Part shown: piece by piece, positions 1 through 64,000 of the stretch | Layout of the letters: the number at the start of each line of letters is the position of its first letter | Position numbering within the stretch: position 1 is the first letter of the stretch | Assembly (NCBI GenBank): GCA_963733675.1 | Contig: CAVTET010000004.1 | Span: 448,001 to 512,000, forward strand | DNA from: an uncultured Methanosarcinaceae archaeon | GTDB taxonomy: Archaea; Halobacteriota; Methanosarcinia; Methanosarcinales; Methanosarcinaceae | Length of the DNA stretch: 64,000 nt | Direction: 5' to 3' | Program-made: the position numbers and the translations under genes | The notes under the pieces: model-generated | Database searches by the model: none | What the model saw: the letters and a program-made list of their open reading frames with translations, nothing else | Told to the model about the DNA's origin: nothing

Positions 1-767
1 GAAGCATTATGAAGGAGAAATTATCCTATTGAATGTAAGATGGTACTTAAAATATCCATTGAGCTATAGAAATTTAAAGGAAATGATGATAGAAAGAGGA
101 ATTCAAGTTGATCACAGTACTATAATGAGATGGGTACATCAATATTCCCCTTAAATAGAAAAGAAGATAAGAAGACACTTGAGACTAACAAACTATTCGT
201 GGAAAGTTGATGAAACCTATATCAAAATAAAAGGTAAATGGAAATATCTTTACCGAGCAGTTGACTCAAATGGAGATACAATTGATTTCATGTTAAGTGC
301 AAAACGAAATCGAAATGCAGCGAAGAGATTTTTTAAGAAAGCTTTGAGTTCTAATCATAATCAAATTCCAAGAGTAATAACAGTTGATAAGAATCCAGCT
401 TATCCACCTGCTATAGGTAAACTGAAAAATGATAAAATACTACCTAAAAACGTAGGCATTAGACAAATCAAGTATTTGAATAACATTATAGAACAAGATC
501 ATAGATTTATAAAGCGAATCGTTAATCCAATGTTAGGATTTCAGTCTTTCCAATCTGCTAATAAGACTTTAAAAGGAATTGAAGCTATGAATATGATCAA
601 AAAAGGACAAGTAAATGATCTAAATTAATCTGTTCTTAATGAAGTCAAATACATTAATCAATTGTTTGGTATAGTTTTATAATGTTAGTGCATTTTCTTT
701 GAATATTCTGATTTTTATTCATTACCTATAGATTTACATATTTTTTTGAATTTTTTGCAACGGAACC
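1..767 (+). mobile_element. IS6-family element, 5' end cut by window edge, transposase inactivated
   Basis: WKVDETYIK, YLYRAVD and NNIIEQDHR DDE motifs; right IR TTTTGCAACGGAACC ends at 767; premature TAA at 152-154 and at 626-628. Confidence 0.93.
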
Positions 768-1061
768 CTATTTACCACTCTTTTAAGGCCGCACACTATG
801 TGGTATTGTGGTACAATATACAATTATCTTCGTAGTTATTTCAAATTAATTTTATAAAAAACAATTTCTAAACAAAAGATAGTCCCGCATAAGATTTTTT
901 GCAGTCAAAAAACAAATAAATATGGTAATTATTTTTATTATTTGTGAAATTTTCAGGTTATAAAATTATGCTTTTTCTAAAGAATAAAACTTTACCTTGA
1001 GCCTATCAGTGGCTTATCGCTTGTTTATATTAACGAGTATAAGATAGGATACCTATATTTG

Positions 1062-1139
1062 AAGAAGTGTGCATCCTCATTATAATCGTGAAAATGAGAT
1101 ATTATAGGCTTTATAATTGTTCGTTCATGTACACTTCTT
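1062..1139. repeat. Short palindromic, MITE-like element
   Basis: AAGAAGTGTGCAT ... ATGTACACTTCTT 13-bp inverted repeat with one mismatch. Confidence 0.4.
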
Positions 1140-1369
1140 ATTGCAAGTATGTCTTCCTTTACTTATATTCCTAATAGTTCCCAATTATTCCCGCTATTTT
1201 CCCGTTATATTCCAATTAAAAATAATAGGAAAACAATAATAAGAGAATTAAAATCAAGCACATAAGACAGTGTGATCAAATTCACTATTTTGATAGTTTG
1301 AGGTTTTTAAGCTTATTGATTTCTCAGTCAAATCGATTAAGTCCTTTCGGATCCCTATATTTCTGATTT

Positions 1370-2733
1370 TTATTCCAAGTTAAAATTACCTTTTTTTGAA
1401 TCACTGGAAAGCCTTCTGAACCCATAATTAGTGTTGTACCCATGATATAGAGCCGATCCATCAATATCTTTGTTCTGTACAATCCCCCAGTTATCAGTTA
1501 ATAGCGTAAGGTGGTCAGCTTTTACTTCAAACAACTTATTCGGAAGGAAATTAACTATGTTTAGTATTTTTGGATAGGTAGTGTAGTTATTTAAAGTTTC
1601 ATGGAAGACAGTAGTGTATTCTTTACCAACATTTTTCCATGTCATTTTTCTGCCAAAATTGTATGCATTTTGACGCATAATATTAAATTTTTCTGGATTT
1701 TCAATTAAATATGAGAGAGCTTTTTTAAAGCCTTCAGTGTCTCCAAAATCTACAAGCAACCCGCGATTATCGGAAAGCATTTCCTCAGCATACCAATAAG
1801 GAGTGGAGACGATTGCTTTTCCCATGCCTATGGCATAGGTCAGAGTCCCGCTTACTATTTGTTCTCTGGAAAGATAGGGAGATGCATAAATATCACTTGC
1901 AAGAATATAATTGCAGAGTTCTTCTTTTTCAACAAACTTATCATGGAATACTACATTATTCTCAATCTCAAGTTCGGAAATAATACTCTTAAGATATTGC
2001 CTGTATGCTTCCCCATCTTTCTTTTTGATCATAGGATGCGTGGCGCCCAGAATAAGGTAAACAAGGCCAGGATATTGAGTTATAACATCAGGAAGGGCTT
2101 TGAGCAAACTTTCGATACCTTTGTTTTGGCTCAGCAAGCCGAAAGTGAGGATAAGTGGAGACCCTTTGAGATTCAGTATCTTTTTATACTTATCACAATT
2201 GCTAAACGGATAGTCCGGCATCCCATGGAAGATAACCTGGATTTTGTCTTTAGAAACTCCATAACTATCTTTTAGTATGTTGACTGCAGTCTGGCTCATT
2301 ACAACGAGTTTATCAGAATACCTTGCGAGCTTTTCAGTGGATACTCGATACTCATCAAATTCAGGCTCCCGGATCACAGTATGCATCGTTGTTATTACAG
2401 GCTTGCTTATTCCTGATAAGAGAGCGAAAATGTAATCTCCTGCGTCCCCCCAAAAAGACCGAATTCGTGTTGAAGACAGATAATGTCTGCATCGGAATGA
2501 TTTATAAAATCTGCAGCTCGGTAGTAATCTTCGAGCTTGTTCTTTTCAATTTGAAAAACAACTTCTTCTGAATAATTATAATTTTCAGGAGGATCTATCA
2601 AAGCAATGACTTCACAATGAATGTCATCCTTTCCTACAGAAACCGAATTTAAAAGATCAGAAGTAAATGTAGCAATCCCACATTCTTTTGGAACATAGGT
2701 TCCTATAAATAATACTCGCAATTTCCGATTCAT
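1370..2733 (-). pseudogene. GT4 glycosyltransferase, frameshifted and C-terminally truncated
   Basis: N-terminal GTYVPKECGIATFT/QHEFGLFGG (2407-2733) and C-terminal FGLLSQNKG/SGTLTYA/STPYWYA (1370-2386) lie in different frames; break near the C/A run at about 2445. Confidence 0.85.
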
Positions 2734-3117
2734 TTGATCTCTCCAACTTATAGAATTAAATTTTAGCCCTCCATTATAGCCTTAGATTTTTATAATAAAT
2801 TTAGGACATTTAATGCTATTGATTTTTCAGTTCAAATGCATGAGTCCTAAGATAAAATGATTCGTTTTTATCTTCGTTGCCTATGAGAGACACAATGCTA
2901 AAATCTAGTGATGAACAGAGAATTACAAAATCACTCGATTTTGAAAATTGCCACAATCCTTCAAAGAGAATCTATTGAATGGTGCAAGAAAGCTTGAATC
3001 TTGAGTTTTATTGAAGATTTGATTCTCCGTGAAAACTCGATATTTGAATGCAAATTAAAAAATGATAAGAAAGTTTAGGGGGATTTGTCCCTTATCCTAA
3101 TTCCATAAATATATTAT

Positions 3118-3212
3118 ATAGAAAAATGAGATAAACCCCACTTTTTTGTTGGTCATTTATATACTTATATTTACAATTTGCTGAAATCGGAGGTTTATCG
3201 AAATTCTTTATA
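3118..3212. mobile_element. MITE family A copy (degenerate)
   Basis: GAGATAAACCCC ... GGAGGTTTATCGAAATTCTTTATA, matches 24393-24488. Confidence 0.55.
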
Positions 3213-4064
3213 AGCAATGGAATTTACTAAAAAATATTTCCCAGGCAATTCTTTCTTATCATCTGCTCTCTCAATGTAATTATATATAATTAGATATAAT
3301 TAGATATAAACTATAAATATAATATCAATCTAGACTATTTCTAATTTTTGCAAAGAAAAAATGTATGTGAACAAAAATTATTCGTATATAAAAATTTATA
3401 AAGGCAAACAATATTTGAATATTAATCATGTGATGTTTCTCATTTTTAATAATTTTCATTACTTTATAATTTAGTATAAGTTCATCCCTAAAAAAGAGTT
3501 GCAAGCAACTTATAGGGCTCTTTAAAGAATAACCTAGGTGACACATAATGATAATCCATAATTACATGTTTGATGTTTCCATAATCAAATTTCCATTACT
3601 GAGAAAGCTTGCGTTTTTCATGCATTAAAGAATCTCAGCTATAAACTCACCGCTTGGGGGAAAAGGGCATGTAAACAGTATGGATATTCTAAAAATAATA
3701 TAGACCAACTGAATAGAGATACCTTGACTCACGACATACTCTAAAAAAAATTAAATTTTTTAAATTTGATATAGATCTAGTAAAAATTTTAAATGGTTCC
3801 TTCTGAGCATAAATAAAATACAAAAAGCAATGAATATTTAAGATCAAAATAAACCGACATAATCAGAGTATTAATAAGGGAACTAAATTCATAACTCATT
3901 CGAATAAAAAATACGCGATGGAATTTAGGTAGTCAGGAATATTGAAGGTAGAAATAATTCATACTTTTGTCAGCAAGCACGCTAAGAGGAAATAAAGGTT
4001 ATCAATTGAGCTAAAAGGGATTTAGGAAAGATTGAAGAATTTATAGTACAAAGCTCGAAATTAC

Positions 4065-4535
4065 TGGGTCTTCAGCCCATTGGACTGAAGCATCAACTTC
4101 AATACTGGTTCAGTATGTAACTACCCTCAATTCAAACTTCATCATCACATATCTGTTTCTTAATCTCATAGTATTCTTTAAAGATTTTCCTTGCTATAAC
4201 ACTTTTGACAATTTGCAACACCCTTGACGGAAATTATATTGATTCAACACCCACGAAAATATGCACATGATGGGCATCAAACTCAAAAAAGTATTTTTTG
4301 CCGATTTCAGAATATATAGATTTCAAATCGTTGGTGATTTCATTGTCTAAAAGAAATTTCTTACGATACTTTACACCAAAATTACGTGAGATCATATTTT
4401 TATAGACACAATAAGTTGCATGACGTAGTTTCATTTTTTTGTTGCAAAGGTAGCCTAACAGATAAATAAGTTATTTAATTAACTGTTATCAGGGAATTTT
4501 CGATCCCCCTCAGCAATTTTGGGGGTATTCGACTG
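4065..4535 (-). mobile_element. tnpA: IS200/IS605-family tnpA remnant
   Basis: MKLRHATYCVYK...KYRKK...FEFDA-HVHIFVG (HUH motif), degraded continuation PSRVLQIVKSVIA; imperfect hairpins at about 4066-4091 and 4504-4530. Confidence 0.8.
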
Positions 4536-4702
4536 GGATTAAGAACTTCATAGTGTCACAGTTTCAAGAATTCAACTTTCTACCAGATGTATTAAGCATA
4601 ATTTTTTTATTTCTTTTTTTAGATTGATAAGTTTATAATATACACAAGCGAATTAAAAATATAAATACAGAACTAACTGGCAAAAACAGGAGGATTAATG
4701 AC

Positions 4703-6487
4703 TTGGCAAAGCATTTTTTCATGGTCACCGGAGAAGAAGCGGGCCCTAAATCGAACAAAATGGGCGGAATCTGGAACGTCATTGATGGAGAAGCACTTAC
4801 ATTTGCGACTCTATTCAATTCTGGGACATTGGAATTAAAAGATAGAATGAAATACTTGTTGTTGGGCCTTATTATGGACATAGAGGTGCAGACTGGAATA
4901 GAGAACTAAACAGGATTACAAATATTGAGGAATTTAGTCACCTTAATAATGATGGAGAGCTTCAAAAAAGCTTAGAATTACTTGAAAAGTCAGGTATCAA
5001 AGTTTTTACAGGAGAAAAACGGATAGGAAAAACGAGAATATGTTATCTGCAGTTTCAAACTTGTGATTTCGGAAAAATACTCACAACATACAATGGAAGG
5101 GAGATGACACTCGAAAACAGGATCAAAGCTGAAGCCTATGAACTCTTTGGGTTAGATTCCTTGAAATATGAGAGCATGTCAAATGGATTGGAATACACTC
5201 ATTATCTTTCTCTTTCCTATGCAATTTCCGAACTTGCCCGTCTTCTCGTAAACTTGTCCATGGGAACTTATGAAAAATGGAAAAAGGATCCATCCTCAAA
5301 TCTGAATTTTAGTTCCTACCCTCGTGTTTCCCTTCACTGCCATGAATTTGGAGTATTTTATGCTGCAGCCAGGCTTAAGAAACTTGAAGTTCCGGTAAGT
5401 ACTGTTGCAACTCTGCACGCTACACTCCCCGGAAGAGCTGCAGGATATAATTCTCTTCAAAAAATAAGGACTTATGACAGTACATGGGCTCCTAGAGTGC
5501 CGGAAAACCTGGCTGCCCTCGAAGCCCTTGCCTCATATGCAGATGCTATTACCACAGCAAGTGAGTCTACCAAGCAGGAAGCAAAGCTTTATTATGGGTT
5601 TAAGGGAATTGTGATCCGAAACGGGATTAATATACGATCCGATAAAATAGATTGGAATCTGAAAGAACGTGGTCTTGAACAGATTCAAAAATTTCTTTCC
5701 GAAAATCTGTACAAATATCATGGAGGGGAAAGGATAAAACCCGAGAAGATCATTCCTATTTTTACGATCTCCCGCATAGAAGTGGAAAACAAAGGATATC
5801 CTGAACTCCTCGATTCTCTTGTTGCTCTGGATCATATAATACAGAATAGCATTCTAGAAGGGCATATGGAAGAAGGAATTAAGGTGATATGTTTTCTTGT
5901 TACCGCAGAAGGCCCCAAGAAAAACCTACCGGAAGGTTTTCCTGTCAACCTACCAAAAGAAGTGCTTGTAGGAAACGAAATAAGGATTCAGCAGATGATC
6001 GGAGAAAAAAGGCTAGATTTTTCGAAAATGGTACGTGGAAAGGGTTCAGTTGCAGCGGTTCTATATCCCCAGATTCTCTCAATATCCGATGGGGGACGCG
6101 GTATGGAAGTTGGGGATTTCATGGCCGGCTGCTGTGCAGGCATCTTTCCCTCGCGTTATGATCCTTTCCTACTTACCAGACTTGAAGCCAGAAAATAGGG
6201 GACTCCAAAGCGTGATCAGCCGGATATGTGGCTTCAGTGATGCTATAAATGCCATCGAACCTCTAGTGGAAGGATTGGGGGGTATAATAATCGTAGACAA
6301 CATCGATCTTTCCTATTATGAAACAGTCCTTGATTATGCCCTCGCACTTAGTTACTTTACGCAAAATTTCATAGATGATAGGATAAAGTATAAACTTCTG
6401 TGTATGGAAGCTTTTCTCCTAGCAAAAAATATGAACTGGGCAGAACCTACTCAACAGTATTATGAGCTGATGAGTGGACACACATGA
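4703..6487 (+). pseudogene. Glycogen synthase-like glycosyltransferase, disrupted
   Basis: NKMGGIWNV, HCHEF, TLHAT, SRIEVENKG and GIFPSRYDPF motifs split over three ORFs; frameshift near 4845, TAG at 6196-6198 plus an adjacent frameshift. Confidence 0.8.
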
Positions 6488-6529
6488 ACTTATGAGCGGA
6501 ATACTCTAAGAAAAAAATTAGAGAAAAAA

Positions 6530-6780
6530 GTTACCAGTAGCACCTATTGCATCAAGCTCAAAACAATAAATTTCATCAATTTCAAAGATACATATTTCAA
6601 ATAGTTAATAATGTCATTGTTTAATAATACTTTTTTACGATAATATATATATATATATATATATATAAAGCAAATAATATAAATTTGTCATATAGAAACA
6701 AGTTTCGAATTACATAATTCAATTTTATAGTACAAAGATAACTTAAAATATTAATCCGTTAGTAAATAACGTTTCTCAGG
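6530..6780 (-). mobile_element. IS200 tnpA remnant containing an (AT)n tract
   Basis: Degenerate YLKYVS..EIYCFELDAIG on minus strand; upstream TTTTATAGTACAAA..CTTAAAATA shared with 43860-43918; about (AT)12 at 6643-6667. Confidence 0.6.
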
Positions 6781-6799
6781 GAAGTTTATGTTCTTAACC

Positions 6800-7411
6800 A
6801 ACTTACAGGTAGATAGATATCTATCTTTCCGAGTCAAGAACTAAGAAAAAACCACCTAAACTCCCACAAACTATCATCAAAGCTATCCACTTGCCCTCCA
6901 ATTTATTTTTCGCCCCTTTGAAAGGAACTTAGAACTATCAGATAAAATAAAATATGCCTACGCTATGCAATTATTGATGAAACAAATGCATCTAATAGAT
7001 TTGTGCCGATTATGCTTTTAAAAAGATAGATCCATATTGGCTTGGAATTGAAACTGCTAAAGCTTTCAGAACTGCGTCCTTAAGAAAACTGAATGTCTAC
7101 CCCCAAGTCTGCGTTTACTTGATAAATACCAAAATGTACCTAAGTGCATTGTTTCGAACGCCCAGAGAGTTTTTACTGAACAGGAACTTCACTTTTTTAG
7201 CTTATACGATCGCTTCAATTTCACAATTATGTCTCCTGATTATTATATCAAGAAACCCGACCTCAGACTCTTCAAGATGGCTCTTGATAGACTTGGACTT
7301 GAGGCTTGGGAAGTGCTCTCTATTGGTGATACGCCGGAAAATGATATTTATCCACCTCAAAGTCTTGGGATGAATGCAATGCTTATCAGTGATGCCGGGA
7401 AGTATGGATAA
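6800..7411 (+). pseudogene. HAD-family hydrolase remnant
   Basis: Degenerate VSNAQRVFTEQEL, KKPDLRLF and IGDTPENDI HAD motifs in broken frames; 5' boundary approximate. Confidence 0.75.
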
Positions 7412-7727
7412 TCCCCACAAAAACAGGATCCATAACCAATTAGTGAGCTTACAAAATTGATATCTCAATGTATATGCTTTAAAAATAATTATTAATATTT
7501 AATTGCTCTTTGAATGTGAAATATTTAATGTTGCATTATTTTTCGTTTAGAAACTTTTTTACATATCATTAATTTAAAGTAACAAAGCTGATAAAAATAA
7601 CTATTTCTAGGTAAATACATCATCAGTACCTAAAAAGAAAATAAGATTTACAACATAATAAGGTTCTAAAATAAATAGGAAGTGCTTATTTAATGGGAAA
7701 GCAAGAAGTCAACCAAACAAAAAAAGG

Positions 7728-8582
7728 GGTTCCGTTGCAAAAAATCCTTTCTAATGATACAATAGAATAAAAAGAAAACCAAAGATAGTAACATGCTATC
7801 TAATTCCTTTAAATGGAAGCATTATGAAGGGGAAATTATCTTATTGAATGTAAGATGGTACTTAAAATATGCATTAAGTTATAGAAATTTAAAGGAAATG
7901 ATGGCAGAAAGGGGAGTAAAAGTCGACCATACAACAATCATGAGATGGGTACATCAATATTCCCCTGAAATAAAAAAGAAGATAAGAAGACATTTAAGAC
8001 CAACAAATAATTCGTGGAGAGTTGATGAAACTTATATAAAAGTAAAAGGTAAATGGAAATATTTTTATCGAGCAGTTGACTCAAATGGAGATACAATTGA
8101 TTTCATGTTAAGTTCAAAACGAGATAGAAAGGCAGCGAAGAGATTCTTTAAGAAAGCTTTGAGTTCTAATCATAATCAAATTCCAAGATTAATAACCGTT
8201 GATAAGAATCCAGCTTATCCACCTGCTATAGATAAACTAAAAATTGATAAAATACTAACTAAAAACATAGGCATTCGACAAATCAAGTATTTGAATAACA
8301 TTATAGAACAAGATCACAGATCTATAAAGAGAATCGTTAATCCAATGTTAGGATTTCAGTCTTTTCGATCTGCTAATAAGACTTTAAAAGGAATTGAAGC
8401 TATAAATATGATCAAAAAAGGACAAGTAATCGATTTAAATTACTCTGTTCTTAATGAAGTCAAATACATTAATCAATTATTTGGTATAGTTTTATAATGT
8501 TAGTACATTTTCCTTGAATGTTTTGATTTTTATTAATCACTTATAGATTTACATATTTTGTTGAAGTTTTTGCAACGGAACC
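7728..8582 (+). mobile_element. IS6-family insertion sequence, complete (855 bp)
   Basis: Terminal IRs GGTTCCGTTGCAAAAA / TTTTTGCAACGGAACC; no target-site duplication visible. Confidence 0.97.
7793..8497 (+). CDS. IS6-family DDE transposase (intact ORF, 234 aa)
   Basis: LSYRNLKEMMAERG, WRVDETY, TVDKNPAY, NNIIEQDHR. Confidence 0.96.
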   Translation: MLSNSFKWKHYEGEIILLNVRWYLKYALSYRNLKEMMAERGVKVDHTTIMRWVHQYSPEIKKKIRRHLRPTNNSWRVDETYIKVKGKWKYFYRAVDSNGDTIDFMLSSKRDRKAAKRFFKKALSSNHNQIPRLITVDKNPAYPPAIDKLKIDKILTKNIGIRQIKYLNNIIEQDHRSIKRIVNPMLGFQSFRSANKTLKGIEAINMIKKGQVIDLNYSVLNEVKYINQLFGIVL

Positions 8583-8687
8583 ACTCGATATACGTTGAGG
8601 AACATAAAAGAAGCTGGCTTTATCATTAAGGAAGCAAATGAATTGTTTTTTAAGGAAACTTTCTGGAATATCCGAGCGAAACCGTAA
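8583..8687 (+). pseudogene. 3' fragment of a probable SAM-dependent methyltransferase, cut by IS6
   Basis: TRYTLRNIKEAGFIIKE...RAKP* starts at the first base after the IS6 IR. Confidence 0.45.
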
Positions 8688-9227
8688 AAGTCTAATTCAT
8701 GTGATACTTGAATTTAAAGATTTTTTTTAATTATAGGACTTGTGCAATGTAAGTATAATATTAAGTAAAATAGACGTTGAAGTTCAACCTCAAATTTTAG
8801 ACTAATATAGGTTTAATAAGATCGGGTTTTTAGTTCAACTGTGTAAATCTTAATATTAATACATTTATAGGTTGTACATTAATAATCAGTTAATTTTTAT
8901 CCAGATAAGTTACATATTTAATTTTTTCTGTTCTGCATGGTTTAGTTTTTGGTTCCCTGTATGCAGGTTCTCGAAAAAGAGTGAATTTGAACAAAGTGTA
9001 TTGCTAGGATGAAAATATCAACCATCTAATGAGGCACGAAACACCCATATCTATTAAGGAATCAGTTAACTTTAAGTTGACTACCACATTAATTTTAGAT
9101 ATCTGATCACATTTACTTCCAAGTGATGTAAAAAGTAAATGTGGCAAAGTAGCAATAGAACCAATTATTCTAACAATTTTAAAGAGCCAAGTAAAGAAAT
9201 CTGGTGACATAAAAATTCAATTATTGT

Positions 9228-9316
9228 TGAGGACTTCGATAACTCTCATATTTAGTAGTATGTTTATAAATGATGTATATTACTCGTGAAATTAGAAGTT
9301 TATCTGAATCCTCTAT
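9228..9316. mobile_element. MITE family A copy
   Basis: GAGGACTTCGATAA ... CTCGTGAAA ... TTTATCTGAATCCTCTA. Confidence 0.65.
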
Positions 9317-11476
9317 TATTTTGTTAAATTCTTTTGCTTTTTTATCATTTACTGGGAATTTAAAATTTTAGCTATAACTTTTTTTTAGCTAAATCATTTT
9401 TTCTATATTATTTATTTTTGCTTCCAACATTATATTTTTCATATATATTTTCATTACACAACTTATTTGTTCTTCATTAAGGAGACCAAAATCTCAGAAT
9501 TTTTTCAGATTGAATCATTGGTTATGTTCCTGTGAATTGTTCATGCTGAAAGTTTATCTCCTCTTTTCTTGTATATTCACAAATCATAATTTTAGTTAGT
9601 TTCCTTGAATTATTAATCAAATCTAAAAAACGAGTATATCTCTGATTTTTGAGAAAATGTAGCTAGAATCTAGTGTATAAGATTTTCAATAATTCACAGA
9701 CACATGACAAACATATTTTTCAGTTTCTTTTTTGAGATACTTCTAAGTAAAATTTTTAAATAAGTTTGTATATGTAATTTTTAAAAATATTATCGCAATG
9801 ATGCTGTGTTATAACTTTATTTTATGTGAAATTTTAGATGAAATAGCCTGCTAAAAAACATTTTCAGGATCCATATGCTGGGATCCTTTAGAATATATCT
9901 GGCAAACTCAGGAATGTCTAAACCAGCTTTTTGAAGACTAAATGCCTATAAAATAATGGGGTGCAAATGTATTTACTCTATTGTTAACATCCAAAAAGAA
10001 GAAATTAAGTTTGTGGTCACTACTGAATTCCATGAATCAATAAAAAGAATGTTTAGATAAACATTAAAGAAGAATGCTTGACATAAGTGCAAAGATCTAG
10101 AAGGAAAACGAAAGAGAAGAGGAAGGATATATTTGTAAGGAAGGAAAATCTACTGGCTTTTTCCGAGCTTGCTACCTGCCAACCATCTTTAAAGAGGTGG
10201 AAGCGCTTCAAAAATTGAAAATTGCATACTAAGACAACACCTCCGAAAATGAAGTTTAAAGAGCCTGCAAACAAATATAGATCTAATAATATTCGACAGA
10301 TTATAGCTAATTTTCGATGTATTCTGAATTTTATTTACGAAAAGAAATGAGAAGATCATTGAATATTTCAATAAACTTTTGATTATTACAATTCATATAT
10401 ACCATCTATGAGAATATGAAGAAATGGGAAGGTTGATCTAAATCTCCTTAAATATTTAAAATATTTTTGCCCGATCGGATTCTTAAAATTTGTTATTTCC
10501 TCTCTCATAGATTTCTGAGATCTGTGATTTTACAGCAAAATCAACAAAATGGCGAATAGACTATAACACTTATAAATATCTTTAATTTTTTTGTCATTGT
10601 GCGCATAACGAAGCCTCAATATACAGGCGGAAAACTTTTTTAGTAAGTTATTGCATATTTAATATTATGGGTCATAAGGCTAACGACCAACTAGAAAATG
10701 TAAGTTCAAGTTTAATTTTTTTTATAACGATTATTGCAATAGCATTAAGCTTTTTAGGGATAATTATATCTATGAAATAAATGATGTTCACGAGGCAATA
10801 AATGCAAACATCTCTCCAATTATATCTTTAACCAATTATTTACAAAATTAACTATATCTCCCTATCGGGTTGATACCCTCCAAGGAAAGAGCTTCCTTTG
10901 ATTAATTCCTTCATCTGTTCTCAAATTCACGATCCATCGGAAATTCTGTATTATCGGGGATTTTATTTTAGATTGAGTCATTTGTGCACACTAAAGTCAT
11001 CTACTATGATAGTTTTAACGTTAGTGTTTTCAAACATAGTTTTGGAAAGTTTGTGTTTGAGATCTTTAACTTGATTTGCTTTTTTCTATTCATTTTTGTA
11101 ACTGCTTTAGCTAATTTCAGGTATCTATTACTTTTTGTAGGACATGTTTTAACTAGAAAACGAAATCAATTAGACATATAAAGGTAATTAGTATCATAAA
11201 AAGGAAAAATTACAACAATTATATAGTATCTTATAGCAAATTGTGAGATGTACTAAGATGAAATAGAATCTTAAAAGGGAGAAATTAAAGAGGAATAAGT
11301 TTGTTAAACCAGAGATATTCTTGGTTGATAAAAGTATAAAAATAATTAGTGAAATAATCGTAATTGTGGGAAAAGAAGACAGTGTGAGTACTTGAAATGC
11401 CCTCTCATGTACTTTCATTCCAAAAATAAATATTCACTATAATGATTCTAATTCCACGCTTTGTTAGAGGATTTCT

Positions 11477-12184
11477 ATGAAACTGCTTGTAAGTCCAATC
11501 AATAAAGAGGAAGCCATTATAGTTTCAAGAGGAGGTGCTGATATTGTGGATGTCAAAAACCCAATAGAAGGTTCCCTTGGAGCCAACTTTCCATGGATAA
11601 TTAGAGATGTAAAAGAAGCTGTAAATGGAAGACAGCCGATAAGCGCAACAATAGGAGATTTTAATTACAAACCCGGAACTGCTTCTCTTGCAGCTTTGGG
11701 AGCAGCGGTTGCGGGAGCAGACTACATTAAGGTTGGCCTTTACGATATTCAGACTCCAGAACAAGCACTCGAGTTTCTTATAAATATAATAAGAGCTGTG
11801 AAAGACTATGACTCAACCAAGAAAGTAGTTGCCTCAGGATATTCAGACTATAAACGCATTAATTCGATTTCCCCCTTATTGCTCTCCGAAGTTGCGGCAA
11901 AGGCTAGAGCAGATGTAGTCATGGTAGATACTGCAATCAAGGATGGGAAATCTACTTTCGAATTCATGGATGAGAAAGGACTTAAAAGGTTCACTGACAT
12001 TGCTCATGAATATGGACTTGAAAATGCAATTGCTGGTTCCCTGAAATTCGATGACCTCCCAGCGCTTGAAAGAATAGGACCTGACATTATTGGTGTTCGG
12101 GGTATGGTTTGTGGAGGGAACAGGGAAACTACAATTCAGCAAAAACTGGTAGAAAAGCTCGTAGCTGAGTGCCAAAACTTATAA
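11477..12184 (+). CDS. mfnB: (5-formylfuran-3-yl)methyl phosphate synthase, methanofuran biosynthesis
   Basis: MKLLVSP, GADIVDVKNP.EGSLGA, DTAIKDG, DIIGVRG motifs (DUF556). Confidence 0.93.
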   Translation: MKLLVSPINKEEAIIVSRGGADIVDVKNPIEGSLGANFPWIIRDVKEAVNGRQPISATIGDFNYKPGTASLAALGAAVAGADYIKVGLYDIQTPEQALEFLINIIRAVKDYDSTKKVVASGYSDYKRINSISPLLLSEVAAKARADVVMVDTAIKDGKSTFEFMDEKGLKRFTDIAHEYGLENAIAGSLKFDDLPALERIGPDIIGVRGMVCGGNRETTIQQKLVEKLVAECQNL

Positions 12185-12420
12185 ATTTTATAAATCCACT
12201 GTGAAACTTAAATTTTGTGCGTGCATGTTTTCTAGGCAACATAGCTAAATATTGTTATGGATGAGTAAATATTATCATATTCGTTATTATTATGTTGTTT
12301 TTTTTGGACATATATGGAATCACTTTTGGAACTTTTTATTGGTTTTAGCCTTGAGTTATTAACTTACTTTTACACATTTTTAATTTTATGCTTATCACTG
12401 GATTAATAAGTGAATATCCT

Positions 12421-12513
12421 TAGGAGGATTTCAAAAACGTATGATTTTCAAAAGTCATTTATATACTACTTATATGAATAGAAAATAATTTAGGAATTAT
12501 TAAAATCCTCTTA
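12421..12513. mobile_element. MITE family A copy
   Basis: GAGGATTTCAAAAA ... TTATTAAAATCCTCTTA. Confidence 0.55.
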
Positions 12514-13024
12514 AGATCTAGATGGCAATTCACTGATTAGTTTTGAAACGGTCTTGGAAACCAAAATTAGAAGAAACTTCCTGCTCAAGATAACGATAGA
12601 TTCAATGTTCAAAAAATTAAGGATAAGTATTATTTTTTTGTTTATTTGAGCATGTTATTGAAAAATTTCATACCTACATTTATTTCGATAAAATAGCAAA
12701 TATCAAGAAATTCTGGGAAAAAAAATCACATTTAGGAAGAACCCATTTTAATACAATATATTAAAATTTAACTTTGCATTTAAAGCAAATTTGGAATACT
12801 GTCAATTATATACATCAACGATACTAAATAATTTAGGTGATATGTACAGTGAAATGACTGTTTCTATACCAGAAGTGGAGTTATTTTTTTTTGCTTTTAT
12901 CAACGGCTCCACTAACTTTGATAATTGTGAATATTCTTCTGATTTGCAGAAAATGTTCTCAGAACTTAAGAGATTCGAAAAAATGTTATATTAACTCAAT
13001 AAATTATTCAAAAGTTGATTGAAT

Positions 13025-13165
13025 CCGAAATTCTGCAGATGCAGACAGGAGTATTATTTGGTTATCTGTTTACTCATTATTATTCATTGAAAATTATATT
13101 TATTTTTAAGCTATTCCCATATTGAGAAAATAGATGTCATTCTTGAGTACACTTGCAGAAAATGA
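13025..13165. mobile_element. MITE family B copy
   Basis: TTCTGCAGATG ... TACACTTGCAGAA; internal TATTCATTGAAA and TTGAGAAAATAGATG shared with the 34261 and 60770 copies. Confidence 0.6.
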
Positions 13166-13431
13166 TTGGAATTATGTTGAGTTACTTGTTTGTTATATTT
13201 TTAATTTTATATTCTGTTTACTTATTCTATTTCTTATTTGGTAACACAATAATAGTACTAATCTTTACAAGACTGATGGAGGCAGAGGTATTTGATTTTT
13301 GTCCTATGTTTTTCATTAAGTAGATATTCTAGCTGCATTATTAATTATATCAGTCAAATATTACACAACTATAGAAAATTATTAATACAGAAGAGACAAA
13401 GAATTACAATACAAATTTTAACGCTGAGAAT

Positions 13432-13941
13432 ATGAAGACGTTTATTGTATTGTTAACCCTACTAACAGTTGTGCTCTTTACGGCTGGATGTACTGAAGAG
13501 GTCCCGAAAAACGCCACGAGCCTCAAGAATACTTCAGAAAAGAATCCTGTTGTCGAAGCAACCCAACTGGAGCAAATAAACAAATCTCTTCAAAAAGGCC
13601 CAGTTCTTTTAAAAATCGGAGCTGATTGGTGTGGACCATGCCAGGAAATGAAGCCAATACTTAGTGAACTGGCAAAAGAATATGATGGGAAAGCAACGAT
13701 AATGTCTGTGGATGCAGACAACAGCCTTGAATTTGCAAACTATTTCGTAATAAACTCTATTCCCGACTCTTCTGTAATAGTAGGTATTGAAAACGGAAAA
13801 TATGTTTACATTCAAGAGGATGGGACCGTCAGCAATGATAGATTAAGGTCCAGGATTCTCGGAGGCAGGGACAAAGAAGTATTCAAAAAAATTCTTGATC
13901 TAGCTATCCAAAAGTCAAGTCTACATAAAAAAATAATGTAG
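13432..13941 (+). CDS. Thioredoxin-family lipoprotein
   Basis: Lipobox FTAGC; WCGPC active site. Confidence 0.9.
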   Translation: MKTFIVLLTLLTVVLFTAGCTEEVPKNATSLKNTSEKNPVVEATQLEQINKSLQKGPVLLKIGADWCGPCQEMKPILSELAKEYDGKATIMSVDADNSLEFANYFVINSIPDSSVIVGIENGKYVYIQEDGTVSNDRLRSRILGGRDKEVFKKILDLAIQKSSLHKKIM

Positions 13942-14057
13942 CTGATTGACTAACTTCGAAGTCCGCATGTATATCGGAAGTTTAAACCTGTGAAACCCAT
14001 TATTCAGGGTATAATACACACTATCCAAAAAATAACATCCTAAGATAGATAAGAATC

Positions 14058-14705
14058 ATGTACGAAACTATCCCCCCTCTGACTGCATTTGGCGCGGGAA
14101 TTCTCAGTGTCCTGTCTCCGTGCATTCTGCCACTTCTGCCCGCTGTACTGGCAACATCCGCCGGGAAAAGCAAAATAAGGCCTCTTGCAATAGTACTTGG
14201 AGTCTCAATAGCCTTCATTTTAATGGGAGTGGTAACTTCTATCTTTGGGGCAGCTTTCCAGAGTCATATAGGTCAACTGAAGATTATGGCAGAGCTCCTG
14301 ATCCTCCTAATGGGTTTTTCATTACTTTTTGAACTGAGCCTATTCAATACCTTTTCAAAGTTCCCTCTTTTTGCAGATATGAATGAAGAAGGGTCTATTT
14401 CGGGTCTTTTGCTTGGGCTTTCCCTCGGAGTACTTTGGATCCCCTGTATAGGACCGATTCTTGGTTCGATCCTGGCCATGGTTGCTCTGGAAGGAAGCAC
14501 TTCAAACGGCGCATTCACCCTTTCAATTTATTCTCTTGGATTTTCAATGCCAATGCTCGTGCTCGCATATTCAGCTCATTTTTCTTCCTCAAAACTCCGT
14601 CTCATATCAATGTATGATGAAATACTCAAAAAGGGAGCTGGAATGGTTATCATTCTATTTGGGTTCTGGATGGTTTATCATAACCATTTCAGGGGGTTAT
14701 TTTAA
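14058..14705 (+). CDS. ccdA: CcdA/DsbD-type membrane electron transporter
   Basis: LSPCILPLLP and WIPCIGP Cys motifs; multiple TM segments; follows thioredoxin. Confidence 0.9.
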   Translation: MYETIPPLTAFGAGILSVLSPCILPLLPAVLATSAGKSKIRPLAIVLGVSIAFILMGVVTSIFGAAFQSHIGQLKIMAELLILLMGFSLLFELSLFNTFSKFPLFADMNEEGSISGLLLGLSLGVLWIPCIGPILGSILAMVALEGSTSNGAFTLSIYSLGFSMPMLVLAYSAHFSSSKLRLISMYDEILKKGAGMVIILFGFWMVYHNHFRGLF

Positions 14706-15114
14706 AAACAAATATGAAATTCTTCAAATAAGATGCTCAAATAATTAAAAGTTTTTTCCAGGAACACTTTTAATTATTTGAGCATTGACTACATAGTTAT
14801 TTTGGCAAGGAAGTTTGTTCTAATTTTGTGGAAGCATAAATTATAGCTGAAGATTTAATTTTAGACTTGGACATGTGAGGGTAATTAGTATCATAGAACG
14901 GAAAATTTTCCACGATTATATAGCATTGATTACAAATTAGGAGATATACGAAAATGAAACAGGGTATAAAATTGGAGACATGCAAAAGAGGAAGATTATT
15001 GAGGCTGATACATTCTTGGTTAATAAATGTATAAATTTTATTAGTGGAATAATTGCAATTATGAGGAAAGAGATTGTGAGCATACATTGGGAGGATATCC
15101 TATGTACTTTCATA

Positions 15115-15200
15115 GGCTTTGTACCTAAAGTCTTATTTTAGCTCGACTTTAGGTATAGAAATTAGATTTGAGGTGCAAAACGTACTTTAGGTGCAAAGCC
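15115..15200. repeat. Palindromic element with internal repeats, downstream of valS
   Basis: GGCTTTGTACCTAAAGT / ACTTTAGGTGCAAAGCC IR; further motif copies at 15145 and 15166. Confidence 0.65.
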
Positions 15201-15242
15201 ACTTTTATGTCAAAGTATTAGTACAAAAAAGTAAGCATATGC

Positions 15243-17852
15243 TTACCTTACAATTACAACAATTGCATCATTAATTTCTAGAGTATCAACTTCTCTACCT
15301 TCTGAGATCACTTCCTTTGTTACCATCACGGCTTCAGATTCGATCTCAATTGGTTGCCCATTTACAGTAATCGTTATCTTTCCTAAGGCTTGCTGGGCCT
15401 CAATAGTCGCAAGGTCTACTTTTTTTAGAGCTTTTACAACATTGTTTGCATCATTTCTGAAGCGCGGCCCGATTAAACCCATGTTAATCTTAATACCCAT
15501 GGGCATATATTCAAAGGAAGGAGCACCTACCATCAATTCCACTTCAGAGTTCATAGCGCCTGAAATATCTCCTGTATCGATATCTGCATTATATATCTCG
15601 ATTTTCTTCAGTGGAGCATTAAGGGCCATTCCTATATCTGACTTATACCTGCGAACTTCACTAGTTATTCTCTTAATCAATTCTCCTGCAGCTTCAGCTT
15701 CTTCACTGATGAGACTTTTATCGATAGTTGGCCAGGCCTGTATATGGACGCTTTCATCGCTAAATCTTGAATGCAGCTCTTCTGCAAAGAAAGGTACAAA
15801 AGGCGCAAGCAGGAATGAAAGAGTTTTCATTGTTTGATGGAGAACATATTGACCTGCTCTCCTGCCTTCGACCTTGTCACCATAGAGTCTGCCTTTTACA
15901 AGTTCTAGATAGTTGTCCGCAAGGACTTCCCAAGTAAAGTTCCGAATGGCCTTGAAAGTTGAATCAAAATTGTATCCATCAAGCTCTTTAGTGGTGGTAT
16001 CCACAAGTCGGTTAAGCTTGCTGAGGAGCCATCTGTCAATTGTAAGGAGGGAATCAATTGAGAATTTGTCCGCGTCTTCAGGCCCAAAATCATTTAAATG
16101 GGACATCGAGAAGCGGTAGATACTCCACATCTTCTGGAGAAAGCGAGAAGCTGAAACTACATCTTTCCAGCGGAACATTATATCTGAGCCTGTGGAACCT
16201 CCAACTGCTCCCCACTGCCTAAAGGCATCGGCACTGTATTGTGATATCACTTCTTCGGGGGAAATGATGTTTCCAAGGGACTTGCTCATTTTATGGCCAT
16301 CAGGTCCAAGTACCATACCATTTATCATTATAGAGTCCCAAGGCTTCTTGCCTTCAAGAGCCAGGCTACGCAGTATTGTATAAAAAGCCCAGGTTCTGAT
16401 GATGTCATGTCCTTGTGGGCGGATCTGGGCAGGCAAGCGGAGTTCATACTCGCTTTCCCAGCCAGTGACATGTAATGCAGTAATCGAGGAATCCATCCAG
16501 GTATCAAGGACATCGATCTCGGGTTGAAATTCGGTTGAACCACAAGTACAGGCCTTCTTTGGAGATGCTTCATTTGGATCAATAGGTAGCCAACTCTCTT
16601 CTGCAAGCATGACTTCTCCACAATGCTTACAATACCATATCGGAATTGGAGTTGCAAAAATCCTCTGCCTGGAAATGCACCAGTCCCATTCCATGGTGCC
16701 TATCCAGTTCTGCAGCCTGGTTTTCATATACTCTGGACACCAGTTAATATCTTCTGCAGCTTTCAGAATGCTTTCATGTTTGATCTTCACGAACCATTGG
16801 GGCTCGGAAAGGATTTCTATATGGGTGTCGCAACGCCAGCAGAGTCCAACATTTTGCGTCAGAGATTTCTGGTCATAAAGGAAACTTTCAGCCTTCAGGT
16901 CGGAAATTATAGCTTCTCTGCATGCTGTTGTACTCAAGCCTTCATACTTGCCTGCAGCTTTTGTCATCTTTCCTTGCTTGTCGATAGTTTTTACAAGGGG
17001 TAATCCGTATTTTGCCCGCCAGTGCACATCCTGTTTGTCCCCAAAAGTACAGATCATCACAGCACCTGTACCTAGTTCAGGCTCAACAGCTTCATCAGTA
17101 ATCAAAGTCACTTTCTGCTTAAAAATAGGCACTCTAATTTCCTGGCCGACATATTCCTTGTATCGCTTGTCTTTAGGATTAACTGCAATGGCAACGCAGG
17201 CTGACATCAGTTCTGGCCTTGTAGTTGCAATGTCGACCTTGTCGAAATGGACAAAGTTAAGTTTAGTTTGTCTTGTGTCATACTCTACTTCTGCAAACGC
17301 GATGGCAGTTTCGCAGCGAGGGCACCAGTTAACAGGATGTTCTTCGTGATAGATGTATCCATCATTGTACATTCGGACAAAGGATTTCTGTGTCTTTACA
17401 AAATATGAAGGGTCCATAGTTACGAATTCGTTACTCCAGTCCACAGAAAAACCCAGCCGCAGCATTGTTTTTCGCATCTTGTCAATGTTTTCTGCCGTCA
17501 GTTCCCTACACATTCTCCGAAATTCTGCACGAGAGACCTGGTTTTTAGTTATTCCATTAATTTCTTCAACTTTTACTTCCGTTGGCAGGCCATGACAGTC
17601 CCACCCCTCAGGGAACATTACATTGTATCCCCGCATTCTTTTGTAACGAGCAACAAAGTCGATATAGCACCAATTAAGCGCGTTCCCAATATGGAAATTG
17701 CCTGTAGGATAAGGGGGAGGGGTATCGATAATATATTGGGGACGTGGGTCCTCTCCCCAGTTGAAGTGGTACATGGAAAGATCCCATTTCTCCATCCACT
17801 TTTCCTCAATATCATTTGCATTGTATTCTACTTGAATTTCCGATTCTTTCAT
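15243..17852 (-). CDS. valS: Valine--tRNA ligase
   Basis: [33 protein letters not shown]. Confidence 0.98.
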
Positions 17853-18129
17853 AGAGACACTCCATGATTGGAAAATGGTGTATGAATTTCTGGGGTTCTA
17901 GAGTGCTTGCGATTATTTAAATATATCTGGTCTTGAAATAGTTTGACACCTCGTCAATTCATAAATTATTTCTACAAATCAGAAGAATATCAAAGAAATT
18001 ATTGAAGGTAATGAAATCGTTGGTTATGAAGACGAAAATTGACTCTACTATAAAATAGACACAGGTATTTCACTTCTTGTATCCTCTGAATTATGTAGTA
18101 TCGTTGATATCACGACTTTACCTTATGAA

Positions 18130-18240
18130 ACAAACTATAGTTATCAAAAAAGTTTTAATGTTTTACTTCATGCTGCAACATCTTCGACTAATATTCTGGA
18201 ATCTGCAAAAGAGAGTTTAAGTGCAAAGTCCCACAGAATA
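18130..18240 (+). mobile_element. Probable ISH3-family transposase N-terminal remnant
   Basis: NVLLHAATSSTNILESA; homologous to 34650-34800. Confidence 0.45.
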
Positions 18241-18405
18241 TTGAAAATTCATTTTTGATTTACACATATGAAGCTTATGAGAAGGAGTCGTGATCTGAAT
18301 TGGAACTTCGATTTTCTTTTTTGAGTAAAGTTTGTTTCCTGTGGAAATGAGTTAAATACTAAAATAGGAATCCTTATAGGATAAAGATCAGAGACTGATA
18401 ACTCC

Positions 18406-20181
18406 ATGGCCAGAGATATAAAAATACTCCACACCGCGGACACGCATCTTGGATATATCCAATATTACAGTGAGGTTCGTAGAAAGGACTTTTTTAAGGC
18501 TTTTGAAATTGTAATAAATGATGCGATTGATATGCAGGTCGATGCTGTAGTGCATGCAGGGGACCTTTTTGATTCGAGGAACCCTACTCTTGAAGACCTC
18601 CTGGAGACTATCAACATCCTGATTAAGTTAAAAGTTGTTGAGATACCTTTTTTTGGAATTGTCGGGAACCATGAGAGCAAGCAAAATAAGCAGTGGCTAG
18701 ACATTTTGGAGAAAATGGAACTTGCTGCAAGACTTAGTAAAAAACCACACCTCTTAAGGGGTATTGCAATATATGGAATCGATAGTGTCCCTAGGTCAAA
18801 GATTCCTTTATTCGACTATTCTGGGTTTGAAGCTCCGGATTCTTCCCTGCCAGAAAACTGCAAGAAATTACTTGTAATGCACCAGATAATGCAGCCTTTT
18901 CCATATGCTGAATGGGACTGTGTTGAAGTGCTTAATAAGCTTCCGTTCAAGATTGATGCAATTCTCCTTGGAGATTATCACAAATATGAAAAAATTAAGG
19001 TTGAAGATACATGGGTCACGTATTCCGGCAGTACAGAAAGAAACAACACTTCTGAAGAAGAGTCCCGTTCTTACAACATCATCACTCTTTCCGATGAAAG
19101 TTTGGAGATTAGTAGGCGCACAATTCCTACCCGCAAATTCCTTTTCATTATAGCAGAGTTGAATGAGGAAGAGAATACTTATGAACAGATCTTTTCTGCA
19201 GTAAATGAACATCTTGAAGAGCTTCCCGAATCAGTAGTGTTCTTGAAAATTTATGGGAATTCGAGGATGCTTCTGTCCATCAGTGAGATTGAAGAATACC
19301 TTCTAAATAAAGGAGCCCTCGTGACAAAGGTCACAGATATGAGGATAAAAAAATCTTTACCCAAAGAGGTTTTGAAAGTCACATTTTCGGATCCTGATCA
19401 GGCAGTTGCAGAGGAGATCAAGAGAATGAGCTTAAATGATGGCGGGTTAATTGTTGATGAAGTTGTCCGAAACCCAAACATCACAAGGTCAAGAGTGGAT
19501 GAAGAAACTGAAATTCGAATTTCAAAGTTGATTGAGGCCATTGATTTCAAAGACCCGGATTTCCGAATAGAAAGTTCTGTCAAATCTGTAAGATTTATTG
19601 AGTCTAAAGAAGCAAAAGAATGTGTATATGATAACAAAGTTAAAATAATTGCGGATCTCAATCCAACTGAGAAGACTGAATTTGGTGTGGCAGTTATTAG
19701 AAATTCTAATACTACTGAAAGCTCTGGAATTACTGAAGAATCTGAAATTTTGAAGCCCTTATACAGGATTAAAAGTTCTGAGATAAAAAGTAGTGAATCA
19801 TCTATATTGAGTTTGGAGAGCTCCGGATCAGCGCCTGAGACTTCATCTGTATCTGAATCTGCACCTGAATCTATATGTGAACCTGCATATAAATTTGCTT
19901 TCCTCCAGGAAAGTTCCGAAATTTTGGCAGAAGGCCATGGAAAAAGGATGGCATTTTGGAAAGACAGTGGAAAAGAGCTTGAAAAAGAGGTTGATATCTT
20001 GCCTGATTCCGAAGTTGAAGTTAGCTTTGGAAAGGATGTAGAAGGCAAAACAGAGGTACTGTCCGAAGTAAAGCCGATCAAAGTTTTGGGTGCAGTCGGA
20101 AAAAAGGCAAATTTGGGGCAGAAAAAGGGAAAAGGAAAACTTTCTGCACCTCGACAGTATAACCTTGGTGATTACTTGTGA
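18406..20181 (+). CDS. mre11: DNA double-strand break repair nuclease Mre11
   Basis: HTADTHLG, AGDLFD, GNHE, GDYH motifs; long acidic tail; overlaps rad50 start. Confidence 0.95.
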   Translation: MARDIKILHTADTHLGYIQYYSEVRRKDFFKAFEIVINDAIDMQVDAVVHAGDLFDSRNPTLEDLLETINILIKLKVVEIPFFGIVGNHESKQNKQWLDILEKMELAARLSKKPHLLRGIAIYGIDSVPRSKIPLFDYSGFEAPDSSLPENCKKLLVMHQIMQPFPYAEWDCVEVLNKLPFKIDAILLGDYHKYEKIKVEDTWVTYSGSTERNNTSEEESRSYNIITLSDESLEISRRTIPTRKFLFIIAELNEEENTYEQIFSAVNEHLEELPESVVFLKIYGNSRMLLSISEIEEYLLNKGALVTKVTDMRIKKSLPKEVLKVTFSDPDQAVAEEIKRMSLNDGGLIVDEVVRNPNITRSRVDEETEIRISKLIEAIDFKDPDFRIESSVKSVRFIESKEAKECVYDNKVKIIADLNPTEKTEFGVAVIRNSNTTESSGITEESEILKPLYRIKSSEIKSSESSILSLESSGSAPETSSVSESAPESICEPAYKFAFLQESSEILAEGHGKRMAFWKDSGKELEKEVDILPDSEVEVSFGKDVEGKTEVLSEVKPIKVLGAVGKKANLGQKKGKGKLSAPRQYNLGDYL

Positions 20182-23100
20182 AGCTGAGAAATCTTCATGC
20201 TGAAAATATCCGGAGCTACAAAAAGCTGGATTTCACTTTTGAAGATGGAGTGACAGTAATTTCTGGGGTTAATGGAAGTGGAAAATCAAGCTTGCTCGAA
20301 GCCTGCTTCATGGGACTTTTTGGTAGTAAGATTCTTTCAAAGGATTTTGTGCTTGCAGATATAATTTTTAAAGGGGCTGAGGATGCTAAAATTAGTCTGG
20401 GCTTCGAGCACTTAGGGCGTGAGTATCTTATTGATCAGGTTTTCCGATACTCGGTTAAAAGTGAGAATGCCTCAAGTTCAAAATGCATACTGTATGAAGA
20501 TGGGGAAATTATTGTTGATCAGGCCATACGGACTTATGAGAAAGTATGTTCCCTCCTTAATATGGATGAGGAGGCATATAGGAACTGTGCTTACATTCGA
20601 CAGGGGGAGATCGATGTACTTATTAATGCAAAGCCAAAAGATAGGCAGCTCATGATTGATGACCTACTGCAGCTAGGAAAGCTCGAAGAGTACAGGGAAA
20701 GGGCAAATAGTGCAAAAACAGCTGTTAAAAGGCTTGAAAGGGACACTAAAAACAGCCAATTAGGTGTAAAAGCTGAGATTGAAGGGATTGAAAGTACAGG
20801 ACCAGTTGTAGTACTGAACGAGCTTAGGCAGAAGGAGAAGGAAAGCAATATTGCCTTAAAAAGTTTAAATGAGATGAAAGAGGCTGCAACTACCCGTAAA
20901 GAAAAGCACGACCTAATGATTGTGGAGTACACAGAAAACCTACAGGAAATTGAGGTTTTAAAACAGTCTATCTGTGAGTTTCAGGAAAAAAAAGATGTAT
21001 GTTTCCAAGAAAAGGAAACATTTGCAGATGAGGTCCATAAACAAAGGCAGATTTTACTCGAACTGGGAGAGGAAAATAATACCATCAAGATAGAATGTGG
21101 ATTTGAAGACCTTGATATTGAGATTCTTGTTGTGCAACAGGAAAAGGAGGAATTTCTTACCAGGGAAAAGGTAAATGAGATTTTAAAAGAACTTGCTCTT
21201 CACTTCAAAGACGAACATGCCCTCAAACATACCTTGCTAGAGCTTGAAAAAGAAAAGGTTGAGACTGAGGACGTTTATTTGCAATGCAGAAAGGATATTG
21301 AGGCTACAAGCAGAGAAATAGAGGGGAACAGAACAAAAATAAGGAGAACTGAAGAGGAAAATAGGAAGCTTAAAAGAAAGGCAGGTTTTGAAGAAGCTAA
21401 TGAAATTTCTTCAGTAATAAAAGAACTGGAAGAAAAAGAAAGTTTTTTTCGTGACCAGAAAAGTGAGATTTCTGCAAAGCTTACCCTTGCTTTTAAAGAG
21501 AACGAAAGTAGGGACTTAAACCTCCTGGAACTTGAAAAAGAAATGCAAAACTATAGGAGTGTAGTCCAGAAGGGTAAGATAGAAGTTGAAGTTCTTGAAG
21601 AAGAACTCAAGGAGAACTCAAAAGAAGTTATCGAAATTCATGAGCAGAAATCCGAAGTTCTCTTAGAATTGAGCAAACTCAGTTTTACCGGCGAACAGCT
21701 CGAAGATCTGGAAGATTTCAGCGAGCTTCTGCTGGAAAATAAAAATAGACATCATGGACGGGAAAAAGAGCTTGAGGCAACTATCCGAGAGCTTGAAAAA
21801 GTTCTTCGTAAAAATTCGCAGTTGCTTTCCGAAGGAAAGTGTCCTACATGCGGGCAAGAGCTTGAAGAGTCTAGTATTGCCTGTGCGACAGAGGAATCCG
21901 AAAAGAAAAAAGAAAAGATGTCAGTAGAGCTTATGGAGATCAAAGTTCAGCAGGCTGAGATCGAAAAAAAACTGAACCGTCTCAAAGATGCAAAGAAACT
22001 GAAAAAAAGAATTTCAGATTACGATCTGGAAACCGAAAAGCTCATTGTTAAGGGACAGGATCTGGAAGAAAGGATGAAAATCCATAAATCCCGGATCATA
22101 GAAGATTCCCTTAAACTGGATTCTCTTAATACACGAAAACAGGAACTTGAGGCTGAAATTGGAAAATTTTCCCATGATATTAAAGCCCTTAAGTGTCATG
22201 AGGAGGCGTCTCAAAAAGCTCACAATGAAAGTGAGAATGTTCTGAGGGATGCAAAAGCCTTTGAGAAAAAGCTTGTTGAAAATAACGCTGAAATTGAAGT
22301 TCTGAATGGAAAAATCAGGACTTCTTTTGCGCTAATCAAAAATTACGAGCAGAGGCTTCAAGAACTAAATGATAAGTTAAGAGGGCTTTCAGAAAGGGAA
22401 ATCCTTGAAAAGGAAAAGCTCAAATCCCTGGGAGTCTATTTCGAAGATCTGCGGAAGAAAGAAGAAGGGGCAAAAAAAAATCACCAGGAAAGTGAAAAAT
22501 TCCTAACGCGGGTAAAAAAAATTCAAACAAACCTACTCCGTATGGATAAGATAAAGTACAAAATCTCCGAACTTGAGGCTTCGATAAGTAATCTTACCGA
22601 AAAGGTCGGTTTCTTTGACCGAGATATCCTTGAAAGAAGTGAAAAGATAAAACATCTAGATGAAAAACTGGAGAGAAACGGCCTTGAAGATCTTCAGCTA
22701 AAGCGCGCTCAGTTTGAGGAGGCCCAAGCAAATATCACAGAAGAAATCGGGCTAAAGACTGCCACAAAAGACTCAATTTTAAAAGAAATCGGTATGGTCG
22801 AAAATAACTTAAAACGCCTTAATGAACTGAAAAATGAACTAAAAGATATCGAAAATAGGCTTCTGTATCTCAAAGCCATATATAGTAATTCTGAGGAGCT
22901 TGAGAATATCTATATGTTCGTCAGGGCTGATATGAGAGCAAAAAACATCGATACTCTTTCCGTTCTTTTAAACGAGATGTTCAGTTTTATGTATGCAAAT
23001 AATGCTTATTCCCACATAGAATTAGATACTGAATATAATCTTACAATTTATAGAAAAGATGGGACTCCTCTTGAGCCTAAACTTCTCAGTGGCGGTGAAC

Positions 23101-23390
23101 GTGCTATATTTAACCTTGTTCTACGCTGTGCTATTTACCGGCTCCTTTCCCTCGGTTTTGGCGGAGACCAGGCAGATGGTCTACCACCAATGATCCTTGA
23201 TGAACCAACGGTGTTCCTTGATCGTGGGCATATAAGACAGCTTTTACAATTAATAGATATGATGCGCAACATAGGGGTTGGCCAGATAATAGTAGTCTCT
23301 CATGATGAATCCCTTATAGATTCAGCAGATCATATTTTTCAGGTAGAAAAAGACCCTCTTACCAATATGTCCTCTATTATTAGGCTCTGA
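20178..23390 (+). CDS. rad50: Rad50 ATPase
   Basis: GVNGSGKS Walker A, coiled coil, CPTCG zinc hook, LSGGE, ILDEPT. Confidence 0.97.
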   Translation: MKLRNLHAENIRSYKKLDFTFEDGVTVISGVNGSGKSSLLEACFMGLFGSKILSKDFVLADIIFKGAEDAKISLGFEHLGREYLIDQVFRYSVKSENASSSKCILYEDGEIIVDQAIRTYEKVCSLLNMDEEAYRNCAYIRQGEIDVLINAKPKDRQLMIDDLLQLGKLEEYRERANSAKTAVKRLERDTKNSQLGVKAEIEGIESTGPVVVLNELRQKEKESNIALKSLNEMKEAATTRKEKHDLMIVEYTENLQEIEVLKQSICEFQEKKDVCFQEKETFADEVHKQRQILLELGEENNTIKIECGFEDLDIEILVVQQEKEEFLTREKVNEILKELALHFKDEHALKHTLLELEKEKVETEDVYLQCRKDIEATSREIEGNRTKIRRTEEENRKLKRKAGFEEANEISSVIKELEEKESFFRDQKSEISAKLTLAFKENESRDLNLLELEKEMQNYRSVVQKGKIEVEVLEEELKENSKEVIEIHEQKSEVLLELSKLSFTGEQLEDLEDFSELLLENKNRHHGREKELEATIRELEKVLRKNSQLLSEGKCPTCGQELEESSIACATEESEKKKEKMSVELMEIKVQQAEIEKKLNRLKDAKKLKKRISDYDLETEKLIVKGQDLEERMKIHKSRIIEDSLKLDSLNTRKQELEAEIGKFSHDIKALKCHEEASQKAHNESENVLRDAKAFEKKLVENNAEIEVLNGKIRTSFALIKNYEQRLQELNDKLRGLSEREILEKEKLKSLGVYFEDLRKKEEGAKKNHQESEKFLTRVKKIQTNLLRMDKIKYKISELEASISNLTEKVGFFDRDILERSEKIKHLDEKLERNGLEDLQLKRAQFEEAQANITEEIGLKTATKDSILKEIGMVENNLKRLNELKNELKDIENRLLYLKAIYSNSEELENIYMFVRADMRAKNIDTLSVLLNEMFSFMYANNAYSHIELDTEYNLTIYRKDGTPLEPKLLSGGERAIFNLVLRCAIYRLLSLGFGGDQADGLPPMILDEPTVFLDRGHIRQLLQLIDMMRNIGVGQIIVVSHDESLIDSADHIFQVEKDPLTNMSSIIRL

Positions 23391-23457
23391 AAAAGGTAAC
23401 TTACATAAAAGTTCCGAATAAATCTCTCTAGAATGACTTTACTATTTGTAAGCTTGT

Positions 23458-24264
23458 TTACCAGTACACAAGGTAGTTAAACAGCTGATCGACTTCCGTC
23501 TCGAATTCTTCAAAAAAGTTATGATTTTTTACCAGGAAGCTATCTGCAGGAAGATCTTCGAGGTAACCATACCAATAAACAACCATTCCTTTTCCGAAAA
23601 TATTGACGTACTCTCTAAACTGCTTTTTTGAATAATGTTCGTGTTCGAGGTCGTCCCCGAAGAGAGCTTTGCTTTCAATCCAGCTGACCATGAACCGATC
23701 TATGCATATCGGACTTGGTAGGACAAAGTCTGGTGTCTTGCCATCTCCCTGAGAACGAATTTCTTCTTCAGTGAAATAGATAATTCCCCTGTCATCCAGC
23801 CATTTTCTGATGACTGCTTCTCCCATTTCACCCTTTTTACATTGCATCTCGTGAGCGCGAGGGGAAAAGAAATAATCTGCCTCAAGGGCTTTTTTTACCT
23901 CTTTTCTAAGGCGGTGGTTTTTGATGGAATCTATATTCTTGAAAAGCCAGCTGATATTTTTCCTGGGGAGAGCACAATTTTTCATTATTAGAGACGCCAT
24001 AAGGGTTGGAGGGAAATCATTAAATTCCGCAAGTTCAAGAATTGAAAGACCCTGCTTCCATATTAAAAAAAGTTCCTGCTCTCTGGAATAGATCTTTCTG
24101 TGTTTAAATTTTGTCATTTTCACGACTTTTTGATTCAAAATTGTTGCTAGCATGCCTGCAGGCTCTTCAAATTCTTCCGAGAGGCGGAAAACGTCTTTAA
24201 AGTCGTACAGTGAACTATATACGTTCTTGTATTTCTGACGATCCATTTTAAATCCACATATCAT
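23458..24264 (-). CDS. C15orf41/CDIN1-like PD-(D/E)xK nuclease
   Basis: GKTPDFVL...WIESKALFGD...GKGMVVYWYG. Confidence 0.8.
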   Translation of the reverse strand: MICGFKMDRQKYKNVYSSLYDFKDVFRLSEEFEEPAGMLATILNQKVVKMTKFKHRKIYSREQELFLIWKQGLSILELAEFNDFPPTLMASLIMKNCALPRKNISWLFKNIDSIKNHRLRKEVKKALEADYFFSPRAHEMQCKKGEMGEAVIRKWLDDRGIIYFTEEEIRSQGDGKTPDFVLPSPICIDRFMVSWIESKALFGDDLEHEHYSKKQFREYVNIFGKGMVVYWYGYLEDLPADSFLVKNHNFFEEFETEVDQLFNYLVYW

Positions 24265-24392
24265 TTTTTATTTTCTTCTGGAGCATGCAAAATGAAAGCT
24301 AAGCAATCTGAAAAAAGATAAGTACACAATATCAAAAATCTCTCTCAGATGTGTAATTGATCTCAGCGTTATTCTTTTTTGTTCTCATTGAT

Positions 24393-24488
24393 TACAGAGG
24401 ATTTCGATAAATTCTACATTTCATCATATTCTTATGAGTGGTATATAATTATCTCGTGAAAATCAGGGATTTATCGAAATCCTCTATA
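24393..24488. mobile_element. MITE family A, best-preserved copy (96 bp)
   Basis: TACAGAGGATTTCGATAAAT / ATTTATCGAAATCCTCTATA inverted termini. Confidence 0.75.
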
Positions 24489-24746
24489 ATATCAAAGCTC
24501 TAAAGGGTTAAGACTTAAAATAGCGGTCTCGTCATGAAATCCAGCAGGTTAGCTGCAGAAATGCCGTTATTGGAGAAAGCAACATTACCTTCAAGAGAAA
24601 GTAATATTTTTTCATGAACTCCGATCCACATCTCTGAATTATCACTTTCTGCCCTGATATGGTGTTAACTCCAAGATTATTTATTATGAATTTCAGGAAA
24701 TTCTATTGCCATGATTTCATCAAGCTTTCTTCTTTTTTCCCGATTT

Positions 24747-25451
24747 TCAAGGCTCTTTTGTATTTTCTTCATTGTTTGAAGGAGAATTCTCCTTTTTTTT
24801 GTATGTATCACTGGATATGAAGATTGTAGTGTCTTTATTTGTTGAAACTACTTTTTCAGGCAAATTTAACTTTTCCAGGACTACTGGCTGAGTTTTAGTA
24901 CATGTACTTTTTTTTCCTTTATATGACTCTATTTTCATTCTGGCTTCAAGTTTGATGGAAGCTTCCCCGGCTCCAATTGCAGTATACATTTCGTTTGGCC
25001 TGAAATTATTGTTTTTCTCATTTTTTGGGCAAGGGGTTATGACAACTGTTCTTTGGGAATTTTGTGGGGTAAACTTTTCTTCGATCCATCCAGCAGGTTT
25101 TTCCATTGATTTTTCTGCAAGCCTAGTAGGAATCCAATCTCCCCTTTCAGATATATTTTTCCTTTTACCAGGTTTTTCCATTGATTTTTCTGTAAGCCTA
25201 GTAGGAATCCAATCTCCCTTTTTATAGACGTCTTTTCTGTTGTATACTGGACGTCCACTTAACTTGCAGAAGGTATCTTCAGCGTAAGAATCTTTGTTTC
25301 GGTCAGCTTTTCCAGACTTAAGTTTACTTGTTGTGCTGTAGCCTATAAGGCATATGGGTTCTTTCATTCTCCACTCAAGGCAGAAAAGGTGGCATTCTCG
25401 CCCTTTACATGTTTGGTTATCACCAAGTGGGCAAATTTCTGGGAGGGTCAT
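24747..25451 (-). CDS. Hypothetical protein with N-terminal Cys cluster and internal duplication; possible 3' frameshift
   Basis: CPLG..CKGRECHLFC..C; GDWIPTRLxEKSMEKP occurs twice; another frame continues RRKLDEIMAIEFPE to about 24680. Confidence 0.65.
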   Translation of the reverse strand: MTLPEICPLGDNQTCKGRECHLFCLEWRMKEPICLIGYSTTSKLKSGKADRNKDSYAEDTFCKLSGRPVYNRKDVYKKGDWIPTRLTEKSMEKPGKRKNISERGDWIPTRLAEKSMEKPAGWIEEKFTPQNSQRTVVITPCPKNEKNNNFRPNEMYTAIGAGEASIKLEARMKIESYKGKKSTCTKTQPVVLEKLNLPEKVVSTNKDTTIFISSDTYKKKENSPSNNEENTKEP

Positions 25452-25513
25452 AGTACTAAAGAATAACAGAACATAAAAAATAGTTAACGGTAATACAACT
25501 TAAAATAGTATCC

Positions 25514-26365
25514 TCAGATATTTTTCAGAGCATCTGCAATTAGAGGTGCAACGCTCAGTATGCTCTCAGCTTTTTCGAGGGTATCAGTTGCAATTATATC
25601 TTTTACGCCCGCATTAAAAAGTCTTAAAGCTGCATTTCTTACAAGAACAGGATGCACGCAGGCAATATATACATCCACCGCTCCCTGATCTCTAAGAACT
25701 CTAATAGATTCAGCCATTGTACCACCTGTTGAGATCATATCATCTACAAGGACTACGTGCCTGCCTGTTACATCGACATTTTTTGTATTGATTATAACAG
25801 TGTCTCCGCTAAGTCTTGTTTTATGCAGGTGATCGTAATCGAAACCCTGGTCAGAAGAAACATTCTTAACAAGTCCTTTGGCTCCGGAATCAGGAGCCAC
25901 CAAAATCGGATTTTCCATACCAAAGCCTGCAATATACTTTCCAAGCAGTTTAGCTGCATCAAGGTTTTTGGCAGGACATGGAAAATATCTAAGAACATTC
26001 TTTGCATGGATATTTATTGTAAATATACGATCAGCATTGATGCAGCGGGCAATTGCGCGGGCACTGATTGATTCTCCGGTTTTGAATTTTTTATCCTGTC
26101 TGGCGTATCCCATGTAAGGAATTACAACATTGAGTTCTTTTGCCTCATTACAGGCATTAATAAGTTGGAGCAGGGATACAAAATCTGAATCTGTAGGTGT
26201 GCTCTGGATAATGGTTACATTCTCGTCTTTTATCTCATCTGCGATTCGGAGGTAAAGTTCTCCGTCAGGGAAACGGTTAAACTCACAGAGCACTGGTTCC
26301 GTCCCTAAAGCTTTGGCAGTGCGGCTGGCAAGTAATTGTGATGCTGGTCCACCTACGATCTTCAA
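25514..26365 (-). CDS. prs: Ribose-phosphate pyrophosphokinase
   Basis: RFPDGE, PYMGYARQDK, VDDMISTGGT. Confidence 0.96.
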   Translation of the reverse strand: MKIVGGPASQLLASRTAKALGTEPVLCEFNRFPDGELYLRIADEIKDENVTIIQSTPTDSDFVSLLQLINACNEAKELNVVIPYMGYARQDKKFKTGESISARAIARCINADRIFTINIHAKNVLRYFPCPAKNLDAAKLLGKYIAGFGMENPILVAPDSGAKGLVKNVSSDQGFDYDHLHKTRLSGDTVIINTKNVDVTGRHVVLVDDMISTGGTMAESIRVLRDQGAVDVYIACVHPVLVRNAALRLFNAGVKDIIATDTLEKAESILSVAPLIADALKNI

Positions 26366-26616
26366 AATATATACCTCAATCTCCCGTCTTGATAGATTCC
26401 ATCCTTTAAAAAGCTTATTTTAATTGGCTCATTAATTTGCTAAAATCTTTCCTCCACTTTTCTTCCATTCACTTATCTCATACACTCACTACTATCCTAA
26501 CCCATAACTTTCTTCCCAGCCATTACTCAATGAGAAGTTTAAACGTATCAAATCAGATTTTTTTAATCTATGGCCTTAGGTTTTAGTTTGATAATCCAAA
26601 TTTTGTTCTGTCCCCC

Positions 26617-26802
26617 TTAGTCAATCCTGATTTTTTTTCTTTTTGAATAGTCTTCGAGCACCTTCCCGATTTCTTCTGTAAGCTTTTCTGCTTCATCAAG
26701 GTTGAGCTTTATAATTTCTTCATCTTCTCCGTGAAAAATAGTAATTCGTATCCGATTTCTTTCAATCTTTATATCTATTTTCCTTCCAATTCCCTGTACC
26801 AT
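26617..26802 (-). CDS. Small hypothetical protein
   Basis: RBS GGAG upstream; co-oriented between nnr and prs; natural-looking composition. Confidence 0.7.
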   Translation of the reverse strand: MVQGIGRKIDIKIERNRIRITIFHGEDEEIIKLNLDEAEKLTEEIGKVLEDYSKRKKIRID

Positions 26803-26925
26803 TTTGTTATCTCCGAATTTATGTCACATTTTCGCATAGTATTCATAAATTTATAATGTCAAATTTAGATTGCAATTTTATACTTTTATTACCATATAAA
26901 ATGTTTATAGGATACCTCTCTTACC

Positions 26926-28428
26926 CTATCTTTCCTCTTTAATTATTTCTGGAATATTTTCGATTACGTCCGTTGCAAGCAGACCATTTCCTGCTTTCTC
27001 AAAAGCTAGATCTCCAGCTGCTCCGTTAATATACGCCGCACAGGCTGCAGCAAGAAATGCTGAATTCCTGGCAAAAAGTGATCCAGTTAGCCCTGCCAAG
27101 ACATCCCCTGTACCTCCTACTGTCATGCCCGCGTTTCCTGTTCTGTTCAGGAGGGTTTTCTTCCCATCTGAAATGACGTCTATTTTTCCTTTGAGGAGTG
27201 TTACAATCCCTTTTTCCTCCGAAAACTCCTTTACAGCTTTGATACAGCCCTCCTGGTTTTCAGGAGTTTCAATATCACTCAAACTGGTGAATTCTCCAGC
27301 ATGTGGGGTAACTATCAATTCACATTTGCCTGCAAGGGCCTCAAAAGTAGAGCATGAAAGAGCTGAAAGAGCATCTGCATCTACGACGGCTTTCCTGCAG
27401 AATGGTAGAATTTTTCGGATAGCTTCAAGGGTTTCTGAGGCTTTTCCTAGTCCCATACCTAATACAACTATGTCATGGGAATTAATAAGGTCAGCAAGAA
27501 TTGAAAGGTCATCGAGGCAGAGCAAATTTGAAGATAGTTTTCTGACTATCAGGTTCGGAGAATAGGATTCAATTATTTTTGATATAGGCTCAGGAATCGC
27601 TACGGTTACAATGTCTGCACCCCCCCTCAAAGCTGCAAGAGCTGCAAGAGCCGGGGCTCCTGAGTAAGGACCGCCTCCTACTACAAGAATCTTTCCAGAA
27701 TCTCCCTTGTGCCCTTCAGAATTTCGCTTGCGCAGCATCGTTAGGTCTCCAGGGCCCACATATTGTTCGGCGTCCGCACAAATTCCTATATCTGCAATCT
27801 TTATAGTACCAGTATATCCTTTTGCTTTCTCGCTTATAAGCCCTATTTTCATGCGGTGAAAGGTGACTGTAAGCTTCGCATGCACGGCTTTTTCAAAATA
27901 ACAGCCATCAGGATCCACACCTGAAGGGATGTCAACAGAGATTACTATTTTCCCCGCTTTTCCTTCCTCGTTTATTAAGTCAACAGCTGTTGACTCTGGT
28001 TCTTTCAAACTTTTTTTCACTCCTGTTCCGAATATAGCGTCTACTAGCAAGTCGGCTTCTGAAAACCAATCAGAGGCTGCAGATGTAAGCTGACTTGAAT
28101 CCTTGATTTCGAGTACTTGCAATCGGCTGAACTTTAACAGGGAAAAGTTATGGCAGGATTCCCTGGTTTTTATGTCATGAGCCTTTCCCAGCAAAATTAA
28201 TTTGGTAGTATACCCTGAAAAGCCTGCAAGGTGTCTGGCGGCAACAAAAGCATCTCCTCCGTTATTTCCTAGGCCTGCGACAAAAAGTACTTTCCCACAT
28301 TCCATCTTCTCCCTGATATTTTGCGCGATAATAGCCCCCGCATTTTCCATTAGCTGAACAGGAAGTAGGCCAAGGTGTTCGCAATTTATATCAATTGCCC
28401 TCATCTGCGAAGAACTGATACACTTCAT
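26926..28428 (-). CDS. nnr: Bifunctional NAD(P)H-hydrate epimerase/dehydratase
   Basis: LMENAG, GNNGGD, DIPSG, HKG, TPHAGEF, GGTGDVLAG. Confidence 0.95.
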   Translation of the reverse strand: MKCISSSQMRAIDINCEHLGLLPVQLMENAGAIIAQNIREKMECGKVLFVAGLGNNGGDAFVAARHLAGFSGYTTKLILLGKAHDIKTRESCHNFSLLKFSRLQVLEIKDSSQLTSAASDWFSEADLLVDAIFGTGVKKSLKEPESTAVDLINEEGKAGKIVISVDIPSGVDPDGCYFEKAVHAKLTVTFHRMKIGLISEKAKGYTGTIKIADIGICADAEQYVGPGDLTMLRKRNSEGHKGDSGKILVVGGGPYSGAPALAALAALRGGADIVTVAIPEPISKIIESYSPNLIVRKLSSNLLCLDDLSILADLINSHDIVVLGMGLGKASETLEAIRKILPFCRKAVVDADALSALSCSTFEALAGKCELIVTPHAGEFTSLSDIETPENQEGCIKAVKEFSEEKGIVTLLKGKIDVISDGKKTLLNRTGNAGMTVGGTGDVLAGLTGSLFARNSAFLAAACAAYINGAAGDLAFEKAGNGLLATDVIENIPEIIKEER

Positions 28429-28629
28429 AATAATTACTCATATATTCTTTTTGATTCTATTTTTAACATTCAGCAAATATTCCCTTTAAATCTGAATTAC
28501 CTGATTTCAGGAACTATTATAGAAATCATTAAATATCTCTACGATAATTGAAGCAAATTATTCATTATATTTTAACCGAGGAAATCTTATTTGACATCAT
28601 TAACTATTATACGTTGCATTACGATATTA

Positions 28630-28725
28630 TATAGAGGACTACGATTAACTTCTATTTTTATGAATTACCAATATACCATTTATAGGCACATGACGAAATT
28701 CAGGGGTTTATCAAAATCCTCTGTA
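28630..28725. mobile_element. MITE family A copy (96 bp)
   Basis: TATAGAGGACTACGATTAA ... TTTATCAAAATCCTCTGTA. Confidence 0.7.
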
Positions 28726-29037
28726 ACATACCTGACAGACTAATTATCCTGAAAACCATGTTAATCACAAGAGACTAATTTAATCCCTTAGATAAAGCTA
28801 AGTAATTCTCATTAAAATTTGCTCTATTATACTTAACTCAGTTTGATATGAGCAAGAAAATGATAAGAAGTAACTATATTAATAAAGAATGTAAGCAATA
28901 AAATCAGAATAAAAGACCAATATGGCAATAAATTAAAAAATCACTGACTTTAGTAAAATCGCAAACATGCAGGATTCTAATCAGTATTTGCTTTCCTTTG
29001 CAAGTGGCCGGATTTACATGAGACAGGGAGGATTATT

Positions 29038-30504
29038 TTGTCTAATTTTCCAAAAGATGTTGATAGCAACCTTAAGAATTCAATCAAACCCAGATACTTA
29101 GTTCTGGGTAGTGGAAGTGTTGGTTTTGCACTTGCAAAAGAGCTAAGGGAAAGCAATAAGATGGTAATCATCGTAGATAAAGATGAAGCCAAGGTAGAAA
29201 CTCTCAGAGAGGAAGGCTTCGAAACAATTGCAGGTGACATCTCAGATCCTGAGCTCGTTAATAAGATTGATCTTAAAAATGTTGTAGTCATACTTTTCCT
29301 GACTTCCAATAGCGAGGCAAATCGGAAGGGCCTTGAAAATTTTAAAACTGTAGTCAACCCTGATGTCCAGCTCTTTTCCCGGGCTTCAGATATAATTAAT
29401 AAGGAAAAGATGGAAAATCTCGGAGCGGATTATGTTTTTATGCCTTCCAAACTTATTGCAAGCTCCCTTTCTCGTTCCCTTGAGAGGGCTGAGTCCGTTC
29501 ACAGGGGCAACAGGCTTGCAAGGTGGCTAAAAGGGATTCGGGATAAAAAACTTGCGATTGTAATTCACGATAACCCTGATCCGGATGCAATCTCCAGCGG
29601 GCTTGCACTAAAAGAAATTGCAAAAAATCTTGGTGTAGAATCAAATATTCTCTACCATGGCAGGATCGGACACCAGGAAAACAAAGCTTTTGTAAACCTT
29701 TTAGGGATTGACCTCGGCAAGATTGAAGATAATAACCTTCAAAATTTTAATGAAATTGCCCTTATAGACTGTTCCATCCCTGGTGTTAACAACATGGTTC
29801 CGCCCAATTCATATGTGGGCATTGTAATTGACCATCACCCACCCGGAGAAACTGAGGTAAAGGCTGAGTACATAGACATTCGGCCCAATTTTGGGGCAAC
29901 TGCAACTATTATGACAAAGTACCTCCAGCAGCTTAATATTAATATATCAAAAACCTTGTCAACAGCTCTACTATATGGGATTCGGACTGATACCCAGGAC
30001 TTCAAGCGAAAAACAGATCCGGCAGACCTCTCAGCTGCTTCATATCTCTATCCCCTTTCGAATCATGGAATCCTTGACCAGCTAGAACAGCCTTCAATGG
30101 CTATTGAAACTCTAGAAGTACTTGGAGAAGCCATCAGAAACCGTCAGGTTATTGGAAGTTACCTTCTCTCAAATGTCGGAAACATTAGGGATAGAGATAC
30201 TTTACCGCAAGCTGCGGATTACCTCTTGAGTCTGGAAGGAATCTCCACAACGGTCGTTTTTGGAGTCAGTGAAGACCGCATCTATATCTCAGGACGTAGC
30301 AATGATATTAGAGTTAACCTTGGTGAAATTATGCGCCAAGCTTTTGGCGAAGATGCAGGTGGGCATGCTAATGCAGCAGGTGCCCAGATTCCTCTGGGAG
30401 TTTTCAGCGCTACAAAAGATAGACAGACACTATTGAGGTTGGTTAACGAATCAGTGGTCAAGAGATTCCTGAGTGTCGTAGGTGTAGAAAGCACAGGAGA
30501 ATAA
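29038..30504 (+). CDS. TrkA-N domain / DHH-family phosphoesterase
   Basis: GSGSVG Rossmann motif; HDNPDPDA, IDHH, GIRTDT, GGH. Confidence 0.92.
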   Translation: MSNFPKDVDSNLKNSIKPRYLVLGSGSVGFALAKELRESNKMVIIVDKDEAKVETLREEGFETIAGDISDPELVNKIDLKNVVVILFLTSNSEANRKGLENFKTVVNPDVQLFSRASDIINKEKMENLGADYVFMPSKLIASSLSRSLERAESVHRGNRLARWLKGIRDKKLAIVIHDNPDPDAISSGLALKEIAKNLGVESNILYHGRIGHQENKAFVNLLGIDLGKIEDNNLQNFNEIALIDCSIPGVNNMVPPNSYVGIVIDHHPPGETEVKAEYIDIRPNFGATATIMTKYLQQLNINISKTLSTALLYGIRTDTQDFKRKTDPADLSAASYLYPLSNHGILDQLEQPSMAIETLEVLGEAIRNRQVIGSYLLSNVGNIRDRDTLPQAADYLLSLEGISTTVVFGVSEDRIYISGRSNDIRVNLGEIMRQAFGEDAGGHANAAGAQIPLGVFSATKDRQTLLRLVNESVVKRFLSVVGVESTGE

Positions 30505-30769
30505 CATATTAACAAAATATATTGCAAAATTAATAAAATTTTTTAATGTTTCCTAAGATCTCTGAAATTTAAAATGAATTACATTGGCAATTGACTGCAA
30601 TTAATCCAAAACCCATATATTAATAAAAAATAGATATCGATCAATCGATTTTTTGCAAGCTTAATAGTTCATAAGCCAATTAATAATGGGTTATCGGGAA
30701 AGTTTTCACCACTGCTACAAGCTGCGAGGTATATAATCCCCTTTGTTGTGAAATGTTTCAGAAAACTTT

Positions 30770-31644
30770 AGTATGATCAAACCATTTTTGTCATCCTTGA
30801 TAAAGGAATAAGCTATTTTATTATCTATTTTTATGAAAATAGGGGGATAATACCTCTTTCAGGCAGAATCCTTCATCATTTTGTGAAGTACAGGCTCGAA
30901 GATGAAGGAATGGATAAGATAATGATGTTATTTGGTGGAAAAATTCTCAAATCCTCATGAGAACAGGAAAATCAGATACATTTCACTTCAGTGGGGCTTC
31001 AAGATATGAACCCATTCTGATTATAATCCTCGTTATGAATGTAAAATGGCTAAAATGTGCATCACACTGATTGAAACTACCCTGTTTCATGACATCTACT
31101 TATGGTCTTGCCTCTGATTCTCTTGAACTTATCAAATACATAGAGGCTTTATAAAAAAAGAATGCTGATATATAATCACATTCTAACGACGTAGATTATG
31201 ATTCGTTACTTAATCATGCGTATATATGGTGCCATCTTAAAGCAAAATAAGTCATCTCGTTTCCATCAAATGCCGTAAACAATAGGAAGAAGAGATTGAA
31301 ATAATAGACCAGTGGGTAAATAAAATGTGGAAGAAGGTAAGAGATATCAATGCGAAAATGAAAAATGAACTCAGTTTCCTGTGCCAGAATGGGAAAATAG
31401 TACAGGTATGATTATCTGAAAGATCAAAATATTAGAGATTATTCATTCAAAGAATTCTGTAAAAAAATAGTGGAATGCAAAAAGAGAAAAGACATATTAA
31501 GGATAAAGTAAAATCTGAAGTAATTAGAATCAGATCGGGAGTAGAATATCTACCACTTCTGAACTTCATTGCATATCAGTTAGTGGTGCTTACTTAATCA
31601 CAAAAAAATTTAAAAGTAAATATTCATTTGGAGGATTTTTTTAA
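30770..31644 (+). mobile_element. Highly degraded transposase remnant (ISNCY-like)
   Basis: Fragments LHHFVKYRL, DYNPRYECKM, IDQWVNKMWK, LNFIAYQL, SFGGFF* with many stops. Confidence 0.6.
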
Positions 31645-31789
31645 AAAACAATTGTCAAATTAGATCACGGATTTTAAGAGCTAATTTGAGATTCATCCTC
31701 GAAACTAGAACGTCAAGCGAAAACTATTTAATGGATAGCTGGTATTTTCAGATACTGCTCAGATAAGATGACATTAATAATTACCCTGT

Positions 31790-31864
31790 AGCGGGGTGGG
31801 GTAGCCAGGAGATCCCGACGGGCTCATAACCCGTAGACCGATGGTTCGAATCCATCCCCCGCTA
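31790..31864 (+). tRNA. Initiator tRNA-Met (CAT)
   Basis: AGCGGGG...CCCCGCT-A with A1-U72 pair, GGG/CCC anticodon stem around CTCATAA, GGTTCGAATCC T-arm. Confidence 0.97.
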
Positions 31865-32174
31865 TTGTGAAGTTTTTTTGGATGCACGAATATCTTTTGC
31901 AACTATTTATTCTGGATAAAATAATATCATTAGCCATCTTTATCAGTGCTAATTGTGAAAATTTTTTGAGGTTTTTTTTAAATTGTAGCCATTGATTGTT
32001 TTTTTATTATCACATCAATCAGATTGTCACATCAATTAGCCATAGAAATAGACGTTACGTCAAAATTGACGAATCCAACTTATTTTGAGTAGATGGGAAA
32101 TCACTGAGAATTTTTACAAGCTTCTCTGCATTTGAGTATTGGAAGGTTTGAAATACATTTACAATAAATTTTAT

Positions 32175-32395
32175 TCGTGAGAAATCTTACTTATTTTGTT
32201 CTTTAAGAATTTTCAAAATGTTTTCAGTCAGTAGGAGACAAACTTGCTGAAATTGATTCTTGAATTGACTGGAAATCTTTTCATATCATTTTTGCGTCCA
32301 TGCATTTGGACAAAACAGTTTTCTTGGGGAAGACCTGAAGCTGAAATAATCGTTATGTTAAAAATGCTTGTTTTACAGCAATTACATGGTTTTCT
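32175..32395 (+). mobile_element. IS5-family transposase N-terminal remnant
   Basis: SVGDKLAEIDS*IDWK...GRPEAEIIVMLKMLVLQQLHG. Confidence 0.7.
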
Positions 32396-32549
32396 TTCAT
32401 GTTAAATTAGAGAGTGTTTTTTATATCATGAGGATATTGGTGTTATGTTTTTACAGAAATATCCCATGAGATATTTCAGAAGAACCATTTATCTTATTAT
32501 TTTAGCTCAAGTTAATTTGATTATCCTTTTGATTCAAAATGTCTATTAA

Positions 32550-34178
<1,629 letters not shown>

Positions 34179-34260
34179 TTTAGGTTAATAAATAAATTAT
34201 CATACCCTTTTGGAAATTTTTGTCTCAATAATCACCTAAACCTTTGCCAAATTTTTTCAT

Positions 34261-34403
34261 CCGGGATCTTGCTGGTGTACGCATGTGTAGAATTTGTTTG
34301 CTTTATTTGACAAGTGTTATTCATTGAAAGCTAGATTAATTTTCAAGCTAATTTCAAATTGAGAAAATAGATGACATTCTTGTGTACATCTGCATAAAGT
34401 GGG
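34261..34403. mobile_element. MITE family B copy
   Basis: TTGAGAAAATAGATGACATTCTTGTGTACATCTGCATAAAGTGGG; homologous to the 13025 and 60770 copies. Confidence 0.6.
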
Positions 34404-34649
34404 TTTCAGCTTCTATTCAAGTGAGGTATAAAAATTATTTAATGTGATTAAGTCATTGATTATGTAGGATTTGGATTAACCTCAATTATTGATTGGTAGT
34501 TTATAATGCATCTGTAAGCAATTTTTTGAAATCGTAGATTTATAGGATTTCTTTATGGAAAAGATAATCCAACTTATTGTGTAAATACTAATAGTTTATT
34601 GCTCTATCTTCTGAATTCTGTAGTATCATTGATATAATAATTTTACTCG

Positions 34650-34800
34650 ATGATACAAACTATAACTATCAAGAGGTTTTTAATATTTAATTTCATGCTG
34701 CAATATCTTCTACCAGTTCGCTTGAATCTGCAACAAACTATCTAGGTTAAATAAAGAAATTAGCGAGAAATATTTGGGCAAGATTCCCACGGGATAAAAA
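34650..34800 (+). mobile_element. Probable ISH3-family transposase remnant
   Basis: HAAISSTSSLESATN; homologous to 18130-18240. Confidence 0.45.
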
Positions 34801-34915
34801 TTAGAGGTGAATCTGAATACCTAATTATAGAGCTTCCTATAGCATAGGAAGTAAATGGTAACAAAAAAGAATGAAAAAAAGAGAGTAATCTACATTTAAA
34901 ACAAGGCAAATGATT

Positions 34916-35881
34916 TTATATCTGTTTTATTCCAAAAGATTGAAACAATATTTCCGGGTAAATTCCGCCGCTAGAGACTGTTTTTTTACTATTAAGGTCG
35001 TTTACATTAAGTCTAGCAGGCGCAAAAATATCTTCATTAATCTTCAAAAAGTCAAACCTTGCTTCTTTGAATGTCTGATAAAATGGTTTTCCGAAATGGT
35101 GGGAATTTATGGAAGGTACCTTCTGTACGAATTCTTCAAGTTCAGCCAGTTCTCCGTTAAAGCACAATGTATAGTTTGTTTCGCCGCCGTAAATCACACA
35201 GTCATTGGTTGAACCCATACATTGAACATCGTTTCCTACGACTGGAGCAATGGGTGCAACGCCATATCCGCTCTTAATGCAATTGATGTTAAAGCCTATT
35301 GACTTAAATTTGCGGATTCCAGTTTCCAAGACACGGGCCGAGATTTGGACAGAACCAGCAATAGAGGCTGTAGGTGCAACTGCAATCATCACGTTTTCAG
35401 GGTCCACGTTGCAGTGTTTTGCAATGTACTCGACAACTCTTTCGTCAGGTAGCTTGTTGGATTCTATGAACAGAACTGCAGTTTGGAAGTCATCTTCATA
35501 TCTTATTTCTTCATAAAGTTCTCTGGGTTTTAACGCAAGTGCGCGCGCAGGACCCGAAACTATTCCTAAATAGTCTCCTACAGATATCTTCCATCCTGCG
35601 TACTGGGAAGCCATACAGGCAATCACCGAATTGTCAGTTGCTATCTGAATGGCAGGCCACTTGAGACCTTTCAGATCAAAGGTGGTATATTGTAGGTCAG
35701 CAAGGTCAGCCAGGCAGAGTCTTGCCAGGTACAGCCCAGCTTCATATCCACCATCTTCTTTAACTCCGCAATCAATAATTGTAGCCCCATTCTTGAGTTT
35801 TGTAACTTCGGTGTTCAGGTCTTCGCTCCAGTCGAGCATTTCTTCCATGACATATGATCCCATTTCGTTGACGCTTATCAA
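34916..35881 (-). CDS. mch: Methenyl-H4SPT/H4MPT cyclohydrolase
   Basis: [42 protein letters not shown]. Confidence 0.95.
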
Positions 35882-36223
35882 GGTACCACCTTTATGGCTC
35901 TGGATGAACAGGAATAATGTTCTTAGTCAGGAAATTCTTTTTTAGCTGACTTTTTATCGTGAATAAGTGTTTTATATAGGTAGCCAGTTGCATTTGAATC
36001 AAGAATAATTCTTAATTATACTAGTTTATCAATCCAAATAAACGATTATTAATAGATAACCTTTGATAAGATGAATTTTTTTCAATCAAACAGGGTTAAA
36101 ATGACAATACTATTTATATATAATGGTGGCAGTGATGAGATTATTTCCAGGATTCTATATACTGATTATTTTCTGCAATTTGCTATCTCTAATAGAAGAG
36201 ATCTAAATAAAAATACTGTTATA

Positions 36224-37429
36224 TTATTCTAATTTTATTATGAAGATACGATCATTTCTTCTAACTATGCCCTCTACAGCAAGGCCTACTTCGACTCCTT
36301 TTTCAGCCGTTGTTAGGTATTTACCTTGCTTTTTCAGGGATTTCACTTGCTGCTTCAAATATGTTGTGCTTCCCTCAATTATTATTTCGTCTCCGATTTT
36401 TATCCCTTCTTCGAGAAGTTTTACTGCTGCAGCCATCTGTTTTGGATAATAGTTCACAACCACTCCCACAGCCAGACGTTTATTTCTGGAAGCATTCATA
36501 TCTTTTCCAGAAGAAAAATTATCGAAACCTGGAGACCCAAAGTAAAAGCCTGTAGAGAAGCCCCTATTGTAAACAGAGGCCAGTTCTAATTTCCAGACCT
36601 CTACTTTTTCCAGATCATAATTTCCTTCTCTAAAAGCTTCGATAGCCTCCCTATAGCAACGGGAGACAACTTCAAGATAACCTGGATCTCGCAATCGTCC
36701 TTCCACCTTAAAGGAATTTATTCCGGCTTTAATAAGTTCTGGAACGTACTCTATCATGCAGAGGTCTTTTGCACTGAGGAGGTATTTTCCCAGGCTCTTT
36801 GCAACAAATCCGTTTTCCCCATGAAGCTCCCATTTCCATCGGCATGGCTGGGTGCACTCACCGCAGTTTCCGGATTTCCCAAGCGCGTAAGCTGATAAAT
36901 GGCACCAACCTGAAATTGCCATGCACATTGCGCCATGGACAAAAGTCTCAATCTCTACTTCAGTTTTTTGAATTATTTTCGTTATCTCTTTAATAGAAAG
37001 TTCTCTTGAAAGTATGACGCGTTCTGCCCCCAGAGTTCTGTAAAATTCCGCCGTTTTGTGGTTCATAATATTCGCTTGTGTGGAGACGTGGACTTTAATT
37101 CCTGTGTCTCGTGCTTTCAGGATCACAGCCATGTCCCAAGCGATAATAGCATCTACACCTACCCTTGCAGCTGTAGTTACTACTTCCGATACATCCTCGA
37201 GACTATCCTCATTTACTGTCGAGTTTACAGCAAGATACGCTTTTAGCCCTCTAGCCTTCACTTCGCAAACAAAATTCCCCAAGTTTTCCAGCGTAATCTC
37301 TTTTGCTCTTGCTCTCAAGTTGAATTTGTCGATTGAAAAATAGACCGCATCCGCATAGAGAGAACAGGCTTTCAGACCTGCAAGGTTTCTGATACCCAGG
37401 ACGAGTTCAGGTTTTGAATTTTTACACAT
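36224..37429 (-). CDS. Peptidase U32-family Fe-S protein (tRNA hydroxylation-like)
   Basis: HVSTQAN, LSREL, ETFVHGAMC.AISG.C, CGECTQPCR, KVEGR; start reassigned to ATG at 37429. Confidence 0.88.
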   Translation of the reverse strand: MCKNSKPELVLGIRNLAGLKACSLYADAVYFSIDKFNLRARAKEITLENLGNFVCEVKARGLKAYLAVNSTVNEDSLEDVSEVVTTAARVGVDAIIAWDMAVILKARDTGIKVHVSTQANIMNHKTAEFYRTLGAERVILSRELSIKEITKIIQKTEVEIETFVHGAMCMAISGWCHLSAYALGKSGNCGECTQPCRWKWELHGENGFVAKSLGKYLLSAKDLCMIEYVPELIKAGINSFKVEGRLRDPGYLEVVSRCYREAIEAFREGNYDLEKVEVWKLELASVYNRGFSTGFYFGSPGFDNFSSGKDMNASRNKRLAVGVVVNYYPKQMAAAVKLLEEGIKIGDEIIIEGSTTYLKQQVKSLKKQGKYLTTAEKGVEVGLAVEGIVRRNDRIFIIKLE

Positions 37430-37624
37430 GAAAACAAAAAATACCACAACTTTCATTTAAAAATATCTTATCGTTTCACACAATATTACAAATAAGGTAA
37501 AAAATGTCAACTCTCTACAATGAGTATATTTATACAAAGGTTAACAGTAACATTTATATAAGTTAAAAGCGTTTTCCAAAATGGGGACTAAGGCATATTA
37601 AAATAAGGGCTTCCTATACATAAA

Positions 37625-37752
37625 CCGACATTCTGCAGATAGACATGGATAACTAATTTGTGTGCCTATTTGTCCATTATTAATAACTGGAAGTTAGAAT
37701 AATTTTATGTTTAGAGAGTAAATGGCATTCATGTGACATTGCAGAAAGTTGG
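37625..37752. mobile_element. MITE family B copy
   Basis: CCGACATTCTGCAGAT ... ATTGCAGAAAGTTGG. Confidence 0.55.
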
Positions 37753-38075
37753 AATTAATAAAACAAAAAAATAAAATTAATGTTATCGGAATTTAAATGG
37801 GGGAATTAAATGGAGTATGAACTCGAAGAAGTCGAGAGAGATTATATAGAATTCAGAAAAGAACTGGGAGAAGAAGAATACAGATAGATTGAATATAGGA
37901 TAGTTAATAAATGGAAGATGGTTCTTCCAAGGATGAAATTAACAACTATATGAATATTAAAAATATACAGTTTTATTTTTTTAGTTGAAAGGATATAAAT
38001 ACTGTGTTATATCACTTCATTTTTTCAATTTATATCAACAGAATCCATATATTATATGAGTGAGGTGTTTCTATC

Positions 38076-38190
38076 ATAGAGAATTTCGATAAACCACAAA
38101 TTTTCATCATATGCTTATAAATAATATATATGACTCGTGAAAATTATGGTTATCTATTCGTGAAAACTATGGTTTATCTATAATTCTCTC
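38076..38190. mobile_element. MITE family A copy with internal duplication
   Basis: ATAGAGAATTTCGATAAACC ... TCGTGAAAA twice ... GGTTTATCTATAATTCTCT. Confidence 0.65.
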
Positions 38191-38194
38191 AAAT

Positions 38195-38378
38195 ATTTCA
38201 AATTTATATCCTTTGAAATTTGTATGAGATACTGTTCTGAGTTTGCTTCAATCGGTAATGATAGTGATCATGTATATCTTTTAGTTGGTGATGAACCAAA
38301 ATATTATCCTTCAATAGTGACGCAGATTGTAAAAATTATCACAGAAAGAAAGATCTTTAAAAAAATAATCTGAGATCA
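38195..38378 (+). mobile_element. IS200 tnpA remnant
   Basis: FEICMRYCSEFASIGNDSDHVYLLVGDEPKYYPSIVTQIVKIIT. Confidence 0.75.
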
Positions 38379-38649
38379 ATTCGGCCCTTTCGCAAATTTG
38401 CAAGGGAACAGTAACTTCTAATATCAAGATACAACAATTGGAAAAAATTCATTCAAACTTCACAACTAAGAAGAAGACTGTCAAAACAACAAGTCGAAAA
38501 ATGCGGAAACTCTTTAAAAAACCGGAAATTGAATCAAGAACCCAAAATCAGCAAACTATTATATACATAGCCATAAACCTTACTGTTATTTCCATCGAAT
38601 TTGAGTTTCTTAACAGTTATATTTTTAATTTATTAAAAAAGGTGTGATA

Positions 38650-39498
38650 ATGCCTCATATAATGGAATTAATGGGAAAAACAAGAGTAATTGTAAAGGAT
38701 GGTAAAGTTATTGAAGTTGGACAGCCTGAGGTAGAATGGTGTCCTATATTTGCCAAGGTGCGTGGGATCCAGAGGATAACCTCTGAACAAGTAAGAAAAA
38801 ACGTGGAGTTAAGGATTAGTGACTTCGGGATGTTCACGTACAGTCGCAAGCTTGAGCTTGAGGATTTTGTGGGATTCGGAGCTTCCGAGGTTATGATGAC
38901 AGGTCTTCGAAGAGGTCTTCTTGATACGACTGTAACTGCTTGTGATGGAGCAGGAACTGTCATCTCCAAGAACCCCATTCTTGTTCAAGGAATGGGAGGT
39001 AGGATGTCTGGGCTTATCGAAACAGAGCCTATAGAAGGCGTCATCAGAGGCATCACAGAACGCGGCGGAATTGTACTTGATCCATCAACTGCAAAAATTG
39101 ATCCAGTTGCAGGAGTGAAAAAGGCGGCCGGAATAGGTTATAAAAACATTGCAGTAACTGTGACTTCCGCCGAAGTTGCAAAAGAATTACGGAAAATTGA
39201 AGCCGAACTTGGACTTGACCTGGTAATAATTGGTGTGCATGCCACAAGTATCAGCAAGGAAGAGGCTCTTACACTTATGAGAAATGTAGATATTACGACA
39301 AGTTGTGCCTCAAAATACATTAGAGAGCTTGTGAGGCCTTTAGCCCAGGTGGGAACTGCTGTTCCGCTCTTTGCCCTCACTCAGAAAGGGAAGGAACTTG
39401 TAATCGAAAGGGCTAAAGAAGTCAAGAATCCTATCTTGATCAATACAATGCCTCTGCCAACCTTGCCTGAGGAAAAACAACCAAAGGAACTGAAATAA
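38650..39498 (+). CDS. Methanogenesis marker protein 8 (DUF2099)
   Basis: MPHIMELMGKTRV, CP, FVGFGASE, ACDGAGTV, QGMGGRMSGL, SCASK. Confidence 0.88.
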   Translation: MPHIMELMGKTRVIVKDGKVIEVGQPEVEWCPIFAKVRGIQRITSEQVRKNVELRISDFGMFTYSRKLELEDFVGFGASEVMMTGLRRGLLDTTVTACDGAGTVISKNPILVQGMGGRMSGLIETEPIEGVIRGITERGGIVLDPSTAKIDPVAGVKKAAGIGYKNIAVTVTSAEVAKELRKIEAELGLDLVIIGVHATSISKEEALTLMRNVDITTSCASKYIRELVRPLAQVGTAVPLFALTQKGKELVIERAKEVKNPILINTMPLPTLPEEKQPKELK

Positions 39499-39729
39499 AA
39501 TAAATCAGAGCCTTTATCATATGAATTTTGATTCTTTCTCCAAGTAGAAGGCCAAAGCTTTTGGATTTCATATTTTAGGCTATGGAACTTTTATAAGAAT
39601 TAAAAATTTAAGTTACAGATTTTGCTAGCGTTTCTCCAATCAAAGTTGCTCTGGCCTACCTTGTTGCAAGCAAATGGGTATGTCTGTGCCACAGATATGG
39701 ACATGAAGGAAATTATTCAGAATAATAAT

Positions 39730-39932
39730 TTGCTGATATGCTTCACTTTTCCCTAGTTCCCTTGATTTAAAATATCGTATTTAATTGCATTGGAAGTTGT
39801 GCCATCAACAACAGTTCTAATGTAACCGATATCGCTCCAAAACAGATTATTTTTTAAAGATCTTTCTTTCTGTGATAATTTTTACAATCTGCGTCATTAT
39901 TGAAGGGTAATATTTTGATTTTCACCAACTAC
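39730..39932 (-). mobile_element. IS200 tnpA C-terminal remnant
   Basis: YPSIMTQIVKIITERKIF...FWSDIGYIRTVVDG...ILNQG; near-identical to 38282-38372. Confidence 0.75.
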
Positions 39933-40436
39933 CATAAATAGCTATATTGTTTACAGATTTTGTTAATTATTACTTGAAAATCAATTAATATTTTTTCAGT
40001 AAAATAATAAACAAATATTTATTCCTTGATTTTGCAAGACGGCAAGTAGAATATACCTTTTAATATATCTCTTAGTTATGAATTTCTGTTTGATCGTATG
40101 TAACTGGTCACGGACTGGTTACTGTTTCTGATAAAAAAATCATAGGATTGATTTCACTTTTATCTCCAAGTGAGGAATAGATATCTAACTATTTTCTCAG
40201 GCGCGTGAATTCAGATGTAGGTATCCACCACCTTATACTCGTAAATATAACCTAAATATAGGACACTAATAGCTCAAGGTAAGGTTCTCATTTAATGATA
40301 ATGGAGTTTACTAGCTCACACAAAATCGATCAAAAAAAAATTTCAAGTTCAGATGTTTCCTGAAAGAAATTAACAATTTTTTGTACAGCAATGTAGAAAT
40401 AGATCTCAAATTTATCTGAAAAAAGTAAAAAGAACA

Positions 40437-42172
40437 TTATTGTTTTTCTTTATTAAGCTCCATCTGTGCCTCCAGCACCTGACGAACTACAATATCTACT
40501 GCATTTAAATCAGTCCACGGGCTTAAAATGAAGGATTTTATAGCTCCAATAGTAGAACAGTTAGGATAGTAAGGATTCCGATAAGCACAGGTCCATGAAA
40601 GGAGTACACCATCTCCATGCATAACCCGCTCATGGAAGTGATTGAAGATCTGGCGATTATAGGTGTTGTTCTTTTCCAGTTGTTCTCGGTAGTTTGCGTC
40701 ATTGAGTTCTCGCTGGAATGCGTCTTTTGCATCCACCTCTTCAGGGTAAACACGGAAGAGTGTGACTGGCCCATAATTGTAGTCATTAAGCACATGAATA
40801 AAAGGATCGGCCTCCAGCCGCTCGCGCAGCATCTCCGACATCTCCACTACATGCTCCAATCAAGACCTGATAGCCTTGCTTGCCGAACAGGCGTATATTG
40901 GCTAAAGCGGCTAATGCACCTGCTCCGGAGTGTGAACATTCAAGGGTATATATTCCTGGATGATAAGAGCCAAACTGGTAAAGATAAGGCATTTGTTCTG
41001 GGGCACGACTGAGGAGAGTGAGATCCTTCTTATTTTTGACAATAAAAGCACTTGTTATGTAGGGGCATAGACAGTCTTGTGAAAATCAATTCCCACGCTG
41101 TCTGCCATATGAAGACTTCTGATTCGTTCAATAGAATCTTTCAGTGAACGCAATGTACGTGCATGGAAACCAAGGGGATTGTTCGTAAAATCATAATCTT
41201 TGAACACAGCCCATACCCAACCTATGACTGCATCGGCATGAACATGAGGTGGATGCTCTAGTTTGTATTCTGCAGCTAACTGGTCTCTAAGTCGCACAAT
41301 AGCAGCCAGATCATCAATTCCAAAAGCATCAGTAGTACCTAAAGTGGCTACAATGGTTGTAATTTTCTCTTCTTTATCAAACGCTTGCCGCAGGTATTTT
41401 TCAAGATCTGTCAGTGACATTTCATTTTCGCGAGTGTGGATATCGACACCAGATTTTTTGTTCCGATCCCTAACCAACCTGCTACATTAAGTTTCGAATA
41501 ATGCGAGGAGTCTAAAGCTATAATCTTGACATCTTCGTGGATTCCTTCAATCATACTACGTCCACCGAACATCTTTTTAACCTCCAGTTTGCAGCCATAA
41601 AAAATAGTGCATGTACCTCCAAAAGTGAATAGACCACACGAGATCAATGGATCGTAACCAATTAGATCCGAGAGCATCGCTGTGCTCTAGATTTCAGCTT
41701 CAGCGAACCTGGCAGATAATTCGCCCTCTATGATGTTTGGATTATAGATTGCCGTAGCGATAAAAGCCAAAATGCTGGTTATTGATGAATGAGGAATAAC
41801 GTTAAGCTGCGTATTCGGATGTGCCCATACGATCATGTCTTTACAATAGTCTGCCAACAATTCGGTAACATTTTCCACTGAATCCATATCTTCTGGGAAG
41901 TTCATACCTCAAGCCTGTGTTTCCGGCTTCGTTCCAGGCAAAACTGGGAGCTTCTCTTTGGCAACATTATGAAAAGTATGCTCAGGGCATTTCCCTTGCT
42001 CAATCCCGAGTATAAGCACAGTGCCCTTCAAACAATCTACCTGGTCGAGAAAGTGAGAAATGGTATGAACTAAGTAGCCATCCATAATAGGAGTTGATAC
42101 TGGAGAGGGAAAATAGGTCTTCATTTTTTCTAGAATATCTGTATAATGTTGCTGCTTCAGGTTTCTTTTCAT
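40437..42172 (-). pseudogene. PLP-dependent amino acid decarboxylase (group II), fragmented
   Basis: YNPN, FTFGGT, TLGTTDAFGID, HVHADA, DFHK (PLP lysine) across six ORF pieces. Confidence 0.88.
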
Positions 42173-42379
42173 ATAATAACCCTCAAGAAATTTGTCTTGT
42201 TTAATACCAACTCGATAATGTTGTAATAACCCTTATCGCTAGAAGTATACCACATTTATGTGTGAATTGGTAAAATATCATATCACATGAGAATCAGAAA
42301 AATATTATGTGAGAGTCATTAACGAGTAGATGCTCAGATCCTGGCTGTCTCGTGGTCGAGCATAAGATTCAAGAGAATT

Positions 42380-42560
42380 CAAATCAGCAGCTTCAGATCT
42401 AACATCACTAGTTTCATCAGAGGGCAATTTAATTAAGTCGTTCAATGCCTGCTGCTTATCTGTCAATAATCGAAATTTATATTTTAATTGTTTTAATGCT
42501 CATCACGTTTTTCTGGTTCATTGCTAAGACATTGAGCGTGAATCTTCTCTTGGCATATCA
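42380..42560 (-). pseudogene. HEAT-repeat protein remnant
   Basis: QEKIHAQCLSNEPE...DKQQALNDLIKL.SDETSDVRSEAA. Confidence 0.6.
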
Positions 42561-42739
42561 ACTGTCTGACATCACAAATTCAAATAAAATTTAAAGCTTA
42601 AAACAGTTTCTTTTTGGTTGTAGTTTAACTTGATTTTTGTTTAAGTCAAAACCCAAATTTTCCCAGAGTCTATTCACAAATCTAGACAATAAATCAGCTT
42701 CATGAAATCGGAGTTAGTAATATGATCTTATATTTGCAG

Positions 42740-43785
42740 TTAAGAACTATAATATTTTAGAATTTTTCTCATAACTGGAGTATTAAAATTTAACTTTCCT
42801 TCCCTTGCTTTTTTCTTCAGATAACTTAGTTCACTCCTGTGCGTGATCCCAATCTCCTTGGCTTTAGCAGGAGTTAAATTCAAAATAAATTCCCTCATCT
42901 TTTCAATATCCTGGTACATCTCAACATGATTGCTCTCAAGCTCCTGCATTACAATCTTGTTTGCTTCTTTACCGAGATACACACATCCTTTAGGCTTCAG
43001 ATGTATCCTTTGTAAAACTCCAATACCCCCTTCAAACTTGGCTTCAGGATGGTCTATGTAATCAAGGAACACATCACTTAATGGCTTCCAATATCCCCTT
43101 CCCTGAAGTGTATTTCCAGTATTGTAATCAATGAATTCTTTCTCAACCACTATCTGTGGATTTTTGTTGAAAGGAGCAATCGGTTTGATTTTCTCCAGGT
43201 CTATATGAATCTTGTCAGGATAGTTCTTGTTGATACCGCAAGCTTAGAAATAGTTGCATAGTTCTCATACTTCTCTAATACATCAGGTAACTCTTCAGGA
43301 TGGAAATGAACGTTGAGAATGTTTTCCCATAACCTCTTATGCCATTTGTCTGCTTCCTTCGGTTCTCTGCTAAATGGATTTGTGATATGTCCCAATTCAT
43401 GTAGCTTGTAGAACAGCTTCTTACCTCCAGGAATTGTGATTTTATTTCCATGTATATGAAACAAACAATATCTCTTAGAACTGATTCCATAAAATCAGAT
43501 ATCTTCCATGCCATTCTCTATTTCCAGAATCGGTTTATTGAAATCATAAGGATTCAGAGAATAAAAGAGATGGCTCAATTCATATGCGAGATGTGGAGGA
43601 ACAAATATTGAATCCGTATCCATGTAAGCATGTACCTCAGCCTTATCCATCACAAACTTCTCTGCAGTCACAAGTAAAAATCTAGCTCCTGCTGTAATAA
43701 TAGCCCAAATAACAGGATTAAAATATTCATTATGATCTTCATATTTTCCTTCAGACTCAAATTTTACATTACTGAATACGTCCAA
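42740..43785 (-). pseudogene. Family B DNA polymerase C-terminal remnant (casposon/mobile-element type)
   Basis: YFNP...ITAGAR, YMDTDS (motif C), degenerate GISSKRY, PIAPFNKNP, DYNTG, HPEAKFEG, GKEANK in three fragments. Confidence 0.75.
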
Positions 43786-43789
43786 TTTT

Positions 43790-43918
43790 TTTCAATCTTT
43801 TGTACACAAAAACATGTGATATCTTGTTTCAGGTACAATTATCTGAATGCCACGTTTACATTTTATAGTACAAAAGTAGCTTAAAATATAACTTTGTTAG
43901 TTAATAACAACTCTCAGG
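43790..43918 (-). mobile_element. IS200 tnpA 5' remnant abutting the PolB fragment
   Basis: Degenerate WHSDNC..TRYHMFLCTK; upstream sequence shared with 6720-6780. Confidence 0.55.
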
Positions 43919-44675
43919 AAATGTATATTCCCACATAAATCTGCGAAGTATTCGGCTAAAATAAAATGAATACTTTATGGATGTGGGAGATATCTTTAAA
44001 ATCAAATACAATAAACAAGAAAAAAATTGTGTCAAATACAGAACTTACTGGTAAAGTTTTTGAACCGGATTTCCGCAGAAAAAATGAGATCTAGATCGAG
44101 ATCTTCTATAATAATCACTAAAAAAAAATTATACTCTACAAATAAATGAACTATGGAAACAAAGGAAATATGAAAGAAAGGAAACAATGGCTCAATATTT
44201 TTTCCTTTTTTCCTCATTTTTCGTTGTTAGAGCTGGATTGAATTTTTTCTGCTCGAATAGAACATGAAGTGAGCCAGCTCATTCAAAATAGGATCTTATA
44301 TCAATATTATATTCAAAGCTGTGGGATATAATACGCTCGTAATTCATTTAAATTCAATCAAGGGTTTTTATGGATAGATCATTTTGCTCATTTATTCAAA
44401 GCTTATTACTATTACTAATCTAGTATTCTATCTGTTTTATATTATTTGTGAATATATTTGTAATTGTACTATTATACCAACCAAATATGCTCCTCTTCAA
44501 CCAAAAACAAGTTACCTGGATAATTTTTAAAAACAGTGTCTATGGAAGAATGAATATTGGAGGTGGATGAAAGGCTTCATTCGGGAATTACATACATATA
44601 TCCTTGAAAAATTCACAATCTCGAATATATAAAAAGAATGTTAAATAAAGTAGAATCAATGGGGGGATATATATA

Positions 44676-44759
44676 ATGTTTGGATTCTACGAGCTTACTG
44701 ACCATTGGGCCGGTTGTGGCGGTAGAGATGATTGTTGCTACAATGGAATAATTGGGTAA
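44676..44759 (+). CDS. Putative 27-aa Cys/Gly-rich peptide
   Basis: G-run RBS-like sequence upstream; MFGFYELTDHWAGCGGRDDCCYNGIIG*. Confidence 0.3.
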   Translation: MFGFYELTDHWAGCGGRDDCCYNGIIG

Positions 44760-45157
44760 CAACACCGCTTTTAAATGCAAAATTACAAGTGATATATTCT
44801 TAGATTTTATAAGCACAATTATATTTTGAATTAATATATTTTATAGCGCTTATGCGGTTGAACTGAGAAACAACAAGTAGCTTGAGACCTTAAATTATCT
44901 AAATCACAATATCTCTAAAAGATATTGTAGTTCTTTCGGTGCTTCGTTTTTATTTCAAGCGCATAAATCCTATTATTAGTTCAGTCTATTCACAAGTAGA
45001 TAAGTAACAATGCAATATTAACAGACATATTTTATAAAATTAAAACATGTTTTTTACATCTGCCACTGGAGAGTAGATCGAAAAACAAATGGACAAAGGA
45101 TCGGAAAATAAACTCTCCTAAATCCGCATTTAGTTTCAATTTGAACAATATAAAAAG

Positions 45158-46267
45158 GTGAAATTGTTGAAACAATCAGTTAATAGAATCAAAAGGGTAC
45201 TGCCTATTTTGCTGGTGGGATTCCTTGTAGTGTCTTTAACAGCTGTATCAGTGACAGCATACCTATCTAATGGGGATCCTTCAGCTGTTGCAGTTCCATC
45301 AACTGTCATAGTTCCGTCCGGTGTTGCAGTTCCGTCCGGTGTTGCAGTTCCGTCCGGTGTTGCAGTTCCGTCCGGTGTTGCAGTTCCGTCCGGTGTTGCA
45401 GTTCCGTCCGGTGTTGCAGTTCCGTCCGGTGTTGCAGTTCCGTCCGGTGTTGCAGTTCCGTCCGGTGTTGCAATTCCTTCAGCTGTCTCAGATCCATCAG
45501 CTGTTGCAATTCCTTCAGCTGTCTCAGATCCATCAGCTGTTGCAATTCCTTCAGCTGTCTCAGATCCATCAGCTGTTGCAATTCCTTCAGCTGTCTCAGA
45601 TCCATCAGCTGTTGCAATTCCTTCAGCTGTCTCAGATCCATCAGCTGTTGCAATCCCTTCAGCTGTCTCAGATCCATCAGCTGTTGCAATTCCTTCAGCT
45701 GTCTCAGATCCATCAGCTGTTGCAATTCCTTCAGCTGTCTCAGATCCATCAGCTGTTGCAATCCCTTCAACTATCTCAGATCCATCAGCTGTTGCAATCC
45801 CTTCAGCTATCTCAGATCCATCAGCTGTTGCAATCCCTTCAGCTGTCTCAGATCCATCAGCTGTTGCAATCCCTTCAGCTGTCTCAGATCCATCAGCTGA
45901 AGGAATTCCATCAGCTGTCTCAGATCCATCAGCTGTTGCAATTCCTTCAGCTGTCTCAGATCCATCAGCTGTTGCAATTCCTTCAGCTGTTGCAATTCCA
46001 GGAATTGTACCAATGCCAGGTCCTGTACCAATGCCAGGTCCTGTACCAATGCCAGGCCCGGTAGCATTACCAGGCTCAGTACCAATGCCAGGCTCAGTAC
46101 CAATGCCAGGCCCGGTAGCATTACCAGGCTCAGTACCAATGCCAGGCCCCGTAGCAACACCAGGCCCTGTAGCATTACCAGGCTCAGTACCAATGCCAGG
46201 CCCGGTAGCATTACCAGGCTCAGTACCAATGCCAGGCCCGGTAGCATTACCAGGCCCTTGTATATGA
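45158..46267 (+). CDS. Secreted Pro-phased hexapeptide repeat protein (probable start TTG 45167)
   Basis: Basic then hydrophobic signal peptide ending SVTA; Pro every sixth residue from aa 41 to the C-terminus; RBS AGGTGA. Confidence 0.85.
   Translation: MKLLKQSVNRIKRVLPILLVGFLVVSLTAVSVTAYLSNGDPSAVAVPSTVIVPSGVAVPSGVAVPSGVAVPSGVAVPSGVAVPSGVAVPSGVAVPSGVAVPSGVAIPSAVSDPSAVAIPSAVSDPSAVAIPSAVSDPSAVAIPSAVSDPSAVAIPSAVSDPSAVAIPSAVSDPSAVAIPSAVSDPSAVAIPSAVSDPSAVAIPSTISDPSAVAIPSAISDPSAVAIPSAVSDPSAVAIPSAVSDPSAEGIPSAVSDPSAVAIPSAVSDPSAVAIPSAVAIPGIVPMPGPVPMPGPVPMPGPVALPGSVPMPGSVPMPGPVALPGSVPMPGPVATPGPVALPGSVPMPGPVALPGSVPMPGPVALPGPCI
45311..46258 (+). repeat. Coding tandem repeat array
   Basis: 9 perfect GTTCCGTCCGGTGTTGCA units (45311-45472), 14 near-perfect 36-bp units (45473-45976), then about 15 degenerate 18-bp units. 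Confidence 0.97.
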
Positions 46268-47067
46268 GTGTTTCACCTCATGAGTGGGTGGAACTATTTA
46301 TGCTATAATGACAAGAATTGTAAAAGATAATAACTGTAGATGAAGTATAGATGAGGGCCTTACTGCTTATGTAATACTATGTAAGACTACACAAAAAACA
46401 TGAATCGATAAATATTACAATTTTACATTTTTTAATTGCAATATCTGGAGTCCCCTAAAAATCCGGAACATCTTTTCTAAACCTTAGGCCTCTTTCCACA
46501 ATTCATTAGTAACAATAACCTAGTTTCTTTGGACTTCACTGAACTAATTACTTTACTTTGTGTCTCTTTAGAAAATACGTCTATCTTATGGGTTAATAAA
46601 TGATATACTGTTTCTCAGTTTGAATGTCTAATTTACACTTTCAATTTGAATAAATTCCAATTCATTCGTTTACATTTATGATGGAAAGTATTTCTGTATA
46701 GTTGACTGTAATAGGAATCTATGATTCATGATTTTCGACAAACCTAGCTGTGGGCTGAAGCATTTCCTATCATTTATATTGAAAATGGTTGCACTCAATT
46801 TGATGTCATTTAGTCAAATGGATTCCTTATTTGACTGTTCATTTTGCTTGTGTGAATTTGAATACTAAGAGTCGATCTTGCTTTTATTCCATAACAACTC
46901 CTTCATTCAAGAAAGTTAATCAGCTTCTGAATACTCAGGCACTTGATATTAAACATAAAAAAACAAATATATGCTCAATTATTATTTATCCATTAAAGCC
47001 TTCACTGTATCTAATATTCATACTTGTACATCTAATTAAGAAATCATCCTCCTCACATGGTGGTCTT

Positions 47068-47910
47068 TTGTCCGTGAAAACTAACTCCAATAACTTTATC
47101 TGGTCTATTGTAAATCTTTTGCGAAAGGCGGAAATCGAGCTTCCTGAAGACGTCAAAAGTGCACTCATAAGAGCTGAAATCATAGAAGAAAACCAGGTTG
47201 CAAAATCCCAGCTTCAAGCAATCCTGAAAAACATTGAGATCGCAAAAAATCATGGGATTCCCATGTGCCAAGACACTGGCATCATGATCTTTTTTGTGGA
47301 ATTGGGGACTGAATTTCATCCTGGCTTTGATCTGGAGGTTGCGATTAGAGAAGCAGTCATCCTTGCAACAGCTGAAATTCCTCTGCGTCCCAATGCCGTA
47401 GATCCACTGACACGTCAGAATAGCGGCGATAATACAGGGATCGGAATCCCGGATATTAACTGGAAACTTGTTCCTGGAAATCAGTTAAAAATTACCGCAG
47501 CCCCGAAAGGGGCAGGTTCGGAAAATATGAGTGCTTTGCATATGTTTAACCCTAAGGAAATCAAAAATATTCCAAATTTTGTGCTTGAAACCGTGATAAA
47601 TGCAGGTGGAATGCCCTGTCCACCCCTTACTATAGGTGTGGGGATAGGAGGCTCCTTTGATGCAGCAGCCAGGCTTGCAAAAGAAGCTCTTCTAGAGCCA
47701 CTAGATACCCCAATGAACAGTCTGGAGAGAGAAATACTTGAAGCTGTAAATGCTCTCGGGATCGGCTGTATGGGTCTTGGAGGAAGCACAACAGTCCTTG
47801 CAGTGCACGTGAAAGCTGCATACTGCCATACGGCTTCTCTTCCGGTTGCAATTAACATTCAGTGCTGGGCGAATAGGCATGCTTCAGTCGTTTTCGGAGG
47901 AGAGGAATAA
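47068..47910 (+). CDS. Fe-S fumarate hydratase, alpha subunit
   Basis: PMCQDTG, KGAGSEN, PCPP, CHTASLP, QCWA; start reassigned to TTG 47068 after GGTGG. Confidence 0.92.
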   Translation: MSVKTNSNNFIWSIVNLLRKAEIELPEDVKSALIRAEIIEENQVAKSQLQAILKNIEIAKNHGIPMCQDTGIMIFFVELGTEFHPGFDLEVAIREAVILATAEIPLRPNAVDPLTRQNSGDNTGIGIPDINWKLVPGNQLKITAAPKGAGSENMSALHMFNPKEIKNIPNFVLETVINAGGMPCPPLTIGVGIGGSFDAAARLAKEALLEPLDTPMNSLEREILEAVNALGIGCMGLGGSTTVLAVHVKAAYCHTASLPVAINIQCWANRHASVVFGGEE

Positions 47911-48488
47911 TGGAATATCACCTGCATACCCCACTGAAGAAAGAGGATATCAAAAAACTCAATTCAGGAGATATAGTCTATATCTCCGGAGAGGTACTGA
48001 CGGCACGGGATGAAGCACACTCTCGAATTCTAGAAATGGACGAAAAAGGGGAAAAACTTCCTTTTTCCCTTAAAGGAGCAGTTATTTACCACTGTGGTCC
48101 ACTTATGCAACAGACAGAACACGGATGGAAAGTAATATCTGCAGGCCCTACTACAAGCGACAGAATGTCTAAAACGACTCATTCTCTTTTGAAAGCACAT
48201 GACGTTCGGGTGATCATAGGAAAAGGCGGGATGAAGGGTATCGCCTCAGAACTTAAAGATAGATGTGTTTACCTGGCCTACACAGGTGGATGTGCAGCTC
48301 TTGCCTCAAAGTTGATTCAAGAAGTAAAAACCGTTCACTGGTTAGATCTTGGAATGCCTGAAGCAGTCTGGGTGCTCAGAGTCGAAGAATTTGGGCCTCT
48401 TATCGTCGGAATTGATTCAAATGGCAACGACATTTTTGAAAAAGTTAGGGAGATAGCTGGGAAAGTACTTCAAAACCTGAGGCGATAA
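47910..48488 (+). CDS. Fe-S fumarate hydratase, beta subunit
   Basis: TARDEAH, YHCGP, AGPTTS, IGKGG, LGMPEA. Confidence 0.93.
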   Translation: MEYHLHTPLKKEDIKKLNSGDIVYISGEVLTARDEAHSRILEMDEKGEKLPFSLKGAVIYHCGPLMQQTEHGWKVISAGPTTSDRMSKTTHSLLKAHDVRVIIGKGGMKGIASELKDRCVYLAYTGGCAALASKLIQEVKTVHWLDLGMPEAVWVLRVEEFGPLIVGIDSNGNDIFEKVREIAGKVLQNLRR

Positions 48489-48722
48489 AAAAACGATTTT
48501 TTTGCTTTTCGTTAACCTTATTTAATCCTTTATTACCTCAATTTGGCATGAAAGTACAAGAGGCTATCTTCCTCATCCACTCATTTCAATAAAATAAACC
48601 CACCGAAATTTGCTTATTGAATCTGAGGAAAGGTGGCTATATATATTCTTTTTATCCAGGTTAATGGTTACTATGGAATTTCCATTTAGAATTACTTTTT
48701 GCCCTGAATTTCTTTTCTCAAA

Positions 48723-49907
48723 CTATTTTTTGTCTTCCTTTGATTCGTGTTTTTCAATTATCTTATTGTATAATTCAAAGGTCTTTTTAGCTATTGTTTT
48801 CCAGTTATATTTATGTTTTAGAAGATCATAACCTTTTTCCCCCATTTTGTTACGGCCAAGCCCTTCAATAACATAGTTAAGACCCCATGCAATGGATGAA
48901 GGTTCTCTATGAGCAATAATGCCTGTCTTGAAATTGTCCACAAGAGCTACTGCATCACTTGCAACTACAGGTTTTTTTGCATCCCAGGCTTCAAGTACAA
49001 CGATTCCAAAGGGCTCATTTCGACTAGGTACGCACACAAGATCACAGGCATTAAACCACTCTATTACAGTATTATCAGGGGCATATCCAAGGAAGTTACA
49101 AGAATTGCCAATGCCAAGTTTTTGAGCCTGATATTCACAGTGAGCACGCATCTCCCCTTCTCCTATAAGTACAAACTTGGCATTCTTCTTTTTGAGAACC
49201 TTTGCAGCCGCTTCCACAAGCAGGTCAGGCCCTTTCTGATATGCCATCCTTCCAGTGAAGAGTACAACTGGGAGACATGGATGAATGCCATAATTCTTTT
49301 TTACTTCCCCAGGATCGATTTCTCTTTTTATTTTTCCGACATTTATTCCGTTAGGAATCTCCCATAGCTTATAATCAGGAATTGTGTAAATCTGCCGAAT
49401 TTCTTCTTTCAATATGGTCGAGGTTGTGATCACAGCAGAAGATTCGTATCCTCCAAGCCACTCCCGATGAGATATTTCCTTTGCCTCCCACCAGTCTCCG
49501 TGGCGATTCCCGTTGCGTCCCCATTCAGTACTGTGAAAAGTCATCACAAAAGGCAACCTAAATTGGGCTTTAATCTTGCAGAGGACATTTACTGGATGCC
49601 AATCATGCCCTTGTAAGATGTCAAATTTACCTACTTTATCTCTGACATCCAAGAACCGAGAGTACATATTGTCGCACATTCTGTTCATTTGTTCCACTAG
49701 TCTTCCATTTTGATCACAAGCAACTCTATGATAGTGGACCTCATTAATTACTTCATCGCTGTTTCCATGGCCTCGTGTAAACAAATGGACATCATGCCCT
49801 TCTGCTGCTAAAGCATCTGAGAGTTCAGATACATGGGGTGCAATACCTCCTACACGTATCGAATACAAACTTTCCCAGGAAAATATTCCGATTCGAATTT
49901 TGTTCAT
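48723..49907 (-). CDS. GT4 glycosyltransferase
   Basis: VGGIAPHV, HDWH, HSTE, QKG, EPFGIVVLEA. Confidence 0.92.
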   Translation of the reverse strand: MNKIRIGIFSWESLYSIRVGGIAPHVSELSDALAAEGHDVHLFTRGHGNSDEVINEVHYHRVACDQNGRLVEQMNRMCDNMYSRFLDVRDKVGKFDILQGHDWHPVNVLCKIKAQFRLPFVMTFHSTEWGRNGNRHGDWWEAKEISHREWLGGYESSAVITTSTILKEEIRQIYTIPDYKLWEIPNGINVGKIKREIDPGEVKKNYGIHPCLPVVLFTGRMAYQKGPDLLVEAAAKVLKKKNAKFVLIGEGEMRAHCEYQAQKLGIGNSCNFLGYAPDNTVIEWFNACDLVCVPSRNEPFGIVVLEAWDAKKPVVASDAVALVDNFKTGIIAHREPSSIAWGLNYVIEGLGRNKMGEKGYDLLKHKYNWKTIAKKTFELYNKIIEKHESKEDKK

Positions 49908-50680
49908 AGATCCACTAACTCCTTTTTATCAGAATGAGGGCTAAGGAAATAAATAATGGAAAATGAGGATTTTTCCGTTGTCTGTTGAATCTCAACGTCC
50001 CTCAAGTTTATAGTAATTAATATTACTCTGCACAAAAATCAGACAATTATTAAAGAATTAGGATCACAAATAGCCTACCATAGCCCATTTCCAGCCCCCT
50101 AAACCTTCAATTGGCCATAAGTAGGTAGGTATCTAATCCTTAATTAATATCTGTAAAGGCAGTTTTTGCATCACTTATCGAGTCCTATAATCTATTTACT
50201 AACCTTATATTTACTTCTAGATAAATATATCTGTGAATTTTCCTAATATTTTGGACTAGGTAATAAGAATTTTTTCTTTTGAGATCCTCTTATGTAACAC
50301 GTTTCTTAGATATTATTAATTTCCCAGTGTGGTATTTTACCTAAGGCAGTAGATGATCCACTTTCCGAAGGAATCATATTATAAACATAATGTATTTTGC
50401 TAAAGCTCTGTAGGAATGGAAAACTTCGAAAGCACCCAAAAATTCAAGTGATATTCAAGAGTTCTAAGAGCTAAACAAGATATGGTTAAAAGACAAATTC
50501 CCAAAGACTCTTCAGTAACTTCTGAGAACAGATCTTCGAAGATCACTAACAGGGTAAAGAAATTTTTCCATTGCAGTTACAAATAAAGCTTGAAATGTTT
50601 CATTGGAAATATTTATATTCCAATGGTCTTTTGAGAAATAAAAGACAAAAGCTATACATTCATTTTTTCGAAAAAAAGCT

Positions 50681-50709
50681 ATTAGAAAGGATTTTTTTGC
50701 AACGGAACC
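50681..50709 (-). mobile_element. Solo IS6 left end
   Basis: ATTAGAAAGGATTTTTTTGCAACGGAACC, equivalent to 54938-54965. Confidence 0.8.
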
Positions 50710-51120
50710 AGGAATATTGATTGGACTACTCTGATCTTCTTCGTTTCAATGTTCGTTCTGATGAAAAGCGTATGGATTTCTGGAACATTTAAAGGTTTAC
50801 TTGACAAACTATCTTATAATTTAGGTTCGATGCCAGTAATCCTTGCAGTCAGTATTGGATTCAGCCAATTTATTCCTAATGTTCCTTTTGTTGCGCTTTA
50901 CTTACCTGCAATGGGTAATGCTGTTTCTCAAGAACAACTGATGGCACTTGCAGCAGGAAGTACGATAGCGGGTAATTTATTAATCTTTGGAGCTGCAAGT
51001 AATGTTATAATTATCCAGAATGCAGAAAAAGAAGGCGAAACCCTTTCATTTATCGAATTCTTAAAAGTTGGATTTTTAATAACATTTTTGGATGCAATTA
51101 TCTATTATATTTTCCTTTAA
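50710..51120 (+). pseudogene. 3' fragment of an ArsB/SLC13-type anion permease
   Basis: IDWTTLIFF...PNVPFVAL...AGSTIAGNL..GAASNVII; begins exactly at the IS6 end. Confidence 0.8.
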
Positions 51121-51178
51121 CTCTTAAGAGATGCACTCAAATTTATTTTAAAGACTGTCTGAAAATAAAGAAAATACA

Positions 51179-51328
51179 GGTTCCGTTGCAAAAAATCTGG
51201 CTTTCTTGCAAAATCAGAAAAAACCTTCATAATTAGGAAAGTTAATCATTTTCATTAGAAAGAAAATGATACATAAAGGTGAAAATTATAGTGTCAAAAT
51301 GCAGAAATATTATTTTTGCAACGGAACC
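51179..51328. mobile_element. IS6-derived MITE (150 bp)
   Basis: Perfect IS6 IRs GGTTCCGTTGCAAAAA / TTTTTGCAACGGAACC around a non-coding interior. Confidence 0.9.
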
Positions 51329-51860
51329 TTATCGATGAGCTCATATCTCACCAAATCCATCAATAATTTATTGAGATCCAAAAACATTTCTTTATGCTTG
51401 CTAAAAATTTCACAAGATTAAAATTTTCATGAAAAAATTGAATAGCAAGAATAGATTCGATAGGAACGCATATATTTTGTTTGGAATTGTATGGAATGTT
51501 TCTATTTTGTGTTTGTACTCATTGAACCAAATAATAGAAACAAAAACATTTCTTTTTACTCAATTGTTAAAATTCGGCTATAAATGCAATCGACAACCTT
51601 CACTTTGAATATAACTTATTTGGATACTGTAGTAGAGCTTTTTGCATAGAACACCTGTCTTAGTTAAAGCTTTGAGAGAAAATCCTTCGACTAAGTTTGT
51701 GGAACAATCTATAAGTGCAAGTCTAAAGTGGGTCTTATAGCAAAAATTTCAGATAAGTCTGGAAATTAAGGTAATTTCAAACAAAGAAATATGCAAACTT
51801 CAGGAAAATCCAGCTTTGTAATCATATTAATTCAAACCAGCTGAAAGTTAGCCATAATAA

Positions 51861-51948
51861 AAATTTGATAAACCTTAGATTTTCAATAAATTGCTTATTC
51901 AGAATTTATAAATAACAAGCCAAAAATTGGGGTTTGTCAAAATTTTCG
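51861..51948. mobile_element. MITE family A copy (degenerate)
   Basis: AATTTGATAAACC ... GGGGTTTGTCAAAATT. Confidence 0.45.
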
Positions 51949-51958
51949 ATAATTTTTT

Positions 51959-52876
51959 TTATTTAGATTTCTGAATATCTAAATCCTCGTTTGCCTTTTT
52001 TGTGTCCACATCTATCCAGAGATGCAAATCCCTGTAGGGCATAATTCTGTCGGTTTCGTTGAACAGCAGGAACTCAAGCTTCATATTCTTTCCTTCTGAA
52101 GAAGGTGTAAAAGTAACTGGTTCTTTCCATATCTCATTATTAGCAAGACTGATTTTTTTCTGATTTTCCGGAAGGGGTAGAGATTTATTTTTAAGTTTTA
52201 TATCCATTGTATAGTTCATAGACCTATACTCATGGTTTATTATTCCCACTATTAAAGTACCTTTTTCCCCGACAACATACTTTGTGGTGTAGTTGTCGGC
52301 TTTTCCTTCAGGCCCGAGAATATAGAACTCGGTGAAATGTTCTCCTTCCTTTGGGATTAGAATTATATATACAAGAGTTGTGACAGACAGGAGAATTGAG
52401 AAGATCATAAAAACTGTAAGTGCTTTATCTAGTCTTGACTCTGGCTTTTCCAGGATCTCGGCTCTCAGAGAAAGTATCATTTTCCCAAAGGGTACTTTAA
52501 AAGCGTCGCTTTCCGAAAGTTTTGCCCGTCGCAGGTACGCAATCTCGCACATTACAAAGGTGAAAACTGAAAGGCTTATGAGGGCTGGTAGGAGCCTTAT
52601 CCCCCAGGGGGTGAAGTTAAGGCCAAGCCCTATCAGGGGTACTACTGCAATGCTCAGCCCAAATGAAAGAGCTATCCTCTCGATTCCGTCAATGTCGCAA
52701 TTTGCGGGAAAGAGTGCTGCGATAAGAGAATAACCTGGTAGGAAAAGCACGAGTGGTACGCCAAGTATATTTCTAATTACAGTTTCACTTAATTCAGGCG
52801 TGAGCACAAAGATATCTGTGAGGAGCACGAGCACAATAACGATCAAGAGGTCTGAGGGAATTTTCTTTCCGGTCAT
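51959..52876 (-). CDS. DUF1616 membrane protein
   Basis: FLPGY, ERIALSFGLS, FTEFYILG, KLEFLL, LHLWI. Confidence 0.88.
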   Translation of the reverse strand: MTGKKIPSDLLIVIVLVLLTDIFVLTPELSETVIRNILGVPLVLFLPGYSLIAALFPANCDIDGIERIALSFGLSIAVVPLIGLGLNFTPWGIRLLPALISLSVFTFVMCEIAYLRRAKLSESDAFKVPFGKMILSLRAEILEKPESRLDKALTVFMIFSILLSVTTLVYIILIPKEGEHFTEFYILGPEGKADNYTTKYVVGEKGTLIVGIINHEYRSMNYTMDIKLKNKSLPLPENQKKISLANNEIWKEPVTFTPSSEGKNMKLEFLLFNETDRIMPYRDLHLWIDVDTKKANEDLDIQKSK

Positions 52877-54110
52877 TTAGGTCATCGGGCCATCGTCAAA
52901 AAAATTGTTTGTCATTCATTTTTTTCGGGAAAGTAAATGCTTTTTCTAATGCATTTTACCCTTTCGCTTTATTTTTTTACCTTGATGAATATTTATTTAG
53001 AAGTTTCAAAAAATTTCACATATTTAATCTCTTTCATTCCTTTTCACGAATGTCTGGCCTATTCCCCATTTTTTCTCGTAGGGAAATGTGGCAAGTGGTA
53101 TGTGCAGATAGAATACATTATTGAAGGCTTAGGTTTGCAGAGAAAACTTTTGGAATAGGTACATAGGCCTGCATACTTGGGGCATAAATTAATAAGTTTC
53201 ACAGACTTTTGATGGGATATATTTAGTCCCAATGATGCTGTTTTCTGGATCAGTTACTTTGTCATTTGGTATTCATTAATTAATCATCTAATTTTTCGCT
53301 AGATATTAACCTAAATATTACTGGTATTCTATTTATAATCATATTTCAATATCAATTCACTGATATTATATATTTTTACAATTATATTAATTTTCATATT
53401 GCTATAATCTAAAATGTATTCACTAAAATGGTGTGATTTCTTAGAGGATTTTGATAAATATCTTTACATTTTTTAAGACTACCTAAATAAACAGCAAACT
53501 CTTCGGATTATAGGTCTAAACAAACTAAATTACTTCCATCTTATTCTTTTGTAACTTCCTTTCCACAATCAAAAGGTTGTGGACAAAATGAATCGTGGAG
53601 TTTCTAGGGTCTATTTCCATGAAATTCGCATTCTCTTGCAGAAATGGGTTTTTCTAAGAGGAATTTACATCATATGAAGCAAAACACCGAAAGTGAGATT
53701 AATTGACTTGGCACTCATTAGAGATCTATATTGTAAATAAAGTACTCTTGCCAAATATTTATAAATAAATCTATAGAAATCGGGAAAGAATTGAAGTTAA
53801 AATATTTTGGTTGTCTTCGTGTCTGAAGGCAAAAACTCAGTTAGTAGAAATGGGGAGAAGGCTTGAGTTAAAACATTGGTATAAGGGATAAAATTCAAAT
53901 ACATAAATTTATACGACAGTAGGATCTGAAACTATCGCTTTGGTTTGGATTAGCAACCCTAGCACATGGATTATCTTTGTAATAAAATATCTTACTCTAT
54001 GTTACTCTGATCTAGACAATATTTTATAATGTGGCACATTGAGTTATACTGATCCTAAACGCAATTCTGCGGAAAAACCTGATGAAGAATAACATTACGA
54101 TTTTCACGAG

Positions 54111-54965
54111 GGTTCCGTTGCAAAAACTTCAACAAAATATGTAAATCTATAAGTGATTAATAAAAATCAAAACATTCAAGGAAAATGTACTAACATTATA
54201 AAACTATACCAAATAATTGATTAATGTATTTGACTTCATTAAGAACAGAGTAATTTAAATCGATTACTTGTCCTTTTTTGATCATATTTATAGCTTCAAT
54301 TCCTTTTAAAGTCTTATTAGCAGATCGAAAAGACTGAAATCCTAACATTGGATTAACGATTCGCTTTATAGATCTGTGATCTTGTTCTATAATGTTATTC
54401 AAATACTTGATTTGTCGAATGCCTACGTTTTTAGGTAGTATTTTATCAATTTTTAGTTTATCTATAGCAGGTGGATAAGCTGGATTCTTATCAACGGTTA
54501 TTAATCTTGGAATTTGATTATGATTAGAACTTAAAGCTTTCTTAAAGAATCTCTTCGCTGCCTTTCTATCTCGTTTTGAACTTAACATGAAATCAATTGT
54601 ATCTCCATTTGAGTCAACTGCTCGGTAAAAATATTTCCATTTACCTTTTACTTTGATATAGGTTTCATCAACTCTCCACGAATCATTTGTTGGTCTTAAA
54701 TGTCTTCTTATCTTCTTTTCTATTTAAGGGGAATATTGATGTACCCGTCTCATGATTGTTGTATGGTCGACTTTTACTCCCCTTTCTGCCATCATTTCCT
54801 TTAAATTTCTATAACTTAATGCATATTTTAAGTACCATCTTACATTCAATAAGATAATTTCCCCTTCATAATGCTTCCATTTAAAGGAATTAGATAGCAT
54901 GTTACTATCTTTGGTTTTCTTTTTATTCTATTGTATCATTAGAAAGGATTTTTTGCAACGGAACC
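54111..54965 (-). mobile_element. IS6-family element (855 bp) with nonsense mutation
   Basis: Both IRs intact; near-identical to 7728-8582; in-frame TAA at 54724-54726. Confidence 0.96.
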
Positions 54966-55405
54966 ATTTCTAGTGACCTAGGTTTTGATAATTACTTTGA
55001 AATAATAATCTTTTTTTAAAAATATAATTAATTAGTTAATTTACTATAGTTCAATGAATTAAATGAAATTGCATTTTTTTTTAAAACTGAAGAAAAACCT
55101 AAAAAAATAAAAAATTCTGAAAGTAACAACCCGAGCTCTCTCATAGCAACGTGAAATAGATTATTTATCTGTTTGAAGAATATTCTGAAGGAATTTGCCA
55201 TAAAAGTCACAATAGAAAAATAAAGCAAAGAAAAATTTTCTCTGCTCCAATATAATGGAATTAGTTTTAATTTCTTATTTTCTAAGACTTACTAGTTGAA
55301 TGATTAAATAAAGTACATGAAGCTTCTCAATATTTATTGGGATTTAGATACTGAAGTGCTTAACGCTTTCTTTCTTCAGTCAAACTGCGTAAGTCTTATT
55401 TTCGT

Positions 55406-56356
55406 TTACGTTAGTTTGGTTACCGGGTGATTTGCCAGATCCGCGATCTCGACACCGAGTTCTTTTGCGGTCTCACCAAGCATGATGTCGACCATTGCTA
55501 CAGCCGGAAAGATCTGGTTGACGTTCTCAATAGGTCCATAGAGGAGAAAATCTGAACCTGCAATCTGTGCTACTAGGTTAGTACCAATGTCTGTAGGCAT
55601 GTAGATAGCTTTTGGATCAGGCTGAGTTTTCTTGAACTTCCGGAGCCAATCCCAGGCAGAAGCCATATTATGGAACCCTCCACCAATAGGTAGCCCAATT
55701 TTTGCTTTGATTGTGGGTATCGAGCGAATTGTGGCTCCAGAACCTGCGCCAAGAGGCATTGCTGCAACGTCTATCAAGGGCGTCTTGATCCCACATTCCT
55801 TTGCGATCTGAATCATCCCTTTTGTTTGTCCGGAACCGCCGACTTCAAGTATGTCTAGTTTTCCTTTTACAGTAGGGTCAGTTGCATTGAAGGCTAGCAC
55901 AATTGCTGCTTCCACGTCACTTTCAGTAAGGACGTCAATTTCACTCTGTTCAATGCTTGCATTGATCGAGTTATGTACAGCTCTGTGTGCAACGCCGATT
56001 TCAGAACAGTATTTAGCAGCAGCAGCCCTTACATCTCCGGCAGAGGAGTCGATTAAGAAAGGAGTGTGGTCATCGATTTCAACGAACCACTTTATGTAAT
56101 TCACAATTGCTTCTGGGGTTTCACCCACGATCTGATTTGCATAGGGAAGCCCTGTGGCATCGCTCATTGCTACCTGCGTGTTCCAAAGCGTTTCAGCAGT
56201 TGCCTTATCGAAAATCCCCTTGTCTTCGTCTGACACGATCTTATGTCTTCCGTAGAACATAGTGCTTACTAATACAGTCGGATATTCACCTGGCTGACCG
56301 CCGAATTTGACTCCACCTAGATCAAAAACTTCCTGTTTTCTATCAAATTTGAACAT
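55406..56356 (-). CDS. mtrH: Mtr methyltransferase subunit H
   Basis: MFKFDRKQEVF, GGQPGEYPT, FLIDS, YGPIEN. Confidence 0.97.
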   Translation of the reverse strand: MFKFDRKQEVFDLGGVKFGGQPGEYPTVLVSTMFYGRHKIVSDEDKGIFDKATAETLWNTQVAMSDATGLPYANQIVGETPEAIVNYIKWFVEIDDHTPFLIDSSAGDVRAAAAKYCSEIGVAHRAVHNSINASIEQSEIDVLTESDVEAAIVLAFNATDPTVKGKLDILEVGGSGQTKGMIQIAKECGIKTPLIDVAAMPLGAGSGATIRSIPTIKAKIGLPIGGGFHNMASAWDWLRKFKKTQPDPKAIYMPTDIGTNLVAQIAGSDFLLYGPIENVNQIFPAVAMVDIMLGETAKELGVEIADLANHPVTKLT

Positions 56357-56372
56357 TTTAAACCCTCATTTG

Positions 56373-56603
56373 TTAATGTATTAATCTGAACATTGATGAT
56401 ACCGAGATATAGATCAGGAAGAGCAGCAGGCCGATAACGCTGCCATATAAAATTCCAATGTCTCTTCCTACTTTTCTACCAATTCTCTGTGCAATTTCAC
56501 TGCCAACGAACTCGACCTTTTCATCAATCTTGTCGAGTCTCTTCATGACCACATTGAACTCAGTTTGATCTACAATAACTACGGGTGCTTTTCCATCACT
56601 CAT
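56373..56603 (-). CDS. mtrG: Mtr subunit G
   Basis: [11 protein letters not shown]...[16 protein letters not shown]. Confidence 0.95.
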
Positions 56604-56608
56604 AGTAT

Positions 56609-56830
56609 TCACCTCCACAACAACAACGGGACTACGATTATCATCAGAAATACAAATATGAATCCCGCTGCGAACCCTAAGATCCCGGTAGAATTTATCC
56701 CAGAATCCAGTTTCTGGTTTCTCGCGATTAACTGGGCCCTATACCGGATACTTTCGACAGTCGAATCTATTGCACCCATCTGAGGGGTGGTTACCATCGG
56801 AACTCCTTTTTCGTATTCAGTTTCTGCCAT
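56609..56830 (-). CDS. mtrF: Mtr subunit F
   Basis: [17 protein letters not shown] plus one TM helix. Confidence 0.95.
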
Positions 56831-56834
56831 TCTT

Positions 56835-57557
56835 TTACCTCCCTACTAATAAAAATCCGAGCAAAGCGATGGTAAAAGTTAATCCTATCATGAACCCTTC
56901 CATTTTTCCAGCACCTACACCGGAGTGGTACTTATTGAGGTTTCCGATGTCTACAAGGCTACTTTCAATTCCTTTCATCCTATTGCGGACCATCGCAATT
57001 TCAGCACCAAGTGGTCTTATCCCAGAGATTTCTTCTTCTTCTCCTGCTCCCTCGGCAATCTTTATTATGAGAGGTTCGCCGTCAAAAGCTCCCGGGTCTT
57101 TTGAGACAAGTTCTTTTATCTTGGAGCTAATTGCACCCATATCTTCGGTATCAAGCAAATTGATGACCTGAACTTGTTGCTGGAAACGGACAATCGCATC
57201 AGCATCTAGGTTTTCCACATATGGAATTGCGCCTACAGCTCCTACAATCCTGTTTTCCTTCACACCGTTTGCATGCAGGGCGATTATTGACTGTCCGATT
57301 ACGTGTCCCTTAACCTCAGCACCAGTCACAAGGAGAAACCTGATATTAGGGTTTGATATAATATGGGCAACGACCTTTTCAATGCCGAGATTTTCTGTTT
57401 TACACGATCCTGTGATTGATGCACCTGCATCAAGAATTGGTTTTCCAGGAAGGTGTGAACCGCAGGTAATTACCAGTACTGGGTTTTTGGGATCCCCAAC
57501 TTCATATTCACCTTTCAGTATGGGCCATCCTGGGGCAGCATCTTTCTTTTCTACCAT
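56835..57557 (-). CDS. mtrA: Mtr subunit A (corrinoid protein)
   Basis: [23 protein letters not shown] cobamide His, GAIPYVEN. Confidence 0.97.
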
Positions 57558-57558
57558 T

Positions 57559-57882
57559 TTAAGCGCCTCCCATTGCAATCCTCAGGTATATATATAGGAC
57601 TACCATCGCAAAGAAAAAAAAGCCAACAACTATCCCATACCAAGCATTGGTATAGAATCCAGCTATGTAAGACATGTGTTCACGTCCCGGCCATGTGTTA
57701 AGGAGCGGCTTGCTCGGGGCAAGAGAATCTATGAGGTCTTCTGCAATTAGATCCAGCTTGTCCAATTTTTCATAGACAGGAGCCAAGCTGTACTGGATAA
57801 TGTCTTCTCGTTCCTGTGCAACAGTACCTGATTCTGTATCCATTACTAGATGTATCTCTGGAGCTATGCGAACGATACTCAT
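57559..57882 (-). CDS. mtrB: Mtr subunit B
   Basis: MSIVRIAPE, PGRE, AGFYTN; operon position. Confidence 0.94.
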   Translation of the reverse strand: MSIVRIAPEIHLVMDTESGTVAQEREDIIQYSLAPVYEKLDKLDLIAEDLIDSLAPSKPLLNTWPGREHMSYIAGFYTNAWYGIVVGFFFFAMVVLYIYLRIAMGGA

Positions 57883-58667
57883 TGCATTTCCTCCTCAGTA
57901 GGCAGCATTCCAGTATCTAAAACTTTGTATGCATCTCTTTTGACAAAGCTGTAGTATTTGTTGAAGCCTTTATACCATATGAAGATTCCAATGAGCATTG
58001 TCACAGCGATTGCTCCCAAACCTGCTACGGATGCGAAGCCTGAAAGGACCATGGCAATTCCCGCTTTTTCCATAGCGAGTGAAAGGCTTCTGTCCTGCAT
58101 TTCATCGGGCCCCAGGTTTGAATTGAATGGGTGCAGCATTGCCATACCACCGGCAATGTAAATCATCATTATAAAGCCTGTTGCAATCACATCTTTAACG
58201 ACTAATACATAATCAAGAGAGCCGGCAATTACAATACTAAATCCAAGAATTAGAAGAGTTCCGGCCCCCGCAATCTCTAGCGTTGCCCTTTCCATGATTG
58301 GGATACCCATCCCAATTATCTTGTTGGCAAGTATACCTATTATAGCTCCGATGACACACGCGGTAATAAATGCAATAATGGGGCCTGCCACTCCTCCGAT
58401 AGAAAGCCCAAATAGAGTGGCAATTACTCCCATACCAAGGGCGAGCATACCAATTGACGGTACACCTGTCCCAAGTCCATAGCTAGCAACACGTCGGACT
58501 ACATCAGCGCCCCAAACACTGGCGCAGATTGCTCCAAGAGCTCCGAAGAATACAAAGACGTGGTTTATTGGGGCAAGGAAATATGCGAGATATATTCCAA
58601 CGAGGCCTCCAACTACACCTAAAGCTAACATTGTATTTGGAGGGTATTTATTTTTTGCATCTGACAT
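57879..58667 (-). CDS. mtrC: Mtr subunit C
   Basis: RRVASYGLGTGVPSIG, HPFN..LGPDE. Confidence 0.96.
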   Translation of the reverse strand: MSDAKNKYPPNTMLALGVVGGLVGIYLAYFLAPINHVFVFFGALGAICASVWGADVVRRVASYGLGTGVPSIGMLALGMGVIATLFGLSIGGVAGPIIAFITACVIGAIIGILANKIIGMGIPIMERATLEIAGAGTLLILGFSIVIAGSLDYVLVVKDVIATGFIMMIYIAGGMAMLHPFNSNLGPDEMQDRSLSLAMEKAGIAMVLSGFASVAGLGAIAVTMLIGIFIWYKGFNKYYSFVKRDAYKVLDTGMLPTEEEMQ

Positions 58668-58668
58668 T

Positions 58669-59394
58669 TTAGAGACCCCCTCCTAGACTTCCAACTGCTA
58701 CTACTGCTACAATAGCGCAGAAAATTGATGCAATGAAGGAAGCAAGAGCTGCTTTTGGCCATTTTTTGAATTTAGGATCATGGTATCCTTCAATGGTACC
58801 ACCAATGTTGTAAGAAGGTATAACCGAGTTTATAAAGAAGAAACCTATGGTGAAAGTAGATACAACAGCTGAAAGGTTCAGATCAGTTACTGGGAGAGTT
58901 GATACTTTCATGAGAGCATAGTATACAAGTGCACCCCCAAGTCCTCCAAGGGCAGCTCCGATAGTTGCACTTACGAAACAGACTGTTGGAATACCATGTC
59001 CTTCAGTACCTTGGGACACATAGAGGTCCTGTCTGTACTTTGTAATGGGATCATACTTTACTTTAGCCGAAACTGGAATAACGCCCACACCATAGACATA
59101 GACCCAAGTAGCTACTATCATGGTTGCAGCTAACATGACCATTGAACCGACTGCTCCAGCAGCTATGACCAGAGGGAGATTTTGGTTTACAGCCATTACA
59201 GTTCCAGCGGCTATGATCCCAGCAATTCCAGCTCCAGCTGCAAGCATAACAGTACCTGTGCCGATACCTGTTGCCTGAGACATTGCAGCGGGGGCACCAC
59301 CTACAGGTATGAAGTGAACGCTCTGGGAAATCAGCGTACCACCGATTACGATCGCCAGGATCCAAATAAGATTGGCTGTAATGAGTTCTATCAC
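58669..59394 (-). CDS. mtrD: Mtr subunit D
   Basis: VHFIPVGGAPAAM, GTEGHG, SYNIGGTIEG.HDPKF. Confidence 0.96.
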   Translation of the reverse strand: MIELITANLIWILAIVIGGTLISQSVHFIPVGGAPAAMSQATGIGTGTVMLAAGAGIAGIIAAGTVMAVNQNLPLVIAAGAVGSMVMLAATMIVATWVYVYGVGVIPVSAKVKYDPITKYRQDLYVSQGTEGHGIPTVCFVSATIGAALGGLGGALVYYALMKVSTLPVTDLNLSAVVSTFTIGFFFINSVIPSYNIGGTIEGYHDPKFKKWPKAALASFIASIFCAIVAVVAVGSLGGGL

Positions 59395-60305
59395 GCTGAC
59401 ACCTCTTCTGTTTTATCTTCTTTGTAAGGCCCAAATTTTTCGCGAGATTCCTTTTCGATGTGCCAGTTCCAAATGCCTAAAACAACAACAATAAGAAAAC
59501 CTAGAATATTAGAAAGCCATCCCTCTCTAAGCCCTCTTGCAGGGTCGAAAACGATTAGGATCCAGATACCCAGGAATACGACCATCCCAAAAGCAACTCC
59601 TGTCATTGGTCCTCCGAACTTTGAACAGAACCAGAGGTTATCTATCCCATTCCTGAGGCCTGATTCACCTTTACGGACAATGTTTCCAGAGTTTGAAGCA
59701 TTCAAACCAGAACCAAATTCAGTCTGCTGGAACTGACGCTCTGAGCCTAAATGAACGTCACCTGTAGCCGATCCGACTGAGCCTACTACAACTCCCCATA
59801 GAAAGGACAATAATACAAACGGGAAAGGATGAGCTAGTGCATAGACCATTAGATACGAGACTACCTCAACACTGAAGGTAGTTAAAAACGCAAAGGCCAT
59901 GATCACTGGGGTGTGGGATCTTATCAGATCCAGATATATTGGTTGCTTAAATCTTGCCTGGCTAGCCTCTCTGCCCATGATTGCAGTTACTGAATAGCTT
60001 CCATGTACCATAGCTGCAATAAGGGCTCCTATAACCAGTGCAAAGAGAGGGGACATTCCAAAATGTTTTATTAATACAAGAGCTCCAGTAGCACCTATTG
60101 TGCACATCATTCCATTGGAGACCGGTTCCCCAGCAATAGCTTTATTATAATATCGATGTATGTAGCCCATCTGGGGTGCTAACTGAATTTGTGAATTAGC
60201 ATTACTCTGTGATCCTACATCGGATTCCAGGTCCTCTGAAGCACCTGCAATGGTAGCAGCGGCTCCAATAAGTGCGAGCACTCCCATGCTTATGAGTGGT
60301 TCCAT
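59391..60305 (-). CDS. mtrE: Mtr subunit E (divergent)
   Basis: EDLESDVGSQSN, QLAPQM, HPFP, TGDVH, FCSKFGGP. Confidence 0.97.
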   Translation of the reverse strand: MEPLISMGVLALIGAAATIAGASEDLESDVGSQSNANSQIQLAPQMGYIHRYYNKAIAGEPVSNGMMCTIGATGALVLIKHFGMSPLFALVIGALIAAMVHGSYSVTAIMGREASQARFKQPIYLDLIRSHTPVIMAFAFLTTFSVEVVSYLMVYALAHPFPFVLLSFLWGVVVGSVGSATGDVHLGSERQFQQTEFGSGLNASNSGNIVRKGESGLRNGIDNLWFCSKFGGPMTGVAFGMVVFLGIWILIVFDPARGLREGWLSNILGFLIVVVLGIWNWHIEKESREKFGPYKEDKTEEVSA

Positions 60306-60769
60306 TCATTTTCCTCCTTATATTATTACATGTAATAATCCGGATTGAAAAAACGTTGTATATTTTCTGAAGTTATTTGTCATTTTATGCAACGAAAAAT
60401 AACGAATGACAAACATTGAATTTTTGATTAGAGAGGATCATTCATAAACCTTTCGAAATTTGGGTGTATTTAAACGATTTTTATCAATTAATTTGATGCA
60501 TAATTCGTTATTTTTGAGGAGTTAATTCGGTTAAAATGAGCGAATCCGCATTTATATATTAAAAAATAAATTTAAATTTTATTAATATAATATAAAGATT
60601 CCGATTGTCATTCTTAACTATTACATTTATTTTTTCAAAATGTATATCTAATAATTTTATATAAATAAGCTTTTCTAGCATCGGTTTTTATATTAATTCT
60701 CGTTATAAATTATACATTATGCTAATTTTATCTAGTACTTCCAAATAAATGAAATGCGATTTTCTTATC

Positions 60770-60910
60770 TTAAATTTCTGCAGATGTACACAACAAGGCT
60801 ATCGATTTTCTCAATATGGCATTAGATTGAAAATTAATCTACCTTTCAATAAATAATGTTCAAAATGGGTAAATAAATTGTACAGCTATTTATATCTGCG
60901 AAAAATAAGA
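60770..60910. mobile_element. MITE family B copy, reverse orientation
   Basis: TTCTGCAGATGTACACAA ... TATATCTGCGAAAA; reverse complement matches 34316-34398. Confidence 0.62.
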
Positions 60911-61071
60911 TAACTTTATTATCTGATGATTACTAGAGTTAAATAGAAAATTTAGCATCTACGCCGAATTTTCAGTTTTCTAGACAAATTCTAGAATGTG
61001 CTACAGCAATCTATATTATCTAATGCATGAAACTTTCAATCAAGTACAGCTATTCGCACAGGTGTTAACTC

Positions 61072-61239
61072 ATGGCTAAAAAATCAGGCAATGGACTTCA
61101 GTCTTCTGCGGGGCTCATGCGCTACTATGAAGCTGACAAAAATGCAGTTCAAATTCAGCCCAAAGTAGTAATTATTGTCGGTGCAATTGTAGGCATAATA
61201 GTATTGTTTTTAGGTGCTCTAAATCACGGTTGGCCATAA
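61072..61239 (+). CDS. secG: Preprotein translocase subunit Sec61beta (55 aa, missed by the ORF track)
   Basis: MAKKSGNGLQSSAGLMRYYEADKNAVQIQP plus one TM helix; RBS AGGTG. Confidence 0.93.
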   Translation: MAKKSGNGLQSSAGLMRYYEADKNAVQIQPKVVIIVGAIVGIIVLFLGALNHGWP

Positions 61240-61849
61240 TTATCATTTTTCGGGCAGGTATCTTTTGAACAGGCATAATTCAGGAAAATGAGATAGCTAA
61301 AAACTTTTCTTCGAAAGGAATAGTTACTAAACCCATCGTTTTGCTTTTGGGTCTCTTCTTGCATACCGGTGGGTGTATTCGGAGTCTTGTAAAGTCTTTT
61401 AATTCTCCCTAAGCCGTATCTCCATGGAAGTTTTTGGTATCAAGTTCAGGATTTTATCTTTCTCATTTTGAAAAACGGTATTTTACAACTAGAAAATCGG
61501 GAACAAGTATGTTCATGAAAATCCATATACTTTTAGTTGCTGTCTTCTTAAAATGAAGGAGGCTAAATCAGGCTCTACGAAGATTCATGCACACTCTTCT
61601 TCTAAGGTCATAGTTTAGCTCCAGAAGCTGGGATCGGTAGTAAAGGATAGCATGATGACTTGGTTGTAGAAGTTTCAAAGTTGTGGTATACAATCCTGAA
61701 TGTTGATCAGCGCAAATATACGGCATAAATGCAAATAAAATATTGAGTTTTTGGACATATCTCTGCATCGATTTTGGCATATTTCTTCACATTTTTGGCT
61801 TTACTTGTTTTTTCGTTCTATCAAAATTTGTTTACAGATACCGGTATTT

Positions 61850-62650
61850 TTAGAGGAGAAGAGGAATTATCCCAAAAACAAAGACATTTATGAAGCCATG
61901 AATCATCGCAACCAGGGGAAGGCTGCGTGTTTTGTAAAACAGGTACCCTAAAAATATGCCCACAAAGGATGCGTACAAAACTTCACCAATGCTTCCATAT
62001 CCTGTATGCATAAGTCCAAATAAAATACTTGTAATTATCAAACCTGACCGATTACCAAGTGTTATCTGCAGCCTATTCTGAATGATTGATCTGTAAATTA
62101 TCTCTTCCACAAGGCCTACGAAAAAGATCATAACTATGCTGAGCATCAGGAGGTTAAAGGTTGAGAGGTTTGAAATTAGATAGTTTGTCTTGATTATTAG
62201 ATATTCTCCTCCTCCAAGAAGAAGGCCTACTAATATTGAAAATGGTGCATATAACCATATTTTCTTGAAGGTCATTCCGAGCTGTGTGCGAGTAAGTTCC
62301 TGATTGGTTGCTGCAATACTTACTGGAATTGCCAGGATACCGTATGTGAAAATAAAGGAATAAAGCGTTTTCTCATAATAAAGTGGCATTGAAAGGTTAA
62401 CTAGACGTAGGATCGGCAGGAGAATAAGAGATAGGTAGGTTTTCTGGATCTCCGTGTTTTTTACAAACATCATGGAAAAGGAGAGCCCTAGCAGGATCGC
62501 TGCATGTATTTCCAGGGCTTCTATCTTCATTCCCCAAAATATCAATATCTCTGCAAAGGCAATTGCTGCAACTGGTATTCCTATATAATACCATATGTTT
62601 TTAATCTTAACTGGGCTTTCCCTAAGATTACCAAATGTTTCCATTTTCAT
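61850..62650 (-). CDS. CPBP (CAAX/Abi) intramembrane metalloprotease
   Basis: EEIIYR, FGLMH, HGFIN motifs. Confidence 0.9.
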   Translation of the reverse strand: MKMETFGNLRESPVKIKNIWYYIGIPVAAIAFAEILIFWGMKIEALEIHAAILLGLSFSMMFVKNTEIQKTYLSLILLPILRLVNLSMPLYYEKTLYSFIFTYGILAIPVSIAATNQELTRTQLGMTFKKIWLYAPFSILVGLLLGGGEYLIIKTNYLISNLSTFNLLMLSIVMIFFVGLVEEIIYRSIIQNRLQITLGNRSGLIITSILFGLMHTGYGSIGEVLYASFVGIFLGYLFYKTRSLPLVAMIHGFINVFVFGIIPLLL

Positions 62651-63534
62651 ACTCTCTTTGATACATTTATCCAGAGGCGTAGATTTTTATAGGGTATTTT
62701 CTTCTCTGTTTCGTTGAAAAGCAGGAATTCGAGTTTCTGATTCTTTCCTTCAGTAAAAGGTGTAATCTTAAGTGGTTCTTCTATGGTCGTGTTATGGGCG
62801 AGCCTTATATTTTTCAGGTTTTTCTGAAAGGGTAAGGATTCGTTTTCAACCCTGACGTCCATTGTGTAATTCATTGTTTTGTACTCATCGTTCACTATCC
62901 CTATAATGTAGGTCCCGCTTTCACCTTGTACGTACTCTGTTGTATAATTTTCAGCCATCTTTTGAGGTCCGAGAATATAGAATTCCGTAAATGGCTCTCT
63001 TTCATGAGGTGTGAGGGTAACGTAAGTCAGAGTTCCAATCAGGACCAGGAAAGAAATGGCTAGAAATGTCCTGAGGATCTTCTCAGTTTTTGATTCAGAT
63101 TTTTCCGTAATTTTAGTCAGTAGGGTAAGAGCAGAAGTCCTCAAAGAAACTCCAAACATCCTGTTTTCGGGTAGTTCTCTCCGTCTTGAGTACGCTACTC
63201 CAGACATGAGTAGAGTAAATGCAGACAGGCTTGTAAGTAGGGGAATTTCCCTAATTCCCCAGGGTGTAAAGTTAATTACAAGCCCTATTAGAGGTACTAT
63301 CGCAACGCTTAGCCCGACTGAAAGAGCTATTCTTTCCATCCCTTCAAGTCCAGTTTCTTCTGGAAAAAGCACGGATATCAGAGAATATCCTGGAAGGAAA
63401 ATTAATAGGAATAAACCAAGAATAATACGGATGAAACTTTCGTTGAGTGGATAAACAAGTATGAAAATATTCGTAAGAATCACAAGGCCTGCTACAAACA
63501 GCAGGTCAGATGGAAACTTTTGGTTTCCGGCCAT
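62647..63534 (-). CDS. DUF1616 membrane protein
   Basis: FLPGY, ERIALSVGLS, FTEFYILG, LRLWIN; paralog of 51959-52876. Confidence 0.88.
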   Translation of the reverse strand: MAGNQKFPSDLLFVAGLVILTNIFILVYPLNESFIRIILGLFLLIFLPGYSLISVLFPEETGLEGMERIALSVGLSVAIVPLIGLVINFTPWGIREIPLLTSLSAFTLLMSGVAYSRRRELPENRMFGVSLRTSALTLLTKITEKSESKTEKILRTFLAISFLVLIGTLTYVTLTPHEREPFTEFYILGPQKMAENYTTEYVQGESGTYIIGIVNDEYKTMNYTMDVRVENESLPFQKNLKNIRLAHNTTIEEPLKITPFTEGKNQKLEFLLFNETEKKIPYKNLRLWINVSKRV

Positions 63535-64000
63535 ATAAATCCTCGTAAAGCTGTTTATTCGTTATTTAATTGCATAAAGTACCTATCTCCTTTCCTGCTT
63601 GCTATATCAAATACTTTTCCTTTTTTTCGATCTTCTTGAAATGTATTCTCAACCTTTCAATCGATTTTTTTATTTTCTTTTCAAATAAATTTTTTAGCCT
63701 GAGTTTGAAAGCTTTTAATTTTAATTGGATACCATGAAGAATTCATAACTAGTCAACCTACACAAAAATCAGTTCGTGAATATTTATTTTGATATAATAC
63801 ATGCTTCTGATTGCGGACTTATTAAATAATCCAAAACATTGTCAATAGCCGACAGTTGGATAAAATGAGGCCATCAAAATTGGCACATTTAATTTTGATA
63901 GATATAGTTATTGATATTGTTTTTCTTCGCTGAATGGTTACAAAAATTCGTTGGGTTTTTATATCAGTTTGATTTTTCCCCCCATTACTACCCCGCTTAA

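What the first reader, a model, noticed from the sequence alone, without database searches (positions are those of the whole stretch)
59766..60134. MtrE lacks both serines of the presumed Na+ site: candidate H+-coupled or Na+-independent Mtr
Seen: MtrE reads NKAIAGEP (A58, 60132-60134) and GSVGSATGD (A180, 59766-59768); acidic E60 and D183 are kept and the whole mtrEDCBAFGH operon is intact. Recalled, not checked: canonical MtrE has NKA[IV]SGEPP and GAIGSSTGD, and cryo-EM models place the pumped Na+ on Ser/Glu ligands from these two motifs. Inference: losing the Ser ligands while keeping the carboxylate is the same pattern that separates H+- from Na+-binding ATP synthase c-rings. This central methanogen pump may have changed coupling ion, as might suit a low-Na+ or acidic habitat.
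Basis: partly seen in the sequence, partly recalled or inferred. Interest (0 to 1): 0.82.

Follow-up and report, generated by a model that had tools for sequence, protein, structure and literature searches.

The report
Divergent Mtr pump in peat Methanosarcina
The two serine-to-alanine changes are real, but they sit beside rather than in the sodium-binding site of this methanogen's membrane methyltransferase, and they mark a soil and peat Methanosarcina lineage whose ion-pumping core changed in one evolutionary burst.

Summary
MtrE (59391-60305, minus strand) has Ala58 and Ala180 where both solved MtrE structures have Ser. The mtrEDCBAFGH operon is intact and is the only one in the genome.

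The premise is wrong. Three cryo-EM papers name Ser28/29, Glu60 and Asp183 plus three waters as the Na+ ligands. They never name Ser58 or Ser180. All three ligands are kept here.

Ala at these positions also occurs elsewhere:
- Methanothermus fervidus has both.
- 33 of 33 sampled Methanomicrobiales have A180, and 8 of those also have A58.
- A Methanoperedens subclade has A180.

What is really there is larger. In 14 of 54 Methanosarcina species genomes MtrE carries A36, A58, V62, A180 and L186. Named members are labelled bog, fen, pasture or soil. This clade has a long stem branch in MtrE, MtrD and MtrC but not in MtrH or McrA. Its changes at conserved sites cluster in MtrE TM5 and MtrD TM2, the two walls of the proposed Na+ tunnel.

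The window's own subclade also has no intact PF00999 antiporter and no SSF symporter.

The complex is most likely still a Na+ pump that has been retuned. H+ coupling is unproven.

The parts
59391..60305 (-). mtrE, 304 aa. It is the only MtrE gene found in the genome and is the variant form.
   Evidence: ORF, Pfam PF04206 E 3.8e-126, ungapped match to 9qtq_M, single locus in G000.
60132..60134 (-). Codon 58, GCT = Ala (Ser in both solved structures).
   Evidence: 25 of 25 variant sequences have Ala.
59766..59768 (-). Codon 180, GCT = Ala (Ser in both solved structures).
60198..60200 (-). Codon 36, Ala. It is Pro in the other Methanosarcinaceae, Methanobacteriales and Methanomicrobiales sampled. 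It follows Asn35, which links the metallocluster to Asp183.
   Evidence: Role of Asn35 from the preprint passages.
60120..60122 (-). Codon 62, Val. Pro62 is part of the cluster-supporting loop in M. mazei. Val is the usual residue in Methanobacteriales.
59748..59750 (-). Codon 186, Leu. It is Tyr in every other group tallied. A few divergent 50% representatives have other residues.
60222..60224 (-). Codon 28, Ser. This is the serine that the structures name as a Na+ ligand, and it is kept.
60126..60128 (-). Codon 60, Glu. Na+ ligand, kept.
59757..59759 (-). Codon 183, Asp. Na+ ligand, kept.
59757..59819 (-). MtrE TM5 (codons 163-183), one wall of the proposed Na+ tunnel. It carries 6 of the 19 clade-fixed changes at sites conserved across the family: L163F, I169L, I172V, A176S, I177V, S180A.
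   Evidence: Fisher p 0.0027; strict 163-178 range p 0.0025.
58669..59394 (-). mtrD, 241 aa.
59191..59253 (-). MtrD TM2 (codons 48-68), the other wall of the proposed tunnel. It carries 5 of the 12 clade-fixed changes at conserved sites: Q50M, L57I, T58A, L60I, V61I. Gln50 is the partner of the cluster's apical water in M. mazei. M. marburgensis has Met there.
57879..58667 (-). mtrC, 262 aa. The cluster-supporting loop reads the same as in M. mazei.
57559..57882 (-). mtrB, 107 aa.
56835..57578 (-). mtrA. The ORF from the TTG start gives 247 aa. The true start may be the later Met, since the Pfam match begins at residue 11.
56609..56830 (-). mtrF, 73 aa.
56373..56618 (-). mtrG, 81 aa from a GTG start.
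55406..56356 (-). mtrH, 316 aa. This cytoplasmic subunit did not take part in the burst.

Best explanation
This is the sole, intact and probably transcribed Mtr complex (N5-methyl-tetrahydrosarcinapterin:coenzyme M methyltransferase) of a soil and peat lineage of Methanosarcina.

Its first-shell Na+ ligands (Ser28, Glu60, Asp183) and the neighbouring acidic and polar residues are unchanged. I therefore think it most likely still couples methyl transfer to Na+ translocation. This step is inferred, not shown.

Ala58 and Ala180 are neighbours of the ligands in the sequence, not ligands themselves. They belong to a clade-defining set in MtrE (A36, A58, V62, A180, L186) that goes with Q50M and other changes in MtrD.

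The set arose in one episode on the stem of the clade. That episode hit MtrE hardest, then MtrD and MtrC, and left MtrH and McrA untouched. Afterwards the new state was conserved as tightly as the canonical one.

The changes at otherwise conserved sites cluster on MtrE TM5 and MtrD TM2, the two helices proposed to line the Na+ exit tunnel, and on the loops at the Na+ site and metallocluster pocket. The likeliest meaning is an adaptive retuning of the ion path (affinity, gating or stoichiometry), not a loss of Na+ binding. This too is inferred.
For: Shown:
- Intact operon with a single MtrE locus.
- Ligands named in three papers. S28, E60, D183, D25, D29, N35, M46, G59, P61, R112, R118 and S179 are kept in 13 of 13 variant rows.
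- The variant is found in 13 full-length and 1 partial of the 54 Methanosarcina genomes with an MtrE match. Identities are bimodal (89-100% versus 67-72%) and no genome holds both forms.
- The variant clade is monophyletic in all eight subunit trees. Together with canonical Methanosarcina it forms a clade of exactly those rows in 7 of 8 trees; MtrF is the exception.
- Stem lengths under one model: E 0.374, D 0.348, C 0.303, B 0.241, A 0.165, F 0.148, G 0.137, H 0.060. Stem divided by within-clade depth is 3.5 for E and 0.6-1.5 for the others.
- Mean MtrE identity between variant and canonical is 70.5%. That is lower than canonical versus other genera (74.4%). Within the variant clade it is 91.7%, the same as within the canonical group. 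For MtrH the figures are 86.6% versus 71.1%.
- McrA of G000 is 85-92% identical to 10 canonical genomes and 90-92% to 2 variant genomes.
- Clade-fixed changes at sites conserved across the family: 6 of 16 eligible sites in MtrE TM5 versus 13 of 162 outside (p 0.0027); 5 of 17 in MtrD TM2 versus 7 of 105 (p 0.013).
- These helices are the ones proposed as tunnel walls.
- V62 in MtrE and M50 in MtrD are the states of M. marburgensis, whose enzyme binds Na+.
- A58 and A180 occur in other lineages.
- The PET-bearing helix of the A-type ATP synthase c subunit is identical in 3 variant and 10 canonical Methanosarcina.
- RNA-library contigs from 4 studies cover 25-30 of 30 bins of the operon at 95% identity or more.
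Against: - No functional data exist for any member of the clade.
- The only two enzymes with proven Na+ dependence or pumping have Ser58, Ser180, Pro36 and Tyr186. No proven Na+ pump carries this residue set.
- Tyr186 is Tyr in every other group tallied. Its loss, together with two hydroxyls next to the two carboxylates, could change ion selectivity.
- I could not measure distances in the structures, so 'second shell' is inferred from sequence position and from co-variation.
- The window's own subclade has no intact PF00999 antiporter, no SSF symporter, and no Mrp (PF03334) or Rnf (PF03116) hit. That fits a reduced Na+ cycle.
- The enrichment tests rest on few sites, and the MtrE TM5 range is carried over from M. 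marburgensis numbering.
- RNA-library contigs do not prove transcription.
Confidence: 0.6

Rival explanations
1. The coupling ion has changed. The clade's Mtr translocates H+, or both H+ and Na+. The loss of three hydroxyls (S58, S180, Y186) around Glu60 and Asp183 favours protonation over Na+ binding, which would suit low-Na+, often acidic soils and peat.
For: - The five clade-fixed changes sit in the Na+ site and cluster loops.
- The burst is concentrated on the proposed ion path.
- The labels of named members and of the RNA runs point to bog, fen, peat and soil.
- In the window's subclade all three PF00999 loci of G000 are broken.
- G019, G067, G055, G066 and G064 have no match better than E 1e-38, or none at all.
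- No SSF hit in G000, G019 or G067.
- The Methanosarcina ATP synthase is reported to use both ions (passages of PMC7399021), so an H+-pumping Mtr would be workable.
Against: - The first-shell ligands and both carboxylates are kept.
- S58 and S180 are not named as ligands in any of the three papers.
- A58+A180 occur in M. fervidus and in 8 of 33 Methanomicrobiales. A180 occurs in all 33 Methanomicrobiales, in 7 of 117 Methanoperedenaceae sequences and in 2 Methanolapillus-type sequences.
- Deeper clade members with the same MtrE signature keep intact antiporters (G001, G005, G016, G020, G050, G052, G058, G063). The antiporter loss is therefore later and not tied to the MtrE change.
- Canonical freshwater-type G013 also lacks Rnf and MrpG hits.
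- G000 keeps a second c subunit whose residues match what I recall as the Na+ signature (the motif is recalled).
Confidence: 0.12
2. The changes are functionally neutral, or compensatory co-evolution. A chance fixation (for example in a bottleneck) of one or a few slightly harmful changes in the tightly packed MtrCDE core set off a cascade of compensating substitutions, with no change in ion, affinity or stoichiometry.
For: - Most changes are conservative (I/L/V, A/S).
- Several reproduce states that are normal in other orders (V62, M50, A180, A58, A36).
- The changes sit on helices that contact each other, as compensation would predict.
- Constraint after the burst equals the canonical level.
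Against: - The burst hits the subunit that is otherwise the best conserved of the membrane subunits. It removes Tyr186, which is Tyr in every other group tallied.
- It is restricted to the membrane and ion part of one complex, while MtrH and McrA of the same genomes show nothing.
- The clade is ecologically coherent by its labels.
Confidence: 0.2
3. The operon, or its mtrEDCBA part, was acquired by horizontal transfer or is an old paralogue that replaced the canonical copy.
For: - Variant MtrE and MtrD are no closer to canonical Methanosarcina than to other genera (E: 70.5% versus 67.0%; canonical versus other genera 74.4%).
- An IS240-type transposase remnant lies just downstream of mtrH.
Against: - In the trees the variant clade groups with canonical Methanosarcina (SH-aLRT 99 for MtrE). 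The genus node holds exactly the variant plus canonical rows in 7 of 8 subunit trees.
- The gradient of divergence runs along the operon without a break in gene order.
- No genome has two copies.
- No donor-like sequence appeared among the 1201 hits, of which the best 120 were seen, or among the 71 representatives at 50% identity.
Confidence: 0.04
4. Selection is relaxed on an Mtr that is no longer needed (for example a methyl-reducing lifestyle), so the gene is decaying.
For: Mtr is dispensable for H2-dependent methyl reduction (recalled, not checked here).
Against: - All eight genes are intact.
- Within-clade MtrE identity is 91.7%, equal to the canonical group, across genomes whose MtrH differs by up to 14%.
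- All catalytic and ligand residues checked are kept.
- The operon is found in RNA libraries.
Confidence: 0.03

Closest known systems
Methanosarcina mazei MtrABCDEFGH (PDB 9qtq/9qts; PMC12774963; anaerobic structure in bioRxiv 10.64898/2026.07.03.736320)
   Same: Same operon, same subunit lengths, and an ungapped 304-residue MtrE alignment. Same Na+ ligands S28/E60/D183. Same D25, D29, N35, M46, G59, P61, R112, R118 and S179. The MtrC cluster loop is identical.
   Different: Canonical Methanosarcina MtrE is about 70% identical to the window's, where 92% is normal within the genus. MtrE differs by P36A, S58A, P62V, S180A and Y186L, plus six changes in TM5. MtrD differs by Q50M and four further TM2 changes.
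Methanothermobacter marburgensis Mtr(ABCDEFG)3 (PDB 8q3v/8q54; PMC10998594)
   Same: Same Na+ ligands (Ser29, Glu61, Asp187 in its numbering). MtrE has Val at the position of V62, and MtrD has Met at the position of M50, as here.
   Different: It has Ser at 58 and 180, Pro36 and Tyr186. It is from a different order.
Methanothermus fervidus MtrE (P0192)
   Same: It is the only one of 120 Methanobacteriales sequences in the tally with both A58 and A180, and it keeps E60 and D183.
   Different: It has Thr at position 28, Pro36 and Tyr186. It is 44% identical to the window's MtrE (representative P0124). It is a thermophilic hydrogenotroph (recalled), and I saw no Na+ transport data for it.
Methanomicrobiales MtrE (33 loci: Methanospirillum, Methanoculleus, Methanoregulaceae and others)
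   Same: A180 in 33 of 33, and A58 as well in 8 of 33.
   Different: The site is built differently: Asn at 183 and Asp at 35 in 33 of 33. The comparison is therefore indirect.
Na+ versus H+ binding sites of ATP synthase c-rings
   Same: Polar side chains near a buried carboxylate are replaced by non-polar ones.
   Different: In c-rings the residues that are lost are direct Na+ ligands (recalled). Here the direct ligands are all kept, and the lost hydroxyls are not named as ligands in any structure paper.

Membership tests
Mtr complex, subunit MtrE (Pfam PF04206) | Full-length match to the MtrE profile above the curated cut-off | tested here: met
   420.4 bits against a cut-off of 26.6, profile positions 1-271 of 271.
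Mtr complex | All eight subunit genes in the order mtrEDCBAFGH | tested here: met
   Eight Pfam families found on consecutive minus-strand ORFs from 55406 to 60305.
Na+-translocating Mtr | First-shell Na+ ligands Ser28, Glu60 and Asp183 (M. mazei numbering) | tested here: met
   Kept in the window and in 25 of 25 variant sequences. Ligands as named.
Na+-translocating Mtr | Conserved charged pocket Asp25/Asp29, gate residues Asn35/Ser179, and CoM-binding Arg112 | tested here: met
   13 of 13 variant rows. Roles taken.
Na+-translocating Mtr | Cluster-supporting loop Gly59-Pro61-Pro62 of MtrE with MtrD Gly47/Gln50 and MtrC Gly71/Pro73 | tested here: inconclusive
   G59, P61, MtrD G47 and the MtrC loop are kept. 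P62 is Val and Q50 is Met. Both are the M. marburgensis states, and the preprint says Gln50 is Met in some organisms.
Na+-translocating Mtr | Na+-stimulated methyl transfer and Na+ transport | not testable with these tools
   This needs biochemistry. It is known only for M. mazei and M. marburgensis (as cited).
H+-coupled derivative of a Na+ pump (c-ring-like switch) | Loss of direct polar Na+ ligands while the carboxylate is kept | tested here: not met
   No named ligand is lost. The lost hydroxyls at 58, 180 and 186 are not named as ligands.
H+-coupled derivative of a Na+ pump | The rest of the cell's Na+ cycle is dismantled throughout the lineage that carries the change | tested here: not met
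   This is true only of the window's subclade: 6 genomes without a strong PF00999 match, of which G000, G019 and G067 were also searched for SSF, with no hit. The 8 deeper clade genomes keep intact antiporters.

The most novel reading that the evidence does not exclude
A quarter of the known Methanosarcina species, all in one soil and peat clade, run the central methanogenic methyltransferase with a rebuilt ion path that no longer selects for Na+ (H+ or mixed coupling). In the bog/fen subclade that holds this window, the now useless Na+ cycle was then dismantled: all cation/H+ antiporters became pseudogenes and the Na+/solute symporters were lost.
Probability: 0.12. Interest if true: 0.9.

Novelty: new variant of a known kind. 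Interest (0 to 1): 0.5.

Why it matters
Mtr is the one coupling site shared by nearly all methanogens. How methyl transfer drives ion movement is still unresolved; the 2026 preprint calls it one of the major open questions.

This clade is a natural experiment. Within a single genus, the two helices proposed to form the Na+ tunnel, and the loops around the Na+ site and metallocluster, were rewritten once and then frozen. The rest of the complex and of the methanogenic machinery stayed ordinary.

Swapping these few residues, or whole subunits, into the genetically tractable Methanosarcina species would directly test the proposed MtrD-TM2/MtrE-TM5 pathway and the determinants of ion affinity or selectivity.

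The clade is common in peat and soil data sets, which are major methane sources. Its bioenergetics may therefore matter for how these methanogens cope with very low Na+. If the coupling ion had truly changed, it would overturn the textbook statement that Mtr is always a Na+ pump.

Tried and rejected
1. Sequencing or assembly error: rejected. 25 independent sequences share the residues.

2. Second, canonical mtr operon in the genome: not found. There is one MtrE locus in G000 (92% complete). In the other genus genomes every match is a single locus, sometimes in fragments.

3. Baseline divergence from the genes flanking the operon: failed. Synteny outside mtr is kept only in the nearest relatives. 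I used MtrH and McrA instead.

4. The 50%-identity representative search gave only 71 hits, most of them fragments. It served only as a first look at diversity.

5. Rnf (PF03116) and Mrp (PF03334) as discriminators: not informative. There was no hit in three variant genomes, but also none in canonical G013. NhaA, NhaC and SNF gave no hit in any of the five genomes searched.

6. ATP synthase c subunit as evidence of an ion switch: rejected. The ion-binding helix is identical in variant and canonical genomes.

7. Frameshifts in the antiporter genes as long-read artefacts: unlikely.
   - Of 16 other G000 loci tested, 13 were intact, 3 gave only partial matches and 0 were split. This is a small sample.
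   - Two paralogous copies share an in-frame TAA at the same place.
   - G019 shares the truncation of the third gene.
   - For G067, G055, G066 and G064, 'no intact gene' is inferred only from weak best E-values or the absence of a match. These genomes are 73-80% complete.

8. Structure prediction and fold search: not run. These tools return no coordinates, so the distances from residues 36, 58, 180 and 186 to the Na+ could not be measured.

9. Codon-level dN/dS: not attempted. Synonymous sites are expected to be saturated, and no suitable program was at hand.

10. Literature: two searches listed no paper that proposes an H+-coupled Mtr or describes this clade's MtrE. Only the listings were read. 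These include the conservation figures of PMC10998594 and Supplementary Table 1 of the preprint on Gln50/Met, and they may bear on residues 58, 180 and 186.

12. Parts of the operon without cover in single RNA runs are not evidence of anything.
Full report
**The observation**

The minus-strand ORF 59391-60305 encodes a 304-residue protein. It matches Pfam MtrE over the whole profile. It aligns without a gap, residue 1 to 304, with the MtrE chain of the M. mazei cryo-EM structure 9qtq, so M. mazei residue numbers apply directly.

Codon 58 (60132-60134) and codon 180 (59766-59768) are both GCT, Ala. The motifs read NKAIAGEP and GSVGSATGD. Both solved MtrE chains, 9qtq_M from M. mazei and 8q3v_E from M. 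marburgensis, have Ser at both places. The seven ORFs downstream are MtrD, C, B, A, F, G and H, each with a full-length Pfam match. A family search of the window's own genome (3.92 Mb, 15 contigs, 92% complete) found this MtrE locus and no other.

**What the structures say about these residues**

I read passages of the two published structure papers (PMC10998594; PMC12774963). I also read passages and sections 5, 8 and 9 of a 2026 preprint (10.64898/2026.07.03.736320).

All three describe one Na+ in a side pocket of MtrE, bound octahedrally by a serine of the LESD motif, Glu60, Asp183 and three waters. The serine is Ser29 in M. marburgensis. For M. mazei it is written Ser28 in one paper and Ser29 in the other; in the alignment it is residue 28.

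Asp25, Asp29, Asn35 and Ser179 are described as lining the pocket or its entry. Ser58 and Ser180 (Ser59 and Ser184 in M. marburgensis numbering) do not occur in the main texts (0 occurrences). I could not see figures or supplements.

But the serine ligand comes from a third motif. That serine, and every other named residue, is kept here.

**How common Ala is at these positions**

- Other Methanosarcinaceae: 135 of 137 sequences are S58/S180. Two Methanolapillus-type sequences have A180.
- Methanobacteriales: 119 of 120 are S/S. The exception is Methanothermus fervidus, with T28, A58 and A180.
- Methanomicrobiales: all 33 loci have A180 and 8 also have A58. Their site is built differently, with Asn183 and Asp35.
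- Methanoperedenaceae: 7 of 117 sequences have T28, A36 and A180 with S58. One such locus, L031, also has V62.
- Several unnamed 50% representatives have A58, or C58 with A36, V62 and A180.

S180A has thus arisen at least five times. Each time it came with another change at 28, 35/36, 58, 181 or 183. That pattern suggests, by inference only, that residue 180 packs against the pocket. Neither Ala is diagnostic of a special enzyme. It remains true that the two enzymes with biochemical proof of Na+ dependence have Ser at both positions.

**The clade**

All sequences 86-98% identical to the window's MtrE share five changes in the otherwise near-invariant motifs: P36A, S58A, P62V, S180A and Y186L. 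Tyr186 is Tyr in all 137 Methanosarcinaceae, 120 Methanobacteriales, 33 Methanomicrobiales and 117 Methanoperedenaceae sequences tallied.

In the species-level genome set the genus holds 59 genomes, and 54 have an MtrE match. Of these, 13 full-length matches and one partial match are 89-100% identical to the window. All the others are 67-72% identical, with nothing in between and no genome holding both forms.

Named records of the clade are MAGs or assemblies labelled Methanosarcina sp. bog_70, fen_51, Ant1, UBA5, Bin.035_Pasture, two SMAG and several MFD isolates. That these are soil and peat organisms is read from those labels only. 23 of the 24 listed public runs that hold part of the operon are metatranscriptomes, most labelled peat and spread over 20 studies. 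Contigs from four of them, from four studies, cover 25-30 of 30 bins of the operon at 95% identity or more, including both Ala codons. Contigs from RNA libraries suggest transcription but do not prove it.

**An episodic burst in the membrane core**

Identity between the window and canonical Methanosarcina is 70-72% for MtrE, 64-71% for MtrD and 61-66% for MtrC, but 87-90% for MtrH. For McrA it is 85-92% against canonical genomes and 90-92% against two other clade members.

Mean MtrE identity between variant and canonical sequences (70.5%) is lower than between canonical Methanosarcina and other genera (74.4%). Within the clade it is 91.7%, exactly the same as within the canonical group.

The clade is monophyletic in all eight subunit trees. 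Together with canonical Methanosarcina it forms a node holding only those rows in seven of the eight trees. That argues for vertical descent.

Under one model the stem branch is 0.374 for E, 0.348 for D, 0.303 for C, 0.241 for B, 0.165 for A, 0.148 for F, 0.137 for G and 0.060 for H. The stem relative to the later depth of the clade is 3.5 for MtrE and 0.6-1.5 for the rest. With a site-mixture model the MtrE stem is 0.55, against 0.06 for the canonical stem.

So MtrE, normally the best conserved membrane subunit, changed most, changed once, and was then held fixed.

**Where the changes lie**

I listed sites where the clade and canonical Methanosarcina each have a 90% consensus and differ, and where 14 loci of other genera agree with the canonical residue.

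| Subunit | Sites of this kind |
|---|---|
| MtrE | 19 |
| MtrD | 12 |
| MtrC | 7 |
| MtrB | 3 |
| MtrA | 2 |
| MtrF | 0 |
| MtrG | 1 |
| MtrH | 4 |

In MtrE, six lie in residues 163-183: L163F, I169L, I172V, A176S, I177V and S180A. This range is helix V of the M. marburgensis paper shifted by four residues and extended to Asp183. That is 6 of 16 eligible conserved sites, against 13 of 162 elsewhere (Fisher p 0.0027). With the strict 163-178 range it is 5 of 11 against 14 of 167 (p 0.0025).

In MtrD, five lie in residues 48-68: Q50M, L57I, T58A, L60I and V61I. That is 5 of 17 against 7 of 105 (p 0.013).

The preprint proposes that Na+ leaves through a tunnel between TM2 of MtrD (residues 48-68) and TM5 of MtrE. 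It reports that these tunnel-lining residues are as conserved as the metallocluster site. It also names MtrE Gly59, Pro61 and Pro62 and MtrD Gly47 and Gln50 as parts of the pocket of the [Fe8S9C] cluster, and Asn35 as the link between the cluster and Asp183.

The clade's fixed changes therefore concentrate on both walls of the proposed ion path and on the loops at the Na+ site and cluster. These tests use few sites and a sequence-based definition of the helices. They need to be repeated on the real coordinates.

**Not all of it is new chemistry**

Val62 is the normal residue of Methanobacteriales, including M. marburgensis. Met at MtrD position 50 is also the M. marburgensis residue, and the preprint notes that Gln50 is Met in some organisms. 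A36, A58 and A180 occur elsewhere, as listed above. Only Leu186 is unmatched in the main groups tallied. The MtrC loop that supports the cluster is unchanged.

**The rest of the Na+ economy**

The helix of the A-type ATP synthase c subunit that bears the PET motif is identical in three clade genomes and ten canonical ones. G000 also keeps a second, F/N-type c subunit with residues that I recall as the Na+-binding signature.

Rnf and MrpG were not found in three clade genomes, but neither were they found in the canonical closed genome G013. By these markers the clade looks like the freshwater type of Methanosarcina.

One result was unexpected. All three PF00999 (cation/H+ exchanger) loci of G000 are broken by frameshifts and in-frame stops.
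- Two paralogous copies share the same in-frame TAA.
- The third is truncated at the same place in G019.
- Of 16 other G000 loci tested, 13 were intact, 3 gave only partial matches and none was split.
- Across the genus, the six genomes whose MtrE is 93-100% identical to the window's (G000, G019, G067, G064, G055, G066) have no match better than E 1e-38, or none at all.
- The eight deeper clade members and the canonical genomes, with the exception of G056 and G009, have strong (E 1e-52 or better) full-length matches in ORFs of about 400-700 aa. Four of the six near-subclade genomes are only 73-80% complete.
- NhaA and NhaC were found in none of the five genomes searched.
- SSF symporters were found in none of G000, G019 or G067, but once in G001 and three times in G013, in both cases with one copy beside mtrE.

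The window's subclade thus seems to have shed its recognisable Na+-coupled transporters. This happened after the Mtr change, not together with it.

**Reading**

The most likely account (0.6) is this. The complex is a working Mtr whose Na+ site is intact in its first shell. Its ion path was retuned once, early in a soil and peat lineage of Methanosarcina. Ala58 and Ala180 are two of the markers of that event, not lost ligands.

A true change of coupling ion stays possible (about 0.12). In favour: three hydroxyls next to the two carboxylates are gone, no proven Na+ pump has this set, and the subclade's Na+ transporters have decayed. Against: the kept ligands, the recurrence of A58 and A180 in other lineages, and the intact antiporters of the deeper clade members.

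Neutral compensatory drift (0.2) cannot be excluded without function or codon-level tests. Transfer from outside (0.04) and decay (0.03) are contradicted by the trees and by the conservation.

**Novelty and score**

The complex is a member of a well-known family. The lineage-wide, ion-path-centred variant does not appear in the listings of my two literature searches. I rate it a new variant of a known kind, with interest 0.5. It is well above ordinary, because the clade offers a sharp natural test of the proposed Na+ pathway of Mtr.

Noticed in passing
Loci L077-L111 (Methanomicrobiales MtrE): All 33 Methanomicrobiales MtrE sequences have Asn in place of the Na+ ligand Asp183, together with Asp in place of Asn35 and Ala180 (GSATGN and SQGDPNSQ). 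It looks as if the carboxylate had moved across the pocket.
   Followed up: partly
G000 contigs C5:79654-81664, C4:292885-294103, C3:559449-560563: All three PF00999 cation/H+ exchanger genes of the window's genome are pseudogenes, with frameshifts and in-frame stops. Two paralogues share the same TAA. Five close relatives also lack a strong match, while deeper clade members and canonical Methanosarcina have intact genes.
   Followed up: partly
G001:C22:16369-17577 and G013:C1:3862963-3864171, compared with window 60306-64000: A sodium:solute symporter family gene lies next to mtrE in a deeper clade member and in a canonical genome. No SSF hit exists anywhere in G000, G019 or G067. In the window, Sec61beta, an Rce1-like protease and a DUF1616 gene lie upstream of mtrE instead.
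   Followed up: partly
window 54196-54900, minus strand: A remnant of an IS240/IS6-type DDE transposase lies about 0.5 kb downstream of mtrH, split into two ORFs of 58 and 130 aa. Only the 130-aa ORF gave a Pfam hit (PF13610); reading the 58-aa ORF as its N-terminal part is my inference.
   Followed up: partly
window 51962-52876 and 62647-63534, minus strand: There are two DUF1616 membrane-protein paralogues, one on each side of the mtr operon. The 51962-52876 ORF matched ORFs in the three nearest relatives' loci at about 54% identity.
   Followed up: no
G006:C8:205403-206307: A canonical Methanosarcina genome (99% complete, 10 contigs) has its only mtrE match interrupted by an in-frame TGA and split into two pieces.
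   Followed up: no
G000:C1:1086992-1087177 (locus L158): A second, F/N-type ATPase c subunit is present in G000, as in several other Methanosarcina. Its residues match what I recall as the Na+-binding signature.
   Followed up: no
Locus L031 (G040) and proteins P0315-P0321: A Methanoperedenaceae subclade independently combines T28, A36 and A180 in MtrE (7 of 117 sequences; 6 of the 7 also have V62). It thus shares three of the five changes of the Methanosarcina clade.
   Followed up: partly
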